Source of the DNA: Escherichia phage KS_A8
Length of the DNA: 59,853 bases
Strand: one strand, 5' to 3'
Sequence record: PP627279.1
Under the pieces are notes generated by a model. That model worked only from the letters and a program-made list of their open reading frames with translations, was not told where the DNA came from and did not search any database. This document shows positions 1-59,853 of the stretch, piece by piece. How positions within the stretch are numbered: the stretch's first letter is position 1; each line of letters starts with the position of its first letter. Both the position numbers and the translations under genes were made by a program.

Positions 1-558
1 ATGAACGGGGCAAGTCAAGAGCAATATGATCGTGACTGGACGAATTACATCCAGTATGCAAATAGCTTGTCCGCTGAAGAGATGGCAATACGTGACAAAG
101 TTGTTGCTGAGTACATGTTCGACTACAATTGGACTAACGCTTGCATGAGATGCGGGTTCAATGCTATGTTTGCACAGGAGCTTGGCCAACGCTTTGCCAC
201 GGACTGTTATGTTCGATGGAAGCTCAAGGAGATTGAAAGATCCCGTGTTCAACGTACTTCTGAGCAAGCTAACATTGAAGCAGACCTTGAGCGTCAGCAT
301 ATCATTGAAGCATTAAAACGTGAAGCTCATTATACAGGACCGGGATCTTCTCAAGCTGCTAGAGTCGCCGCATTGGGCAAGCTTGCACAAATTTATGATT
401 TGGATGCTCCCAAGAAGGCTAAGATTGATGTTACTAACAGAGGTGGCGTAATGATAGTCCCTGCTGTAGCAAATATTGACGAATGGGAAAAAACTGCATC
501 CGAGTCTCAACAACGACTAGTTAAAGAGACTGAAGATGGAGCTAAACCGACAACCTGA
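1..558 (+). CDS. terminase small subunit (putative)
   Basis: 185-aa ORF directly upstream of and overlapping the large terminase; ATG at position 1 is served by RBS AAGAAAGGGGG at the window end, implying circular wrap. Function by position only. Confidence 0.4.
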   Translation: MNGASQEQYDRDWTNYIQYANSLSAEEMAIRDKVVAEYMFDYNWTNACMRCGFNAMFAQELGQRFATDCYVRWKLKEIERSRVQRTSEQANIEADLERQHIIEALKREAHYTGPGSSQAARVAALGKLAQIYDLDAPKKAKIDVTNRGGVMIVPAVANIDEWEKTASESQQRLVKETEDGAKPTT

Positions 559-2095
559 TAACATGCCGCGAGTCGTCTGGAAACCACATCCAGGTTCACA
601 GACACTCGCTCTATCCTGCCCCGCTGATATTATCCTATACCACGGAACTCGCGGTCCTGGAAAAACGGACTGCCAGCTTATGCGTTTCCGTAAGAATGTT
701 GGTGTAGGGTACGGTAAATTTTGGAAGGGTATTATATTCGACCGTGAATATAAAAACCTTGATGACCTTGTAACTAAATCCCAGCGTTGGTTTCCTGAAT
801 TTAAAGACGGGGCTAAATTCCTTAGTTCTAAGTCTGATTATAAATGGGTTTGGCCTACTGGTGAAGAGCTACTGTTCCGCGTTGCTTGTAAAGAAAAGGA
901 TTACTGGTCTTATCACGGTCACGAATACCCATTTATCGGATGGAACGAATTGACAAAATATCCGGACGGGCGTTTGTTTGAAGCTATGATGTCCTGTAAC
1001 CGTTCATCTTTCCTACCAGAAGATAACCCAATTATCAATCCAGATGGTACGGTTACATATTTACCGGATATCCCTCTTGAAGTGTTTGCTACCAGTAACC
1101 CGTTCGGTGCGGGGCATAACTGGGTTAAGAAACGCTTCATTGACGCTGCACCGATGGGTAAAATACTCAGGAAGACTACGCGAGTGTTTAACCCGAGGAC
1201 GCAGAAAGACGAAGATGTGGTTACGACGCAATGCCATATCTTTGGTTCGTACCGTGAAAACAAAAACCTAAGTCCAAAATATATTGCAGAACTTATGTCT
1301 ATCACAGACCCGAACAAGCGTGCTGCATGGTTGGGCGGGAGCTGGGATATTACATCCGGTGGTATGTTCGATGATCTGTGGCGTAGCACTGTTCACAAAG
1401 TACGACCATTCCCGATTCCAGCGAGTTGGAAGATTACACGTTCTTTCGACTGGGGTTCTTCAAAACCGTTCTCTGTCGGTTGGTGGGCTATTAGTGATGG
1501 TTCGGATGTTGTGCGTGAAGATGGCACTACATTCTCCACGGTCCGCGGTGACCTGTTTAGGATTAACGAATGGTATGGGACCAACGGTAAAACAAACGAA
1601 GGTCTACATTTGCTGGACTCAGAAATTGCAAGCGGTATACTGGAGCGGGAATTGGCCTGGGGTATACACGATCGTGTAGTTCCTGGTCCTGCGGATAACT
1701 CCATTTGGGATCTGGAGAACAATAACTCCACCGCTGCAACAATGGCGAAGAAAATTCGTCTTAACGGGAAGTTATACAACGGTATACATTGGAAGCGCAG
1801 TGATAAGTCTGCTGGGTCACGTAAACGAGGCTGGCAGAAAATGCGTGAGTTCCTTAAAGCTGCACTGCGGGAAGATGCGAACGGTAAACCTTTGCCCGGT
1901 CCGCGCGAGAATCCGGCAATGTACATTTTTGATAACTGCAACTATTTCTTTGAGCTGGTTCCAAGTCTACCTCGCGATGAAGTAGATCAGGACGACGTTG
2001 ATACGGAATGTGAAGACCATATGGGTGATGAAGTTCGTTATATGGTTCTGGATCAAGCTGTTTATACAGGTGTTGGCAAAACTATCGGTATTTAA
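536..2095 (+). CDS. terL: terminase large subunit
   Basis: 519 aa; N-terminal P-loop-like HGTRGPGKTD; sits between small terminase and portal. Alternative start ATG at 563 just after the upstream stop. Confidence 0.8.
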   Translation: MELNRQPDNMPRVVWKPHPGSQTLALSCPADIILYHGTRGPGKTDCQLMRFRKNVGVGYGKFWKGIIFDREYKNLDDLVTKSQRWFPEFKDGAKFLSSKSDYKWVWPTGEELLFRVACKEKDYWSYHGHEYPFIGWNELTKYPDGRLFEAMMSCNRSSFLPEDNPIINPDGTVTYLPDIPLEVFATSNPFGAGHNWVKKRFIDAAPMGKILRKTTRVFNPRTQKDEDVVTTQCHIFGSYRENKNLSPKYIAELMSITDPNKRAAWLGGSWDITSGGMFDDLWRSTVHKVRPFPIPASWKITRSFDWGSSKPFSVGWWAISDGSDVVREDGTTFSTVRGDLFRINEWYGTNGKTNEGLHLLDSEIASGILERELAWGIHDRVVPGPADNSIWDLENNNSTAATMAKKIRLNGKLYNGIHWKRSDKSAGSRKRGWQKMREFLKAALREDANGKPLPGPRENPAMYIFDNCNYFFELVPSLPRDEVDQDDVDTECEDHMGDEVRYMVLDQAVYTGVGKTIGI

Positions 2096-2106
2096 CTGGA
2101 GGGTAT

Positions 2107-3603
2107 ATGGGTATTGATGCAACTCACCCGCTATACGACAAGTGGAAGAATGCATGGATTAAGTGCAACGACTGCTATGAGGGTGAAGATAAAATTAAGG
2201 AAGAAGGTGTTAAATATCTACCGCCTTTAGCTTCCATGATTATTGATGGGATGAATAATCCTAATGATTTGGGCTTTCAACGTTGGCTTGCCTATCGTCT
2301 GCGTGCTAACTTCCCTGACGATTATTCAAGTGCGGTTACAAACAATCTAGGTCTGCTGCACCAGAAGCCTCCTACAATCCAGCTCCCCCCTGAAATGGAA
2401 TACATGCGGGATCTGTGTACTGCGGACGGTGAAGACATTATTGCTCTGCTACGTCGCATCAACGAAATGCAGTTAAAAAATGGGCGTTTGGGCCTGCTAC
2501 TGGACTTGCCTAAAGGTGAGGATGTAAATAACAGACCTTATATTAGCGTTTATGACGCTTTATCCATTATCAACTGGGATGATGGTAAAGATGAATTGGG
2601 CAATATCAACTTGAACATGGTTGTTCTGGATGAAAGTGGTCCTGTACGTGTCAATCAGTTTGACTGGAAAGAAGAGAAGCGTTATCGCGTTCTACAATTA
2701 GGTCCAATGGACACAGATGAAGTTGCAGGTGGAGCTGTCTACTCCCAACATCTGTTTATTAACAATACCAATTATGATGAAGGGCAAATGATTGCTCCTT
2801 ATTATAAAGGTAATACGCTGGATGAAATTCCTTTCCAGTTTGTCAATACAACAGATATTACCCCAGCACCGGAAGCGCCGCCATTGTTGGGTCTTGCTAA
2901 CATTTGTCTAAGCATGTACCGAAGTGATGCGGATTACCGCCAAAGCTTGCATATGCAGGGTCAGGACACCTTAGTCGTTGTTGGTGGTACTGGGGAGAAT
3001 GGGGATAAAGCCCCTCAACGCATCGGTCCTGGCGCTGTCATTAACGTTGCTATTGGTGGTGACGCTAAATATGTAGGTGTTAGCGGTGACGGTTTGTCCG
3101 AGCAACGTCTCGCACTTGCAGCGGATAAGCAAGAAGCCCAAATTAAAGCCGGGCAAATGGTAAACAATACCAAGAGTACGCAGGAATCGGGTGAAGCCAT
3201 GAAAACGCGTATTGCTGCGCGTACAGCTAGTCTGATTCGAATTGCGTATACTGGTGCGGCTGGTCTGGAAAACTTGCTGAAGGTTTGCGCTAAGTGGATG
3301 GGCGCTGATCCCGAGAAAGTTGTGGTTAAGCCTAATCTTGAATTCACCAAGAGCATGTTTAACGGTCAAGACTTTGTTCAAATTATCACTGCACGCAACC
3401 TTAAAGCTCCGATTAGCTTGCAGTCTATTCATGGCTGGCTTGTTGATCAGGGATTAACCACACTAAGCTTTGAAGAAGAAATGGCAATTCTTGAAGAAGA
3501 GCTTAAGAAGTGGCCTCTGCCTGATGATGCTAAAGCTGATTTAAACGCAGAGCAGCAAGTAAGCAAAGATCCTAAGGAAGACAACGCTTCCGATAAAGAA
3601 TAG
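2107..3603 (+). CDS. portal protein
   Basis: 498 aa, immediately after terL, acidic C-terminus; call from synteny and size. Confidence 0.7.
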   Translation: MGIDATHPLYDKWKNAWIKCNDCYEGEDKIKEEGVKYLPPLASMIIDGMNNPNDLGFQRWLAYRLRANFPDDYSSAVTNNLGLLHQKPPTIQLPPEMEYMRDLCTADGEDIIALLRRINEMQLKNGRLGLLLDLPKGEDVNNRPYISVYDALSIINWDDGKDELGNINLNMVVLDESGPVRVNQFDWKEEKRYRVLQLGPMDTDEVAGGAVYSQHLFINNTNYDEGQMIAPYYKGNTLDEIPFQFVNTTDITPAPEAPPLLGLANICLSMYRSDADYRQSLHMQGQDTLVVVGGTGENGDKAPQRIGPGAVINVAIGGDAKYVGVSGDGLSEQRLALAADKQEAQIKAGQMVNNTKSTQESGEAMKTRIAARTASLIRIAYTGAAGLENLLKVCAKWMGADPEKVVVKPNLEFTKSMFNGQDFVQIITARNLKAPISLQSIHGWLVDQGLTTLSFEEEMAILEEELKKWPLPDDAKADLNAEQQVSKDPKEDNASDKE

Positions 3604-3698
3604 TTGCAACTTCCAAGTTGATCGGTTTATATTAACGAACACGGGGCTGGGACGGCTCAGCTCCAAAAACGTCACACGGGTGACAACGGAGATAAGAA

Positions 3699-4571
3699 AT
3701 GAAAAAGAGTTCTGTAGCTATTAGTGTTGGTATGGCTTTAATTAATCCACGCGCTCGCGGTGAAGGTGATGTGGAACTGGAATACGAATATGCATCTGCG
3801 GAAGAGATCCCGGCAGAGTTTGCAACTCTTTACGCAGAGCAGGGCGGTAAATACGTTCTTGCAAAAGTTAAAGGTGTAGCCCCTGCTGATAGCGTTCGTC
3901 GTCTGGAAAGTGCGTTAGCTAAAGAACGTAACGACCATCGTCAGGTGAAGCAACAGATTAGCGCACTTGGGCGTCCGGTTGAAGAAGTCCTTGCGGACCT
4001 TGATCGTATCCCTCAACTGGAAGCTGCCGCTAACGGTAAAGGTACTCCGGAAGACATCGAAAAGATGGTTAAAGCCCGTCTTGCTCCGCTTGAGCGTCAA
4101 TTGCAAACTGTAGCAGCCGAACGCGATTCCGTTAAGCAGGAAATTGAAGGCTACCGCACTCGCGAAACTAAAGCGAAGATTAAAGACGCAGTTATTGCTG
4201 CTGCATCCGGTGCTAAGCTGCGTCCTTCTGCTATCGAAGATGCGGTGACTTATGCACAGTTGCAAATGACCGTCGACGAGAACGGCAATGTGGTTACGAA
4301 AGATGGGGCTGGTGTAACTCCATACCTAACCCCGGCGGATTGGCTTAACGAGATCCTCCCGAAACGTCCTCACTGGGTTGAAGGTTCTGCTGGTGGCGGT
4401 GCATCTGGTCCGGGCGCTGGCGGCCATCACGGTGAAGACCCATACAGTCACGACGGTTGGAACATCTCTAAGCAGATGAATCTCTGGAAAACTAATCAAT
4501 CTTTAGCTAAACGCTTGGCTGAAAAGAATGGCGTAGACCCGCTGAAGCCTGTACGTCCTGCTAAGAAATAA
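3699..4571 (+). CDS. head scaffolding/morphogenesis protein (putative)
   Basis: 290 aa, helix-rich with charged heptad-like segments, between portal and major capsid; RBS GGAGATAAG before ATG. Confidence 0.35.
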   Translation: MKKSSVAISVGMALINPRARGEGDVELEYEYASAEEIPAEFATLYAEQGGKYVLAKVKGVAPADSVRRLESALAKERNDHRQVKQQISALGRPVEEVLADLDRIPQLEAAANGKGTPEDIEKMVKARLAPLERQLQTVAAERDSVKQEIEGYRTRETKAKIKDAVIAAASGAKLRPSAIEDAVTYAQLQMTVDENGNVVTKDGAGVTPYLTPADWLNEILPKRPHWVEGSAGGGASGPGAGGHHGEDPYSHDGWNISKQMNLWKTNQSLAKRLAEKNGVDPLKPVRPAKK

Positions 4572-4693
4572 GTTGACATCCCGACGTCCCTGATGTTAAG
4601 TTTCAACACATCAGGGACACGGGTTCCTAAACAGCCTTCCACGGGGAAAGGCTACCAACAGTAAACAAATCAATCCTTTTCCTGGAGACAAGT

Positions 4694-5755
4694 ATGTCTA
4701 AATCTAAAATTATTCTGCCATTTGGTCGTGGTGAAACTGACCTGACTCGTTTGAAGGATGTCATTGTCCCTGAGATCTTCACTGGTTATGTGCAGACGCA
4801 GACCGCTGAACTTTCTGCTCTGATTCAATCCGGTGCGGTTGTAATGGACGAGCGTTTATCCGCTAACCTTGCTGGTGCAGGTCTGACTTTTAACGAGCCG
4901 TTCTATAACGACCTGAAAGATGAAGACGAAGATATCGCGGTTGATAAAGGCGATCCGTCCAAACCGTCTAACATCACTACCGGATCTGAAGTTCAGGTTC
5001 GTATGAGTCGTTCAAAATCCTGGGGTTCTGCGGATCTGGTATCAGCTTTGATTGGTAACGACCCAATGACCGCTATCGGTAACCGCGTGTCTGCGTGGTG
5101 GGTCCGCCGTCTGCAAGCTGCATACATCGCAACCTGGAAAGGTGTATTTGCTAATGCGAAGAAATCTCATAACGACGATTTGACTTTCGACATCTCTGGT
5201 TCTTCTTTTGTAAATAACCAGACCAACTTTACCGCGTCTAACTTCATCAACGCAACTGCAACGATGGGTGATGCTGCCCGCGGTCTGACTATGATTATGG
5301 TACACTCTACCGTTCGTAACCGTATGCGTCAGTTGAACCTGATCGACTTCATTCCAGATGCTCGCGGTGAAACTCAGTTTGAGTATTATCAGGGTCTGCG
5401 TATTATTGAAGACGACTCCATGCCACACGATCCGTCTACTGGTGTGTTTGAAAGCTGGCTGTTCGGCCCGGGCGCAACTGCAATGGGTGCTGGATCACCG
5501 AAAGTTCCGACCGCTGTGGTGCGTGACGAAGCCGCTAACCAAGGCGCTGGTGAAGAAGTTCTTCACAACCGTGTTGAATGGATTCTGCATCCGGTTGGCC
5601 ATGCTTGGGCTGCTGCTCAAACTGCTAAAGGTGGTCCGTCTAACGCTGCTACCACTAACAACCTGGCCCATGAAGATTCCTGGCGTCGTGCGTTCCCTGA
5701 GCGCAAGCAGCTTAAAGTTGCACGCCTGATCACTCGTGAGTATCAGGGTTCCTAA
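4694..5755 (+). CDS. major capsid protein
   Basis: 353 aa; position after the scaffold-like gene; followed by a strong intrinsic terminator, as expected for a highly expressed capsid gene. Confidence 0.7.
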   Translation: MSKSKIILPFGRGETDLTRLKDVIVPEIFTGYVQTQTAELSALIQSGAVVMDERLSANLAGAGLTFNEPFYNDLKDEDEDIAVDKGDPSKPSNITTGSEVQVRMSRSKSWGSADLVSALIGNDPMTAIGNRVSAWWVRRLQAAYIATWKGVFANAKKSHNDDLTFDISGSSFVNNQTNFTASNFINATATMGDAARGLTMIMVHSTVRNRMRQLNLIDFIPDARGETQFEYYQGLRIIEDDSMPHDPSTGVFESWLFGPGATAMGAGSPKVPTAVVRDEAANQGAGEEVLHNRVEWILHPVGHAWAAAQTAKGGPSNAATTNNLAHEDSWRRAFPERKQLKVARLITREYQGS

Positions 5756-5786
5756 GGCTTCACTCAACGCCGCGCTGTAGTATTTT

Positions 5787-5813
5787 GGGGACATCTTATG
5801 TCCCCTCTTTTTT
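5787..5813 (+). terminator. rho-independent terminator after the capsid gene
   Basis: GGGGACAT-CTT-ATGTCCCC hairpin followed by TCTTTTTT. Confidence 0.6.
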
Positions 5814-5825
5814 AGGAGAACAACC

Positions 5826-6149
5826 ATGCGTTATCAACGTTATGAGCCACATGACTTGATGGAAAAATCGTTGCAGGTGGAGCCAATTTCGATTACTCTC
5901 GATCCTGCTAAGATTGACACCACAACTTCAGAAGTAAAAACGGTTACTGTTAAAATAAACTTTGTCCCAGGCGGAACTACAAACAAAGCGTATAGCGCGT
6001 CAGTTGACGGTTCCTCTGCTACAATTAAAGACAACGGGGACGGTACAATTACCGTGACCACAACCGAAAGCAGCGGTACTTCAAACTTGACAGTAACGTC
6101 CAAGGCAAAGGATAGTGTTACTGGTACATGTGTTATTAATGTGACCTAA
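5826..6149 (+). CDS. Ig-like (Big_2-type) domain protein, possible capsid decoration
   Basis: 107 aa, Thr/Ser/Val-rich beta-strand pattern (TVTVKINF...GDGTITVTTTESSGTSNLTVTS) typical of bacterial Ig-like domains; lies right after the capsid gene. Confidence 0.45.
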   Translation: MRYQRYEPHDLMEKSLQVEPISITLDPAKIDTTTSEVKTVTVKINFVPGGTTNKAYSASVDGSSATIKDNGDGTITVTTTESSGTSNLTVTSKAKDSVTGTCVINVT

Positions 6150-6165
6150 AAATAAGGATTAAACA

Positions 6166-6819
6166 ATGAAGACATTAATTGAAGCATTGTTAGAACTTGA
6201 TCCGGAAAACCCGAATCATTGGACCAGCGATGGCTTACCTAAAGTAGACGCTCTGCGTTTCGCTACCGCTAACCCGTCTTTAACCCGCGACGATATTACG
6301 ACTGCTGCCCCTCTATTCACCCGCGATAACCGCGTGCTGGAAGAGCCTGAGCCTGTGGAACCCGTTAAATCTGCTGATCCAGTTTTACATGAAGCAGTTA
6401 AACAGGAGAAAGCTCATGAAGAACAAAAGAAAGTCGCGGTTGCAACGATGCAAATCGAAGTTAAGATTAGCGAAGCACTGCGTGCTCTTCTGGAGCCGGA
6501 AAAAATCGGTGACGCTTCCAGCTTAACCGATGAAGAACTGAAAGCGAAGCGCGAAAAGCTTAGCAATGTGGTTAAAGAGATTGCCCACACTAAGCACGCG
6601 TTGGAGCTCGCTATCGCAGACGTTCAAGCGGATCTGGATAAGATTATCGTTGAGCAGGAGCGTCGTCGTCCTAAGTCCGGTCTTACTGCAACTCAGATGT
6701 ATCTTGAAGCGCAGAAAAAACGTAAACCGGAAGACATGCTTTCTGACCATCGCTTCCAGAACCCTATTGACGATCCGGTCGCCCGTATGGTTGCACGTAA
6801 TATGATGCGTCGAGGTTAA
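6166..6819 (+). CDS. hypothetical structural protein
   Basis: 217-aa ORF in the head module, charged and helical; no motif recognised. Confidence 0.3.
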   Translation: MKTLIEALLELDPENPNHWTSDGLPKVDALRFATANPSLTRDDITTAAPLFTRDNRVLEEPEPVEPVKSADPVLHEAVKQEKAHEEQKKVAVATMQIEVKISEALRALLEPEKIGDASSLTDEELKAKREKLSNVVKEIAHTKHALELAIADVQADLDKIIVEQERRRPKSGLTATQMYLEAQKKRKPEDMLSDHRFQNPIDDPVARMVARNMMRRG

Positions 6820-6957
6820 CCATGGAAATGAGCCATAGACAATATGTGTTGTGGCTCCTCCGACGTAATAGAAAACGGCGTCAAGAAGACGCCGTTTCTG
6901 TTCCTGAAGAAGAGCTCCCGCCACTTATCCCTACAACCATCGCAATGAGGAAGAAAG

Positions 6958-7464
6958 ATGGAGATTCCACTGATAGTTGAAGATGGTACTGGTGTATTGG
7001 ACGCCAACAGTTATGTGACCATTGAACAAGTCCGCATGTATGCCGCAATGCGAGGTATTGTACTTCCAAGTGAAGATGAAGATCTAAAGACAAAGATCTT
7101 CGACGCTATGGATTTTGTGGAAGGATACGGTCAACGGTTTAAGGGTTACAAAATGGACCCACAGCAACCGCTAAATTGGCCACGCTACGGTGTGTTTGTG
7201 GATGGGTTCGAGCTACCCCAAAGCCCTTTACCAAAGGCGCTTATAAACGCTGTTTGCCAGCTTACAGCGGACTCAGCTACTGGCGGTCCTCTTAATGGGA
7301 AAACTACTGCATATGCAGTCAAAAGAACTAAAGTAGAAGGTCTTGAAATTGAATATGCAACTGGTAGCACAGCACAGTCAGGTCCAGCAAAAACATATGA
7401 TAAAGCTATGACGTTTTTATCACCTTTGCTGGGTTATCAAATGGGTAATAGATTGATACGGTGA
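6958..7464 (+). CDS. head-tail connector/adaptor protein (putative)
   Basis: 168 aa; position between head and tail genes; N-terminus resembles gp6-like connector proteins (from memory). Confidence 0.4.
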   Translation: MEIPLIVEDGTGVLDANSYVTIEQVRMYAAMRGIVLPSEDEDLKTKIFDAMDFVEGYGQRFKGYKMDPQQPLNWPRYGVFVDGFELPQSPLPKALINAVCQLTADSATGGPLNGKTTAYAVKRTKVEGLEIEYATGSTAQSGPAKTYDKAMTFLSPLLGYQMGNRLIR

Positions 7465-7467
7465 TTT

Positions 7468-7848
7468 ATGAGCTTTTCTTACGAGCAGCTAGTTGAAGCT
7501 GCAAAGCAAATGATCAACGATGCTGGTGTTAACTGTACCCTTGTTGTTATGGAGCAAGGGGAAGGTCAAGATGAATGGGACGATCCGAGCGTTGAAAAAC
7601 GATACCCATTCATTGGAGCTTTCTTTTCACCGAAGGAAAAGATGATTGGCGGCAGTCTTGTTTCTGCTGGTGAGCTGAAAGTGTTGACTTACCCAATGAC
7701 ACCTCCATTGACTCGCGATAAAGCAATGACTGCACGCATTGAGCGTGTGTCACCGGATGGGGAACTGGAAGTGTGGACAATAAATGAGTTTGTTGATACA
7801 CGACCAGCTAACGTTTCTGTTCTTTACACTTTTAAGGTGACGCGATAA
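7468..7848 (+). CDS. head-tail joining protein (putative)
   Basis: 126 aa, tightly packed in the neck gene series. Confidence 0.3.
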   Translation: MSFSYEQLVEAAKQMINDAGVNCTLVVMEQGEGQDEWDDPSVEKRYPFIGAFFSPKEKMIGGSLVSAGELKVLTYPMTPPLTRDKAMTARIERVSPDGELEVWTINEFVDTRPANVSVLYTFKVTR

Positions 7849-8255
7849 TGGGATTCGGGGCGGATATTCGACGTGCAAGTCAGAAGGTACTTGTTCAGAC
7901 AAGCGAGCAAGCCAAAAAAGTCGTTGTCAAGTTCACAGAGAATGTGATACAGGATACTCCTGTTAAGACCGGACGCACAAAAGGTGGTTGGCGGTCATCC
8001 ATTGGTGCGCCGTATGCAACGGAAACTATCCGCCTCGATCCTACTGGAGAGATGGCTAAAGCTGAAGCCCGAGTTGTCGCACGCCAACTACCTAATGATA
8101 AAGACTGGACTTTCTATTTTAGCAACCTGACACCATATGCTGGCAAACTGGAGTTCTTAGGTTGGTCGCAGCAAGCCCCGAACGGTATGGTTCGTATTAA
8201 CGTAGCGAAGCTTCCAATGTTGATACGTCAAGCTATAGCAGAAGGAAAACTATAA
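7848..8255 (+). CDS. neck/tail completion protein (putative)
   Basis: 135 aa, ATGA-type coupling with upstream gene; synteny only. Confidence 0.3.
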   Translation: MGFGADIRRASQKVLVQTSEQAKKVVVKFTENVIQDTPVKTGRTKGGWRSSIGAPYATETIRLDPTGEMAKAEARVVARQLPNDKDWTFYFSNLTPYAGKLEFLGWSQQAPNGMVRINVAKLPMLIRQAIAEGKL

Positions 8256-8704
8256 TGCTTGGATACGATTTCATTAATGATGCATTTAATAAGATGCTAC
8301 GCGAAGCAGTTGGACCGGATATCGGTATAGCGTGGAAGAATAAGAAGTTTACACCTAAAGCCAACCAGATGTGGTTAAAGGCAATCAATGCTCCCGCTTC
8401 CACTTACGCTGCAACGCTAGGTGATAACGGTCTGAATGAAATTCCAGGCTTCTACCAAATCACAGTATATAGTCCTTTAAACACTGGAACGTCTAAGCAG
8501 AATCAAATCTTGGATTCTATTCGGAAAAAGTTTAAACTGGGCTTGCGTATCCCGTGCCCGGATGACCACACGTTACGGATTGTCAGTTTAGACTTTTCGC
8601 AAGGTGGACAAACTTCGCTGAACGATTTTACCAAAGGCGGGGTTGAAGATAACTGGGACGTTAACTTTATCACAATCTATTGGTCGGCTCGTGAGCCGAG
8701 GTAA
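8255..8704 (+). CDS. tail terminator/completion protein (putative)
   Basis: 149 aa, directly upstream of the major tail protein gene; synteny only. Confidence 0.3.
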   Translation: MLGYDFINDAFNKMLREAVGPDIGIAWKNKKFTPKANQMWLKAINAPASTYAATLGDNGLNEIPGFYQITVYSPLNTGTSKQNQILDSIRKKFKLGLRIPCPDDHTLRIVSLDFSQGGQTSLNDFTKGGVEDNWDVNFITIYWSAREPR

Positions 8705-8718
8705 GAGAGGATCTAAAT

Positions 8719-9642
8719 ATGGCTACAGGTTCACGTTATTCGTGTTACTACGTCAAAGAAGATGTAAGCAACACTACGCCAGCGAGTGCGAAGTTTACTC
8801 CGTTCCGTGTCACCAGCTCCGGTCTGGACATTAATATTGCAACGCTGGAATCCGAAGAACTGCGCGATGACGCTGAAACTGCGGACTTCCGCCTCGGTGC
8901 TCGCAGTGTTGAAGGTACAGTAACGGGCGAAATGTCCTTCGGCACCTTCGATGATCTTATTGCTGCTGCACTTCGTGGGGAGTGGCAAGACAACGTCCTT
9001 AAAGGCGGTATTATCCGTCAGTCATTTACTTTCGTAGACTATAACGCAGATCTACCGTCAGGTAAATATACGATTTATCGCGGTTGCGAAGTTAATAGCA
9101 TGACTTTCTCATTGTCTGCGGAAAACATGACCACAGTGGAATTCGGTATTGTTGGTCGCTCAATGGAAATTGCGGAATCGCTCCCATCTGGTGCAACTAT
9201 CAAAGAGCGTACGACTACTTCACCGATGGATGGTTTCTCCGGTCGCTTGCTGGAAAACGACGAAGAAATCAGCGTTATTACGGAAATCGGTCTTACCGTT
9301 GAAAACGATATTGCACCGCGCTTTGTTGTTGGTTCTAAGTTCTCCATTGAACCGTCCGCTGGCCGCCGTGCGGTAACTGGTACAGCTAACGTGTACTTCC
9401 TGGATAACAAGCTGCGTATGAAGTATCTGGATGAAGTGGAAACTTCAATCAAGTTTGATCTGATTGACCCAAGCAATCCGGAACAAAAATACACTGTGGA
9501 AATTCCTCGCGTGAAATTCACTGAAGCTCCGCGTCCTATTGACGGTGAAGGGGATATCATGCTTAATATGGGCTACCGCGGATTGCTGGACCCAACAACC
9601 GCAAGTTCCATCAAAATTACCCGCGTTTTAGCGGCAGCATAA
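8719..9642 (+). CDS. major tail protein
   Basis: 307 aa, RBS GAGAGGA, upstream of the chaperone/tape-measure pair. Confidence 0.55.
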   Translation: MATGSRYSCYYVKEDVSNTTPASAKFTPFRVTSSGLDINIATLESEELRDDAETADFRLGARSVEGTVTGEMSFGTFDDLIAAALRGEWQDNVLKGGIIRQSFTFVDYNADLPSGKYTIYRGCEVNSMTFSLSAENMTTVEFGIVGRSMEIAESLPSGATIKERTTTSPMDGFSGRLLENDEEISVITEIGLTVENDIAPRFVVGSKFSIEPSAGRRAVTGTANVYFLDNKLRMKYLDEVETSIKFDLIDPSNPEQKYTVEIPRVKFTEAPRPIDGEGDIMLNMGYRGLLDPTTASSIKITRVLAAA

Positions 9643-9651
9643 GGATAAGAA

Positions 9652-10059
9652 ATGACCGACACCAAAAAAGGCAAAGTTGCAGTAGCTAAAAGCTTCCGTG
9701 ATTTTAAAACTGTGAGCCGGGCAAACGACCCGGCAAACACTAAGCCTATGAATGTGGTTATTCCTGGTGTAGGCGACACTGGTGAAAAACTCTACATTCG
9801 TAGCCGCTACTGCACAGAGTATCGTGACGCAGAATTGAAAGCACAGCGTCAACTGTTGGCGCTTATGCAGGGTAAAGACGGTGAAGTAACGGATGCTATG
9901 AAGGAAGATATCCTTACCCGTTCACTGTGTAACCTTGTAGCAGGTTGGACTTTTGACGAGCCACCGACTGTTGATAACGTGTTTGAGTTCTTAACGGAGA
10001 ACCCAACTGTCCGAGAAGACCTTAACGTATTTGCCGCTAAAGATAGTAATTTTTTCTAA
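9652..10059 (+). CDS. tail assembly chaperone (gpG-like)
   Basis: 135 aa, directly upstream of the tape measure; ends at slippery heptamer T_TTT_TTC. Confidence 0.55.
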   Translation: MTDTKKGKVAVAKSFRDFKTVSRANDPANTKPMNVVIPGVGDTGEKLYIRSRYCTEYRDAELKAQRQLLALMQGKDGEVTDAMKEDILTRSLCNLVAGWTFDEPPTVDNVFEFLTENPTVREDLNVFAAKDSNFF

Positions 10060-10457
10060 AAGCGCGCAGACAGTTAATTGATAAGAAGATCCTCCAATGG
10101 GAACTAAATAGTAAAGTCCCCGGCGGGGGATCTTCTTTATTATCGCAACTGCAAAAGGTTGAGGAACAGTCTGGTAAGACGCCCCCTAAGCTTAAAGAAT
10201 ATCGGGAAAAGGAAATACCGCTTTGCTTCGAATATCTATCTACTTTATTTGATGATATCTACACTGGAGGAGATTTTAGTTATACAGAATTGCACAGCTA
10301 TCAAGTGACAATGGGCTTACATCTTCAACCGTACGAATGCGAAATACTGCGGCAGCTATGGCTTGAAAAGCGCGTGTCAGAAGCTGAACAAAATGCTAAA
10401 CTCATGGAAAGTCAAATGCAAAATCAAAATAAAGGTAGAAGAAAAAGGAGAAGATAA
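9652..10457 (+). CDS. tail assembly chaperone -1 frameshift product (gpGT-like)
   Basis: The -1 frame is open from the slippery site T TTT TTC (10050-10056) to TAA at 10455-10457, which overlaps the tape-measure ATG; inverted repeat AAGAAGATCC...GGATCTTCTT lies downstream of the slip site. Confidence 0.45.
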
Positions 10458-13400
10458 TGGCCGAAACCGCTTCGCTAGTAATCAGAGTTGACGCGAGAGG
10501 GATTAGTACCGCGGACTCTATGTTGCGGAACTTAGCGCGTACAGGTGACACAGCGGAGCGGTCTGCTCAACGTGTTACCTCCAGCTATAAAACATTGTCT
10601 AACACATCTAACGAACTTGCAACTGTCACAAGTCGTTTAGATGCTGCAATTGTAGGAATGATTAGCGTCGACACCATTAACCGTGTTATTTCGCTATCGG
10701 ACTCCTGGACTATCCTCACCAACAAACTTGAACTGGCTCGTACGGGTAATGAAACCGTTGCGGATGCGCAGCAACGCGTGTTTGATATTGCCCAGCGGTC
10801 ACGTACAAGCTTGGAAGCAACTGCAACTCTGTACTCCCGTCTCCAGCGTGCGATGAAGAATACTGGTATGACTGGTATGGAGCTTGGACGTATCACGGAA
10901 ACAATCAACAAAGCAATGATCGTTTCTGGTGCAACATCCCATGAAGCAAGTGCTGCCCTTATTCAGTTTTCGCAAGCAATGGCATCCGGTGTTCTGCGTG
11001 GGGATGAATTCCGCTCTGTTGCAGAACAAGCCCCGCGCTTAACTCAAATTATGTCCGATTCGTTAGGCGTTACCATTGGACAATTGCGTGAGCTGGCGTA
11101 CAGCGGAAAGTTAACTGCAGATGTGGTTATCAAATCGTTGTCTGGTGCTGCGGATACAATTGATAAAGAATTCAGCCGCACTATGCCAACGTTCAACCAG
11201 CAATGGACGGTTGCAACAAACAACTTGACTAAGTTTATGGGTGAATCCCAAAAGACTCAAGGTGCGGTCGCTGCATTGGGACAGACGTTTGTTGCATTAT
11301 CCGAAAACTTAGGAACGGTTGTAACGGTTGGTTCAGCTTTAGCCACAGTGATTACCGCCCGTATCATTACGGCAATGCTTGCTAAGACTAAAGCGTCTAT
11401 AGCTGCTGCAAAAGCATCGCAGATGGAAGCTGCACAAACTGCGGCAACTACGGCGGTGATGCAAAGCTCTATTGGCGTTACCGCACAGAAAGCGGCTGCG
11501 GATCGTGCTGCTTCGCTTGCTGCGTTACAGGTTGCTCGCGGGTCATTAGCGGTTGCTAAGGGTACGGCAGCGGAAGCGGGCGCACGTCTTGCCCTTATTA
11601 ACGCTACCCGTGCGCATTCTGCGGCAATTATGGCGGACGTACAAGCGCGGCAAGCGCTCAATGCTGCTCTTAATGCAACTGTACCAGCCGCAAGCCGGGC
11701 AGCTACAGCAATGAGCGTGCTGCGCGGTGCTATGGGGTTAATTGGTGGTCCTGTTGGTGTAGCAATGCTGGCAGCGGGTGCAATTTACTCCTATAAAGCG
11801 TCGCTGGAAGCAGGTCGTGCGGAAAACAATCAGTTTGCGGATAGTGTTGATTCTGTACGCGAGAAACTGATGCAAATGACGGAAGCTCAGCTGGCAGCTA
11901 ACGCGGTCAAAGCTAGAGCAATCCTTCCGGAACTTGAAGAGCAAATGAAGCGGGAGCAGACCGCTTTAAAATCTGCTACAGAAACACAGAAGTTCTATGA
12001 AGCACAATTAAAACGCCGTGCCGCGTCCGGTCGTGATACAGCTAGTGCCGAGAAGAACTTACAAATCGCAACGGATAACGTCAAGCTTGCTGCCGAGCGT
12101 GCTGAAGAAGCTCAACGCCGTTACAACAATGTCTTAGAAATGACAAGCCCTGCTATCGAGAAGATAATTCCGTTAGCTCGTCAGCTTGCTGCTGATATGA
12201 AGGCCGTTCTTAACATCAAATCCGGTCCACTTATTGACGAGAAAGTCCTTGACCGTTTTAAAGGTCAGCTAGGTGATGTCAACCGTGAGATTGATGTTAA
12301 CACGGTTAAGGGTGCTGGCAATGCTCGCCAAGCTGCAATCCTTAGTGGACTGTATCAGACGCTGGGCAAGGATGCTGATACATACGGAAGTCTTATTCGC
12401 AAAGTAGCTATGGGTCAGGACGTTAGCTCAGAGGCAACAAGCGAATCCGCTAAAGAGCTTGTTAAATATGCTCAAGATTTAGCCCAAGCTCTTGGCAAAA
12501 ACTACGATCTTGAAGAAGCAGAGAGAAACCGAACTAAAGCGACAAAAGACGGTATTAAAGCAGAACAACAGAACGCCAAAGTTATTGACGATTTACGCAA
12601 TAAGCTTAACGAAGTAACCACAGGGGTTAAGGAAAACGCCAAAGCGAAAGCGCAAGCGGTAGCACTTAATAAGCTCAATGCGTCTGCAACGGCTGCGGAA
12701 AAAGCAGAAGTCGTTAGTCTTGCTGCTGCAATCTACGATGCAGAAGAAGCTCAAAAGAAACTGGACGAGCGTAAGAAGAATCGTAAAGCTGCCGAAGACT
12801 TGTTAGGGGAAGGTAGAACAGACTACGCTAAAATTGAATACGAAATGCAAGAAAAGATCATGAAGCTTCATAGGGATCAAGAAGCAGATGACCTTGAGCA
12901 TTACAAACTGTATGAGGATGCTAAGACTCAAGTATTGGCGCAAGCTAACCTTCAAAGGGAAAACCTGAATAAAGTTCTTATGAACAGGATGATATCCTTT
13001 TCTCAGGACTCGTTAGGAATTATAATGGATGGTCTGTCACAGGCTGTAAGCCAGCAGAACTTCTTTTATAAAGCCATGTTTGCCGCGCAGAAAGCAATGC
13101 AAATTCCGTCAATCCTTGCTAACACGGAAACAGCCGCTTCAGCAGCCCTTGCATGGGGTACGCAGCAAGGTGGGGCTACAATGGGCGCGACAATGGCAGC
13201 GATAGTGAAGACTATGGGCTATGCGTCTGCCGCTACTGTGGGTGGCCTAGCAATCGCGGGTATGGCGCACGATGGCATTGATAACGTTCCGCGTGAAGGT
13301 ACATGGTTGCTGGATAAGGGTGAACGTGTACTTAATGCTCCGTCTAATGACAAGTTAAATCGCTTCCTGGATAGCCAAGCTTCACAACAAGGTGGCGTGA

Positions 13401-13573
13401 ATATGTCCGGTGGTGTTAGCATTGTTCAGTATATCACGGTGCAAGGAAATGGCGATGCAGCACTCACACAAGCCATGCAAAAAGCAGCCCGTGATGGCGC
13501 TGAGCAGGGATATAATAAAGTTCTTAATGACTTTGCATCCCGAGGAACAATTCGTAGAACTGCAATGGGGTAA
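10457..13573 (+). CDS. tail tape measure protein
   Basis: 1038 aa, Ala/Gln-rich helical protein with long low-complexity coiled-coil segments; position after the chaperone pair. Confidence 0.85.
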   Translation: MAETASLVIRVDARGISTADSMLRNLARTGDTAERSAQRVTSSYKTLSNTSNELATVTSRLDAAIVGMISVDTINRVISLSDSWTILTNKLELARTGNETVADAQQRVFDIAQRSRTSLEATATLYSRLQRAMKNTGMTGMELGRITETINKAMIVSGATSHEASAALIQFSQAMASGVLRGDEFRSVAEQAPRLTQIMSDSLGVTIGQLRELAYSGKLTADVVIKSLSGAADTIDKEFSRTMPTFNQQWTVATNNLTKFMGESQKTQGAVAALGQTFVALSENLGTVVTVGSALATVITARIITAMLAKTKASIAAAKASQMEAAQTAATTAVMQSSIGVTAQKAAADRAASLAALQVARGSLAVAKGTAAEAGARLALINATRAHSAAIMADVQARQALNAALNATVPAASRAATAMSVLRGAMGLIGGPVGVAMLAAGAIYSYKASLEAGRAENNQFADSVDSVREKLMQMTEAQLAANAVKARAILPELEEQMKREQTALKSATETQKFYEAQLKRRAASGRDTASAEKNLQIATDNVKLAAERAEEAQRRYNNVLEMTSPAIEKIIPLARQLAADMKAVLNIKSGPLIDEKVLDRFKGQLGDVNREIDVNTVKGAGNARQAAILSGLYQTLGKDADTYGSLIRKVAMGQDVSSEATSESAKELVKYAQDLAQALGKNYDLEEAERNRTKATKDGIKAEQQNAKVIDDLRNKLNEVTTGVKENAKAKAQAVALNKLNASATAAEKAEVVSLAAAIYDAEEAQKKLDERKKNRKAAEDLLGEGRTDYAKIEYEMQEKIMKLHRDQEADDLEHYKLYEDAKTQVLAQANLQRENLNKVLMNRMISFSQDSLGIIMDGLSQAVSQQNFFYKAMFAAQKAMQIPSILANTETAASAALAWGTQQGGATMGATMAAIVKTMGYASAATVGGLAIAGMAHDGIDNVPREGTWLLDKGERVLNAPSNDKLNRFLDSQASQQGGVNMSGGVSIVQYITVQGNGDAALTQAMQKAARDGAEQGYNKVLNDFASRGTIRRTAMG

Positions 13574-13576
13574 TAT

Positions 13577-14161
13577 ATGCTCACTTGGCCCGAAGAAATT
13601 AGACCTTCCGAGATGGAATGGTATCTTGTTTCAAACTCTGTTGAATTTACAAGCCCCTTTAATGGGGCTTCACAAACTGTGTCCTATCCTGGGTCACGAT
13701 GGGAAGCAACATTAACGTTCAGCAATTTAAATGACTGGCAATCCAGAAAGCTTGAATCAACGTTAGCTAAGCTTGACGGTAAAGCTGGTCGTATTATGCT
13801 TCAGGATTTTGGTCGCTGGGGTCGTGCACCGATTGGATCACCTGTGGTTAATGGCGCAAACAATACAGGGACAACTTTATCAACCAAAGGTTGGACTCCT
13901 AACAGAAAGGTTCTATGGGAAGGGGATTACATCGCAGTAAACAATGAATTAAAATTAATAACGGAAGATGCTTGGAGCGATTCTTCAGGTAACGTGATTT
14001 TAAACATTGCTCCGATGTTAAGGACTATCCCACCAAACGGGGCTAAAATCGAGACGCAGAAACCACAAGGAGCTTTTCGTTTATCTGACAACACTAACGG
14101 GGTTAAGCGTCAACCAGCTTTTAATAATTCATTCACTTTAAAATTCTCGGAGGCGTTCTAA
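13577..14161 (+). CDS. minor tail protein (gpM/distal tail-like)
   Basis: 194 aa, first gene after the tape measure. Confidence 0.4.
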   Translation: MLTWPEEIRPSEMEWYLVSNSVEFTSPFNGASQTVSYPGSRWEATLTFSNLNDWQSRKLESTLAKLDGKAGRIMLQDFGRWGRAPIGSPVVNGANNTGTTLSTKGWTPNRKVLWEGDYIAVNNELKLITEDAWSDSSGNVILNIAPMLRTIPPNGAKIETQKPQGAFRLSDNTNGVKRQPAFNNSFTLKFSEAF

Positions 14162-14745
14162 TGCTATTCAGTCCTTTCAGCGATACGCTTCTTAATGCAA
14201 TGGAGCAGCCAAACGTTAGTTTGGTCCTTGCTGCGGAAATCGACTTTCCTTCTGGTGTAACGCGTGTACATACTGGGACAGGTGTTGTTGTTATTAACGG
14301 TCAAACGTTCCTGGGCGTTGGTACGCTTGGTGACGTAGGATCTGTAACAGAAGAAAACAGCACAAGTTCCAGCACAATGTCCATGGCGCTAAGCGGTCTG
14401 GATATGAGTCTTGTTGGGGAGACGTTAAACGAAGAAGTTATCGGACGTAATGTTGTTTGCTATATTGCAGTGATGAACGATCAAGGTAACGTCATTGCTG
14501 CTAATATTTTGTTTGAAGGTTTCATTACAGACACCGCATTACAAGCAGGTCAACAGAATGCATTGAGTTATGTTATTTCCAACGTGTTTGAGCGTTGGTC
14601 ACAAGGTTTACCGGATCGCTATACGGATGAAAGTCAACAGCGTTTATATCCGGGCGACCGTTTCTTTAGATATATTGCACAAATGGCTGAACGTTCAATC
14701 TTCTGGGGGAGTAAAAAAGATGCGCCAGGGTTCTCCTATGAGTAA
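14161..14745 (+). CDS. minor tail protein (gpL-like)
   Basis: 194 aa, ATGA overlap with the upstream gene. Confidence 0.4.
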   Translation: MLFSPFSDTLLNAMEQPNVSLVLAAEIDFPSGVTRVHTGTGVVVINGQTFLGVGTLGDVGSVTEENSTSSSTMSMALSGLDMSLVGETLNEEVIGRNVVCYIAVMNDQGNVIAANILFEGFITDTALQAGQQNALSYVISNVFERWSQGLPDRYTDESQQRLYPGDRFFRYIAQMAERSIFWGSKKDAPGFSYE

Positions 14746-15154
14746 GTTGCCAGGCTGGCAGACACGTTTATTAACCACAGTAAAGGAGTTGTCATCGACT
14801 CCTTTTTCTTGGGGTGAAAATGATTGCTGCACCTTCGCGGCAAAATGTGTTGATGCGCAATACGGAACAAATATCTACGAACAAGTCGCTGGAAAATATA
14901 GTACAGAGCTTGGAAGTAAAAAGTTCACTATTGAAAGAGTTGGAACCGCTTACCTTCCATTGTTATTGGATACATATCTGAGCGAACGCGTTGACAAGAA
15001 CTATGCGCAAAGAGGCGATGTTGTTACATTTGAGGGAGCATTGGGCTTAACTGCTGGCATATTATGGACTGGATATGTATGGGCTATGGGTCCGAACGGT
15101 GTGGAAACATTCCCGCTTAATAAGATCAAAATTACGGATATTTGGAGGGTCTAA
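14720..15154 (+). CDS. tail assembly protein (gpK-like, putative)
   Basis: In-frame ATG at 14720 preceded by GGGGGAG; the track ORF from 14570 would overlap the upstream gene by 176 nt; contains NDCC cysteine motif. Confidence 0.35.
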   Translation: MRQGSPMSKLPGWQTRLLTTVKELSSTPFSWGENDCCTFAAKCVDAQYGTNIYEQVAGKYSTELGSKKFTIERVGTAYLPLLLDTYLSERVDKNYAQRGDVVTFEGALGLTAGILWTGYVWAMGPNGVETFPLNKIKITDIWRV

Positions 15155-18100
15155 TGCCACCAGCAATAATTGGAGCAGCGATAGCTTTAGGTGCGTCGGC
15201 TGCTGCTGCGGCTAGTATTATTTCGGCTACTACCGCTCTCGTTATCGGTATTGCTGCAACCGCGGCAGGTGCTCTTTTGACTAAGACACCAAATATGAAC
15301 TTTGATGCTTACAAGGGGCAGCAAGAGCGTAAACAGGTTCTGCGTGCGGCTACAGCGTCACGTTCTGTTGTATATGGCACGACCGTAGCGTCCGGACTAT
15401 TAGCATTTGCGGAGGAAGAAGCTGGAGATCAAGATGAAGGTGAATGGATGCATCTTGTTGTTGTTCTTGCTAGTCATAAATTGGAAGGTATTGAAACGAT
15501 TTGGTTGGGCGATGACGGAATTGATTGGTTTGGTGAAAACGCTACTTGGGAGTTTCATAACGACCGTCAGACTGTTGACCCATTCATGTTAAGACATTGT
15601 CCTTCCTGGAAGGAGGATATGATTGGCAAGGGTATTGCATGGCTACGTTTAAGCTTAAAGTTTGATGCTGAAAAATTCCCATCTGGTTTGCCAAACGTCA
15701 AGGTGTTGAAAAAGGGACGTAGAGTCTATGACCCACGTTCCGGTCAAACTGTCTTTAGCGATAACGCTGCTCTTGTTATTCTTGATTATTTCCGCACGTA
15801 TTTAAAGCGCAAGGACGAGAATATTAACTGGGACCAATTCAAGGAAGCTGCTAACATCTGCGATGAGTTTGTTACTAACGCAGATAACACTACGGAAAGA
15901 CGCTACCGCATTAACGGTGAGTTTGAAGTGGATGAAGCACCTGCCAAAATCCTTGATGCTATGCTTGAAGCTTGCGGTGGGGAACTAACCTATATTGGCG
16001 GCAAGCATGGTCTGTTAGTTGGCGCTTATTATGGTCCTGCTACCATGACTTTGGACGAAAGCTGCATTGCTGGGGATATTAAAATTATCCCTGAAACATC
16101 TTATAAAGAGCGCACCAATACCATTACAGGTACATTCGTTGACCCGAAGCAAACATACGCTGAAGCAGATTTTCCTCCAGTTGTGGTTAAGGAATGGGTG
16201 GAAAAAGATGGCGGCGAAATAACGCAGGACATGGATTTCCGCTTTGTTACAAGTGAATATCAAGCTCAACGTCTTGCTAATATTATTTTACGTCGTAAGC
16301 GTGTTGGTCGAACAATTGAAGTGCCGTGTAACATGAAGGGGTATAAATTCCGCCCGGGCATGTATGTCAACGTGACAATTTCAAATATTGGAATGAAAAA
16401 TGTTGAGATGCGCGTTACTAAATGGTCATTCGATCCTAAAGGTGGAATTAATCTTGTCCTTCGTCAAGACTTCCTGGAAATGTGGGACGATGCTATTGGT
16501 AAACCAATGGAGCGTCCGGATCTGGTAGACCTTCCGTCTGGTGCTATTGCTCAACCGCAAAACCTTCAGTATCAGGTATTGCAGATCAGCGATGTTGTGC
16601 AAGGTGTTTTAACATGGAGCAATATTGGACAGGTAGCGTATAACCGCGTAGCCGTGCGACAGGGAGGTACAACGGTTTGGACTGCACAAGTCCCTGGCCA
16701 AAACGTTCGCGTTACTGGGTTGCTGCGTGGCGCGTATACAGCGCATGTTCAAGCGGTAGCTTATAGCGGGGCAATATCACCGGAAGCGTATCTTGAATTT
16801 AATATTCAAGCGCCGCCTCCGCCAACGTCTATTGAAGTGCAACAGGGTTACTTTGCTATAAGTCTAATCCCTAAATCCGCAGATATTGCAAACGTTAGCA
16901 CGCAGTATGATTTTTGGACCTCTGGTGAAACAAGATTGTCTTCCGTGTCTACGGATATTGTGGAACGCGAAGCAACTCGTAAAGGTATGGGTACAACATG
17001 GACTTCAGAAGGTTTGAAGAATGACCACACTTATTACTGGTATGTTCGCACTATCAACGCTTTTGGATCGTCTGCATTTGTAGAGGTTGCTGCATTGTGC
17101 TTCACAACAGCTACAGACTTAATGCCACAGATTGATTCTGAGTTCAAGAAGACGGAGACTTATAAAGAGCTTACTGCTGAAATTACAGGTGTTAAAGACG
17201 GTGTTACCCAACTCAGCCAAACTGTAGTAGATACAGAAAAGCGTTTAAGCCAAAGTGTTAGCAACGTTCAGCAGAGCGTTATTACTTTGGACGGTGTTGT
17301 TCAGGATCAAGGCGTTACTATCAATGAACAAGGACAACTTATTGATGCACAGGGCCGATTGATTGATACGCAAGGTAAAACTATTCAGCAAGTTAGCGCA
17401 ACTGTACAGGAGACAAGTAAAGCAGTCGTAGATCTGGAAGGTAATGTTAACGCTCAATGGGGCGCTAAGGTACAGGTTGACAGTAAAGGACAAAAATACG
17501 TTGCTGGTATCCAGTTGGGTATGGAAGGGTCTGGTGGTGCTGTCCAATCTTACTTCATGGTAAGTGCCAACAACTTTGCCATCTATAACCCGACAAACAG
17601 CGTAGCAGAACTGGCATTTGCTGTTAAGAACGGTCAAGTGTTCATGAAGGCTGCGTTTATTGAAAATGGTACTATCGACAGCGCCAAAATTTCAAACCAG
17701 ATTCAGTCAACCAACTACGCTAACAATAGCGCGGGTTGGATGATTAACAAGAACGGTAGCGCTCAGTTTAACAACGTAACGATAAGGGGTACGGTATACG
17801 CTAACAACGGGTCTTTCACAGGTACAGTCAACGCCACAAGCGGTAAATTCAAGGGTACTGTGGAAGCTACCAGTTTTGTGGGTGATGTTGCGAATATGTG
17901 TGTCATTGCTGAGTCTGCAATACCAAACACACAAACTACAAGTTCAAGAACCTGGACAAAAACTTTCAAAGACTCATCCGGTTCAACATTATCTAAAGAC
18001 TTTGTGTTGTTATTAAGTTATAGTTTAACCGCATATACATCAAATCAGGCAAGTCGTATAATTGTGACTGCTAACATAGGTGGAACATCAATAACAAGGA

Positions 18101-18276
18101 GGATTGAGCGAGCTGCCAATGGGCCTGCCATGGATGTAACCATACCTTTAGCAGTGAAAGGAAAGACAGCGTCGAGTGTAACAATAAGCGTTAAGGAGGA
18201 ATATACGAACGTCTATGGGAGTTACTTGCGTCCGTCTGTAATATTAATGACTCGCGGAACTGGTAGTTGGTCGTAA
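15142..18276 (+). CDS. tail tip / host specificity protein (gpJ-like, with gpI-like hydrophobic N-terminus)
   Basis: 1044 aa, largest tail gene after the minor tail proteins; hydrophobic Ala/Ile-rich N-terminal segment then large beta-rich body. Confidence 0.65.
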   Translation: MEGLMPPAIIGAAIALGASAAAAASIISATTALVIGIAATAAGALLTKTPNMNFDAYKGQQERKQVLRAATASRSVVYGTTVASGLLAFAEEEAGDQDEGEWMHLVVVLASHKLEGIETIWLGDDGIDWFGENATWEFHNDRQTVDPFMLRHCPSWKEDMIGKGIAWLRLSLKFDAEKFPSGLPNVKVLKKGRRVYDPRSGQTVFSDNAALVILDYFRTYLKRKDENINWDQFKEAANICDEFVTNADNTTERRYRINGEFEVDEAPAKILDAMLEACGGELTYIGGKHGLLVGAYYGPATMTLDESCIAGDIKIIPETSYKERTNTITGTFVDPKQTYAEADFPPVVVKEWVEKDGGEITQDMDFRFVTSEYQAQRLANIILRRKRVGRTIEVPCNMKGYKFRPGMYVNVTISNIGMKNVEMRVTKWSFDPKGGINLVLRQDFLEMWDDAIGKPMERPDLVDLPSGAIAQPQNLQYQVLQISDVVQGVLTWSNIGQVAYNRVAVRQGGTTVWTAQVPGQNVRVTGLLRGAYTAHVQAVAYSGAISPEAYLEFNIQAPPPPTSIEVQQGYFAISLIPKSADIANVSTQYDFWTSGETRLSSVSTDIVEREATRKGMGTTWTSEGLKNDHTYYWYVRTINAFGSSAFVEVAALCFTTATDLMPQIDSEFKKTETYKELTAEITGVKDGVTQLSQTVVDTEKRLSQSVSNVQQSVITLDGVVQDQGVTINEQGQLIDAQGRLIDTQGKTIQQVSATVQETSKAVVDLEGNVNAQWGAKVQVDSKGQKYVAGIQLGMEGSGGAVQSYFMVSANNFAIYNPTNSVAELAFAVKNGQVFMKAAFIENGTIDSAKISNQIQSTNYANNSAGWMINKNGSAQFNNVTIRGTVYANNGSFTGTVNATSGKFKGTVEATSFVGDVANMCVIAESAIPNTQTTSSRTWTKTFKDSSGSTLSKDFVLLLSYSLTAYTSNQASRIIVTANIGGTSITRRIERAANGPAMDVTIPLAVKGKTASSVTISVKEEYTNVYGSYLRPSVILMTRGTGSWS

Positions 18277-18283
18277 TAAATAA

Positions 18284-18312
18284 TTAACCCCTCGTTTGAG
18301 GGGTTAATTTTC
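18284..18312. terminator. bidirectional intrinsic terminator between convergent genes
   Basis: TTAACCCCTC-GTTT-GAGGGGTTAA hairpin with flanking A/T runs. Confidence 0.5.
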
Positions 18313-18544
18313 AATAATCAATTACACAGTTTGAAGGTGAACCAATTCTTCGGTATTCATGATCAATCTCATGGCACCATTGTCCAGTCATTGGAAGCTT
18401 TTCGGTATCATAAATTAAAGAACCGTTACCATCACGGTCTAACGGTTTTGGAATAACGCCGGAATTAGGTTTACCCGTATTTAGACCGTTACCGCATGCA
18501 GTGAGGGATAAAGTTAATGCCAGCATAATTAAAGCGCGTTTCAT
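18311..18544 (-). CDS. outer-membrane lipoprotein, Llp/Cor-like superinfection exclusion candidate
   Basis: 77 aa; signal peptide MKRALIMLALTLSLTA followed by lipobox Cys17; two further Cys in the mature part; antisense between two tail fibre genes. Confidence 0.5.
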   Translation of the reverse strand: MKRALIMLALTLSLTACGNGLNTGKPNSGVIPKPLDRDGNGSLIYDTEKLPMTGQWCHEIDHEYRRIGSPSNCVIDY

Positions 18545-18614
18545 TGGGACTCCTTTGTGTTGTTGTCAAGGTTCAATTCTAATATACTTGTTGTGTTGAG
18601 TAAGTCAAATAAAT

Positions 18615-21600
18615 GTGGGAGATATTATGGCAACTCGTTTACGTGGTACTTTAGTTGATGGTTTAAATAAACCAATTGTCAACGCTACAGTTGCGCTTTT
18701 AGCAAAAGGGAATAGCTTATTGGTATTGTCCGGCAGTGAAGCTATCTTTAAAACAAGTGCAACCGGAACATATGATATTATAGTCCAAACGGGCTATTAC
18801 AAGGTTATTATCGGTCCGCAAGGCAGCGAGCCTTATAAAGCTGGTGAAATTGCCATTTACGCGGACAGTAAAGAAGGTACGCTGAATAACTATTTAACTT
18901 CCTGGGCACCGGAAGAGCTAACTCCGGAAGTCATTGCACAAGTTAAAGATTTAGTTTCACAAGCCGAGACAGCTAAGAACGCTTCAGCAGCATCCGCAAC
19001 TAAATCCGAACAGGAACGCGTTAAAGCAGAAGCTGCGGCACAGAATGCTGTAAACACTGCTAACGGTATGAAAGCTTCTATTGGTTTGACTACTGCACCA
19101 AGACATGTTGCAGATATTACAGTCAATCCGTCATCATTCTTGGGTTTTATACGGATTTTACGGTCTAGTACAGTAGGTTATCCGGATATTGCGTCCTCAG
19201 AAAACGTATTGGCCGGTTTTGTTTCCGCTATGGATGGAACCCCTGGATTTATAGGTGTTTTTGTTGGAGACATGACCGGGACTATATATAGCTATAGATG
19301 GATTAAGGACGTTGGCGTTACATGGTGGAAGCAGGTTAACTATTCTACTGTCAACAGATATACCCAGCTAAACGCAGAAACTAATTTTACAAACCAATTA
19401 GGCAATGCAAAACTCCTCATAGATAATAATAAAGTTTGGGGGGCATATGACAATGAAAATAAACGCTTCATACCTCTAGCAATAGCTCAAGGTGGTACAG
19501 GAGGAACTACTGACGCGGATGCTCGTACAAACTTAAGACTTGGTCCTAACGATACACCTCAATTCAGAAACCTTAATCTTGTTACAGTAGCAGACTCCGC
19601 ACAAGCGCCTTCCGGCATTGTGAGCGGTTATTTAAATAATAGCTCTGGAGTTCAAAGATGCCGCTACCGCATATATTCTGAAATAAGAGGTGACAATAAA
19701 GCGTGGTTAACCTTACACCTTCAATCAGACACAGCAACAAATAAATATGCTGGTCTAAGCGTTGATGGTAATTTTCAAATCAATGGAAATTTTATTGGTA
19801 ATGCTTTGCAGTTGTCAGACGCTCCAAATTCCAGGATTAATCTACAGTTAGATCGTTTTTATCAAAGTGCTAACGAAACGGTTATTTATACTCCGTCTCG
19901 TCAAGCATATATGACAATTTCTAATAACAAGACTTGGGGCGCTTATGACGCGGAAGCTCAAAACTTCATCCCTTTACCTATTAATAGGGGAGGGACTGGT
20001 GCTTTAACAATATCCGACGCTAAGACTAATCTTCAAATTCCGTCTGTAGGTGGGGGTGATTGGTTAACTTATAACGCTCCTCCTGGCGTGGAAGCTGGAA
20101 AGTATTATCCAGTTATCATCGATATGGCATACAGCTCTTTATATGCTTCTGGTGCTTTTATAGATATAAAGACACGTTCTGCCGCTGGTGACGATCCAAT
20201 GAACTGTTGCACTTTTAACGGATTTATTAGATGTGGTGGTTGGAGCGACCGAAAAGACGGCGGTTATGGTTACTTCAACAACTATGCAAGAAATGAAATT
20301 GCTATGAAATGTATTCTTTCTTCATCTAAAGATGCGGAAAGATACGTTGCAATATATGTTGAAGGTCGTGGTTTCCCTCTTCAATTGCGTGTCCCTGCAT
20401 TCTGTGAAGTAACAGTACCAACATCAAACTTTACTTATAAAAATACAACCTATGCGTGGGGTACAGCTAACCCTGCAACGGATTCTGTAGCTATAAACAC
20501 CTTATTTGATTTTTCATTAAACCGCGTTGGTTTTTACCAGGCCACAACAGAAGGTAATTATTATATCGGAAATGGGGAACGTATTGTTTTATCTAACGGA
20601 ATGTCTGTGGGTGAAGAGTTAAGTCTAGCCACACCTAAAGTGTCTTTCAGTGGAACCATTGCGGCTGGTAACGGTGTCATTGCAGATGGAACATCTGTAT
20701 CCAACGCTACTTTTTATAGCCGTTATCGTGTTGGTGACGTAATATATGGCAGCGAGTTTCGCGCAAGTGAAAATGCTGGTCAAATTATAGTCCGCGATCC
20801 AACGGGTGGGACTGCGCATCAATTCTTTAACTTCAATCTCAACGGGACATTCAGCGCCCCCGCTGGTTTGCTATCTTCTACTGGAGTAGATTGGAACGGT
20901 CAGATTAATACCGTCAATAAATTCTATGGGATTGCTGGACAAGTTAACACACCAGAAAACAATGTGGTTTATGGTGGTATACATGTTGGATTCAGCGGCA
21001 ACTATGCTTTCCAGATATGCGGAAGGAAAGGTAAATCCTTCTTCCGCACATTTGAAGCAGGAGTAGAAGGACAATGGCAACAATTAGTAACTAAAGGGAA
21101 CTACGGAGTTGGTCTAATTGGAACTTTTAAACCGGAAGATGGTTCAAGTGGTTTTTACACTGATTCCGATGGGGCAAATACTTGGTCGCCTGCTAACGGA
21201 GGGGGTTTTCAATCTTCGTATACTCAGCAGCGAATATTCCAATTTTGGATGACATCAAGCTCGCAGGGGTTTATTCGTTTTAATGATAGCGGTAACGCTC
21301 AAGCTTCTAAGACGGATAAACCTTGGACAACACTTCAAGCAGCTGGCACATCGGATATTAACTTCAAACGTGTGCACGGTGAAATGGACACAGATGTTGC
21401 GTTAGATAATATTAGCAAGCTTGAATTTGTTTATTTTAACTACTTGTCCGACGGTCCGGAGCGTGAAATCCGTAGGGGTATTATTGCTCAACAGGCCCAG
21501 GAAGTTGATCCTGAATATGTGCATAGCGCTGAAACATCCGGGAAAATGACTTTGGATTCTAACCCATTGTTATTGGATGCATTAGCTGCAATACAATCCC

Positions 21601-30050: not shown

Positions 30051-30659
30051 TTATTTACAAGCTTCAAGGAACTCCCGGCGCCATTCTTTACCAATATCGC
30101 TACCATGCTCCAGTTCTGTAGCTCCCCGGAACGCTTTGGTAATGGTAGAGCTTCCGCATACCTGCTTAACCCCGCGCGATTCCATGCACATATGCTTAGC
30201 ATCGATGTAAACGCACACAGCTTTCGGGTCTAAATGCTCCTGGATAGCATCTGCAATCTGGTTAGTAAGACGTTCCTGAACTTGCAGTCGACGACTAAAA
30301 GCATCCACAACGCGAGACAGTTTACTGAGCCCCACAATGCGACCGTTAGGAACATACCCCACAACAGCGCGACCGATAATAGGGGCTATATGGTGTTCAC
30401 AATGGCTATAAACTGGAATATCACGGACGATGACCATTTCATTTGAACCTTCCGCCCCGTCTTCAAAGGTTTTAAACAGACCAGCAATATCCACATTATA
30501 ACCGCCAAACCATGTAGCATAGGCTTTAGCGACACGATATGGAGTCTCTTCCAAACCTGGACGTAATTCAGTGCAATTTTCAATTCGAGTTAGTAAAGCT
30601 CGCACCGCGCGAGTAATTTCAAATTGAATACTTTCGTCATTAATAGTAAATTTTGGCAT
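30051..30659 (-). CDS. folE: GTP cyclohydrolase I
   Basis: CEHH active-site motif in ...VYSHCEHHIAPIIGRAVVGYVPNGRIVGLSKLSRVV...; start set at MPKF (RBS AAGGAA); an upstream in-frame ATG at 30692 is also possible. Confidence 0.85.
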   Translation of the reverse strand: MPKFTINDESIQFEITRAVRALLTRIENCTELRPGLEETPYRVAKAYATWFGGYNVDIAGLFKTFEDGAEGSNEMVIVRDIPVYSHCEHHIAPIIGRAVVGYVPNGRIVGLSKLSRVVDAFSRRLQVQERLTNQIADAIQEHLDPKAVCVYIDAKHMCMESRGVKQVCGSSTITKAFRGATELEHGSDIGKEWRREFLEACK

Positions 30660-30694
30660 GGTTTGCAGTTTCCTTGTTGTTAATGTGGTCATAC

Positions 30695-31216
30695 TTACAG
30701 GCTATAGTTTACGTGACATTTTGAAGTTTCTTCGATGGTGCATTCTACAAGTTGAACACCATGTTCGTCAAGCAGTTGCGGCCCAATTACTTCAACCATA
30801 TATGCAGCTAAGTTTTCCGCAGTTGGGTTAAACGGTAAAGATACCAGCGAACCGAAATATGCGTCCGTATGCTCGCAAGGGTCTTGTTCACCCGTTGCAA
30901 TTTCATGATGGATACACTCGCGGACTTTTGTAAATAGCGGGTCATTTTCCCAATGCAGGAATTTATGATCCCAGTTATCTTCCAGCCACTGGCAGAGCGT
31001 AGTTTTAACCACGCTAAAATCAATAACTCGCCCAACGCTGTCCAGACCGTCCTCAATCAGCTTTCCTCGTGTCACTACTTTTCCGCATCCATGTTTCGGC
31101 ACAACCTTAAAGTGAAACTTATAGTTGTGACCGTGGAGGTGGCGACATTTGCTTTCGTGACCTACAACACGATGTCCGGCGCAAATTTCATGTGAACGAA
31201 TTACTGTATAGCTCAT
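30695..31216 (-). CDS. queD: 6-carboxy-5,6,7,8-tetrahydropterin synthase
   Basis: 173 aa; CAGHRVVGHESKCRHLHGHNYKF matches the QueD/PTPS Cys/His zinc-binding signature. Confidence 0.8.
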   Translation of the reverse strand: MSYTVIRSHEICAGHRVVGHESKCRHLHGHNYKFHFKVVPKHGCGKVVTRGKLIEDGLDSVGRVIDFSVVKTTLCQWLEDNWDHKFLHWENDPLFTKVRECIHHEIATGEQDPCEHTDAYFGSLVSLPFNPTAENLAAYMVEVIGPQLLDEHGVQLVECTIEETSKCHVNYSL

Positions 31217-31716
31217 TTTAATGCCTCTTTAGACTGTTCAATTTCTAATGCACGCTGTGCGGATGCAATAATATCTTTCAAGTCTTCTACCAGACTTTTA
31301 TGACCGCGTTCGCCCGGCTGCAACGCCTTTTTAATTAAATGTTGTAAAGCTGGGTTAGTTGTTTTCCAAGCTTCCAAGACATCATACACGTCCACGATGC
31401 ATTTTACAACATTGCCGTTTTGATCTTTACCATAAATAATTTTCTGATATTTATTCATGGGAATTTTAGATGGTTCAATAGATTGTTTGACGTAATCATC
31501 CGCAACGATATATCGCCAGGCTATAATATCTTGAATTTTATAAGGGCTATTCTCATCCATAGCTGAACGCCCTTCTATAGCCCAATCCCATCCATGTAAT
31601 AGATTCTTAACGTGTGTGCCGTTGCGCAAACGAACTTCAAACTTCTCATTACGAAGAAAAATAGGCATTCCTTTACCGTCGTGTAGGTGCCAAATTTTAT
31701 TCAAATTATCTTTCAT
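31213..31716 (-). CDS. hypothetical protein in the deazaguanine cluster
   Basis: Start set at MKDNL just after the yhhQ-like stop; 167 aa; no motif recognised. Confidence 0.3.
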   Translation of the reverse strand: MKDNLNKIWHLHDGKGMPIFLRNEKFEVRLRNGTHVKNLLHGWDWAIEGRSAMDENSPYKIQDIIAWRYIVADDYVKQSIEPSKIPMNKYQKIIYGKDQNGNVVKCIVDVYDVLEAWKTTNPALQHLIKKALQPGERGHKSLVEDLKDIIASAQRALEIEQSKEALK

Positions 31717-31717
31717 T

Positions 31718-32197
31718 TTACGCTCTCGCTGTACGTGAATGAACTTCGTAAACAACCCAAAGGATAGCAGACGCTGTGAACTTACTTAAGCTCATTGCTA
31801 CCATCGATCCCGGATTAACAATACCTATAATACTTAAGAACACAATGGAGTCAATTGGTACAGCTACCAAAGAGCTAATAAATACTCGTTGATGGAAAGG
31901 CTTCTTGGTGACCGTGTATACTACATAGTCCGCGAACTCACTAAGCGCAAAAGACGCAACGGATGCAACTACAACCGCAGGATCACCGAACACCCAGCTA
32001 AGGATGCAACCAACAATCATTGCAGGGATGACGCCTTTGCCAGCGTTACGCTGTGCGTAATCACGCAGAACAAAGATAATACCTACAAAGAAAGCCATCA
32101 TTGGGACTACGCCAAGTGGCGTATTAAGCATCGGAAGGTAAGAAAAGCCCAGGTTTACGAATGTAATTGCAGCCAGATAAGCAACGATAAATTTCAT
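31718..32197 (-). CDS. queuosine-precursor transporter-like membrane protein (YhhQ/COG1738-like, putative)
   Basis: 159 aa, several hydrophobic helices, embedded between queD and queC; family assignment is from context and memory. Confidence 0.4.
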   Translation of the reverse strand: MKFIVAYLAAITFVNLGFSYLPMLNTPLGVVPMMAFFVGIIFVLRDYAQRNAGKGVIPAMIVGCILSWVFGDPAVVVASVASFALSEFADYVVYTVTKKPFHQRVFISSLVAVPIDSIVFLSIIGIVNPGSMVAMSLSKFTASAILWVVYEVHSRTARA

Positions 32198-32317
32198 ACT
32201 TTTGTTCTCCAGTTTTAACAGCGCTATTCGCTGGTTGTTGGGTTTAAAAGCTTTAGTAGTATAGTTGGGTTACCGCACCCTAAACAATGCGCTAGCGGTG
32301 CGGTTTTCGCGGTAAGA

Positions 32318-33025
32318 TCAAGCTTTGCTAATAAATTCGCTGTACCCTTTAGCACGCAGTTTGCACGCAGGACATTCACCGCAACCATATCCCCAGTCAT
32401 GCAGAGTGCGGCGGACGCCGTTATAGCAAGTATGGGACTGTTCAATTACTGTGGTTAAGAAGCCAACCTTATCCGCCAGTTCAAACGTTTCCGCTTTATT
32501 TAAACGCATAAGCGGGGTAACGAAATGAATATCTGTTTCATATCCAACGTTTAACGTAGCTTCAAGCAAGTCTACAAACTGCTGGCGGCAATCTGGATAA
32601 CCGCTATAGTCTGTTTCACAAACACCCGTAACCACATATCGGGCGCCAACTTTCTGCGCGTAGGCGTGCGCGGTAGTCAGGAAAAGTGCATTACGGTTTG
32701 GCACAAAGCTTGCCGGAAGGTTGTTGTGCTGTTCGTGATGTTCGTTAACATCACCTTCGTTCCCGATTAAAGCGCTATTGCCAATCTGTTTCAAAGCAGG
32801 TAATTCAAAGACAACAAATGGGACATCGTGCTCTTTACAAATTTGATCAGCACAAGCCAGCTCAATGTTATGACGTTGACCGTATGCAAAACCAATAGCG
32901 TAGACCTTATCATAGTTATTAAGTGCAAGACCTAAACAGGTCACGCTGTCCTGGCCGCCAGACAGGACCACAACGGCGGAGTTATGATTTTTTACAGGGA
33001 ATACCAGTTTATCTAATTTATTCAT
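32318..33025 (-). CDS. queC: 7-cyano-7-deazaguanine synthase
   Basis: 235 aa; PP-loop VVVLSGGQDS near N-terminus; C-terminal zinc-site cysteines CYNG...CGECPACKLR. Confidence 0.85.
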   Translation of the reverse strand: MNKLDKLVFPVKNHNSAVVVLSGGQDSVTCLGLALNNYDKVYAIGFAYGQRHNIELACADQICKEHDVPFVVFELPALKQIGNSALIGNEGDVNEHHEQHNNLPASFVPNRNALFLTTAHAYAQKVGARYVVTGVCETDYSGYPDCRQQFVDLLEATLNVGYETDIHFVTPLMRLNKAETFELADKVGFLTTVIEQSHTCYNGVRRTLHDWGYGCGECPACKLRAKGYSEFISKA

Positions 33026-33026
33026 C

Positions 33027-33215
33027 TTAGAAACCTTTAAGACTAATATTGAGGTTAATGACTACTTGTTCCACCACCGCTTCAGATGTTACCTGACGCT
33101 GGTGTATTTCAAGCTCCGAATGTATTTTCTTTGATGCAGCGCGGCAAATAGCGTCATTCAACTCGTCCTGTAAACGTTGAATTTTCTGCATAAGAATTAC
33201 AGTTTCTTCATTCAT
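33027..33215 (-). CDS. hypothetical protein
   Basis: 62-aa helical ORF between queE and queC. Confidence 0.25.
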   Translation of the reverse strand: MNEETVILMQKIQRLQDELNDAICRAASKKIHSELEIHQRQVTSEAVVEQVVINLNISLKGF

Positions 33216-33420
33216 CTTCTACACCTTTAATATCACAAGGGTTGATTGTTACATTTGACATCACAATTGGATGATTGCGTGCCCCGATTGTACTAACGTG
33301 ATTAATATCTAATTCAACATGCACTCCCTGCATAGTAGCGTGAGCAATTGCAGAATTAAGTTTTTCTACCAGCTCAGTGATCATTTCCTGATGCTGTTTC
33401 GCTTCTTCCAAAGTGATCAT
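33208..33420 (-). CDS. hypothetical protein
   Basis: 70-aa ORF between queE and queC. Confidence 0.25.
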   Translation of the reverse strand: MITLEEAKQHQEMITELVEKLNSAIAHATMQGVHVELDINHVSTIGARNHPIVMSNVTINPCDIKGVEDE

Positions 33421-33675
33421 TTAAACCTCCGTTAATGTTTGAGTCCAGTCTAAGCCTTCAAGGTCTACATCAGCTATTTCATCGTACTCGTAAGCTCCCG
33501 GATCTGCTGGCAGCCATCTATCAAATCGATGACTGAGTTCTGGAGGAATTGCTTCATACCCCCAAACCTTCCCATCCTTGTCGGCTGCCAGATAATCAAC
33601 TCGACTTGGAACGGTTAAAGTGACACCACAAAAATTAACATCTTTAGTATGCACAACCTGACTTAATACACGCAT
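33421..33675 (-). CDS. hypothetical protein (paralog of 54998-55300 product)
   Basis: 84 aa; shares AADKDGKVWGYEA and VDLEGLDWTQTLTE segments with the 54998-55300 protein. Confidence 0.3.
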   Translation of the reverse strand: MRVLSQVVHTKDVNFCGVTLTVPSRVDYLAADKDGKVWGYEAIPPELSHRFDRWLPADPGAYEYDEIADVDLEGLDWTQTLTEV

Positions 33676-34382
33676 TATTCCACCCCGATATATTTGTGAA
33701 CCTGAAGCTGCAACGTGTACCCGTGTTTCATACAGCTTTTGACAACCGCTTGGATGTTACTGTGGTTAAGATCTTCATCCTGCTCGTCCATTGGCTGCAA
33801 ATATATCTTACCTTTGAACCCCTTCGGAGGTCTAGCGATAAATGGCGTAGCTTGATGATCTAATGCTTGAAGCGGTAAACCGTCTTCCACGTTTACACAG
33901 CACGCTTTAAGCACATATTTAAATGCATTTGCACGGTACAGCACAGAAGGATGAATTTTTGAAGTCTTAGGACTGCATACAATTACAGGTAACTGGGAAA
34001 AGTTCTTAGGTAAAGGCATAGACCCGTTAGTTTCAATCTGTACAAGATACCCGCGCGATAACAGTTGTTCAATAAACGGGTTAATTTGCTGACGGAACGG
34101 TTCACCCCCAGTAATGACCACAAGTGAGGTGCTATTGCCTGATTCCAGCTTACGGCTTTCGATTAAACGCATGATATCAACAATGTGGTAAAGAGAACGA
34201 CCAACAGTATAATCCGTGTCGCAGCCCGGGCATTGCAGGTTACATCCAGCAAGGCGCACAAATACCGCAGGTTGACCGCAGAATGGACCTTCACCCTGAA
34301 TGGTAGAGAATACCGAATGCACGTCTAAATACATATCGTTTTCTTTAGAACGAGACTCGGGAGCTTGTTGATTAATATTCAT
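33675..34382 (-). CDS. queE: 7-carboxy-7-deazaguanine synthase (radical SAM)
   Basis: 235 aa; Cys cluster AGCNLQCPGCDTDY near N-terminus as in QueE radical-SAM enzymes. Confidence 0.8.
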   Translation of the reverse strand: MNINQQAPESRSKENDMYLDVHSVFSTIQGEGPFCGQPAVFVRLAGCNLQCPGCDTDYTVGRSLYHIVDIMRLIESRKLESGNSTSLVVITGGEPFRQQINPFIEQLLSRGYLVQIETNGSMPLPKNFSQLPVIVCSPKTSKIHPSVLYRANAFKYVLKACCVNVEDGLPLQALDHQATPFIARPPKGFKGKIYLQPMDEQDEDLNHSNIQAVVKSCMKHGYTLQLQVHKYIGVE

Positions 34383-34451
34383 CTTAAATCCTCTAGTGAA
34401 AAAGAAAGCGCCTCATTGGGCGCTTTCATTATAACGTGATATGTTTTGATA

Positions 34452-35261
34452 TTACAAGCCGTTCAGGGCTTCCGGTACTGGTACAGGTACGCGACCAGTC
34501 ACACCATTAAATTTCTTCCAGCGTGCATACTGGGTTTTAACGGTATCTTCGTTCAGACCATGGCGACCAGCCAGGTTCAGAACATAAGAGATCGGAGCAG
34601 GCTGACCCAGCGTAGCGCTAATCTGGTCCATCAGAGCCCAGGCACGACCGCAGGAAGTTTCCGGTTGCGGGCGACGAACACCGTTCTGTTCGGGCATACG
34701 ATTAGCTTCTTTTTCTTTCTCGCGGAGCTCTTTAGCGCGTGCTTTTTCCGCTTCTTTTTCTGCCTGTTTTGCAGCACGGATCTTGTCTTTGAAGCCTTTA
34801 ATAGTAGCTTCCAGACCATCCACCAGACCCTGGGCAGAAGTTACAGCACCGGACAGGTCTTCACCTTTAGACTTCTTAACGACAGCTTTCAGCTCTTTCA
34901 GAGCTTCTTTAATGGTCTTCAGGTTTGCAGATCCCTGAGTTTCTGCTTCCGTGATCTGTTCAACAGTGCTTTCGTCGGTGACGGTAGCCAAAGAGTTTTT
35001 CAGAATTTCAGCAGCGTTAGCAATCGCATTAAATTTGTTTTCCGCTTCAGCGCGGATTTCAGCTTGTTTCTTTTCAGCGGCAGCTTTTTTCTCTGCTTCT
35101 TTTTTCTCTTTTGCTACGCGTGCAGCTTCAGCAGCAGCGGCTTTCTTAGCTTCTGCGTCATTCGCAGTAGCTTCTTTCTTTGCAGGTTTAGCAGATTTTG
35201 CAGCGGCAGCGGCGGCTGCGGCAGCAGCTTTTTTGTCTTCAATGTTGCTCATTCTCTTCAC
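34452..35261 (-). CDS. Ala/Lys/Glu-rich low-complexity protein with conserved C-terminal domain (histone H1-like composition)
   Basis: 269 aa; poly-Ala/Lys N-terminal half; C-terminus ...TQYARWKKFNG similar to the C-terminus of the 51220-51834 product. Confidence 0.35.
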   Translation of the reverse strand: MKRMSNIEDKKAAAAAAAAAAKSAKPAKKEATANDAEAKKAAAAEAARVAKEKKEAEKKAAAEKKQAEIRAEAENKFNAIANAAEILKNSLATVTDESTVEQITEAETQGSANLKTIKEALKELKAVVKKSKGEDLSGAVTSAQGLVDGLEATIKGFKDKIRAAKQAEKEAEKARAKELREKEKEANRMPEQNGVRRPQPETSCGRAWALMDQISATLGQPAPISYVLNLAGRHGLNEDTVKTQYARWKKFNGVTGRVPVPVPEALNGL

Positions 35262-35379
35262 TCCGAATTGTTATGGGTTCGTTTGTTACCAACGGGGTTA
35301 AATGTACCAAAGGATTTTGTGACACGCAACCCCTTATCTGAACATTTTTAAAAATATTTTTGATCAAGCTTAGAACTTA

Positions 35380-35874
35380 CTAGCTCTTTGCCCCTCTGCC
35401 CGGCGTCCATGCAGCTTGCAATGCGGATTGCTCACAAACGACCCTGGCACCGGAAATAATACCACCCTCCCGTTCAGCATCGTATTTGACACGGGCAGGT
35501 TTCCAAAGTCCTTCATCCATTGACGGAACGTATTGCCCAATTTGAGGTGAGCAAAAGCCTTGGATATCGTATTCCACACAGAATTCGGCTTGTGCGCTGA
35601 TTTGGGCGTGATCCAGGATTGTTTCTGGAAGTTGCGTAAAGTAATCAAACAAAATGCGCTCAACGATTTCCCGTTCATAAGGTGCAGCTCCTAAGTTTTC
35701 TGTCAAGTTAATATAAAGCATTTGAAGATCAACATCTTCAAGATCATGTAAATCGTCTACTGGTGTCACCAGTGTTGACTCAGGGCAACAAATAATTCCA
35801 AGTTGGTGTAGTGTCAGCCAATTGGGATGCTTTGCCAAGAGTTCAAATTTATCTGTATCAATCAGGACGTACAT
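35380..35874 (-). CDS. hypothetical protein
   Basis: 164-aa acidic ORF downstream of the Ala/Lys-rich gene. Confidence 0.3.
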   Translation of the reverse strand: MYVLIDTDKFELLAKHPNWLTLHQLGIICCPESTLVTPVDDLHDLEDVDLQMLYINLTENLGAAPYEREIVERILFDYFTQLPETILDHAQISAQAEFCVEYDIQGFCSPQIGQYVPSMDEGLWKPARVKYDAEREGGIISGARVVCEQSALQAAWTPGRGAKS

Positions 35875-35933
35875 TGCAACCCCCTATAAATAAGTAATGC
35901 CCCAATAGTAGGGGCATTAAATGTTGAAGTCAA

Positions 35934-37916
35934 TTAGAACGGAACGTAATCCGGATCATCTACTTGCACAGGATTAACCACATTGTTCACCGTTATACCT
36001 TGCGTATTCTGCGAAACAATATCGTCCCAGCTCACATCATCATTATAGCTTGGACCTTCTGTTGTTCCATCCTGCCCGTATACTTTAACCTGAATAGCTT
36101 CGTCGTCCTGTGGTGCTTCAAACTTACCGAAACACGTACCATCATAATCATAGTTCAAAATCTCAGGCCATTTCTTATTGGTATGAACTTTGATGTATTT
36201 CGGCGTTTTGAGCATCGCAGCAACATCAAGGGCTTCTTCAATAGTTTGTGGTAAAGGAAGATGCGTCCTTTTCTTCCACCATGCAACCGCTTTACGACCA
36301 GCCCAGTCGCCATGCAGCAAAGCTACCCATTCGCTAAATATTTTACTACCGCAATAATAAGTCACCTTCATTGTTGGAGGTTTGGAGCTGTCATTGCGTT
36401 TAGTGTGCTTCGCATAAGTGACATGCGTGACTTTAAAGTCTTCAACTACCGGAATGTCCTGTTTGATCAATGCTTCGGTACTTGCTGCCTTTTTAAGTTT
36501 CGTCTGGAACTTAAACTCATGACCGCAAAATCCTTCTTTAACATAATCCGTTCCACGTAGTCTGAATCCCTTCAAATATAATTGTTGAACTTGTTCCTGT
36601 GTAACGCTGTCCATAGGAATTGGTGCAAAGCCACCGCAATAGCGAGCAGATGCATGATTATACGACCCGCACACATCGCATTCTTTAACCGGAGCAGTAC
36701 CAGCACCTTTTTCGCCCGGGCGCTTAGGTTTAACAGGGTCGTTAATAGGCCCCAAACGGCGCGTATTACCGCTGAAATCCAGTACAAGGCAGTTTTGCTT
36801 AGGGCTTGCTGCAATAGCTTGCAAGCGACCTTCCTGCGTGGAAAGATCAAAGCCCTCCGCATATACCGGACGCGTACCGCGACCCAACATCTGAACCCAT
36901 AGCACCGCCGACGCAGTGGGGCGGAGCATGATAATTAGATCGAGCATCGGATGGTCGAAACCTGTGGTTAAGACGTTGTTGTTTGTCAATGCTCGAAACT
37001 CTCCACGCTTGAACTTTTCAATAATTTCATCACGCTCTTTTGCATCAAGCTTTGAGTGAATACATCCGCAACTAATACCCATATCGTTCAGCATATCACA
37101 CGCATCTTTAGCGTGTTCAATACCAGAACAAAATATAAGCCAGCTTTGACGGTCTTCACCACATTCAATGGCTTCCTCAAGTGCGCGGAGTGTTGCGTCG
37201 TCGCGGTTTACCGCACTTTGCAGCTCGCTTTGAATAAACTCACCGCCGCGTTTCCCTACACCATTGAGGTCCAGTTCCATCTTTGTACGCTTTGGCACAA
37301 CCGGAAGCAAATAACCTTGCTCCAGGAACCAGTTAAAGGCTTCATGGGTAGTCGCATCAAACGTTACTTTATCAAATAAAGCATCATCGTCTTCGTTTTC
37401 CTTAACAATTGAGCCGTAACCCAGTCGATAAGGTGTAGCGGTAAGACCGATAATTTTTAAATACGGGTTAACTTCACGCAATGCTGCAAAGAACTTCTTA
37501 TACATTGTTGCATCACGCGGACTAATAAGGTGCGCTTCATCCACAAAAATTAGATCTACCTTGCCGAACTTTTTAGGATGCTTAGCAACAGATGCGATCC
37601 CCGCAAATGTGATAAGATTATAAACTTCTTTACGCTTCAAACCTGCGCTGTAAATACCTGCTGGCGCTTCAGGCCAGACTTTCATTAATTTATCATAGTT
37701 TTGTGCAATTAACTCTTTGACATGAGTTAACATCATTACGCGCTGGTTTGGATACCATTTATAAAGCAGATCGAGGAACCCCGCGATAACGAGCGATTTT
37801 CCTGTCCCTGTTGGTAACAGGATCAAAGGGTTCCCCGCGTTACCCTTTTCAGCATCAAAATAGCGGAATACGCTATAAACTGCTTCCTGTTGATAATCGC
37901 GGAGCTGCATAATCAA
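35934..37916 (-). CDS. SF2 DNA helicase (DEAH box) with C-terminal Cys cluster
   Basis: RDYQQEAV Q-motif, Walker A LLPTGTGKS, motif II VDEAHLIS, C-terminal CDVCGSYNHASARYCGG. Confidence 0.75.
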   Translation of the reverse strand: MIMQLRDYQQEAVYSVFRYFDAEKGNAGNPLILLPTGTGKSLVIAGFLDLLYKWYPNQRVMMLTHVKELIAQNYDKLMKVWPEAPAGIYSAGLKRKEVYNLITFAGIASVAKHPKKFGKVDLIFVDEAHLISPRDATMYKKFFAALREVNPYLKIIGLTATPYRLGYGSIVKENEDDDALFDKVTFDATTHEAFNWFLEQGYLLPVVPKRTKMELDLNGVGKRGGEFIQSELQSAVNRDDATLRALEEAIECGEDRQSWLIFCSGIEHAKDACDMLNDMGISCGCIHSKLDAKERDEIIEKFKRGEFRALTNNNVLTTGFDHPMLDLIIMLRPTASAVLWVQMLGRGTRPVYAEGFDLSTQEGRLQAIAASPKQNCLVLDFSGNTRRLGPINDPVKPKRPGEKGAGTAPVKECDVCGSYNHASARYCGGFAPIPMDSVTQEQVQQLYLKGFRLRGTDYVKEGFCGHEFKFQTKLKKAASTEALIKQDIPVVEDFKVTHVTYAKHTKRNDSSKPPTMKVTYYCGSKIFSEWVALLHGDWAGRKAVAWWKKRTHLPLPQTIEEALDVAAMLKTPKYIKVHTNKKWPEILNYDYDGTCFGKFEAPQDDEAIQVKVYGQDGTTEGPSYNDDVSWDDIVSQNTQGITVNNVVNPVQVDDPDYVPF

Positions 37917-38821
37917 TCTTTCCCGTAATAGTTAGCTACTTGATAGTTTTGACAACCAACTTTTTGGCCCTGAGTATCTACTGCAACGGAATGGAAATTG
38001 CAATACCATGTTCCATCATCTTTTGGCTCAAGAAATTGGCATGTGCGACAGTTTACTTCCGGCATAGTTTTACGCCAGCACAATGAGGAGTGGTCACACC
38101 ATTTGCATTCGAAGAAGGTAGAGTCTTTGAATGCACGGTCAGGAATATCCGTAGCAATAGCAATCTGCACACCACGATCAATATACATGTCCGCAGTGAC
38201 CGGATCAAATGGAATAATTTCTGCGTAAACTTCATCATCGTTCTTGTTTACAGCAAGATATAACGCTGCACCAAGTCCAAGCTTTCGCATGTACACGTTC
38301 ATCTGCACATAGTGCTCAGGTTTAGCTTCTTTGACACCTTTAGCTTTCAGCTTCTTGAAAGACTTATCGTTGTGGGTCTTCATTTCAGTAAGCACAGGCA
38401 TTCCAGGCTGAACGTCCGGACAACCTATAACCACACCATCACAGGAACCGCCAAAGTGTCCGCCAGCTTCGCTGATACGGAACTGGTGTCCGTTTTCGTC
38501 CTGCTGATAGACCTGCATACCTGCCGCAAGAAGCATAGCAATAAAGCGCGCTTCTTCCAGATGTCCGCGGTTAAACAGTCGAAGCTGGCGTCCATCGAAC
38601 TCTTTACGCGTAGCCCAGCGATATCCGTAGAACAGCTTGCGAGCACATTGTTGCCCAATAAGGGAAGCACCTAAGTGGCTGCGGTTGCCGCTTTCGGGGC
38701 GATATGCGTCTTCAATTGTGGGAATAACTACGCCGAGATATTTACGGTAAGTCCCACCCTGATCTTTTTGCACACCGTCATTGATTGCTTGAAGTGTTTT
38801 TTCTGCAATATAAATAGCCAT
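37913..38821 (-). CDS. PD-(D/E)XK exonuclease (YqaJ/lambda Exo-like) with C-terminal Cys cluster
   Basis: 302 aa; LTEMKT and QMNVYMRKLG fit the D...E.K...QxxxY nuclease signature; four C-terminal Cys. Confidence 0.5.
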   Translation of the reverse strand: MAIYIAEKTLQAINDGVQKDQGGTYRKYLGVVIPTIEDAYRPESGNRSHLGASLIGQQCARKLFYGYRWATRKEFDGRQLRLFNRGHLEEARFIAMLLAAGMQVYQQDENGHQFRISEAGGHFGGSCDGVVIGCPDVQPGMPVLTEMKTHNDKSFKKLKAKGVKEAKPEHYVQMNVYMRKLGLGAALYLAVNKNDDEVYAEIIPFDPVTADMYIDRGVQIAIATDIPDRAFKDSTFFECKWCDHSSLCWRKTMPEVNCRTCQFLEPKDDGTWYCNFHSVAVDTQGQKVGCQNYQVANYYGKD

Positions 38822-38832
38822 TGGAGTACCTT

Positions 38833-38860
38833 AGAAAAATAAGCCGTCTTTCGACGGCTT
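38833..38860 (-). terminator. intrinsic terminator/attenuator after the SSB-like gene
   Basis: AAGCCGTC-TTTC-GACGGCTT hairpin; on the minus strand it is followed by a T-run. Confidence 0.45.
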
Positions 38861-38886
38861 AGGGACACTACAGAGGGAGGATTAAC

Positions 38887-39759
38887 TTACTGCTGCCACG
38901 GCGGGACTGCTGCTTGTGCCGGATGCGGTTCAGCTTGCTGCTGTGGCTGCGCTTGCTGCTGCGGTGCCGCTGCCTGACCCGGCTGTGCTACCTGCTGCGC
39001 CCACGGCTGCTGAGATGCTTCCGGCGCTACTGGCTGTTGTACCGGAGCTTGCTGAACTGGCTGCTGTGGCGCTGCGTTTTGAGCAGGGTTATCCCACGGC
39101 TGCGGTGCGGCATTCTGCCACGGTTGAGCTGCTGCGCCCTGCTGCGGTGCTGGTTGCTGAACAGGCTGCTGTTGCTGTACCGGAGCTTGCTGCTGTACAG
39201 GTGCTTGCTGTTGCTGAGCAAACGGGTTAGCTGCTGGCTGCTGCGGTGCTGCGCCCGGGAATGCCGGCTGCTGTGCTGGCGCACCTGCACCGAACGGGTT
39301 AGCTACTGCTACTTGAGCACCCATTGATGGAGCCTCTGCTGCTTTTTCTGCATATTTAACCGGATCGTTAATGTTAGCATAACCGTTAGGCTCGTTGCTG
39401 TCTTCATAACCTTCCTGAGAACGAACTTTCAGACGCAGGTTCAGCGGAATGTTATGCAATTGAGCAGGAGTATCCCAGCGAATTACACCAACTGCATGAG
39501 ATAGAGCGCCCAGTTGCTCGTAAGCGATACGCACAGTATCTTCGTTGTCATTGATGACGTTATAACGAGCAAAGATTTTACGCCCTTTAGCAAAACCGTC
39601 AATGATGCTAAACGTTACCTGGATCGCCATACCGCCATTTTTGGTCGGTTTAAATTCAGATGCTTCAATTACTGCTTTATACCAACCTTTCGGCAATGCG
39701 CCGTAAGAAGGTGCTTGATAGCTGCTCGCGTCAAAGTGGAAATTAGTTGGCATAGTCAT
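38887..39759 (-). CDS. putative ssDNA-binding protein (DUF669-like) with Gln/Pro/Ala-rich tail
   Basis: 290 aa; globular ~140-aa N-terminal domain then low-complexity tail (QQPAFPGAAPQQPAANPFAQQQQAPVQQQAPVQQQQPVQQ...); next to Sak4-like ATPase and exonuclease. Confidence 0.35.
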   Translation of the reverse strand: MTMPTNFHFDASSYQAPSYGALPKGWYKAVIEASEFKPTKNGGMAIQVTFSIIDGFAKGRKIFARYNVINDNEDTVRIAYEQLGALSHAVGVIRWDTPAQLHNIPLNLRLKVRSQEGYEDSNEPNGYANINDPVKYAEKAAEAPSMGAQVAVANPFGAGAPAQQPAFPGAAPQQPAANPFAQQQQAPVQQQAPVQQQQPVQQPAPQQGAAAQPWQNAAPQPWDNPAQNAAPQQPVQQAPVQQPVAPEASQQPWAQQVAQPGQAAAPQQQAQPQQQAEPHPAQAAVPPWQQ

Positions 39760-40487
39760 TAGTTGATACCTTTCATTTTGTTGATAACAGAACCTAAGTG
39801 TGGGACTTCAACCGCATCTAAACGTCCCGAACGATCCTTAGCGATTGTATTAAAGTCCGGTTGAGTTTGCAAGTAACGATATGAGTTACCTTGCTGATCC
39901 TTATTTACATTCAGACGAAACACTTCGTCGAAGAAGTAAGGGAGCATTTGCCCCAATTTGGACCCAGGCATAGATGGAGCATACGCGGTAACACCGGAGA
40001 CTTCATCTTTGTCTTTGCCCATTTTAGCAGACATATAAACATGTTTGCCAGGAATATCGCGAAATTTACGGATCAGATCTTGCATCTTTTCAAGCAAAGT
40101 ACCATAAGCTTGACGAGGATCTTTTGTTCCTTTTTTCGCATTGTTTAAACATTGTTCAGCAATTTCGCTCAAGCTGTCAAGCGCAATAGAATCGAAATAC
40201 TGCTGGTTAGCTGGAGTTACACACCACTGATAAGCAGCTTCAACGTCCTCCAGACATTTAACTTCAATAACTGGGATATCATAAACGATCGGCAATCCCA
40301 TATTACCATAAACGCGATTAAGGTTTTCCGCTGCAATAGATAACAGACCGGACTCTGCGCTGATCAAAATTGGTTTAGGTAGTGTGGCTACAAGGCTGGT
40401 TTTACCCATACCCGCTTCACCGTAAACCAGAATTTTAACGCCTGTGTCTTGCACTACTTGTGAAGACATTTTAATTTCAATGGCCAT
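39759..40487 (-). CDS. Sak4-like RecA-fold ATPase (recombination)
   Basis: 242 aa; Walker A VYGEAGMGKTSL near N-terminus; typical size and neighbourhood for phage Sak4-like proteins. Confidence 0.5.
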   Translation of the reverse strand: MAIEIKMSSQVVQDTGVKILVYGEAGMGKTSLVATLPKPILISAESGLLSIAAENLNRVYGNMGLPIVYDIPVIEVKCLEDVEAAYQWCVTPANQQYFDSIALDSLSEIAEQCLNNAKKGTKDPRQAYGTLLEKMQDLIRKFRDIPGKHVYMSAKMGKDKDEVSGVTAYAPSMPGSKLGQMLPYFFDEVFRLNVNKDQQGNSYRYLQTQPDFNTIAKDRSGRLDAVEVPHLGSVINKMKGIN

Positions 40488-40552
40488 TTAACGCCTCTCT
40501 TTTAAGTTCGTGCTCATTGTAACGTAATATACTTTGAACCCTCAATTACTTT

Positions 40553-41467
40553 TTAATCTAATGCCTGATCACTTTCATCGCGGAAATGCATAAAGTTAGC
40601 AAAACGCGGTTTATCTTTAACACCATGAGGGAAGTGTTTATATGAAATAGTCCGACCTTTAATCTTGTCAGGGTTATTCCAATAATAAATCTTATCCTCT
40701 TGCGTTAATTTACCAGGACTAACGTTGATTGTATTGCCCGTCTTAACGTCTTTACAAACAAGCGTCCCGATCATACCGTTAGGAACTTTATTTTCCTGAT
40801 GTGAAGATCGTGTAGTCCTTCCCAGCTCGTTAACGGTAGCTTCATTAAGATTAGTTTCACCCTCAATAATATCGAGGACAATAGCGTCTTCCTGAATAAA
40901 GCGTTTAATACGAAGATATCCACCTTCTCGAACTGTACCGCGCCCATGCTTATAAGGCTTTTCAGGATCGCGGATAATAATACCTTCATAACCCATATCA
41001 AGCCAGATGTTTTCCCAGTAGAGCAGCTCTTGCAAAGTCTTAACCACATACATTGGCACAACTTGCAGATCGAGCAGTTCACCTTTCGCGTGCTGTGTGG
41101 TTATAAAATCTTTCATCATGTTGTAGCGTGCTTCATAGCCCATCTCTGCAACACTTTCAGCACACAGATCAAAGATGTGCCATTTCAGGAACGGTTCACC
41201 TTCAATTGTGTTTACTGCACTGGTTGTTTTACGACACAGGTCCGGATCTGTCTCCACCCCTGCCGCAAGTTCACCGTCATAGCCCATGTACTGGGGACCG
41301 CTGAAAATTGCGCTTGTATGGCGGTTTTTAAACAGCTTTAAGCTGCGCCCTACTATTTGCCCATCCGGATTTAAACCGCGTACACCGTCGATTTTAGGCA
41401 GTATGCAGCACGGAAACTTAATCTTTTCTTCAACAGCGTCAGTCGCTAAATGTGGTTTGAATGCCAT
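40553..41467 (-). CDS. ATP-dependent DNA ligase
   Basis: Adenylation motif I LPKIDGVRG; about 300 aa as in small phage ligases; start set at MAFKPH (RBS GAGG); alternative ATG at 41479. Confidence 0.8.
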   Translation of the reverse strand: MAFKPHLATDAVEEKIKFPCCILPKIDGVRGLNPDGQIVGRSLKLFKNRHTSAIFSGPQYMGYDGELAAGVETDPDLCRKTTSAVNTIEGEPFLKWHIFDLCAESVAEMGYEARYNMMKDFITTQHAKGELLDLQVVPMYVVKTLQELLYWENIWLDMGYEGIIIRDPEKPYKHGRGTVREGGYLRIKRFIQEDAIVLDIIEGETNLNEATVNELGRTTRSSHQENKVPNGMIGTLVCKDVKTGNTINVSPGKLTQEDKIYYWNNPDKIKGRTISYKHFPHGVKDKPRFANFMHFRDESDQALD

Positions 41468-41475
41468 TGTTAACC

Positions 41476-42099
41476 TCATTCATAATAATCATGTTGATGG
41501 GAACTGCTGCGTATACCGCAACGTTCTAAAAGTATTGCAGCTTTTTGAGCTTTCTCTTTCATACGGGTATTACGGCGTAAATGTCCGCTACCCTTTTTAG
41601 GTCTATTTTCCTTTTTCTTTGCTTCGGAAATAAGCTCTTTGCATTCTTGCAAACGGATCTTACTTCTTTCCAATCGCATAGCAGAACGCGCACGTTCATC
41701 ACAAAATCTTTGAGCTTTGCTACGCTGGTCCTGATTACTTGTATGACCTTTAACGTGGCGAAACTCAATAGTAAGGTTATATTTACGAAGTTGATCGTTC
41801 AACCATTTGAAAGCTGTACCTTCCTGTTCGCTTTTCCAGCTTGCCTCTTTATACACTTTAATAGCTGTTGAACAATCTGTTTGCACAATTAAATGATCAC
41901 CCGATTGAATTAAATTAGCCTTCATCCCCTCCCAAATAACATTACAGATTGCCATTGTTTCAGCTGCATTATTATCAGGAGCTCCACGTAACGGCCCACC
42001 GTTAGCGTTATTTCCACGGTTACAGACTACCCATCCACCATATCCCGCGGCTTTTGTATTTGGGCAAAAACTTGCATCAGAAATAATTGTTACTCTCAT
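41476..42099 (-). CDS. ribonuclease H (RNase HI-like) with basic C-terminal extension
   Basis: MRVTIISDASF, AAETMAI, LIVQTDCS and RHVKGH fit the RNase HI D-E-D-H pattern; RBS AAGGAAAAAC. Confidence 0.55.
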   Translation of the reverse strand: MRVTIISDASFCPNTKAAGYGGWVVCNRGNNANGGPLRGAPDNNAAETMAICNVIWEGMKANLIQSGDHLIVQTDCSTAIKVYKEASWKSEQEGTAFKWLNDQLRKYNLTIEFRHVKGHTSNQDQRSKAQRFCDERARSAMRLERSKIRLQECKELISEAKKKENRPKKGSGHLRRNTRMKEKAQKAAILLERCGIRSSSHQHDYYE

Positions 42100-42110
42100 T
42101 GTTTTTCCTT

Positions 42111-42136
42111 AATAAAAAGGGGGTCGAAAGACCCCC
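42111..42136 (-). terminator. intrinsic terminator upstream of the RNase H gene
   Basis: GGGGGTC-GAAA-GACCCCC hairpin; on the minus strand followed by TTTTTTATT. Confidence 0.5.
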
Positions 42137-42143
42137 TTGTAAG

Positions 42144-42374
42144 TTATGCAGGAATAGATTCTTCCGGTTCTTCAGGGATCACGATTTCAATCTCTTCTTC
42201 ATTTTGGAAGGTTAGACGGAAACCATCTCCTGGGCGCCCGAAAGCAAAGGTAAGGGCTATCGTATTATCCTGCTCGTAATGACAGATACTTTCTACTTTC
42301 ATTTCGTTACCGTAAAAGTCACGGTAAATCATTCCAGGAAGCGCATCGGTCGCTTTGATCTTTCTTACAGCCAT
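42144..42374 (-). CDS. hypothetical protein
   Basis: 76-aa ORF. Confidence 0.3.
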   Translation of the reverse strand: MAVRKIKATDALPGMIYRDFYGNEMKVESICHYEQDNTIALTFAFGRPGDGFRLTFQNEEEIEIVIPEEPEESIPA

Positions 42375-42385
42375 TATTCCCCCGT

Positions 42386-43177
42386 TTACAGTTTGTCTTT
42401 GAACTCTTCGATATATTGCTCGATCGGATACTGCTTGCGTTTGAAACGATCAAACAAGATTTTAGCAGATTCTACGTCTTCGTCGCTCTCTTTACTTGCG
42501 CCCGGTGCCATAAAATCACGCCATGTAAAACCGTTCAGATTATGCATCTTAGCGATGTGTTTATTGTAACGACTTTCCCAGTCCACACGCGGACCTTCCA
42601 TCTTGCGTAAACCGCGCCCAAGCACCTGTACATACAGATCTTTCTGACGTTGTACAGCTTCACCATTATAAGGTCCGGTTTTAAACTCAACAACACTACC
42701 GTTAAGATCTGCACCATCCGCAAAGTTGTGTAGCATAGTTTCAATAACGTCATTCAATGTTGGAACCGTCACTTTGCCCTGGGCAATGCCTGCCAAATAA
42801 CCGACGTTTTCTTCACCGTACAACTCGATCAGTTCTTTCTTGGTTGCTTCTGCTTCTTTGTTTGCGGACAAAGCCAACATCTGTTGTTCGAACATGTGTT
42901 CCTGTTCCAGGAAGTGAGCATAGCGCTCTTCATCCACTTTGCAGACAATCCATTTGTATTCAACATCCTTGCTGAAGTCCGGATACTGATCTACTTCTAC
43001 TACTTCCGTAGTAAAGAACTTGCCGTTATATTGAATAACAACTGTATCGCCCGGCTGCAATTCGTCACTTTCCAGAGCACGGTAGGTATAAAGGCGACCA
43101 CCCGCTTCAAACTTAACTTTGACAGTTACAACGCCTTTTAACAGAGCATGATAAGCTTTCTGAAATTCTTTACGCAT
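42386..43177 (-). CDS. hypothetical protein
   Basis: 263-aa ORF; no motif recognised. Confidence 0.3.
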   Translation of the reverse strand: MRKEFQKAYHALLKGVVTVKVKFEAGGRLYTYRALESDELQPGDTVVIQYNGKFFTTEVVEVDQYPDFSKDVEYKWIVCKVDEERYAHFLEQEHMFEQQMLALSANKEAEATKKELIELYGEENVGYLAGIAQGKVTVPTLNDVIETMLHNFADGADLNGSVVEFKTGPYNGEAVQRQKDLYVQVLGRGLRKMEGPRVDWESRYNKHIAKMHNLNGFTWRDFMAPGASKESDEDVESAKILFDRFKRKQYPIEQYIEEFKDKL

Positions 43178-43218
43178 TTTAGTTTCCTCTTGGGCAGATC
43201 GACCGCCCGTTAATGTGG

Positions 43219-43629
43219 TTAGGCTTTATTCGGCACAATTTCCAGAGACGCGGAACCAACTTTCGATTCAACGCACTGGTTAAAGACGGCGGCTTGCTCC
43301 GCTGTAAGTTTACGCCAAGCCGCAACTTTCAACACAGGTTTATTTTCCACAAGCTGATCAACGTTAACACCAACTTTAATCAGATCGCCCAGGATTCCGT
43401 TAAGGCTTGGAAGATCAATTTTGCGATCAATCTTGTGAGTCATTTTCATAACCCCGCCAGTAATTTCAACCTTATTAGTCCCTTCAGATGGAGCAGGGAA
43501 ATAGGACTTAATAATCTTTTCGCGTAGTGCTCGCTCGCGAGCTTGAAGCTTTTGTAATTCTGCTTTGGTTTTATACCACTCAATTACATCTGCTTCTGTT
43601 GCTTGTACTGCTTTATCTGCGTCGAACAT
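43219..43629 (-). CDS. hypothetical protein
   Basis: Start set at MFDADKAV (RBS GAGGA); 136 aa. Confidence 0.3.
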   Translation of the reverse strand: MFDADKAVQATEADVIEWYKTKAELQKLQARERALREKIIKSYFPAPSEGTNKVEITGGVMKMTHKIDRKIDLPSLNGILGDLIKVGVNVDQLVENKPVLKVAAWRKLTAEQAAVFNQCVESKVGSASLEIVPNKA

Positions 43630-43870
43630 TTTTCTATCCTCTGTTGTGTTTCGATGTATGTATAATAGCACATCCATGTGACAGGGCAAGACTCAATCTG
43701 TATCAATTAATCTTTTTAAACGGATTAGTAATCTAGCAACCTTCCTCCATTCGGCATCCTCCATTAATGGTGAAGGCTTATACGCTTCAGGTATCGGACA
43801 AGGTATATAGGGTTCCATGTCAGATATTACTTGCTTTGATAACTTTTTCTTCCGTTTACCCATAAATAGC

Positions 43871-44527
43871 CTATTTCAAATAGCGGGAAGTCATAATTGG
43901 ATGCAAAGACACTTCTTCCTCAGATGTAACCACATCAGTGGCAGGTACAAAGTTGTTGGACTGCTCGTCTCCACGTTTCCACCCTTTGCCGTTACCCTTT
44001 TTAAGTTCGCCCGTACCAGTGGACCCAAAGCCATTGGCACCGCGCTCAGTGCTCTTAAGCTCGTCCACTTCTACCAGTTGCACGCTGGGCAGCTTAATAA
44101 GCATAGCTTGCGCAATGCGATCACCATGATTGACAGTAAAACTACCATCGTTATCAATAGTAATCTTAACCTTAACTTCTCCAGTGTAGTCGCTATCAAT
44201 GACCCCCACGCAGTTTGCTAGACGCACGTCGTTTTTGAATCCGTGTCCACTCCGGGAATAGACCATAAGCGCGTGACCTTCAGGAATATCAAACGCCAAT
44301 CCTGTGCGGAATATGTGCTCGTAAGAGAAAATAATTTGCTCACATCCATCTTCACTCTTAAGATCCGCGTGCAGGTCAAAGCAAGCTGCCCCCGCACTGG
44401 CAAACGATGGAAGAATTGCGCTGTCTGTTAAGCGTTTCACCCCGAGAAGAGTTGGCGCAAAGGATGCAGCAGTTATGCTAGAATTAGTCACAGAAATAGT
44501 GTGCATGTTATTTAATATGTCAGTCAT
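43871..44527 (-). CDS. dut: dUTP diphosphatase (dUTPase) with N-terminal extension
   Basis: Motifs GVIDSDYTGEV and RGANGFGSTG; RBS AAGGTGA; about 65 extra N-terminal residues relative to a typical ~150-aa dUTPase. Confidence 0.85.
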   Translation of the reverse strand: MTDILNNMHTISVTNSSITAASFAPTLLGVKRLTDSAILPSFASAGAACFDLHADLKSEDGCEQIIFSYEHIFRTGLAFDIPEGHALMVYSRSGHGFKNDVRLANCVGVIDSDYTGEVKVKITIDNDGSFTVNHGDRIAQAMLIKLPSVQLVEVDELKSTERGANGFGSTGTGELKKGNGKGWKRGDEQSNNFVPATDVVTSEEEVSLHPIMTSRYLK

Positions 44528-44536
44528 AATTTCACC

Positions 44537-45004
44537 TTATTGGATTGAACCGCGATTAATTAGCCATTGTTTCGCGTGCGCTTTAAAAATAATGCGGTAG
44601 TCATCAAGACTAATTTCCGCGCGGATGGAATCTTTAACTTCATACCACTGCCATTCACCATTACTGAAGACAACCGGATTAAGTGGTAGAACAACCTTCC
44701 ATCCTTTACGTTCTATTTTATACATCAGAACTGGATATCTGCCAAGCTCTTTAGCAGATTGAACAGTCTGCTTCCACCATGTGTTTACTTGTGGTGTAGC
44801 ATGGTTTTTTACTTCAACTGCATGGTGACATGTATTGCTAATGTCGCAACCACCGACCGCACTTTGATTCTGGTTACGCTGAGCAATAGGTTTTTCCGGT
44901 AACTGCATCCCCAGCTCTGCGTAGATTTCGGCATAAATTGCATTAAAGAAATCACATACTTCCCGCTCACCGCGTTGACCTTTAGCGCGAATATTTACTG
45001 CCAT
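44537..45004 (-). CDS. PD-(D/E)XK nuclease, Holliday-junction resolvase-like (putative)
   Basis: Start set at MAVNI (RBS GGAGA); GQRGEREV...GGCDIS...VEVKN fits an E...D...ExK nuclease core. Confidence 0.35.
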   Translation of the reverse strand: MAVNIRAKGQRGEREVCDFFNAIYAEIYAELGMQLPEKPIAQRNQNQSAVGGCDISNTCHHAVEVKNHATPQVNTWWKQTVQSAKELGRYPVLMYKIERKGWKVVLPLNPVVFSNGEWQWYEVKDSIRAEISLDDYRIIFKAHAKQWLINRGSIQ

Positions 45005-45076
45005 GTTTGTCTCCATAACTTTAATGTAAAACACTTCATAAAGAATTTTATATTGAAGTTATGTTGATCGCAAGGA

Positions 45077-45108
45077 ACAAAAAAGCCCAGGCATAAGGAT
45101 TCCTGGGC
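45077..45108 (-). terminator. intrinsic terminator inside the early block
   Basis: GCCCAGG-N10-CCTGGGC hairpin; on the minus strand followed by TTTTTTGTT. Confidence 0.5.
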
Positions 45109-45109
45109 T

Positions 45110-45421
45110 CTCTTGATTGTCGGATAGCTTACTTTGACTGCCGTCTTCGTCTACCCTGGCCTACTTGTACAGCCTCGCCAAAGGCTGGTGACGGTTTGGT
45201 ACATCTGGCGCCGTCTCGTTAAACATCGTTTACATCGTTCAGTAAGTTGCGGGTTTACCCTGTCCGCTCCAGGAAGCCCAGCGAAAGTAGTTGCTGTAAG
45301 GAGGTACAGCTACCGCTTTCAAGGGCTTGAGTTAAGCATCGTTCACTAAGTTAATGTTGTTAAATTGTTAAACCTCGTTAACTGTGGTTATCTTAAAGGA
45401 TGCAGTCTTGAATGGCAAGCT
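45110..45421 (-). other. about 310-nt non-coding, repeat-bearing region ending in a terminator (candidate ncRNA or protein-binding array)
   Basis: No convincing ORF on the gene strand; three CATCGTT copies (45224, 45233, 45337) and two CTCGTTAA copies (45215, 45374). Confidence 0.3.
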
Positions 45422-45739
45422 TCAATTTTGCGCGGTTCCCTTTGCCGCTTTTGGCGCTAAAGTACCATCATTTAACATCAACTCAAAACCTGTTACTTGA
45501 TCGGTTGGAACAATAGGGTAATTCATGATAGCCATGTGGATACGACACCCTCCGTCGCATTCATCGATGTATTCATTACCCCAATAGTATAAATGACCAT
45601 CTCTTCGAATATCCATTGCCGTCGGGAAATCTACAAGAATTCTTTTAATTTCTTTTCGTCCTTCTTTATGCAGATTAGTTTCAATACGGATAAGCTCCGC
45701 ATAAATTGCTTCACAGATAGTATTTACAATTCCCATCAT
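45422..45739 (-). CDS. hypothetical protein
   Basis: 105-aa ORF with Cys pair CDGGC. Confidence 0.3.
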   Translation of the reverse strand: MMGIVNTICEAIYAELIRIETNLHKEGRKEIKRILVDFPTAMDIRRDGHLYYWGNEYIDECDGGCRIHMAIMNYPIVPTDQVTGFELMLNDGTLAPKAAKGTAQN

Positions 45740-45933
45740 TTACCCCTTAAGTTTTGAATCATTCTATCGCAGGCAGCTTTTACAGAGGAGTTCTGCCAGT
45801 CTTCTTCAATTTGTGAAGGTTCTTCAGGCGAATAAGCAGCACTAATTAGACACTGATTATAACCTTCAATATAAGCTTGCTTTGCGGTATCTATTATTGC
45901 TTGTAAAGCAATATTAAATAATTGTTGATCCAT
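45736..45933 (-). CDS. hypothetical protein
   Basis: Start set at MDQQLF (RBS GAGGTG); 65 aa; the upstream part of the track ORF lacks an RBS and is hydrophobic junk. Confidence 0.3.
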   Translation of the reverse strand: MDQQLFNIALQAIIDTAKQAYIEGYNQCLISAAYSPEEPSQIEEDWQNSSVKAACDRMIQNLRGK

Positions 45934-45941
45934 CTCACACC

Positions 45942-46016
45942 TCACAGAATATACATAAACCAGAAATAACCAGCTACGAAAATAGCACCCGCAAATAATT
46001 TTAAAAGCTCGAACAT
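45942..46016 (-). CDS. 24-aa hydrophobic micropeptide (putative)
   Basis: ATG preceded by GGAGGGAACA; encodes MFELLKLFAGAIFVAGYFWFMYIL; its stop overlaps the RBS of the next gene. Confidence 0.2.
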   Translation of the reverse strand: MFELLKLFAGAIFVAGYFWFMYIL

Positions 46017-46174
46017 TGTTCCCTCCGTTAACTTTATGCTGTAAGTATAGCAGGACTTGCGATGTATGCAACAACTTTAGACTTGAAATGCATCTATAAA
46101 ATAGCACGATTTGCCTTTACATCTGATCAGTCTAACTGTACTATTAACCCATAAACAGAGCGGAGGATTACAAA

Positions 46175-46399
46175 ATGGTCATGCTGAATAAAGTATATAG
46201 CACAATGGGCGCGGATTATAAAGTTGTACGTCACCCGCGTACTGGCAAATTTGAAGCATATCTCCGTCCAATGGGTGAAGGTTGGATGTATTACGGTACT
46301 TATGACGACGCTGAGCAAGCTTATAAAGAAGCGGAAAGTGCGGCGGAAGCATCCGAAATTATGGCAAGGTACGACGTCGATGATTACTATCTCAACTAA
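46175..46399 (+). CDS. hypothetical protein (plus-strand gene inside the minus-strand block)
   Basis: 74 aa, RBS GGAGGATTACAAA, followed directly by a hairpin terminator. Confidence 0.4.
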   Translation: MVMLNKVYSTMGADYKVVRHPRTGKFEAYLRPMGEGWMYYGTYDDAEQAYKEAESAAEASEIMARYDVDDYYLN

Positions 46400-46403
46400 C
46401 AAT

Positions 46404-46430
46404 AAAGGGCCGAAAGGCCCTTTATTTATT
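46404..46430. terminator. bidirectional intrinsic terminator
   Basis: AAAGGGCC-GAAA-GGCCCTTT hairpin followed by ATTTATT. Confidence 0.55.
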
Positions 46431-48768
46431 CCTCTTCACCTAAGTTTGCCATAATTCCTTCAACATCTTGCGTAATGCGCCAAGCTGCCCCAGTAAATCC
46501 CAGTTTAATAGTCTCCTCCCGTGTTACCGGAACAAGTGCACCCATAGCAACCATCTCCTTGATTGTAGACTCGATTGCAGCGGATAATCCGTGATGATAG
46601 TTTTTAAACGCGGACTTACTTGCAAGACGCGTAGTAATATCGCCCCGCGTGATAATACCTTCTTTGCGCAAATCTACACGTTTAACTTTCACCCAGTCTT
46701 TAGTTAGATAATTCACACAGACCTGACACATAGTACGGATACGAGCTTCATCATTAGTCCCAATGCCTCCGCTATGCCATTCCTTCATAATAATATCCTG
46801 CCCATGACGCACGAAGTCCAAAGCCCATTGCACATGATAGGTTTGTACCACCGGATTGATCCAGTTCTCACCCACAGCTAACAAGGCAGAAAGTCGCAAG
46901 ACCTTTAGGTGAGCACGGTTCCACGGCTGACGAATCGCTTCGTCTTTGGTTGCGTTAATATTGCGATCACATTCATCGTTAAACTGATCGCATAATGCTT
47001 CCGCATCCGGGCTAAACTGTACTTCAATACTCTGATGCTTTGCCATTGTCACTAACGTGTGGTTAACGAGATGGCACACCATGTCCTTCAAATGCTGATC
47101 CATTGTAGTCTGCTGATTTTTGTTTAAAGGTGGTCGATCACCTTCATAGCGTACAACATGGAAACGGGATAAGAATCCATCCTCCATCATTTCACGGGTT
47201 AATGCTTCAAAGAACGTATCCGGTGTCGTTTCGCCCATGATGCTATATGCCACACCTTGTTGAGCTTCAGTATTATTAGCCTTATCAGAATAAGACATAC
47301 CACCAACGATAGACATCTGACCGGACTTTTGATAAACATCGGTAAGGTCATTCTTGAAACTTTGCATCGGCGAGCCTGCTGGAGCCGTTGCCATTGCTTT
47401 GATAATTTTACCGAACTCACCATTCAGGTTGATAAAAGATTGTTTGTCTGCAAAAGATTTACGCAGTGCAGATCCAGAAGCGCATCTATCAAAAGATACA
47501 AAGCTATGAATCTGCGGAAACTGGTCCTGAATCTGGCTAACTATATTAGACAGCCCACTGTTCAACGTCTCTTTACCAACACCAGAACGAGCAATTAAGA
47601 CAAAATATCCATTAAGACCGGATTGCGGGATCTGCCATACTTTCCCGCATACCCCAGCCATAAATCCGAGTGATGTAACAATAGAGATTTCTTTCACTGG
47701 TCTGACGGATGCTTTGTATATATATTTAGCAATCTCCCCAGCAAGCCCCGGCGGCCAGTCAATAGCTGTTGCATCAACGGATGTGCTTTCTGCAACTACT
47801 GTCTGCCCCTGTGTTGTTTCAACAGTTACGGGCATTTCCGCTACCTGCTGCATTGCACTGTGTGCAGCTTGCATACGAGCAGCATAATCCCGCGCCAGCG
47901 CCGCTACGTTTTCCTGGGCAATGCGCTCACGCTCCATGCGACCGCGACACATACGCAAGCAACGGTCAATATGAACATTGTTCTTATTAGCCTTCTCACG
48001 TTTGCCCAGCGCACTATAACGGAACAGACGGCGACATTGCTCATTACTTTCCGTGTAAAATGCATACATAGAAATAAGGGCAAGGTCTGCTTCAGACTGG
48101 GAAGGGAATCCCATTTCAACCCATTCACCATTAAATAACCGCGCATACTTATCGCCGTTATCTGCTTCAAGCGCACGCTGATGAATAGTTGCATCATCTT
48201 CTACCGGATCTTTTTCTACCAGTTCAATTTCATATGTCTTGCGCTGAAGATCAATTTCATTCACAAGCATAGTAAGGTAATGATCACGTTCTGCGACTGG
48301 TTTGTTGTAGACGGGATTGCCCGTGCAGATAATAAAACGCTCCTGACTATAAACCTCGACACCATCACGTCGACGACCTTTACCGATGTTACCTCTTAAC
48401 CACAGGTGAACACCCAGGCCTGAGCGACTCACTTCGGTGTAAGTATCGAACGCAGTCATGATCTGTTCGAAGCGGCGCAACTGATCCGGCGTCGTGTGCT
48501 TCTTGGGATCAGGTTCATTGGTTGCATTCTTCACATCCAGGTCGATGCAGGTGAACGGGTCTTGTGCAGTAAGCACGAATCCAATATAAGGTTTATTGAA
48601 ATGAGCGGCGCAACCTTTGGCAGCTTCAAACGTCATAAGCATATCCGGATCGGTAACGTCCGCCGCCATCAAACGTCCAATATCGCTATCCCATACCAAC
48701 GGCTTTTTATCCGCATCGGCGACCGCCCATTGTGGGAAAGCTTTAATTTCAGCGGGAAACAGTTCCAT
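46426..48768 (-). CDS. DNA primase/helicase (prim-pol-like N-terminus plus P-loop NTPase)
   Basis: 780 aa; N-terminal FTCIDLDVKN and SRSGLGVHLWL resemble prim-pol motifs; central Walker A LIARSGVGKET. Confidence 0.55.
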   Translation of the reverse strand: MELFPAEIKAFPQWAVADADKKPLVWDSDIGRLMAADVTDPDMLMTFEAAKGCAAHFNKPYIGFVLTAQDPFTCIDLDVKNATNEPDPKKHTTPDQLRRFEQIMTAFDTYTEVSRSGLGVHLWLRGNIGKGRRRDGVEVYSQERFIICTGNPVYNKPVAERDHYLTMLVNEIDLQRKTYEIELVEKDPVEDDATIHQRALEADNGDKYARLFNGEWVEMGFPSQSEADLALISMYAFYTESNEQCRRLFRYSALGKREKANKNNVHIDRCLRMCRGRMERERIAQENVAALARDYAARMQAAHSAMQQVAEMPVTVETTQGQTVVAESTSVDATAIDWPPGLAGEIAKYIYKASVRPVKEISIVTSLGFMAGVCGKVWQIPQSGLNGYFVLIARSGVGKETLNSGLSNIVSQIQDQFPQIHSFVSFDRCASGSALRKSFADKQSFINLNGEFGKIIKAMATAPAGSPMQSFKNDLTDVYQKSGQMSIVGGMSYSDKANNTEAQQGVAYSIMGETTPDTFFEALTREMMEDGFLSRFHVVRYEGDRPPLNKNQQTTMDQHLKDMVCHLVNHTLVTMAKHQSIEVQFSPDAEALCDQFNDECDRNINATKDEAIRQPWNRAHLKVLRLSALLAVGENWINPVVQTYHVQWALDFVRHGQDIIMKEWHSGGIGTNDEARIRTMCQVCVNYLTKDWVKVKRVDLRKEGIITRGDITTRLASKSAFKNYHHGLSAAIESTIKEMVAMGALVPVTREETIKLGFTGAAWRITQDVEGIMANLGEEE

Positions 48769-48779
48769 GACTTATCCTT

Positions 48780-48995
48780 TTACAGAGAACCAACCATTGC
48801 ACGACCAACCGCAGCTAATAAACATTCCTTAGTCTTGTTAATGGCTTTCTCAGCATCTAGATAGCTCTCATAATGTCCAAGGTAAACGATAGCACCTGCA
48901 ACCATAATATAAGCTGTGCGGTAATGCATGTAATGCCCAATAAACCAACCCTGTTCCCGAAGCTTAGTTTGACCAAATTCATAAAGTACCATCAT
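48780..48995 (-). CDS. hypothetical protein
   Basis: 71-aa ORF with a hydrophobic central segment. Confidence 0.25.
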   Translation of the reverse strand: MMVLYEFGQTKLREQGWFIGHYMHYRTAYIMVAGAIVYLGHYESYLDAEKAINKTKECLLAAVGRAMVGSL

Positions 48996-49195
48996 GACCT
49001 CCGACGCTTATCGCCTTGCATCTTTTCCAGAGCGGGCACTGCTAAAGAGCGTTTGTAGATGTACTGGTTAGCAATTGTGATAGCGCCCGGGATGCTGTCA
49101 CGTATGCGCGACATCTTAAACTTAGATATGCCATAACGGTCTTCGATTTCCGCCGCCGTTATGTAGTTCAAATCAAACTCCGATTCGTGATCCAT
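48992..49195 (-). CDS. small hypothetical protein, possible DNA-binding
   Basis: Start set at MDHESEF (RBS GGAGGG); 67 aa. Confidence 0.3.
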   Translation of the reverse strand: MDHESEFDLNYITAAEIEDRYGISKFKMSRIRDSIPGAITIANQYIYKRSLAVPALEKMQGDKRRRS

Positions 49196-49260
49196 AATAC
49201 CCTCCGTTACAACCGTCCACACAATACACATTAACGCCTTACTTTGCAACTATTTTTGCA

Positions 49261-49989
49261 TTATTGCGGAGTTGTGATAATATGGTTACCAACTTCTAAC
49301 ATAACGTCCTGCGGCTCCCTTCCCTGTCTTAAGCTAATGAGCCAATTATCAATATTAGGAAGAATATTTTTAGCCTGTTCAGCATCCCTGTATATTGCAA
49401 GGTCTACCCAATGAGCGCCAAGCTTAACACGGATAGCGGTGGCGGTTTCGTAATGGTGCAGGGAACACGTAGGCCAGCGACCGCGATTATGCCAGTCCCG
49501 AACATCACCGCTCCGGCGCATCCTGTACCAGCGTTGTGTCAAAGAATTAGCCTCCTTATCTGTCAGAGGATCCCCTTTGAGCAAAGCTTGGCGCTCTATC
49601 CATGCTTTAAGCTCAACGTTTTCCTTGCGCCCTACTTTACCCTTATCTTCTTTCATCTTAAGTGCTTCTTCATATGGGTCGTTACCCTTGCCCATGTGGT
49701 AATTGAATTTACCCGTATAGCTGCGAAGCTCTTTGGCATCCAGTTCATGACCCAACTTATCGCTCACCCATGCAAGAAAAGCGGCCCGTTCTGCATCCAG
49801 CTTTCCCGCTTTTTGTCTTACAGCTTTTTTAACAGGCTGTTCCACATCTTCGTTGAAGTAATCCTCCACCATAGCAAGCGCCTGTGATTTGGTTGGCGCA
49901 CCGCGCAACTGCGAGCAAGCTTGAGCAACCCATGCAACATAGCACAAATCTTTAACCACAGTTTTAGACGTAATAGTTTCTTCGCTCAT
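49261..49989 (-). CDS. hypothetical protein
   Basis: 242 aa; RBS AGGAGG; first gene downstream of the large AT-rich intergenic region. Confidence 0.35.
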   Translation of the reverse strand: MSEETITSKTVVKDLCYVAWVAQACSQLRGAPTKSQALAMVEDYFNEDVEQPVKKAVRQKAGKLDAERAAFLAWVSDKLGHELDAKELRSYTGKFNYHMGKGNDPYEEALKMKEDKGKVGRKENVELKAWIERQALLKGDPLTDKEANSLTQRWYRMRRSGDVRDWHNRGRWPTCSLHHYETATAIRVKLGAHWVDLAIYRDAEQAKNILPNIDNWLISLRQGREPQDVMLEVGNHIITTPQ

Positions 49990-50657
49990 AAATCCTCCTA
50001 GTCAACTGGTGAAGCCACTATAAAACAGGCATTAGCTATTTGCAAGGATTGTTTTGATATAGTGCTTAGTGGCGTACATAGTGGAAAATTTGCGTATAGT
50101 ACGCGGTTACTAGCTTTGTAAAAGTTTGCCACTATAAACCACTATCTCACTATTCACTAATTTTTATTTTTACACAGAGCAAAGTTTATAAGTTTATGTT
50201 GCTCCCCTTAACCCCTTATGTAAATCTAAGAATTAGTAGTAGTAGTGAAAACGTGTAAATGCCACTATCACTACTATACTATTAATTCTCTAACATTTGG
50301 TGGGGTATACCCCCCTATAAACTTATAAACTTTCAGTCAACTAACTAAAATAAACCAAATTAAAATAATATTAATAATAAGTATAAATATATATAAAATA
50401 AGGATTTATTATTAATGTATATAGTACCTATTGGTATTATTTGACGAGTTTATGGTCATTATATAAACTCTATAAATTTTCATAAACCTGAACGGATGCA
50501 GATCAAAAATGAGAAGTCAAGTGCTTTTGAGGGAAATTTATTGAACTATTGTGATCGGAAGGTATATCAAGCTATAATGCGCTTAATCGCGGGATATTGG
50601 AGGAGGACTTTATTGCGCGGTTAACCGGACCAGTAGGAGGGCTGGCCCGGCAGAAGT
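49990..50657. promoter_or_regulatory. 668-bp AT-rich non-coding region with CCACTAT repeats, inverted repeats and an extreme AT tract (candidate origin/promoter array)
   Basis: No ORF with an RBS; at least six CCACTAT/ATAGTGG copies; 18-bp inverted repeat AAAGTTTATAAGTTTATG / CATAAACTTATAAACTTT about 125 bp apart; GGGGTATACCCCCC palindrome; roughly 80 bp of near-pure A/T (50340-50425). Confidence 0.4.
50017..50045 (-). promoter_or_regulatory. sigma70-like promoter for the leftward gene at 49989
   Basis: On the minus strand TTGCAA-N17-TATAGT, with the -10 formed by one of the CCACTATA repeats. Confidence 0.35.
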
Positions 50658-50984
50658 TTAGAGCTGTACAGGTATGAAGTGGGCTAGCGTATCGTCGGAC
50701 ATAATACCCGACAGTTTTTCGCTTACCCAATCGGACCAAATACTATCCGGTTCCTGGCGGTGTACAAACCAGATTTCGGATGTGCCTTCTTTGCGCATCG
50801 GTTGCACTTCTGCAAGGAACTTGTCCTGCATAAGGCGGGTGAAGCATACGCTGGTCATTGGAACCGGCTTTTCGTCTTTATTGTAATAAGGGACCAATAT
50901 TTTATTTCCGAAGTCGGCAACTTCATAAACCGTTCCTTTACGTAGACCTCTGATGTCAGTGTAAGAGCGGATGAACTTTTTCAT
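50658..50984 (-). CDS. hypothetical protein
   Basis: 108-aa ORF. Confidence 0.3.
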   Translation of the reverse strand: MKKFIRSYTDIRGLRKGTVYEVADFGNKILVPYYNKDEKPVPMTSVCFTRLMQDKFLAEVQPMRKEGTSEIWFVHRQEPDSIWSDWVSEKLSGIMSDDTLAHFIPVQL

Positions 50985-50986
50985 AT

Positions 50987-51163
50987 TTATTTCCTTACGA
51001 ACACAGAGCCGACGAATAATGTTGACTGAGTGGCAGCTTGCTCGATTAATTCGCCAACAAGCTGGGACTGCGTCAGAGGCTTGAGGCCTTCTTTGGCGCG
51101 AGCTTCATTTACACGACGTTGAAGGTCTTTTAAGTATTGAGTTGCGAAACTATCTAATTGCAT
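50987..51163 (-). CDS. small hypothetical protein (58 aa)
   Basis: Not in the ORF track (below 60 aa); ATG preceded by AGGAGTAACGAAA; stop lies 2 nt before the next start. Confidence 0.35.
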   Translation of the reverse strand: MQLDSFATQYLKDLQRRVNEARAKEGLKPLTQSQLVGELIEQAATQSTLFVGSVFVRK

Positions 51164-51219
51164 TTTCGTTACTCCTAGGGCTCCCGCAGAAGCCCGTCAG
51201 TGAACAGTGTGGTTATAGA

Positions 51220-51834
51220 TTATGCGTCCAGGCCGTTGTATTTGCGCCAGGCGTAGAACTGAATGGCTACCGTAGTCCCGTTGTAAGAAGGCATTGCAGC
51301 TTTCATCTCTTTCAGTTCCGGCGTGCGGCCCAGTTCAGCTAAAAGTTTGTCGCCCATTGCCCACACTTCGGCGGTTTTTCCTTTCAGAGGCTTGCGAGCG
51401 CCATTTTTGAAATCACAGCGAGCAGCTTTTACATCCTGTTTTGGCGCGGCAGCTTTTGGCTCTTCAATTTTGATTTCAGAAACCGGCTTGGCAGCTTTTG
51501 CGTGTTTCATATCTTTCTCTTCCTCCTGCTCCAAAGCTTCGAGGCAGCTTTTGACAATTTCCGGATTTACCATCGGACGCAGTACCGAGACGCTGGCTGC
51601 TGGCGCGGCGGTCGGTGCTGGGACTTTCTGCTCCGGCTGTTGCGCTTTTTCGTGATCGCGCAGCACCTGAAGGACTTCCTTTTCGACGATGTAAAAACCG
51701 ATATCGTCCTGATGGATTAACTGTTCGTGTGCATCGCGTGCAACCTGGCCCCAGCGAGTTTTTAGAGCGCGGCGTGCATTCGTTTTCATGGTGTAGCGCA
51801 TTTTATCCTGTTCGCGGTGAGTTACTTTAGACAT
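51220..51834 (-). CDS. Ala/Lys/Glu-rich protein, paralog of the 34452-35261 product
   Basis: Start set at MSKVTH (RBS AAGGAG); low-complexity centre and C-terminus ...FYAWRKYNGLDA matching ...QYARWKKFNG of the other gene. Confidence 0.35.
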   Translation of the reverse strand: MSKVTHREQDKMRYTMKTNARRALKTRWGQVARDAHEQLIHQDDIGFYIVEKEVLQVLRDHEKAQQPEQKVPAPTAAPAASVSVLRPMVNPEIVKSCLEALEQEEEKDMKHAKAAKPVSEIKIEEPKAAAPKQDVKAARCDFKNGARKPLKGKTAEVWAMGDKLLAELGRTPELKEMKAAMPSYNGTTVAIQFYAWRKYNGLDA

Positions 51835-51907
51835 GGTATAGCTCCTTTCGTTAAAGTTAGTTTGCTTATTACTGCCCACCGTAATGATGAGCAGTGTATA
51901 AGAAAAC

Positions 51908-52156
51908 TTACTGCACGATTGCTACGAAATCGGCGGTTGCGATATCCATGCTTGCGAAAGCAACGATGCCATAGTCGGTGTCGTTTTCGGCGTTAAAAGC
52001 TTTGAGGAACTGCTGTACCGCTGCTTTATGGTTAAGCGTTACGTCGATAGCATAGTCCCAGCTATAGACTTTGCGCTTGCCAAAACCTTTAACTGCAATG
52101 CGTGCGCCTTTGGTGTTAGTTGGTGCCAAAAATTTGGTGACGATAGAAGTAGCCAT
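51908..52156 (-). CDS. hypothetical protein
   Basis: 82-aa ORF. Confidence 0.3.
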   Translation of the reverse strand: MATSIVTKFLAPTNTKGARIAVKGFGKRKVYSWDYAIDVTLNHKAAVQQFLKAFNAENDTDYGIVAFASMDIATADFVAIVQ

Positions 52157-52225
52157 GATGTATATCCTCGTTTTGTTTAAGTTGACTTATTATTGCCCAG
52201 TCAGATCAACTAGGCAAGATATAAA

Positions 52226-52438
52226 TCACTTAATTTGTACCAAATCGTATTCTTTGTAAATTTCGCTAATGTACATATCGAACTGACCCATTAAGAAGAT
52301 TTCGGCCTCCTCCCAGCTTGGGGCAGATACATAACCGGCTATTTTACCGGACGCGAGTTCCACTAATTTGAATTCCATGATGCAACCCTTAATGTGGTTA
52401 AGCAGTATTGCTTTGTTGAAGTAATAATAGCCTTGCAT
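52226..52438 (-). CDS. hypothetical protein (first leftward early gene)
   Basis: 70-aa ORF next to the divergent promoter region. Confidence 0.3.
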   Translation of the reverse strand: MQGYYYFNKAILLNHIKGCIMEFKLVELASGKIAGYVSAPSWEEAEIFLMGQFDMYISEIYKEYDLVQIK

Positions 52439-52589
52439 CGTGATATTGAATAGGCCAAAAGTGCGATTTTGATATTGTTTTGCATCTAGTGAAAATTATG
52501 CTTGCCATGCATATTTAGCACTAATGGCCTAACTAACATCACATTATCTGGCGTATTCGCGCGGGCGCACACATGCTTATAAGGTGGTG

Positions 52590-52715
52590 CCGGATCGACC
52601 AGGTGGGAGCGGTGCACAGGATCGACCAGGGGCATCCGGTGCCCTGCGTGTGCGGAGCCTACCAGGTGGAAGCAGCTCCTGCGTGTGCCGGAAATACCAG
52701 GGGCGCGCGAGCCCA
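52590..52715. repeat. GC-rich degenerate direct repeats in the divergent control region
   Basis: GGATCGACCAGG at 52592 and 52619; ACCAGGTGG at 52598 and 52671; ACCAGGGG at 52625 and 52696; CTGCGTGTGC at 52644 and 52679. Confidence 0.4.
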
Positions 52716-52756
52716 TGCACTTTACAAAATATTTTTATAAAAAGTGCAAAAAGGTG

Positions 52757-52785
52757 TAGACACATGATCGGTCTAGCACTACTAT
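52757..52785 (+). promoter_or_regulatory. sigma70-like promoter for the rightward block
   Basis: TAGACA-N17-TACTAT about 50 bp upstream of the 52838 start. Confidence 0.3.
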
Positions 52786-52837
52786 ATACACATACCGCAA
52801 GGGTACTACAAATTAACTAATTCACGGGGGGTACAAA

Positions 52838-53101
52838 ATGGTCCGCATCCTGGAACGTTATAAAAACGAAGCTACTGGCGCTATTGCATTCAAACGCATG
52901 TTAGTAAAACAAATCGACGGTTTATTCCGTGTCGTTAAAGAAGTCGATTACGGCAACGGCGCAGGGGTGAGCACCACTATCGTCCCGGGCATTAAAGCGT
53001 ATAAAACTTTAAAAGGGGCCGAGAAAGCCTTAGCCGCCTGGAAACCTGCTCGTTATCAATTGACCCGTGTCGAAGGGCTTATGCAGGAAGGTAAAATCTA
53101 A
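52838..53101 (+). CDS. hypothetical protein
   Basis: 87 aa, RBS GGGGGG. Confidence 0.35.
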   Translation: MVRILERYKNEATGAIAFKRMLVKQIDGLFRVVKEVDYGNGAGVSTTIVPGIKAYKTLKGAEKALAAWKPARYQLTRVEGLMQEGKI

Positions 53102-53169
53102 GTTTGTTTATACAATGGGCATTAATACAGTGCCCATTAATAAGCTAACTAATCCTATCGAGGTATATT

Positions 53170-53454
53170 ATGTCCATCGTTACTATGTCGTTCTTCGACC
53201 ATTGCAATAACGAAAAACAAATTATCGTTAACCTGCAAAAAGGGTTGGTTGTTGCACGCAATGCTAACCGTCAATGCATCGCGCTAACCGATTTTGCTTT
53301 CCGCCTTAACGTGGACAACACCACCGCCAAAAATATCGTTCACGATACGGCGATGGAAGCTGCTCATGCTGCGAAGGATAAAGGTATCCGCGCAGCACGC
53401 GAAATCATGCACAAAGCGCTCGGCATCACGTTCTTCGTTGGCATTAAGGGGTAA
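53170..53454 (+). CDS. hypothetical protein
   Basis: 94 aa, RBS GAGG. Confidence 0.3.
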   Translation: MSIVTMSFFDHCNNEKQIIVNLQKGLVVARNANRQCIALTDFAFRLNVDNTTAKNIVHDTAMEAAHAAKDKGIRAAREIMHKALGITFFVGIKG

Positions 53455-53459
53455 CTACT

Positions 53460-53603
53460 ATGGCACGCAAATACTCGCTTACACGCGCGCAGCACGCGCT
53501 ATTATTGCAGGTTATGCGCATGGAGTACGAAGAGACTACATGGGCGCAGGCTATGCAAACTGGGCGCGAGTTCTACGCGCAATTAATAGCACAAAATGCC
53601 TAG
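53460..53603 (+). CDS. small hypothetical protein (47 aa)
   Basis: Not in the track; ATG 53460 after AAGGGG; the overlapping 53294-53656 track ORF is in another frame. Confidence 0.3.
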   Translation: MARKYSLTRAQHALLLQVMRMEYEETTWAQAMQTGREFYAQLIAQNA

Positions 53604-53661
53604 ACAACATGATCGGTCTGGTGGATACTACACACATCAACCAAACAACGGGGTAAACAAA

Positions 53662-53901
53662 ATGCGTAGTTTCAAATGTGTAAGCGTAAACGATAATGCT
53701 AAGGCTAGTGCTAAGGGTCTGTTCACAGTAGGTAAAGTGTATGACTTCAACATGGAAAGTTATATACACATAACCCTCACGGGCGTAATGTTCGGCGACG
53801 TTGGTGCTGTACGCTGCGATTTAAACAAGTACACGGAAAAGGAATATGCCCTTATCAGCCGCTACACGGGCGAGCCGTTAGCTGTGTTCCATGCAGCTTA
53901 A
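53662..53901 (+). CDS. hypothetical protein
   Basis: Start set at MRSFK (RBS GGGGTAA); 79 aa. Confidence 0.3.
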   Translation: MRSFKCVSVNDNAKASAKGLFTVGKVYDFNMESYIHITLTGVMFGDVGAVRCDLNKYTEKEYALISRYTGEPLAVFHAA

Positions 53902-53928
53902 GCTATAACGCACACAGCGCCACGCTAG

Positions 53929-53967
53929 CGAGCTAATGCACAAAGGCAATGGTAATGCATTAGCTCG
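53929..53967. repeat. 12-bp perfect inverted repeat (stem-loop/operator candidate)
   Basis: CGAGCTAATGCA (53929-53940) and TGCATTAGCTCG (53956-53967) separated by 15 nt. Confidence 0.4.
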
Positions 53968-53978
53968 GGCGAAACAGG

Positions 53979-54050
53979 CGCACAGCGTCGCGCACAGCTC
54001 GCACAGCGCACACCGACCCACGCAGGCCCAGCCGCGCGACCCGACCCATC
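53979..54050. repeat. GC-rich CGCACAGC and CGACCC direct repeats
   Basis: CGCACAGC at 53979, 53991 and 54000, followed by CGACCCA, CGACCCG, ACCCATCC. Confidence 0.35.
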
Positions 54051-54335
54051 CTTTTCCAGGTACTTGGATCGCTGGGGCGTGCCCTGTCCATCCTGATAGT
54101 AAGTGCTTGTCTAAATCTCACCCATCACTTTACTATCCACCTACATCCATGACCCCCCACCTACCTTCTTTTTGAATATATTGCGCTCATCCTTTCTAAA
54201 TATATGGATTTTGGTAGTAAATCCTGAGTCGTCAACGTATAATTCGTCTTGTAGCTGCTCCATAGCTACCATCTTTAAGCGGATGCAACCAATTTCTATC
54301 AATTCTTACCAGTTTTAGAGCATCAAGGAGGTATT

Positions 54336-54593
54336 ATGTGCGACTCCAGTGCAAGCGCTACACCCAGCACCTCCAGCAATGTGGTTACAGAGGTAAATGC
54401 AATGCGATTAGGTCCATATCGCGGCTATTATGGTCGTGCTGCATGGAATGACGCTACTCAACGTTTTGAAGGCTGGATTATCTGCCCGGAACGTGTTAAA
54501 TTTCACTCCGTAAAAGAGAAAAATATCGTTCTTAATTTTCAAAAATGTGTCACTAAATATGTAGAGGAGCAAGAAGAATGTCTTACCAATTAG
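54336..54593 (+). CDS. hypothetical protein
   Basis: 85 aa, RBS AAGGAGG. Confidence 0.35.
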   Translation: MCDSSASATPSTSSNVVTEVNAMRLGPYRGYYGRAAWNDATQRFEGWIICPERVKFHSVKEKNIVLNFQKCVTKYVEEQEECLTN

Positions 54594-54946
54594 CATTAGA
54601 AGCTGCTGGATGCGAAGTATTAGATTTTGTTGAGTTTGGTTGTTATCAGGGTGAATGGCTTGCCCTGATAAGAAAAGATGGTGTATTGGGAGTTTGCGAA
54701 GGGTCTTATGGATCATGCTCTGGTTGCGATTCATTTCAAGCTGAATTTGGCTGGGATGATGATGAGGAAAGTCCCGATTATCAGAAACGTCTTGCTGAAT
54801 TTGGTGAAAGTTACTTACCAGCTAACAGCTTTGAAGAAATGATCGCCAAACTTCAAAAGGATGTTGAGAATTATGATTGGGATGACGATTATAAATCTAT
54901 GCTAGAAACTGTTCGTGAATGGCAGAAAAATATAGGACAAGTATAA
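54578..54946 (+). CDS. hypothetical Cys-containing acidic protein
   Basis: 122 aa with CEGSYGSCSGCD cysteine cluster. Confidence 0.3.
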   Translation: MSYQLALEAAGCEVLDFVEFGCYQGEWLALIRKDGVLGVCEGSYGSCSGCDSFQAEFGWDDDEESPDYQKRLAEFGESYLPANSFEEMIAKLQKDVENYDWDDDYKSMLETVREWQKNIGQV

Positions 54947-54997
54947 TTATCAATCTATAATGGGCTCTACGGAGCCCTTAATTATCTGGAGGTTGTT

Positions 54998-55300
54998 ATG
55001 CTGTATTTAGGAATGGACGAAACTGGACACGCAATTCCTTCTGTTAACAAAGAGACGCAAGTATTTACAGACTATTACGGGTCTGCTATCCCTGTAGAGC
55101 CCTGGGCAAACTTTATTGCTGTAGACGCAGACGGTAAAGTTCATTGTTATGACGCCAAACCTTCTTGCTATGAATCTGGTAAGCAATGGATGCTTGGCGT
55201 ATACGGTTTGCATGTCCGCTACTGCGGTGAAGTTGACCTTGAAGGTATGGACTGGCGCGATACGCTAAGGGAAATCAAAGAATATAGGCTTAACCCATGA
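54998..55300 (+). CDS. hypothetical protein (paralog of 33421-33675 product)
   Basis: 100 aa; shares AVDADGKVHCYDA and VDLEGMDWRDTLRE segments with the minus-strand paralog. Confidence 0.35.
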   Translation: MLYLGMDETGHAIPSVNKETQVFTDYYGSAIPVEPWANFIAVDADGKVHCYDAKPSCYESGKQWMLGVYGLHVRYCGEVDLEGMDWRDTLREIKEYRLNP

Positions 55301-55521
55301 AAATATTCATGATACTAGGCGTTATACTTGCCGCTTTCGTTGTATTTGCAATTGTAGACTCTAAAGAAATGGAGCGGCAGAATTGTCAACGTACTGGTAA
55401 CAGCCGGGATGATATCATTTGGCAATATATTTACGATGCAAAGGGTAATGTTATGTCAATGTATCCTCAGGTTATTACTGAGTATGAATATAAATGTGAT
55501 GACCGTAACAGGTGGAGATAA
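55297..55521 (+). CDS. membrane-anchored hypothetical protein
   Basis: 74 aa with N-terminal transmembrane helix. Confidence 0.3.
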   Translation: MKIFMILGVILAAFVVFAIVDSKEMERQNCQRTGNSRDDIIWQYIYDAKGNVMSMYPQVITEYEYKCDDRNRWR

Positions 55522-55715
55522 TAATGGATAGACTATCCGATGAGCGCGTTGCTAAGCTTGCAGAATATGACTGTGCAAGCAATGAGGAGGTTATGTCTTT
55601 AGCACAAGAGGTGAAGGAACTTCGAGCTGTAGCAAAGGACTTCCTGCGTCGTAATAAATATGGTCCTTTGTTCTATCGTGATTTGTATAACCGTTTTAAG
55701 GAGATTGTGAAATGA
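55512..55715 (+). CDS. hypothetical protein
   Basis: 67-aa ORF. Confidence 0.3.
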   Translation: MEIIMDRLSDERVAKLAEYDCASNEEVMSLAQEVKELRAVAKDFLRRNKYGPLFYRDLYNRFKEIVK

Positions 55716-55981
55716 TTACCGCTCAAGAAGCTCGTGAATTAAGCGATAAGCTGGATATTAGCGAAGATATTGAATTTATCAGTAACAGCATTCGCGTAGC
55801 TGCTACAAAGGGATACAATAAAGTATCACTGGTAACAAAATACGGATCTGTTGGCAATCCCGACACTCAAGACCCAACCACTATGAAGATTGCTAAATGG
55901 TTAGCTGATTCTGGTTTTACGGTGTTATATTATCCTTCCATGGACCAACGTGATAACGAGCGTACTGAGGTAGCATGGTGA
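55712..55981 (+). CDS. hypothetical protein
   Basis: 89-aa ORF. Confidence 0.3.
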   Translation: MITAQEARELSDKLDISEDIEFISNSIRVAATKGYNKVSLVTKYGSVGNPDTQDPTTMKIAKWLADSGFTVLYYPSMDQRDNERTEVAW

Positions 55982-56048
55982 TTGAAGAAAATATCAAATA
56001 TTGGAAAGGCTTTATTGACGAAATGTTGAAACCATTGGAGAAGAAATA

Positions 56049-56441
56049 ATGCTATTAGTCGTCACCGGAGGTCGAGATTTTAAGCATGTGGAGTATATTT
56101 ATGCTCAATTGGATAAGCTGCATATGCAAAGAAGGATAACCACACTTCGCCACGGTGACGCTGACGGTGTTGACCGCATTTGCGCACAGTGGGCAGAGCG
56201 CAACGGTATTAAGACAGAAGCGTTCCCTGCCCCGTGGGACAATCTTTCCTTACCAAATACCAAGATACGGTATAACGCTAAGGGTGCTTATAATGCACAA
56301 GCTGGCGCTTACCGCAATCAATTAATGCTGGATACTGATCCTAAACCAGATCACGCTATTGTGTTTCCTGGCGGAGCTGGTACTATGGATATGTACAGAC
56401 GGATTAAAGCATCCGGTATCCCTTACACATTAGCGGAGTAA
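56049..56441 (+). CDS. SLOG/LOG-family Rossmann-fold protein (DprA/LOG-like, putative)
   Basis: 130 aa; N-terminal VVTGGRDF and C-terminal VFPGGAGTMDM resemble the LOG-family PGGxGT motif. Confidence 0.35.
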   Translation: MLLVVTGGRDFKHVEYIYAQLDKLHMQRRITTLRHGDADGVDRICAQWAERNGIKTEAFPAPWDNLSLPNTKIRYNAKGAYNAQAGAYRNQLMLDTDPKPDHAIVFPGGAGTMDMYRRIKASGIPYTLAE

Positions 56442-56444
56442 ATA

Positions 56445-56915
56445 ATGGCTGACGTTAAAACTATTGTTGATGCAATGGACGAATCCAAAGACTGCCAACT
56501 GAAGAAGTCGTTTGAAGTAAAACAGGTTACAGAGACTCAGTTAGTCTGTAATTTTGCGCGTTATTGTGGACTGGGGCGCGGGAAAGACTGGAACGGGCTT
56601 ATTGTTATGCCCACATCACAGATCCTCGTTTACGTCCGCAATATTGTAGAAGATCTTTTGCGTCTTCAAATAGATATCGGTGATGTAGAAATTAATATGA
56701 CCGCGAGCTCTACCATTGTGGTTAAATGGCAGTCGGGCGAGACACTGCGTTTGGAAGCGTGCCATTGTGCTAAGAGCTTGCACCACCTGCGAGGCTGTCA
56801 TTACCAGTTCGTTGGGTTTGTACATCCGCAAGGGTTAAGCGAGCGTACGGCGCTTGTAGCGCGTTTGCTGCTGCGTCCTTATAATAACGAGCCGGAAGTT
56901 ATATACGAGGCATAA
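56445..56915 (+). CDS. hypothetical protein
   Basis: 156 aa with several Cys/His. Confidence 0.3.
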   Translation: MADVKTIVDAMDESKDCQLKKSFEVKQVTETQLVCNFARYCGLGRGKDWNGLIVMPTSQILVYVRNIVEDLLRLQIDIGDVEINMTASSTIVVKWQSGETLRLEACHCAKSLHHLRGCHYQFVGFVHPQGLSERTALVARLLLRPYNNEPEVIYEA

Positions 56916-56916
56916 A

Positions 56917-57342
56917 ATGTCAGTAAATTTTGTCAAACAGCCAACTTTAAATACATGCGTTTCTGCGTGTTTGGCAATGATCCTTAATAAACCTGTTGAG
57001 AAGGTTATTGAGGAATTTCATAGTCGTTATTATAACAACTGGGAGATCACTATCAGCGAATATTTGACTAAAAACGGCGTCCAGCATCATTGTTCAGAAG
57101 GTGGTGGGCGTGAAACTTTGCATATGGGAGGTTTGTTCCTGTGCACGGTGCCAAGTCTTAATATTCCTGGCGCATTGCACCAGATTGTGATTGATATGAC
57201 GGATCACAAGTTTATTGTGCATGATCCAATTAAAGGATGGGAAGGTAAAAAGTTCTATGTTGGTCCGGATCAAGATCCTGAAGAGCCTGGAGCTTTTATC
57301 ATTCATACTTGGGTCAAAGACGTTGAAATCCTGCCTTATTAA
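56917..57342 (+). CDS. papain-like cysteine peptidase (C39-like, putative)
   Basis: 141 aa; QPTLNTCVSACLAMIL fits the C39 Q...C..A.LAMI pattern; downstream HKFIVHDP histidine motif. Confidence 0.45.
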   Translation: MSVNFVKQPTLNTCVSACLAMILNKPVEKVIEEFHSRYYNNWEITISEYLTKNGVQHHCSEGGGRETLHMGGLFLCTVPSLNIPGALHQIVIDMTDHKFIVHDPIKGWEGKKFYVGPDQDPEEPGAFIIHTWVKDVEILPY

Positions 57343-57404
57343 TTTTCTTGCTATCACATAACCCTTCATTGTATTGTGTACCCATCGAATAAGAGGGGTA
57401 CACA

Positions 57405-57590
57405 ATGACCAAACTATACGCCGGATTGTTTTTATTTGCGACGTTGATGTTCGCTGGGCTTTATACCTATACAGTAGTCGAACAACCTTCCACGGTTATC
57501 CGAATCTTTGCAAGTACAGGGCTTTGCATCTGTCTTATTCTATTTGTTTTATGCATTGTTATTATCCAAGACCAAAGGAAAGTTAAATGA
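57405..57590 (+). CDS. small two-helix membrane protein
   Basis: 61 aa, two hydrophobic helices. Confidence 0.3.
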   Translation: MTKLYAGLFLFATLMFAGLYTYTVVEQPSTVIRIFASTGLCICLILFVLCIVIIQDQRKVK

Positions 57591-58051
57591 CCACAATTGC
57601 GTTTGATGGAAAAGTATTAGCTGCGGACCGTGGCGTTATGCGCGGGGAAGCTGTGACTGCTTATAAGAAAGTTCATAGCGTGAATGGACATCGTGGACGG
57701 TTTTTACTGGGCTTGTGCGGTTTGACAGCATTTACCGATCAGGTGTTGCGTTATTTTAATAGCGCGGAACCTGTTAAGTTCCCTGATATTAAACTTTACA
57801 GCAAAGATGATGATTACGGGCAAACTTGCGGTCTTGCTATCACTCCGGAAGGTACTTGCCATTTTATTTATAATGATGGTACTTTGAGCGAGCCCATGCT
57901 GGATGGATGGGGATCTGAGGGTAGCGGTTGTGTGTTTGCCGCTGGTGCATTAGCCGCTGGTGCAAGCGCAAGCGAAGCCATTGAGCTGGCAATTAAACAC
58001 ACCACATGCGCATTCCTGGGAGTTGATACAATATCATTTGAGGGTTTTTAA
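57587..58051 (+). CDS. Ntn-hydrolase fold protein, HslV/proteasome beta-like (putative)
   Basis: 154 aa; begins MTTIAFDGK (Thr at position 2 as potential N-terminal nucleophile); Gly-rich GSEGSGCVFAAGALAAGAS resembles the HslV GSGG segment (from memory). Confidence 0.3.
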   Translation: MTTIAFDGKVLAADRGVMRGEAVTAYKKVHSVNGHRGRFLLGLCGLTAFTDQVLRYFNSAEPVKFPDIKLYSKDDDYGQTCGLAITPEGTCHFIYNDGTLSEPMLDGWGSEGSGCVFAAGALAAGASASEAIELAIKHTTCAFLGVDTISFEGF

Positions 58052-58312
58052 ATGACTACATTCAGTCACCTGATCCCACCTGCTTATCATAGTAAGGTAG
58101 TTGACCACGGGACGCATGTTGTAATTGGTGGCGAAATCTTTATCACAGATAACGAGGAAATCGCCATTGCAATTATTGACAGCACTCAGCATGACTTTAT
58201 GGTTATCCTGCAACACGAACCAGATAACTTCACTTTTTACTCCAGCTACGGGGTCGATAAAGGTGGAAAAAGCCTTGTTAGCTGGTACATTAGCGAGTGG
58301 TTTGACGGGTAA
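58052..58312 (+). CDS. hypothetical protein
   Basis: 86-aa ORF. Confidence 0.3.
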   Translation: MTTFSHLIPPAYHSKVVDHGTHVVIGGEIFITDNEEIAIAIIDSTQHDFMVILQHEPDNFTFYSSYGVDKGGKSLVSWYISEWFDG

Positions 58313-58394
58313 TCTCCTTAGATCAATTCTCCTTGCGCCGTATCAAGTTTCTCTGTTACCCTTGAGTGGTTCATGTCAAGCGGAGGAACTCGAT

Positions 58395-58832
58395 ATGGCA
58401 CTTCAACCTCGTGGTATTCGTAATAACAATCCAGGCAATATTCGCTGGGGTGATAATTGGCAGGGCTTAGTTCCTGCTGATAAGCGAACCGATAAATCTT
58501 TTGCTCAATTCACGCAACCGATTTACGGCATTCGTGCGCTAGCGAAAATCCTGACAAACTACACCAAACGTGAAGGCTTGCCCAATGTGGGTAAGAAAAA
58601 CATCGACACTGTACGTGAAATTATCGCTCGCTGGGCACCGCCTAACGAAAACGATACGGAAGCGTATATTCGCTCTGTTGCCAAAGCAATTGGTGTTCAA
58701 CCTAACGATCCAATTAATGTCTTCGACAAGGCAATTATGTCAGGATTGGTGAAAGCAATCATTCGTCATGAAAATGGCATGATGCCCTATACCGATGACG
58801 TAATTAACCGCGCTATTGCAATGGTACTTTAA
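58395..58832 (+). CDS. conserved hypothetical protein, candidate endolysin by position
   Basis: Start set at ATG 58395 (RBS GGAGGAA); 145 aa with RGIRNNNPGNIRWG motif; directly upstream of holin and spanins. No catalytic motif recognised. Confidence 0.3.
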   Translation: MALQPRGIRNNNPGNIRWGDNWQGLVPADKRTDKSFAQFTQPIYGIRALAKILTNYTKREGLPNVGKKNIDTVREIIARWAPPNENDTEAYIRSVAKAIGVQPNDPINVFDKAIMSGLVKAIIRHENGMMPYTDDVINRAIAMVL

Positions 58833-58868
58833 CTGACGGGGCGTTAGCCCCTTTTATTTGGAGGGAAC

Positions 58869-59213
58869 ATGTTCAATTCACCCAACGAACATTGGGCAGT
58901 TCTAGCGGGGTTTGCGTTTATCTCCCTCATTGGGGGAGCTCTCGGTTATGTCATGCGTACAATAGACGCTGGTAAGAAAGTACGGGCAAGTATTGCGTTT
59001 CTTGAAGGCTTATCCGCCGCTTTCTTTGGCGTTATAATGTATGCGATCTACAGGGAGTTTAACATCAGCCTTTGGTTCGCTTTTGGCCTTGCTGGCCTAT
59101 TTGCTTGGGCAGGTTCACGTGCTACGCTAAAAGCCCTAACGTCGCTTATAGCTTCACGGACAGGGATCAAACTCGATTCAGGGGACTGCAAACATGAAAA
59201 CGATTCTAAATAA
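58869..59213 (+). CDS. holin (putative)
   Basis: 114 aa with three hydrophobic helices and charged C-terminus; immediately upstream of Rz/Rz1. Confidence 0.5.
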   Translation: MFNSPNEHWAVLAGFAFISLIGGALGYVMRTIDAGKKVRASIAFLEGLSAAFFGVIMYAIYREFNISLWFAFGLAGLFAWAGSRATLKALTSLIASRTGIKLDSGDCKHENDSK

Positions 59214-59670
59214 CTTCTTCGGTTTTATAAAAACTAAACCGCGTCTGTTTATCGAGTATTTGATGATCGGCGCGGTTGTGTTTTTATGCGGGGTGGCTGC
59301 ATACTTGTGGTCACAGAACGAGCTCAGCAAAACTAATTTAAATCATGCTGAGCAAAGACTAACCGTTGTAGAACGGGACAATGCAAAGCTGGGCGAAGCT
59401 GTTGTATTTCTTGCATCCCAACGGGAGAAGGATACTGAATCCTATCGAAAATTGGCTTCAGCAATTGAAAGTGAGCAACATAACCACAGGTTGCTTCAGG
59501 ACAAATTAAAAGCACTGGAGAAAAGCAATGCCGACGTCAAAGCTTATCTTAATGAGCGTGTTCCTGATGATTTGCGCAGGCTGCTCGACGGAGATACAAC
59601 CTCCACCACCGCCGCAGATAGTGAAGATAAAACTTCCGGCCCATCTGTTGGTAGAATGTCGGGAAGTTGA
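59194..59670 (+). CDS. Rz: i-spanin (Rz-like)
   Basis: 158 aa; N-terminal transmembrane helix, coiled-coil periplasmic domain; contains the Rz1 start in another frame. Confidence 0.6.
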   Translation: MKTILNNFFGFIKTKPRLFIEYLMIGAVVFLCGVAAYLWSQNELSKTNLNHAEQRLTVVERDNAKLGEAVVFLASQREKDTESYRKLASAIESEQHNHRLLQDKLKALEKSNADVKAYLNERVPDDLRRLLDGDTTSTTAADSEDKTSGPSVGRMSGS

Positions 59671-59833
59671 TAAATATCCTTTGGTTTATACAAGGGACAT
59701 TATCCAACGTTTGCAGGATACAGAAACAGCTCTGACTGAATGTAAACTGAGGGTTAAGGAAATCATACGCTATGAAGCTGAAAATGTTTCGCTTGATTTT
59801 GTAGGATCAAGCAATTATATTCAGCCTAAATAG
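59528..59833 (+). CDS. Rz1: o-spanin (Rz1-like lipoprotein)
   Basis: Signal peptide ending in lipobox-like ICAGC followed by proline-rich STEIQPPPPPQ; overlaps the Rz 3' end. Confidence 0.55.
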   Translation: MPTSKLILMSVFLMICAGCSTEIQPPPPPQIVKIKLPAHLLVECREVDKYPLVYTRDIIQRLQDTETALTECKLRVKEIIRYEAENVSLDFVGSSNYIQPK

Positions 59834-59853
59834 CAATAAGAAAGGGGGCTTCC

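Follow-up and report, generated by a model that had tools for sequence, protein, structure and literature searches.

A standalone YAcAr-family SLOG protein of Escherichia phage KS_A8, orthologous to the anti-Avs3 candidate ORF83 of phage Dru_SM1 and probably not a LOG-type enzyme

The window analysed here, a stretch of 59,853 nucleotides from Escherichia phage KS_A8 (PP627279.1), is a near-complete genome of a CAjan-like Seuratvirus and shares 97-98% identity with Seuratvirus phages such as CAjan (~97%) and Greed. CAjan encodes DpdA, FolE, QueD, QueC, and QueE together with a preQ0 transporter, and the window carries the dpdA/folE/queD/queC/queE cluster; the description of this phage as a modified-base phage, given in a preliminary reading of the letters alone (the sequence-only reading), is thus borne out. 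The gene considered here (Table 1) is not part of the replication module; it belongs to a group of small accessory genes that precedes the lysis cassette. The gene is real: the ATG-initiated open reading frame is preceded by a Shine-Dalgarno sequence, and its product contains both motifs from which the sequence-only reading had started, VVTGGRDF (residues 4-11) and PGGAGTMDM (residues 107-115). Scans for regulatory signals gave numbers near chance: promoter-like sites numbered 20, where shuffled sequence led one to expect 16.8, and for terminator-like sites the figures were 8 and 7.6.

Table 1. Features of the SLOG-domain gene of phage KS_A8, its neighbour, and the modification cluster (positions in the window)
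Feature	Position	Strand	Basis or remark
SLOG-domain gene, 130 aa	56049..56441	+	ATG-start ORF; equals CAjan gp82 / Dru_SM1 ORF83
Shine-Dalgarno GGAG	56037..56040	+	8 nt 5' of the ATG; read from sequence
G7-G8-R9 loop after strand 1	56067..56075	+	Alignment conservation
H35-G-D-A-D-G40-V-D42, holding the GxD/E signature	56151..56174	+	G36 and D42 in 168/168 sequences
~20-aa insertion (aa 64-84), predicted basic beta-hairpin	56238..56300	+	Alignment and secondary structure of the model
A85-G86-x-x-R89-N90-x-x-M93 helix	56301..56327	+	R89 and N90 in 168/168
F106-PGGAGT112-M-D114-M115 phosphate-binding loop	56364..56393	+	Motif alignment to LOG
156-aa gene, CAjan gp83 / Dru_SM1 ORF84	56445..56915	+	3 nt downstream of the YAcAr gene; possible functional partner
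dpdA/folE/queD/queC/queE cluster ORFs	~28.8-34.4 kb	-	Correspond to CAjan genes

The protein matches the Pfam profile PF10686 (YAcAr, "YspA, cpYpsA-related SLOG family") at E=2.1e-18 and 66.3 bits, against a gathering cut-off of 28.2 bits, and PHROG 289 at E=1.8e-23. PF10686 was previously called DUF2493 and bears the InterPro name "Mycobacteriophage D29 gp61"; the YAcAr family was reportedly defined by Burroughs and co-workers in 2015. The structure model (pLDDT 95.4) shows a Rossmannoid three-layer alpha/beta fold with a parallel sheet that matches solved SLOG members; YpsA is its closest fold match, and the best matches also include LOG and YgdH structures. The two superfamily loops, GGR (residues 7-9) and PGGAGT (residues 107-112), are kept across 168 relatives, and the GxD/E signature that defines the YpsA clade (PMC6459960) is present as G40-V41-D42, with Gly in 167 and Asp in all 168 of these sequences. 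All residues that are invariant in the family (G7, R9, G36, D42, G86, R89, N90, G111, and T112) are kept, and the standalone build of ~130 aa is common to at least 95% of the close YAcAr relatives. The product, which consists of a lone SLOG domain, belongs to the YAcAr family in the YpsA-like clade, and its proposed membership in the LOG/DprA-like superfamily therefore holds at the level of the SLOG (SMF/DprA/LOG) Rossmannoid proteins. At the level of profiles only the DUF2493 part of the sequence-only reading stood, as neither the LOG profile PF03641 (Lysine_decarbox) nor the DprA profile PF02481 matched the protein at E<=1. A PADLOC search of the protein gave zero matches, and a PDB search with the single 130-aa sequence matched nothing.

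The family is widespread and inconsistently annotated. Homologues of the protein (E<=1e-3) fall into 6019 clusters at 50% identity (~6000 for the YAcAr family), and YAcAr genes occur in 799 of 50,697 phage records and also in giant viruses, under names such as GTP-binding, PRTase, DprA, or DNA-binding protein. That the names standing in PHROG 289 and in GenBank/RefSeq records ("GTP-binding domain," "phosphoribosyl transferase," or bona fide DprA) are correct is scarcely credible, given that P-loop/G-domain motifs, PRTase and DprA Pfam matches, and the SAM and winged-helix domains of DprA are all absent, that the NCBIfam search listed only TrmH (11.7 bits, the cut-off being 227) and nothing near a cut-off, and that the labels conflict among near-identical genes. 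The protein also differs from the better known members of its own superfamily. Bacillus subtilis YpsA (PDB 2NX2) shares the GxD/E signature but only 16% identity; it is 178 aa long, is placed by Pfam in another family (DUF1273), and is a cellular protein that inhibits cell division and acts as an oxidative-stress factor. The ThsA SLOG sensor of Thoeris (PDB 7UXS, bound to 3'cADPR) shares only 11% identity; it serves host defence and carries a fused SIR2 effector, whereas the phage protein has no effector domain. Within the YAcAr family, the protein is distinguished by the beta-hairpin insertion, with predicted strands at residues 73-76 and 79-82 in the structure model, which is missing in many members but present in a subfamily from other phages (loci L029, L030, and L033), and by the position of its gene upstream of lysis genes, most relatives being located in a replication module.

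The sequence-only reading had proposed a LOG-type enzyme, and the LOG proteins CgLOG (Cg2612), Cg1261, TT1465, and PpnN/YgdH do share with the 130-aa protein the PGGxGT phosphate loop, an Arg at the catalytic-Arg site, and an Asp at the adenine-contact site. In an alignment whose register is anchored on the ungapped PGGxGT, 107-PGGAGTMDM-115 corresponds to 170-PGGFGTLDE-178 of Cg1261, which places D114 at the adenine-contact Asp177 and M115 at the catalytic Glu178 in sequence register. Met thus stands in place of the Glu of PGGxGTxxE (E122 of CgLOG, E178 of Cg1261), and at this position, again by sequence register rather than three-dimensional superposition, Met is found in 150 of the 168 relatives, Cys in 12, and Asp or Glu in none. 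Likewise, the R89-N90 pair occupies, in sequence register and not by three-dimensional superposition, the position of Arg155-Lys156 of LOG and of Arg143-Asn144 of DprA, such that the Arg is invariant but the essential Lys is replaced by an invariant Asn. In Cg1261, the E178A and K156A mutants and an alanine mutant of R155 are inactive (PMC5379747). The EVADES study (bioRxiv 10.1101/2025.06.06.658234) pairs E178 of LOG with D114 instead. The first loop is also GGR and not the LOG version. Since the elements of the SLOG pocket are kept (the GGR loop, GxD, Arg89-Asn90, the PGGxGT loop, and Asp114) but the catalytic Glu and Lys of LOG are missing, we infer that the product is not a LOG-type phosphoribohydrolase, its most likely activity being to bind a nucleotide unit that carries a phosphate, without cleaving it.

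The protein is identical to CAjan gp82 (100%) and to ORF83 of phage Dru_SM1 (PP596835.1, locus tag NGRRMQZB_95) in 128 of 130 residues (98%), the two substitutions being V14A and D95N. The two phages belong to the same genus and the flanking genes are the same, except that Dru_SM1 carries an extra 68-aa gene two genes downstream (ORF85, anti-qatABCD) that is absent from the window. The halves of the published ORF83 deletion primers fall at 56032-56051, without a mismatch, and at 56418-56452, with a single mismatch. Together with the conserved synteny and the amino acid identity, this mapping of the primers onto the open reading frame makes the protein identity and the orthology to ORF83 almost certain, and the gene is a non-essential accessory gene. 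Ojima et al. (bioRxiv 10.1101/2024.04.14.589459) describe ORF83 as an anti-AVAST type III (Avs3) gene: the knockout is viable, plates poorly and forms small plaques on E. coli carrying AVAST type III, and in their screen ORF83 deletion altered plating on no other system. Plating on defence-carrying hosts, suggested by the sequence-only reading as a check, has thus been published for the orthologue. By analogy with this sister phage, from which the phenotype comes, the KS_A8 gene is a candidate anti-Avs3 gene; a role of ORF83 in escape from Avs3 has already been published. The suspicion that the protein interferes with the host survives as far as phage-host conflict is concerned, but its nucleotide-signalling part does not, because it is the binding of a phage protein, and not a diffusible nucleotide, that activates Avs3 (EVADES; PDB 8dgc).

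The activity proposed by the sequence-only reading had further been connected with the supply or recycling of bases for the modified DNA, that is, with a LOG-like glycosidase serving 7-deazaguanine (preQ0) modification. DpdA works on preQ0 as a free base, the product of QueC, and the pathway therefore needs no nucleotide glycosidase step. The phage does carry the DpdA pathway, and a YAcAr gene is located near dpdA in a few other elements, namely in Iggyvirus PBPA162 (~1 kb, with a clamp gene in between), at one further locus (L050), and in a Mesorhizobium element (~3 kb). On the other hand, 22 kb separate the gene from the dpdA/que cluster in the window, the sister phage 9g has the full pathway but no YAcAr gene, and the LOG catalytic residues are missing. 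Neither co-location nor co-occurrence with dpdA and the que genes was found on a wider scale: 799 phage records contain YAcAr and 236 contain DpdA, the genera are largely different, and most YAcAr records fall in groups without DpdA (168 against 3 records in Salmonella phages; 108 against 0, among ten named DpdA genera, in Klebsiella phages). Of 80 IMG/VR YAcAr loci, only one has que or dpdA genes within 5 kb, and YAcAr lies within 10 kb in none of seven DpdA loci, although the latter are seven close relatives and constitute weak evidence. Moreover, deletion of the modification region ORF41-48 causes sensitivity to BREX and restriction-like systems, which the ORF83 knockout does not show (Ojima et al.). 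The base-supply reading is largely refuted, its remaining probability being very small, and the gene is very probably no component of the 7-deazaguanine pathway.

How, then, might a SLOG domain of this kind protect a phage against Avs3? The mechanism that we prefer, at a probability of roughly 0.4, is a non-catalytic one in which the protein associates with DNA. Its ligand would be a nucleotide that is part of single-stranded DNA or sits at a DNA end, and the protein would serve as a DprA-like accessory of the phage replication-recombination machinery (helicase, Cas4-type exonuclease, and annealase), helping the phage to repair or tolerate cleavage of its DNA by the nuclease effector of Avs3, as the phage DNA ligase ORF55 would likewise do. 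Most Avs effectors are nucleases that act on DNA, and the DNA ligase is the other named anti-Avs3 gene (EVADES); its knockout has the same Avs3 phenotype as that of ORF83. The GGR loop, in which G7 is kept in all 166 non-gap rows of the alignment and R9 in 165 of them, resembles the "G-S/T/A-R" motif of DprA, and in sequence register GGR and R-N match Arg52 and Arg143/Asn144 of its two single-stranded DNA-binding signatures; in Helicobacter pylori DprA, these "G-x-R" and "R-N" residues hold one base of single-stranded DNA (PMC3950713). The protein is basic (pI 9.07), as is the family (median pI 9.1, with 72% of members above 8). Elsewhere, YAcAr genes mostly adjoin helicase, Cas4-type exonuclease, clamp, and polymerase genes. 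Within 5 kb of YAcAr in the 80 IMG/VR loci, homologues of this phage's helicase were found in 14 (often directly downstream), of its Cas4-type exonuclease in 12, and of its DUF669 protein in 6. Individual arrangements include SSB-x-YAcAr-DEAD/ResIII helicase in a putative prophage region, sigma-YAcAr-DEAD/ResIII helicase with DnaN, clamp-YAcAr-polymerase in Iggyvirus-like phages, YAcAr with DnaB and primase in mycobacteriophage Veracruz, and a D5 primase-helicase downstream in one further case; YAcAr is also fused to a DnaG CHC2 zinc ribbon, to the SF1B helicase HelB, and to DciA.

Several observations argue against this DNA-associated mechanism. The likeness to the Rossmann domain of DprA/Smf and of the DprA-like antitoxin ShosA is partial: in GGR, Gly replaces the S/T/A residue; the R-N pair itself is kept, but Gly86 stands where the F/L/Y-x-x-R-N motif has its aromatic residue, and the protein is a single 130-aa domain that lacks a PF02481 match and the SAM and winged-helix domains. 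ORF83 also lacks the dimerisation and RecA-binding residues of DprA (EVADES), the KS_A8 gene is outside the replication module, in the accessory block before the lysis cassette, and fusions of YAcAr to NADAR and DUF4326, together with the survey of viral SLOG proteins by Iyer et al. (2022), suggest small ADP-ribose-derived ligands instead. In addition, a replication-module location in relatives would suit a nucleotide-pool enzyme equally well. A rival view is that the protein is, after all, a catalytic N-glycosidase that acts through Arg89, Asp114, and Asp42 on AMP or on a molecule derived from NAD or ADP-ribose, such as a cADPR-like signal, and thereby removes a host nucleotide or signal. The PGGxGT loop, Arg89, Thr112, and Asp114 that it shares with LOG, and the LOG and YgdH structures among the top fold matches, are in keeping with this view. 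The EVADES authors obtained an AlphaFold3 co-fold with AMP (ipTM 0.9) and proposed an AMP phosphoribohydrolase in which D114 is the counterpart of the catalytic Glu, and Iyer et al. (2022) predicted that viral YpsA-like SLOG proteins sense or degrade ADPr-derived signals and reported Macro, NADAR, and DUF4326 fusions, of which the last two were also seen here. Nevertheless, a catalytic role is unlikely, if well short of negligible: throughout YAcAr, Met or Cys stands in for the catalytic Glu and Asn for the Lys, at positions where the E178A and K156A substitutions abolish LOG activity, and D114 is replaced by Asn in 16 and by His in 7 of the 168 relatives, more variation than one would expect of a catalytic acid. 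CAjan has no gene annotated as Macro, NADAR, Nudix, or ART, and because Avs3 is activated by a phage protein and not by a diffusible nucleotide, degradation of a signal would leave the only known phenotype unexplained.

The neighbouring gene ORF84 offers another account of the phenotype. Its 156-aa product is predicted to be a truncated paralogue of the ATPase domain of the phage's own large terminase and keeps a P-loop-like GLGRGKD. Deletion of ORF84 causes the strongest published plating loss on Avs3 (1e-4; Ojima et al.). Because the large terminase (TerL) is the protein bound by Avs3 (PDB 8dgc), the 156-aa protein may act as a decoy. It is tempting to speculate that the two genes constitute an anti-Avs3 cassette, in which the terminase-like protein would occupy the terminase-sensing domain of Avs3 while the SLOG protein assisted by binding the nucleotide or DNA on which the Avs3 sensor or nuclease effector acts; we consider this improbable, but if true, the blinding of a pattern-recognition receptor by a viral copy of the virus's own terminase would be an anti-defence principle of a new kind. 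A related and similarly doubtful explanation is that the Avs3 phenotype belongs to ORF84, and that deletion of the SLOG gene only lowers ORF84 expression or that both genes work as a single cassette, the SLOG protein having no anti-Avs3 activity of its own. The spacing of 3 nt between the genes, the strength of the ORF84 effect, the resemblance of its product to the Avs3-bound TerL, the retention of the ORF83-ORF84 pair in relatives (56-70% identity), and the warning of polar effects by Ojima et al. are all compatible with this explanation. However, the deletion was designed to retain the ATG, the last eight codons, the stop codon, and the ribosome-binding site of ORF84; ORF83 is among the anti-defence genes of Ojima et al. 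and was re-analysed and included in the EVADES collection, which does not contain ORF84; and hundreds of phages carry a YAcAr gene with no ORF84-like gene beside it.

Viral YpsA-like SLOG domains may be enzymes, small-molecule sensors or sponges, or DNA-binding factors, and a phage lineage with a viable knockout and a defence phenotype is a good place to settle their role. Meanwhile, a suitable label for the gene would be "YAcAr/SLOG family, anti-Avs3 candidate," rather than a LOG or 7-deazaguanine pathway name. The terminase-like neighbour is a more surprising lead than the SLOG gene itself. Two further candidates among the YAcAr loci were rejected. A system composed of a papain/C39-like gene, YAcAr, and an HslV-like peptidase is tightly linked only in one divergent relative (L031), and shared ancestry is the simpler explanation because HslV and C39-like genes are otherwise absent from YAcAr loci. 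YAcAr open reading frames of 280-390 aa in the IMG/VR loci, considered as fusions, are longest-ORF artefacts in high-GC DNA.

The SLOG protein has a single Pfam match, PF10686 YAcAr (E=2.1e-18; 66.3 bits, cut-off 28.2), the "YspA, cpYpsA-related SLOG family" formerly named DUF2493; the sequence-only reading had therefore placed it in the right superfamily, and the two motifs that it quoted are found at aa 4-11 and 107-115. PHROG 289 ("GTP-binding domain") also matches (1.8e-23); PADLOC and a sequence search of the PDB gave no match, and NCBIfam yielded only TrmH, below threshold. The AF2 model, built from 19 sequences, has a pLDDT of 95.4. The family comprises 6019 clusters at 50% identity, a profile search returned at least 6965 clusters at 90% identity, and YAcAr is present in 799 of 50,697 phage records. 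Almost all of the best 120 profile matches are single-domain proteins of ~130 aa; now and then YAcAr is fused to a DnaG CHC2 zinc ribbon, NADAR, DUF4326, DUF4926 or a second YAcAr copy. YAcAr proteins tend to be basic, with a median pI of 9.1 (9.07 for the SLOG protein), and a ~20-aa insert at aa 64-84, limited to one subfamily, is predicted to form a basic beta-hairpin. G7, R9, G36, D42, G86, R89, N90, G111 and T112 are invariant in the family, D42 being part of the GxD/E motif that marks the YpsA clade (PMC6459960). Near-identical copies of the gene are publicly labeled "GTP-binding domain," "phosphoribosyl transferase," "putative DNA binding protein," "DNA processing protein DprA" or "hypothetical protein," and domain searches support none of these five labels.

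Features of the KS_A8 window discussed in the text
Feature	Position	Strand	Remarks
Large terminase (TerL)	536-2095		Pfam Terminase_6N
Counterparts of CAjan DpdA/Que genes	~28.8-34.4 kb	minus	
Promoter-like hexamers	54919-54961		adjoin the hairpin
GC-strong hairpin	54962-54977	plus	T-rich tail (GGGCTCTACGGAGCCC)
Mini-ORF	55978-56049	plus	23 codons, GTG start, VIEENIKYWKGFIDEMLKPLEKK; occupies the gap 5' of the SLOG gene
SLOG gene	56049-56441	plus	ATG start, 130 aa
Terminase-like gene	56445-56915	plus	3 nt downstream of SLOG gene; CAjan gp83, Dru_SM1 ORF84
141-aa protein	56917-57342	plus	PHROG 4049
HslV/proteasome-like protein	57587-58051	plus	154 aa; PHROG 1040

The window is approximately an entire Seuratvirus genome (97-98% identity to CAjan, Greed and relatives), and the SLOG gene product is identical to CAjan gp82. 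The gene lies in a rightward run of small genes 5' of the lysis cassette, with GGAG 8 nt 5' of its ATG.

What defines a LOG enzyme is the motif PGGxGTxxE together with a catalytic pair of Arg and Glu (PMC5379747; CgLOG PMC4979012). The motif is 170-PGGFGTLDE-178 in Cg1261 (PMC5379747), in which the mutants R155A, K156A, T175A and E178A are each inactive (PMC5379747; CgLOG in PMC4979012), and its counterpart in the SLOG protein is 107-PGGAGTMDM-115. In a sequence-based register, ungapped C-terminal to the GxGT anchor, the adenine-contacting Asp177 of Cg1261 corresponds to Asp114, the catalytic Glu178 to Met115, the catalytic Arg155 to Arg89 and the essential Lys156 to Asn90. Among 168 aligned homologs, Arg89 and Asn90 are invariant and position 115 is Met in 150 and Cys in 12, but never acidic. 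The LOG-type enzyme proposed earlier is thus probably not what the gene encodes, since the catalytic Glu and the essential Lys appear to be replaced and neither the Pfam LOG nor the DprA profile matches the protein. We infer that the SLOG protein is not a LOG enzyme, and that its pocket binds a phosphate-bearing nucleotide unit without LOG chemistry.

The anti-defense role has been addressed experimentally in the Seuratvirus Dru_SM1, a knockout library of which was plated on defense-bearing E. coli DH10B (Ojima et al., 10.1101/2024.04.14.589459). Deletion of ORF55 (an ATP-dependent DNA ligase), ORF72, ORF83 (predicted as "Smf/DprA") or ORF84 lowered plating on AVAST type III, with small plaques; the supplementary primer table lists ORF83 as "GTP-binding domain," with the deletion obtained and the phenotype "AVAST type3." The first half of the ORF83 deletion primer maps exactly to window 56032-56051, ending in ATG, and the second half to 56418-56452 with one mismatch; the Dru_SM1 protein NGRRMQZB_95 (PP596835.1) is 98% identical to the SLOG protein. 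The notion of a phage-host conflict was hence right in outline, as the orthologous knockout plates poorly on AVAST type III. ORF83 is also counted among anti-Avs proteins (EVADES preprint, 10.1101/2025.06.06.658234), and a survey of viral SLOG domains found them to be YpsA-like for the most part (Iyer et al., 2022, PMC9503650). With these reports, the family, its occurrence in phages and the anti-defense phenotype of exactly this gene are already in the literature, and the gap is its mechanism.

Fold, family, conserved pocket, orthology and the published knockout phenotype are established. We favor, at a probability of about 40%, a DprA-like, DNA-associated binding role: the protein would bind DNA in a DprA-like manner and back phage replication and recombination, and loss of this support would reduce plating on Avs3. 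H. pylori DprA carries the ssDNA-binding signatures G-S/T/A-R and x-x-R-N/D and holds one ssDNA base by Arg52, Arg143 and Asn144 (PMC3950713). In YAcAr the GGR loop and the R-N pair fall on these signatures, with Gly both at the S/T/A position of the first and at the aromatic position of the second. Since Avs effectors are mostly non-specific DNA nucleases and a DNA ligase knockout has the same Avs3 phenotype as ORF83 (EVADES, 10.1101/2025.06.06.658234), a DNA-support role would explain the plating drop. Genes around YAcAr, clustered over 80 IMG/VR loci, most often encode a DEAD/ResIII helicase, the DnaN clamp, a Cas4-type exonuclease, endolysin, a sigma-like protein, DnaB, DNA polymerase and an MT-A70 methylase; homologs of the window phage's helicase, Cas4 exonuclease and DUF669 protein lie within 5 kb of YAcAr in 14, 12 and 6 loci, respectively. 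Pfam-annotated contigs show the orders YqaJ-x-SSB-x-YAcAr-DEAD/ResIII helicase, DnaN ... sigma-YAcAr-DEAD/ResIII helicase and MTase-x-YAcAr-D5 primase-helicase, and named phages show primase / C5-methylase-YAcAr-HNH-ParB (Solent), polymerase-YAcAr (KpTRp1) and DnaB-x-YAcAr-esterase-EndoVII-primase (Veracruz). Published YAcAr fusions include the SF1B helicase HelB and DciA. The main rival, a small-molecule nucleotide/ADPr binder or glycosidase, is somewhat less probable. On the basis of an AF3 co-fold, the EVADES preprint (10.1101/2025.06.06.658234) proposes that ORF83 may bind AMP and act as a phosphoribohydrolase through a pocket of R89, N90, T112 and D114, taking D114, by structural proximity, as the counterpart of Glu178; Asp114 is replaced by Asn or His in 23 of the 168 homologs. 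Iyer et al. predicted that viral SLOG domains sense or degrade ADPr-derived immune signals, and the SLOG fusions described by Aravind's group include Macro, NADAR and DUF4326 as well as HTH, HNH, exonuclease and SF1 helicase domains (PMC9503650).

A polar or cassette effect acting through the terminase-like ORF84 is a less likely source of the phenotype. The ORF84 family, confined to Seuratvirus-like phages, adjoins YAcAr in every contig examined, and in the Ojima et al. screen (10.1101/2024.04.14.589459) ORF84 deletion caused the greatest Avs3 plating drop (1e-4), together with a drop on qatABCD. The ORF84 protein has no Pfam match (AF2 pLDDT 74, pTM 0.74); hhalign pairs its aa 29-126 with aa 44-137 of the window TerL (probability 81%, E=1.2e-5, 28% identity), including GLGRGKDWNG against GVGYGKFWKG, and TerL is the top non-self match (E=0.0027) of the ORF84-family HMM among all window ORF fragments. 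Because the large terminase is the binding target of Avs3 (PDB 8dgc; EVADES, 10.1101/2025.06.06.658234), it is an attractive hypothesis that ORF84 is a putative terminase-ATPase-domain decoy for Avs3, for which a search limited to the accessible literature found no earlier proposal. Both this neighbor and the biochemical mechanism of the SLOG protein are worth pursuing.

The description of KS_A8 as a modified-base phage was correct, since the window contains ORFs matching the dpdA/que set of CAjan, whose annotation includes DpdA, FolE, QueD, a preQ0 transporter, QueC and QueE. A base-supply role of the SLOG gene is nevertheless very unlikely: the modification cluster is 22 kb away, que/dpdA genes lie within 5 kb of YAcAr in only 1 of 80 IMG/VR loci, and phage 9g, a Nonagvirus of the same subfamily with the full modification pathway, lacks YAcAr. 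Neither tblastn nor the YAcAr HMM (9e-59 on the window) matched the first 50 kb of 9g, the last 6.7 kb of which hold tail genes only. In the Dru_SM1 screen (10.1101/2024.04.14.589459), deletion of the modification region ORF41-48 caused sensitivity to BREX and restriction-like systems, whereas deletion of ORF83 did not. YAcAr was found within 10 kb of DpdA in none of seven DpdA loci. DpdA (236 phage records) and YAcAr (799) differ in hosts for the most part; Salmonella phages have 168 YAcAr records and 3 DpdA records, and Klebsiella, with 108 YAcAr records, is absent from the ten named DpdA genera. Sampled Mycobacterium phage genomes measure ~67-77 kb with DpdA and ~50-65 kb with YAcAr, which suggests separate phage groups. 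The exceptions are Iggyvirus PBPA162 and locus L050 (que genes-dpdA-clamp-YAcAr-polymerase) and a Mesorhizobium element with a DpdA-family gene ~3 kb upstream; in all of these YAcAr adjoins replication genes. The PBPA162 gene (L094 9783-10274; HMM E=2.7e-35), unannotated in MK816297.1, lies ~1 kb from dpdA, between the clamp gene and a large downstream ORF.

Several minor observations were also made. The anti-restriction protein DarA of P1-like phage SJ46 (L007 977-2893, aa 503-538) contains AFPGGAGTEKM, resembling the phosphate loop of YAcAr (E=0.043 by hmmsearch; 84% by hhalign, across 31 columns); at the level of the fold nothing matched, and the likeness is therefore probably local only. 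At TGGTGA the start of the mini-ORF overlaps the stop codon of the 89-aa gene before it, and at TAATG its own stop overlaps the SLOG ATG; it may be a translational coupling device or due to chance. The hairpin may mark a transcription boundary just 5' of the SLOG-bearing block, in a scan that was overall not above chance. An additional 68-aa gene occupies the site between window 56915 and 56917 in Dru_SM1 (L092 4369-4575; ORF85, deletion of which led to qatABCD sensitivity), in Greed and in several further Seuratviruses; it is missing from the window and CAjan, a presence/absence polymorphism within the accessory block. At its N terminus the 141-aa protein weakly matches Peptidase_C39 (E=0.037, QPTLNTCVSACLAMIL); its Dru_SM1 ortholog, ORF86, resisted deletion, and in L031, a divergent 61-kb relative, its homolog and the YAcAr start overlap by 4 nt. 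The HslV-like protein, whose Pfam Proteasome match is weak, starts MTTIAFDG, so that Thr stands right behind the initiator Met in the fashion of Ntn hydrolases; it also occurs in 9g (gp44) and, in L031, directly 3' of YAcAr.

Follow-up and report, generated by a model that had tools for sequence, protein, structure and literature searches.

Two predicted cytoplasmic accessory peptidases, one C39-like and one of the PPH type, encoded upstream of the lysis cassette of a Seuratvirus

Peptidase domains of the C39 type occur in the PCAT/AMS exporters ComA, PCAT1, and LahT, as well as in Cpe1 and StbD-CT, toxins delivered as effectors of T6SS and CDI systems, which cut GyrB and ParE at the HAGG↓K motif of the ATP lid. 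With these two toxins there is a precedent for Gly-Gly cleavage of cytoplasmic host proteins by a C39 domain; in StbD-CT the catalytic residues are Cys183, His258, and Asp275, at spacings of 75 and 17. PeiW, PeiP, and PeiR (C71) are lytic enzymes of archaeal viruses and carry wall-binding repeats. Among threonine hydrolases, HslV (ClpQ) is a bacterial T1B peptidase partnered with the HslU ATPase, and the E. coli protein starts with MTTI, the initiator Met being removed by methionine aminopeptidase. Members of the PPH family, found in tailed phages of Proteobacteria, are compact proteins of about 140 residues with a Met-Thr start, no propeptide, and conserved catalytic residues Thr1, Asp17, and Lys33 plus the oxyanion residue Gly47; they lack the S12/H5 elements and helix H2, whose absence is a PPH feature as defined in the relevant passages of the original description (PMC8665760). 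The family has so far been described bioinformatically only, and we found no follow-up literature after that description. The locus considered here combines a gene of this already known kind (ORF C) with a gene for a new, phage-specific variant of the C39-like peptidases (ORF A).

The window, that is, the whole 59,853-nucleotide stretch from Escherichia phage KS_A8 (PP627279.1), starts at terS and has the coordinates of phage CAjan; it is therefore a complete Seuratvirus genome linearized at the packaging genes, with an identity of about 98% to Seurat and CAjan. The 2.5 kb around the locus are 96–98% identical to Escherichia phages Seurat and CAjan, the SLUR phages, and several BASEL phages (Queuovirinae, Seuratvirus). 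The head module (2107–5755, plus strand) consists of a portal (DUF4055, phrog_145), a scaffold (phrog_206), and a major head protein (phrog_247). At the other end of the window, and on the same strand, ORF A (56917–57342, 141 aa) is followed by ORF B (57405–57590, 61 aa), ORF C (57587–58051, 154 aa), and the acidic ORF D (58052–58312, 86 aa). Rechecking of coordinates and lengths confirmed the ORFs described in an initial sequence-only reading, and the hydropathy profile of ORF B, with two hydrophobic helices, bore out the two-helix membrane protein placed there between the peptidase genes. ORF B (phrog_22841) and ORF D (phrog_23528) belong to families of no assigned function. The lysis cassette (58395–59833, plus strand) is complete: a soluble endolysin (58395–58832), a LydA-type holin (58869–59213), and an Rz-like i-spanin (59194–59670) are identified by PHROG and Pfam matches and by the Seurat annotation, and a lipoprotein o-spanin candidate (59528–59833), with the candidate lipobox MICAG↓C read from sequence, is embedded at the end.

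Genes at the locus are tightly packed. The ORF upstream of ORF A ends one base before the ORF A start, the stop of ORF B and the start of ORF C overlap (ATGA), and the stop of ORF C abuts the start of ORF D (TAAATG). Promoter and terminator scans stayed at chance level except for one terminator-like hairpin after the endolysin gene, and for that reason the peptidase genes can be assigned to one transcription unit only weakly. The hairpin (58838–58851, plus strand; GGGGC-GTTA-GCCCC, then a T-run) separates the endolysin gene from that of the holin and coincides with a terminator annotated in Seurat; the peptidase genes and the endolysin may therefore share a transcript that ends before the holin. 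The Shine-Dalgarno sequence AAGAGGGG falls within a further, stable hairpin (57372–57407, plus strand; dG −20.1 kcal/mol, z −3.45 relative to shuffles) that has a 12-bp stem with a second, short stem inside, extends to the ORF B AUG, and is not followed by a U-run. Through this structure translation of ORF B, and via coupling that of ORF C, may be restricted. Relatives of ORF B detected with phmmer are confined to Seurat-like loci, and we rejected ORF B as a conserved partner of either peptidase because of its restriction to Seuratvirus. Homologs of ORF D follow PPH again in two other Queuovirinae-like contigs (L011 and L029).

As a single sequence, ORF A scores 14.3 bits against the Pfam C39 model (PF03412; gathering score 22), with only residues 3–25 matched. 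It falls in phrog_4049, which has no assigned function, and in nearly all of the GenBank records listed the family is called hypothetical, one Nonagvirus record reading "papain-like cysteine protease". A profile search of 1.84 billion cluster representatives retrieved 825 relatives at a threshold of E≤1e-3, 503 of them at E≤1e-10; the best 150 are mainly stand-alone proteins with lengths of about 135–160 aa. Longer relatives showed only YunG-like and zinc-ribbon traces as domain fusions, probably from gene-call fusions. Across 87 diverse relatives Cys14, His88, Asp103, and Pro104 are invariant, with Gln8 (≥90%) and Cys18 nearly so, and the catalytic set Gln8/Cys14/His88/Asp103 is kept in 32–33 of 33 viral clusters. 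The C39 order of Gln (oxyanion), Cys, His, and Asp is thus both present and conserved, and the C39-type motif with a downstream His that was first noticed in the sequence stands. The Gln-x5-Cys motif fits C39 enzymes, and together with the spacings of 74 residues from Cys to His and 15 from His to Asp (75 and 17 in StbD-CT) it points to a clan-CA, C39-like peptidase with a papain fold.

Structural comparison is consistent with this prediction. The model of ORF A has the minimal papain-like fold of a C39 domain, with Cys14 at the N-terminus of a helix spanning residues 14–23. Its best structural matches are cytoplasmic C39 domains, and the matches include PeiR (10.0), a Bacillus "C39-like" protein (9.7), and staphopain and the Citrobacter StbD-CT toxin (8.7); a fold search of BFVD returned almost solely uncharacterized phage proteins. 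At the sequence level the distance to described C39 proteins is considerable: seven of the 87 relatives match Pfam C39 at E≤0.01 (best E 2.4e-6) and 80 do not, LahT aligns in register with the ORF A profile at a non-significant E of 1.4, and ORF A profiles found nothing significant among PDB sequences. No relative was confirmed in a scan of bacterial genomes with ORF A (A1) patterns; the A3 alignment was too diverse for a pattern. Whereas the C39 domains of ComA, PCAT1, and LahT belong to ABC transporters, ORF A is free-standing, phage-encoded, and below the Pfam gathering score, in a genome with no annotated transporter. Because it lacks both the Pfam score and the transporter fusion, ORF A is best treated as a distinct phage family, a phage-specific variant of the C39-like peptidases. 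A search for a double-glycine leader substrate yielded no conserved Gly-Gly candidate: ORF D was rejected in this role because its homologs in L011 and L029 do not keep the Gly-Gly, and nothing could be learned from Gly-Gly sites of the portal, scaffold, and capsid proteins.

ORF C had been called HslV-like on account of its MTTI start and a Gly-rich segment. This description is right for the fold but not for the family. A profile (A2) matches HslV at E 2.8e-9, which supports the fold at sequence level, the structure model has the proteasome-beta Ntn fold, and the protein falls in phrog_1040 ("peptidase HslV family", E 5.7e-32), a label that RefSeq already carries. The curated models nevertheless fail: ORF C reaches 15.4 bits against Pfam Proteasome (PF00227; cutoff 22.4) and has no NCBIfam HslV match at E≤1. 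It is also some 20 residues shorter than HslV and has no helix H2, and no HslU-like or other AAA+ gene is annotated in CAjan bases 1–50,000 or in the right arm of Seurat. ORF C starts MTTIAFDG without a propeptide, so that Thr2 is predicted to become Thr1 after Met removal. In 64 viral clusters, Asp14, Lys28, Gly112, and Gly114 are conserved in all and Gly45 in 63; Thr2 is likewise present in 64 of 64, although this set was retrieved with an MT-containing pattern and the count for Thr2 is not independent. A word-based search with no filter on the start motif gave a Met-Thr start in 21 of 21 relatives. Further conserved positions are Gly112-Ser113-Gly114 and Asp147. In the model, DSSP assigns a long helix to residues 47–58, coil up to a strand at 80–85, helices at 115–123 and 128–137, and a last strand at 146–150, after which the chain ends; helix H2 and the C-terminal S12/H5 elements are missing.

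On the basis of its failure against the HslV and proteasome models, its length, and the missing H2, we place ORF C in the PPH family, known and uncharacterized, as a predicted member of a clade separate from HslV. The assignment rests on size, start, catalytic residues, missing elements, and phage/proteobacterial distribution, and in none of these did we find a substantive difference from PPH: the 154-residue protein is compact, has equivalents of Thr1, Asp17, Lys33, and Gly47, and comes from a tailed phage of Proteobacteria. For both products, then, profile and structure searches give peptidase folds, and the catalytic residues are conserved among the homologs.

The two genes had appeared to be far from the capsid genes, a distance that is an artifact of linearization. 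The SLUR75 assembly has terS, terL, and portal downstream of the lysis cassette in the same orientation, separated from it by 184 bp, and ORF C therefore ends about 1.8 kb before terS. Placement of this kind is common for PPH and is absent from the accessible passages of the original PPH paper. Either terL or portal, or both, lies within 4 kb of PPH in at least 36 of 64 PPH clusters from IMG/VR (p ∼1e-7 in a rough binomial against a 25% expectation). Stop and start codons overlap from terL to PPH in contigs L105, L114, L117, and L149 and from portal to PPH in L093 and L136, and the lambdoid-like contigs have PPH after Rz and before terS. This placement fits a late-expressed protein and could also reflect a head-related role. 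As a separate observation, PPH lies between terL and portal in several unrelated phage contigs from IMG/VR (L089, L105, L109, L114, and L117), beside a gene of ∼140–155 aa that matches phrog_10057, labeled DNA methyltransferase; the layout resembles an islet of accessory genes within the packaging module.

Contexts of ORF A homologs are more varied. Adjacency to lysis genes is limited to Queuovirinae-like phages; elsewhere the setting differs. In Ackermannviridae the homologs are flanked by the topoisomerase II subunit genes, Vibrio phage VP2 has its copy in the early region, Vequintavirinae and Samunavirus carry theirs in arrays of small genes of no assigned function, and in lambdoid-like contigs the gene stands immediately upstream of ninB. 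In 7 of 33 clusters ORF A is followed on the same strand, within 6 kb, by a PPH gene. Overlap of the two genes is seen in L029, L037, L040, and L041; they are adjacent at 26–36% identity in Providencia phage PSTCR4 and Nonagvirus, and stand 3–5 kb apart in the lambdoid-like contigs. Such co-occurrence is far above expectation for two rare families, but it comes from few, related architectures, and the majority of either family's members are found without a member of the other.

With moderate confidence, we interpret ORF A and ORF C as two separate, catalytically competent, cytoplasmic accessory peptidases that are neither lysis enzymes nor canonical head-maturation proteases, a reading that depends on sequence conservation and modeled folds and is tempered by the sub-threshold Pfam scores of both single sequences. 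We treat them as separate enzymes that often travel together. In ORF C, host methionine aminopeptidase would remove the initiator Met and expose the Thr nucleophile, which would be assisted by Asp14, Lys28, and an oxyanion position at Gly45. By analogy with HslV and BPH, stacked rings of ORF C would degrade polypeptides in an inner chamber. Its gene is part of a same-strand, presumably late train that runs into lysis, terS, terL, and portal, as PPH genes are in many unrelated phages. ORF A would act as a minimal stand-alone endopeptidase with a Gln8/Cys14/His88/Asp103 site, most likely cutting an intracellular protein once, in a sequence-specific manner, at a site of the Gly-Gly type, like other C39 enzymes. 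A host protein is a likelier substrate than a phage protein because ORF A homologs lie in early, host-takeover, and replication regions.

Several other readings of the locus were weighed against this one. The sequence-only reading had considered that one of the products might be an unconventional peptidoglycan hydrolase, and a lysis accessory role can be formulated most specifically for ORF A, as a cell-wall endopeptidase or isopeptidase comparable to PeiW/PeiP/PeiR or to NlpC/P60 and CHAP lysins that works with the adjacent cassette. We consider this very improbable, and peptidoglycan hydrolysis was rejected for both proteins. By hydropathy neither has a signal peptide, a SAR or transmembrane segment, or a hydrophobic N-terminus, and neither matches a peptidoglycan-hydrolase family in Pfam, PHROGs, or NCBIfam. 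The phage already has a full set of endolysin, holin, and spanins, which argues against a lytic role for either ORF. Ackermannviridae, Vequintavirinae, Samunavirus, and the VP2-like and lambdoid-like phages do not keep the ORF A gene next to lysis genes; homologs there occupy early or replication regions among others, and the structural affinity of ORF A is to cytoplasmic domains. In contrast to PeiW, PeiP, and PeiR, ORF A has no wall-binding domain, and, the examined Queuovirinae-like and lambdoid-like contigs aside, its homologs are not linked to lysis genes; the host of this phage has no pseudomurein. The C39 toxins suggest another target. ORF A could be a counterpart of Cpe1 and StbD-CT that cleaves host GyrB/ParE at HAGG↓K and so cripples replication and segregation. 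Besides the toxin precedent, this analogy draws on the Ackermannviridae synteny and on the topoisomerase II of phage Ag3, which reads LYAGSNF at the HAGGK site and thus lacks the Gly-Gly; together these observations suggest that C39-like enzymes of phages may inactivate host type II topoisomerases. For ORF A itself we regard the reading as rather unlikely. The synteny comes from a single family and is the sole link to topoisomerases, no topoisomerase is annotated in Seuratvirus, and ORF A has no detectable similarity to the toxins in sequence and lacks both a delivery domain and a recognizable immunity gene, the downstream ORF B being Seuratvirus-specific. We found no mention of phage homologs in the Cpe1 or StbD-CT papers.

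Scaffold-type heads such as those of P22 and SPP1 need no protease. A role in head morphogenesis, in which PPH, possibly with ORF A, replaces the prohead protease and trims or degrades the scaffold or another head protein, appears unlikely. In its favor, the annotated genome contains no recognizable canonical prohead protease and its module has a portal, a scaffold, and a major head protein; all sampled head modules beside PPH are likewise of the scaffold type without a recognizable protease; in several unrelated contigs, translational coupling links PPH to terL or portal; and ORF C lies on the same strand 1.8 kb upstream of terS in Seuratvirus. Against it, the position of PPH varies (before terS, between terL and portal, after portal), as is typical of accessory cargo, several contigs share the site with the phrog_10057 gene, and ORF A homologs are found in early regions of other phages. 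Pantoea phage Vid5 (apparently L058) carries both genes, and the main text of the report on its virion proteome names neither protein. In line with the initial statement that neither product is a standard phage morphogenesis protease, the genes do not lie between portal and major capsid, and the proteins have no S78, U9/U35, S49, or ClpP-type match; in other contigs, however, PPH comes directly after portal (L093 and L136) or terL. The excess co-occurrence implies that the two enzymes may cooperate rather than act separately, and by analogy with a deubiquitinase and the proteasome they could form a module that clips and then degrades a host defense protein or a ubiquitin-like conjugate. This we find quite improbable, since PPH is missing from the 6 kb around ORF A in 26 of 33 clusters and ORF A, for its part, occurs in only the Seurat-like loci of the 64 PPH clusters. 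The co-occurring lineages are few and related, and lambdoid-like contigs keep the genes apart, ORF A directly preceding ninB and PPH following the lysis genes; if expression resembles that of lambda, the two would belong to different expression classes. There was also no PADLOC match, and a search of the Bil-system preprint found no mention of Queuovirinae or of anti-Bil factors and gave no anti-ubiquitin-like link. Finally, the two lines could be joined without cooperation: a large, overlooked family of free-standing phage C39 peptidases would act within the cell as Cpe1 and StbD-CT act from without, cutting the ATP-lid Gly-Gly of host GyrB/ParE and so shutting down host DNA metabolism, the Ackermannviridae placing the gene between subunits of their own Gly-Gly-less topoisomerase II, and PPH would separately be a late mini-proteasome of the terminase/portal module in phages whose heads have no conventional maturation protease. 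We hold this composite to be improbable.

The complete active sites of both proteins suggest that intracellular proteolysis serves phages for more than head maturation. For PPH, identification of the ORF C substrate would supply a first function. ORF A belongs to a larger family, with at least 825 clusters at 50% identity, labeled "hypothetical" in nearly all of the phage records listed; it extends to such well-studied groups as the BASEL Queuovirinae, Ackermannviridae, Vequintavirinae, and podophages of Vibrio cholerae. Through the substrates, a new route of host takeover or counter-defense could come to light; should these be ordinary accessory proteases, the gain would be better annotation of hundreds of phage genomes.

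Database and literature searches on the neighborhood gave little. None of six local proteins matched a PADLOC defense model, NCBIfam returned no meaningful match, Rfam found no family over the whole window, and the Seuratvirus, BASEL, and Avs2 papers yielded nothing on these genes. Directly upstream of ORF A, and translationally coupled to it, is a gene (56445–56915, plus strand) for a 156-aa protein with six cysteines (phrog_25149, no assigned function); phmmer found a relative within the locus of Nonagvirus ESCO3, and a DpdG-like match was non-significant (E 0.022). Two genes upstream of ORF A, 56049–56441 (plus strand) encodes a 130-aa YspA/cpYpsA-related SLOG family protein (PF10686, E 2.1e-18), which records call variously "GTP-binding domain" or "phosphoribosyl transferase" and which has relatives (phmmer) within the loci of L058 and L115. 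Farther upstream, ∼440 bp at ∼53890–54330 between two plus-strand gene blocks are apparently non-coding, with a G+C-rich start bearing repeated GCGCACAGC-like motifs, an A+T-rich end, and no Rfam match. In some Seuratviruses an extra ORF D-like paralog (7525–7872 in L002, Escherichia phage slur01) lies between ORF D and the endolysin gene; it shares the motif ...F/ITD.EE.AIAIIDS... and may explain insertions of ∼200–480 bp in several related genomes.

Follow-up and report, generated by a model that had tools for sequence, protein, structure and literature searches.

The lysis cassette of a Seurat/CAjan-type coliphage contains an endolysin of the Enc34/M4Lys/PM2-P5 family

Introduction

The endolysin family CDD PHA02564 was defined around the ORF39 endolysin of Hafnia phage Enc34, the catalytic domain of which is available as PDB entry 7Q47, released in 2021 (Cernooka et al., 2022; PMC8943055). 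When devoid of its C-terminal domain, ORF39 was muralytic on cells of E. coli, P. aeruginosa and H. alvei with a permeabilised outer membrane. [quoted passage not shown] The GH73 enzyme TM0633 is among the structural neighbours of the Enc34 domain and the GH23 lytic transglycosylases are distant structural relatives (Cernooka et al., 2022; PMC8943055). Another member, M4Lys from Salmonella phage BSPM4, degrades peptidoglycan in vitro. Analysis of the muropeptides indicated glucosaminidase activity, and HPLC suggested endopeptidase activity in addition (Bai et al., 2020; PMC7143992). The protein P5 of Pseudoalteromonas phage PM2 has been re-interpreted as an Enc34-like endolysin in which the W/Y/E catalytic triad is conserved (Yutin et al., 2022; PMC9502842).

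Among the systems closest to the one analyzed here is that of the Seuratvirus CSP1, the holin and endolysin of which were co-expressed in E. coli as the holin-endolysin system of this phage (Kim and Ryu, 2025; PMC13577005). Lysis was suppressed by three co-expressed CSP1 genes, and collapse of the proton-motive force led to rapid lysis of those cells. The suppression was overridden by overexpression of the holin but not by overexpression of the endolysin (Kim and Ryu, 2025; PMC13577005).

Location and composition of the lysis cassette

The DNA analyzed here, referred to as the window, is the whole stretch of 59,853 nucleotides from Escherichia phage KS_A8 (PP627279.1). The region is ~99% identical at the nucleotide level to Escherichia phages SLUR25, SLUR63, GottfriedDienst, SeppeHuegi and CAjan, with a slightly lower value for Seurat, and judged by its sequence the window is a Seuratvirus genome (Queuovirinae). 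The window ends in a 1.5-kb segment (58395-59833) with four genes of the same orientation, at exactly the coordinates given in an earlier note on this DNA (Table 1). They encode an endolysin, a holin and two spanins and make up the ordinary lysis cassette of a Seurat/CAjan-type coliphage. The same lysis genes are present in Seurat, CAjan and the BASEL phages.

The CAjan genome, which begins with the gene for the small terminase subunit (base 1) and ends with the lysis genes, is collinear with the window, and therefore, on a circular map, the cassette comes to lie immediately before the terminase genes. The cassette of Hafnia phage yong3 is likewise found just upstream of the terminase genes. 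In contrast to the P1 LydA, P2 LysB/LysC and lambda Rz/Rz1 systems, the endolysin gene precedes the holin gene. In the related phage Vid5, the slot upstream of the Phage_holin_3_3 holin is occupied by a DUF3380 muramidase, which marks this slot as the endolysin position and fits the notion that it is a swappable one.

The explanation that we consider best for the whole locus is a canonical three-step Seuratvirus lysis cassette with an endolysin of the Enc34/M4Lys/PM2-P5 type (probability about 0.9). The present analysis contributes the homology, the fold, the conserved residues, the topology and the overlap of the genes; that members of the family are muralytic, and that the 97%-identical orthologue forms a working pair with its holin, is known from the literature.

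Table 1. Features of the lysis cassette and of the block of genes upstream of it (positions in the window)
Feature	Position	Strand	Remarks
C39-like cysteine protease (putative)	56917-57342	+	upstream block; 141 aa
61-aa two-helix membrane protein	57405-57590	+	upstream block
HslV-like Ntn protease	57587-58051	+	upstream block
86-aa protein	58052-58312	+	upstream block
endolysin	58395-58832	+	145 aa; soluble single domain, Enc34/PHA02564/PM2-P5 type; predicted catalytic Glu126, with Trp80 and Tyr91; N-terminal RGIRNNNPGNIRWG motif
hairpin	58838-58859	+	GGGGC-GTTA-GCCCC, then TTTTATTT; terminator scan, RNA fold
holin	58869-59213	+	114 aa; predicted class I topology, three transmembrane helices, LydA family
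i-spanin (Rz/LysB-like)	59194-59670	+	158 aa; N-terminal membrane anchor, then charged, helix-prone periplasmic domain
o-spanin (Rz1/LysC-like outer-membrane lipoprotein)	59528-59833	+	101 aa; +1 frame relative to i-spanin

The gene preceding the holin encodes an endolysin of known family

The first gene of the cassette has an ATG start with GGAGGA upstream. The earlier note had put forward its product as an endolysin candidate with a conserved-looking RGIRNNNPGNIRWG motif and none of the lysozyme, amidase or endopeptidase signatures. The motif, which comprises residues 6-19, is conserved indeed, and R6, G7, R9, N10, N12, P13, G14, N15 and I16 are invariant in an alignment of 48 homologues. 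The statement about signatures holds for Pfam-A and NCBIfam, where scans returned 0 families at E <= 0.1 and no curated model of the classical endolysin families (lysozymes, amidases, endopeptidases, others) was matched, but it does not hold for PHROGs and the PDB. A profile search, one of the checks that had been proposed for this gene, yielded PHROG 873 (endolysin) with an E-value of 4.7e-63 for residues 3-144, and phmmer aligned residues 5-130 with PDB chain 7Q47_A (E 7.1e-34). With Pfam-A and NCBIfam empty, it is on the PHROGs and PDB sequence searches only that the endolysin was assigned; together with the neighbouring holin these matches uphold the candidate.

Residues W79, Y95 and E131 of Enc34 align with W80, Y91 and E126 of the 145-aa protein, all three of which are invariant in the 48-homologue alignment. 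D33 and E85 are the other invariant acidic residues. The all-helical fold can be superimposed on 7Q47, apart from which it has no close structural neighbour; outside the family, the GH73 glucosaminidases 8yxk and 4qdn come closest. The protein thus clearly belongs to the Enc34/M4Lys/PM2-P5 family of endolysins (CDD PHA02564). M4Lys, with which it shares the PHA02564 domain, is ~49% identical (tblastn), and the CSP1 orthologues of endolysin and holin, which are encoded in the same gene order, differ by few substitutions and are 97% and 94% identical, respectively. As part of the overall explanation, we regard it as very probable that this endolysin of 145 residues consists of the catalytic domain on its own, and that this all-helical domain is a strongly diverged relative of the alpha-lobe of lysozyme with distant kinship to GH73 and GH23 enzymes. 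By analogy with Enc34 ORF39, M4Lys and CSP1, the protein is predicted to degrade peptidoglycan.

The window protein differs from its characterized relatives in architecture. In Enc34 ORF39 the catalytic domain is followed by a C-terminal transmembrane domain, and M4Lys brings about holin-independent cell lysis via such a domain, whereas the 145-aa protein does not have this full-length, holin-independent arrangement of catalytic plus C-terminal transmembrane domain and ends right after the catalytic part. It has no SAR or signal sequence and no attachment domain, and its maximum 19-residue hydropathy of 0.92 indicates that there is no transmembrane segment. Because of the lack of any hydrophobic stretch and of a SAR or signal sequence, we infer that it would be a conventional soluble, cytoplasmic, holin-dependent endolysin.

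Bond specificity and role of the endolysin

Among the possible activities we favour that of an N-acetylglucosaminidase because of the GH73 structural neighbours (TM0633 in addition to 8yxk and 4qdn, the nearest structures outside the family) and because the muropeptides released by M4Lys were glucosaminidase products. The bond specificity of the family is contested, given both glucosaminidase and endopeptidase data for M4Lys and the annotation of many homologues as lytic transglycosylases. It is conceivable, with a probability well below that of the favoured activity, that the same cassette works with another chemistry and that its endolysin is a lytic transglycosylase, a muramidase or a bifunctional enzyme with additional endopeptidase activity. 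The single catalytic Glu is also typical of the distantly related GH23 lytic transglycosylases, and the HPLC data on M4Lys point to the additional activity. The label 'peptidoglycan lytic exotransglycosylase' carried by homologues from SP6-like phages is, however, an annotation transfer and not the result of an assay, and both the GH73 structures and the M4Lys muropeptides argue for the N-acetylglucosaminidase.

The family is large and its members occur in diverse contexts. It comprises 4,568 clusters at 90% identity in a large protein collection, and 791 phage records carry the domain. The free-standing endolysin form is found in Seuratvirus, related siphoviruses and D3112-like Pseudomonas phages, and in Chivirus (Enc34; M4Lys of BSPM4) the domain is joined to a membrane domain at the C-terminus. 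The domain also resides inside internal virion or tail proteins, as in SP6-like phages, in the 'tail injection transglycosylase' of phage D6 and in Gp29 (PDB 9vvp); a literature search on 9VVP, the second PDB match of the endolysin, found no paper. In addition, the domain is present in the tailless Vinavirales. P5 of phage PM2 and the endolysins of the Vinavirales belong to the same family as the window endolysin, but these phages are tailless and contain a membrane, and the genomic context differs from that in the window.

This distribution raises the question whether the 145-aa protein is mainly a virion-associated peptidoglycan hydrolase that serves entry and not lysis. Tail-injection transglycosylases, tape-measure and head proteins and SP6-type internal virion proteins (PHROGs 7182, 2276 and 992) contain the domain, as does the 1295-aa Gp29, and many homologues are named 'structural protein'. 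Nevertheless, we consider a virion role very unlikely. In the window the domain is free-standing, devoid of an attachment domain and adjacent to holin and spanin genes, and in CSP1 it is the orthologous protein that acts together with the holin as endolysin. The label 'V: structural protein P5', which homologues of the gene bear in some records, originates from PM2 protein P5, and this protein has itself been re-interpreted as an endolysin. Furthermore, no other endolysin candidate was found in the genome. An endolysin encoded elsewhere is what the earlier note had named as evidence against its proposal, and none was seen either in the Pfam content of the tape-measure, tail-tip and fibre proteins or in the annotations of CAjan and CSP1, which list no other lytic enzyme. 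The Pfam domains in the former set are limited to TMP_3, HK97_TLTM, tail-tip/J, DUF6950 and fibre domains, none of them muralytic. This content speaks against a second muralytic domain in the tape-measure and tail-tip proteins.

Even less probable is a new, unrecognized class of muralytic enzyme, the type to which the earlier note had thought its unassigned candidate might belong. The protein has no Pfam-A or NCBIfam match, none of the 120 homologues among the matches listed has a precomputed Pfam entry, and 7Q47 is the only close structure. Yet the family has been described (CDD PHA02564, PHROG 873) and has a crystal structure as well as published activity, in the form of turbidity assays and muropeptide analyses. 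The GenBank record of Seurat (KM236243) already notes that the gene is 'similar to Enterobacter phage ENC34 endolysin', and it is named 'endolysin' or 'putative endolysin' in RefSeq CAjan and in the BASEL phages. The candidate is therefore neither unassigned nor of an unrecognized type.

Holin and intergenic hairpin

The second gene had been described as holin-like with three helices, and this description is confirmed. Its product scores above the cut-off of Pfam PF16083 (LydA family, Phage_holin_3_3; E 4.8e-10, 39.8 bits versus 28.4), matches PHROG 785 (holin; E 8e-25) and has three hydrophobic segments at residues ~8-29, 40-61 and 64-82, the third of which is weaker. By profile and predicted topology, with three transmembrane helices, it is a class I holin of the LydA type, and LydA of phage P1 belongs to the same PF16083 family. 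The holin of the deposited CSP1 record starts 11 codons further upstream than that of the window. An N-terminally extended holin of this kind is ruled out here by an in-frame TAG at 58845-58847, located 8 codons upstream of the ATG at 58869.

A terminator scan revealed a GC-rich hairpin between the endolysin stop codon and the ribosome-binding site of the holin gene. Folding of the RNA from 58826 to 58868 gave -14.8 kcal/mol (z -2.9), and the GenBank record of Seurat has the hairpin annotated as 'terminator'. Its sequence resembles that of an intrinsic terminator or attenuator. The hairpin separates the endolysin from the holin gene, which counts against simple co-expression of the two. We regard it as conceivable, but unlikely, that the hairpin couples translation of the holin to that of the endolysin.

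An overlapped pair of spanin genes

The i-spanin gene overlaps the 3' end of the holin gene by 20 nt. Its product matches PHROG 89 (Rz-like spanin; E 7.4e-11) and PHROG 5975 (E 1e-61) and has a single N-terminal transmembrane segment at residues ~16-41 followed by a charged remainder, in agreement with its earlier designation as an Rz-like i-spanin. In BASEL phages the 158-aa gene is annotated as i-spanin. With the TIGR03495 LysB model, the protein reached an E-value of 1.4e-8 and 35.1 bits, which is below the cut-off of 92.75.

The o-spanin gene starts inside the i-spanin gene, shares its last 143 nt and ends 163 nt past the i-spanin stop codon, the two genes being in frames 1 and 2. The predicted signal peptide MPTSKLILMSVFLMICAG is followed directly by C; the lipobox is ICAG/C with Cys19 and the mature protein starts with CSTEIQPPPPP. 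The protein matches Pfam PF23793 (Rz1-like LysC) with an E-value of 4.7e-12 and 46.1 bits versus a cut-off of 27, in an alignment that begins at residue 14 and spans the lipobox, as well as PHROG 456 (E 3.5e-14). With P2_Rz1 (NF038368) it scored 26.0 bits versus a cut-off of 27. The Rz1-like lipoprotein that the earlier note had seen overlapping the i-spanin 3' end in another frame is thereby corroborated. Its proline-rich mature region is so only in part: the PPPPP near the N-terminus is present, but the remainder is not rich in proline, and with 8 Pro in 83 residues the mature protein stays far below lambda Rz1.

Taken by their sequence features, the two genes fit the two-component spanin pair of 'overlapped' architecture in every respect. 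The same architecture, in which the i-spanin is anchored by an N-terminal transmembrane segment and the o-spanin, a lipoprotein, is encoded in the +1 frame, is realized in LysB/LysC of phage P2, whereas in lambda Rz/Rz1 the o-spanin gene is embedded. The window proteins are family-level relatives of LysB and LysC and not equivalogs or orthologues.

The start of the o-spanin gene deserves attention. The ATG at 59528 is preceded by GGAG 7 nt upstream, and the full-length open reading frame is kept in 33 phage records, including those of CSP1 and of Hafnia phage yong3, whose o-spanin is 44% identical and has its own lipobox, MTRSKLILMSVFLLSCVSC. In CAjan (gp91) and BASEL phages, the annotated 'o-spanin' starts at a TTG corresponding to 59648 in the window, which results in a 61-aa product. 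This short form is ruled out since it has neither signal peptide nor lipobox and since the alignment with the LysC profile already starts at residue 14 of the long form. In the Seurat record the gene is split across the record ends and unannotated, it is also unannotated in the yong3 record, and only a 50-aa 3' fragment is annotated in the deposited CSP1 record (CSP1_030). As judged from these sequences, the conserved start is the ATG at 59528, which provides the lipobox, and the gene call of the earlier note is better than several public ones. That public records truncate or omit the Seuratvirus o-spanin is one small new point. Neither Seurat nor CAjan is listed in the spanin tables that supplement Kongari et al. 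(2018).

The C39-like protein and the upstream block

The C39-like protein is encoded on the same strand four genes upstream of the endolysin. Its match to the Pfam C39 family is weak (E 0.037, 14.3 bits versus a cut-off of 22) and limited to residues 3-25, and its homologues form 16 clusters, all from similar phages. Q8, C14, H88 and D103 are invariant in these 16 homologues and conform to the papain-like Gln/Cys/His/Asp layout. For the AlphaFold2 model (pLDDT 89.9), the best Foldseek match was the C39 domain of the peptide-processing PCAT1 (probability 1.0, TMq 0.56, E 1.4e-3), followed by staphopain, a papain-like toxin and AvrPphB; wall hydrolases of the CHAP or NlpC/P60 type were not among the best structural matches. 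No signal, membrane segment or cell-wall-binding domain was seen in the sequence, and PHROG 4049, to which the protein belongs, has no function attached. Sequence searches of the PDB with the C39-like and the HslV-like protein gave chance-level matches only. From conserved residues and predicted fold, the C39-like protein looks like a papain-like protease and not like a cell-wall hydrolase.

The genes of the upstream block other than the C39-like gene are kept in the divergent relative yong3. This conservation and the adjacency to the cassette gave rise to the idea, which we regard as unlikely, that the block might form a proteolytic module not described so far, with a role in the timing of lysis or in the processing of lysis proteins. 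If it were true, the genes of the block would not be unrelated accessory genes.

Papain-like cysteine hydrolases, e.g., CHAP and NlpC/P60 enzymes, can be endolysins. The suggestion of the earlier note that the endolysin role may fall to the C39-like protein, as a murein endopeptidase or amidase of the cysteine-peptidase type, could appeal to the four invariant residues and the position of its gene, but we give it next to no credence, as a bona fide endolysin already adjoins the holin and no second lytic enzyme is needed, and as the conserved residues and structural matches are those of peptide-processing papain-like proteases.

Discussion

The Enc34-type endolysin, the LydA-type holin and the overlapped spanins would act together in the following way. 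The endolysin, having no signal sequence or membrane segment, would build up in the cytoplasm as an active enzyme. At a programmed time, the three-helix holin would open large holes in the inner membrane and release it. The enzyme would then cut the glycan strands of murein, most likely as an N-acetylglucosaminidase, with E126 as the presumed single catalytic glutamate and W80 and Y91 as aromatic residues that may position the substrate. Finally, the complex of i-spanin and o-spanin, which would span the periplasm, is expected to fuse inner and outer membranes. What we infer in this sequence of events is which bond is cleaved, how large the holin holes are and that the membranes are fused.

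Both the cassette and its endolysin family are already known, the latter having been characterized structurally and biochemically in 2020-2022. The discovery value of the locus as a textbook holin-endolysin-spanin system is therefore small, and the practical benefit is modest. The comparison with public records points to an error made systematically in annotating the o-spanin of Seuratvirus. The locus also draws attention to the fact that Pfam and NCBIfam have no model for a large endolysin family, with the consequence that pipelines relying on profiles only label its members 'hypothetical' or 'structural protein P5'. As a soluble, non-toxic member of just 145 residues, the window endolysin would be a handy subject for settling which bond is cleaved by this family.

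Architecture of the lysis cassette

In public Seuratvirus records, the o-spanin gene is wrongly annotated. The conserved start of this gene is ATG 59528, which yields a signal peptide and the lipobox residue Cys19. In CAjan gp91 and the BASEL phages, an internal TTG was used as the start instead, giving a product of 61 aa without the lipobox. The gene is divided between the two record ends in Seurat, and it carries no annotation in the record of the divergent Hafnia phage yong3.

Between endolysin and holin, RNA folding gave a hairpin of -14.8 kcal/mol (z -2.9), which the Seurat record labels as a terminator. In the minimum-energy fold, its outer stem is formed between the stop region of the endolysin gene and the GGAG ribosome-binding site of the holin, a hint of attenuation or of translational coupling. 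The related phage Vid5 differs from Seurat (KM236243) in that a DUF3380 muramidase occupies the same endolysin slot and is followed by a Phage_holin_3_3 holin and a LysB-like protein (PMC6266253). Endolysin types thus seem to be swapped inside a cassette that is otherwise conserved.

Features discussed in this part, with window coordinates
Feature	Position	Remarks
235-aa protein	21891-22598 (in 18627-23584)	Gly-rich hydrophobic N-terminus, Cys-rich C-terminus
Putative DNA-modification cluster	28856-34382	DpdA-like transglycosylase, FolE, QueD, QueC, QueE
Small papain-like cysteine protease (C39-like)	56917-57342	invariant Q8, C14, H88, D103
61-aa protein	57405-57590	two hydrophobic helices
HslV-like Ntn peptidase	57587-58051	N-terminus MTTIAFDG; PHROG 1040, E 6e-32
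86-aa protein	58052-58312	third gene within 57405-58312
GC hairpin and T-run	58826-58868	between endolysin stop and holin start
o-spanin	59528-59833	long form from ATG 59528; short public form 59648-59833

Genes upstream of the endolysin and elsewhere

The C39-like protein has just 16 homologue clusters among 5.8 billion proteins, all of them from Seuratvirus-like phages, and the nearest fold to its predicted structure is the C39 domain of PCAT1. Its gene is separated from that of the endolysin by three genes (57405-58312), a stretch also kept in yong3. The HslV-like product of the second matched Pfam Proteasome at only E 0.015, and no HslU-like partner was seen nearby. A 130-aa protein (56049-56441) has a YspA/cpYpsA-related SLOG domain (PF10686, E 2e-18) and also matches PHROG 289 'GTP-binding domain'.

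DNA modification of the 7-deazaguanine or queuosine type is expected for Queuovirinae. The region placed by collinearity with CAjan gp35-gp45 is a putative cluster of this kind, judging by how CAjan is annotated and by the agreement in ORF sizes.

A candidate for lysis suppression

In Seuratvirus phage CSP1, three genes jointly cause lysis suppression: CSP1_021, whose product is the holin-binding antiholin candidate, the tail fibre gene and the following gene (Kim and Ryu, 2025; PMC13577005). The 235-aa protein is 100% identical to its CSP1 counterpart, which we equated with CSP1_021 by deletion arithmetic. Given this identity, the lysis-suppression trait of CSP1 is probably shared by phage KS_A8.
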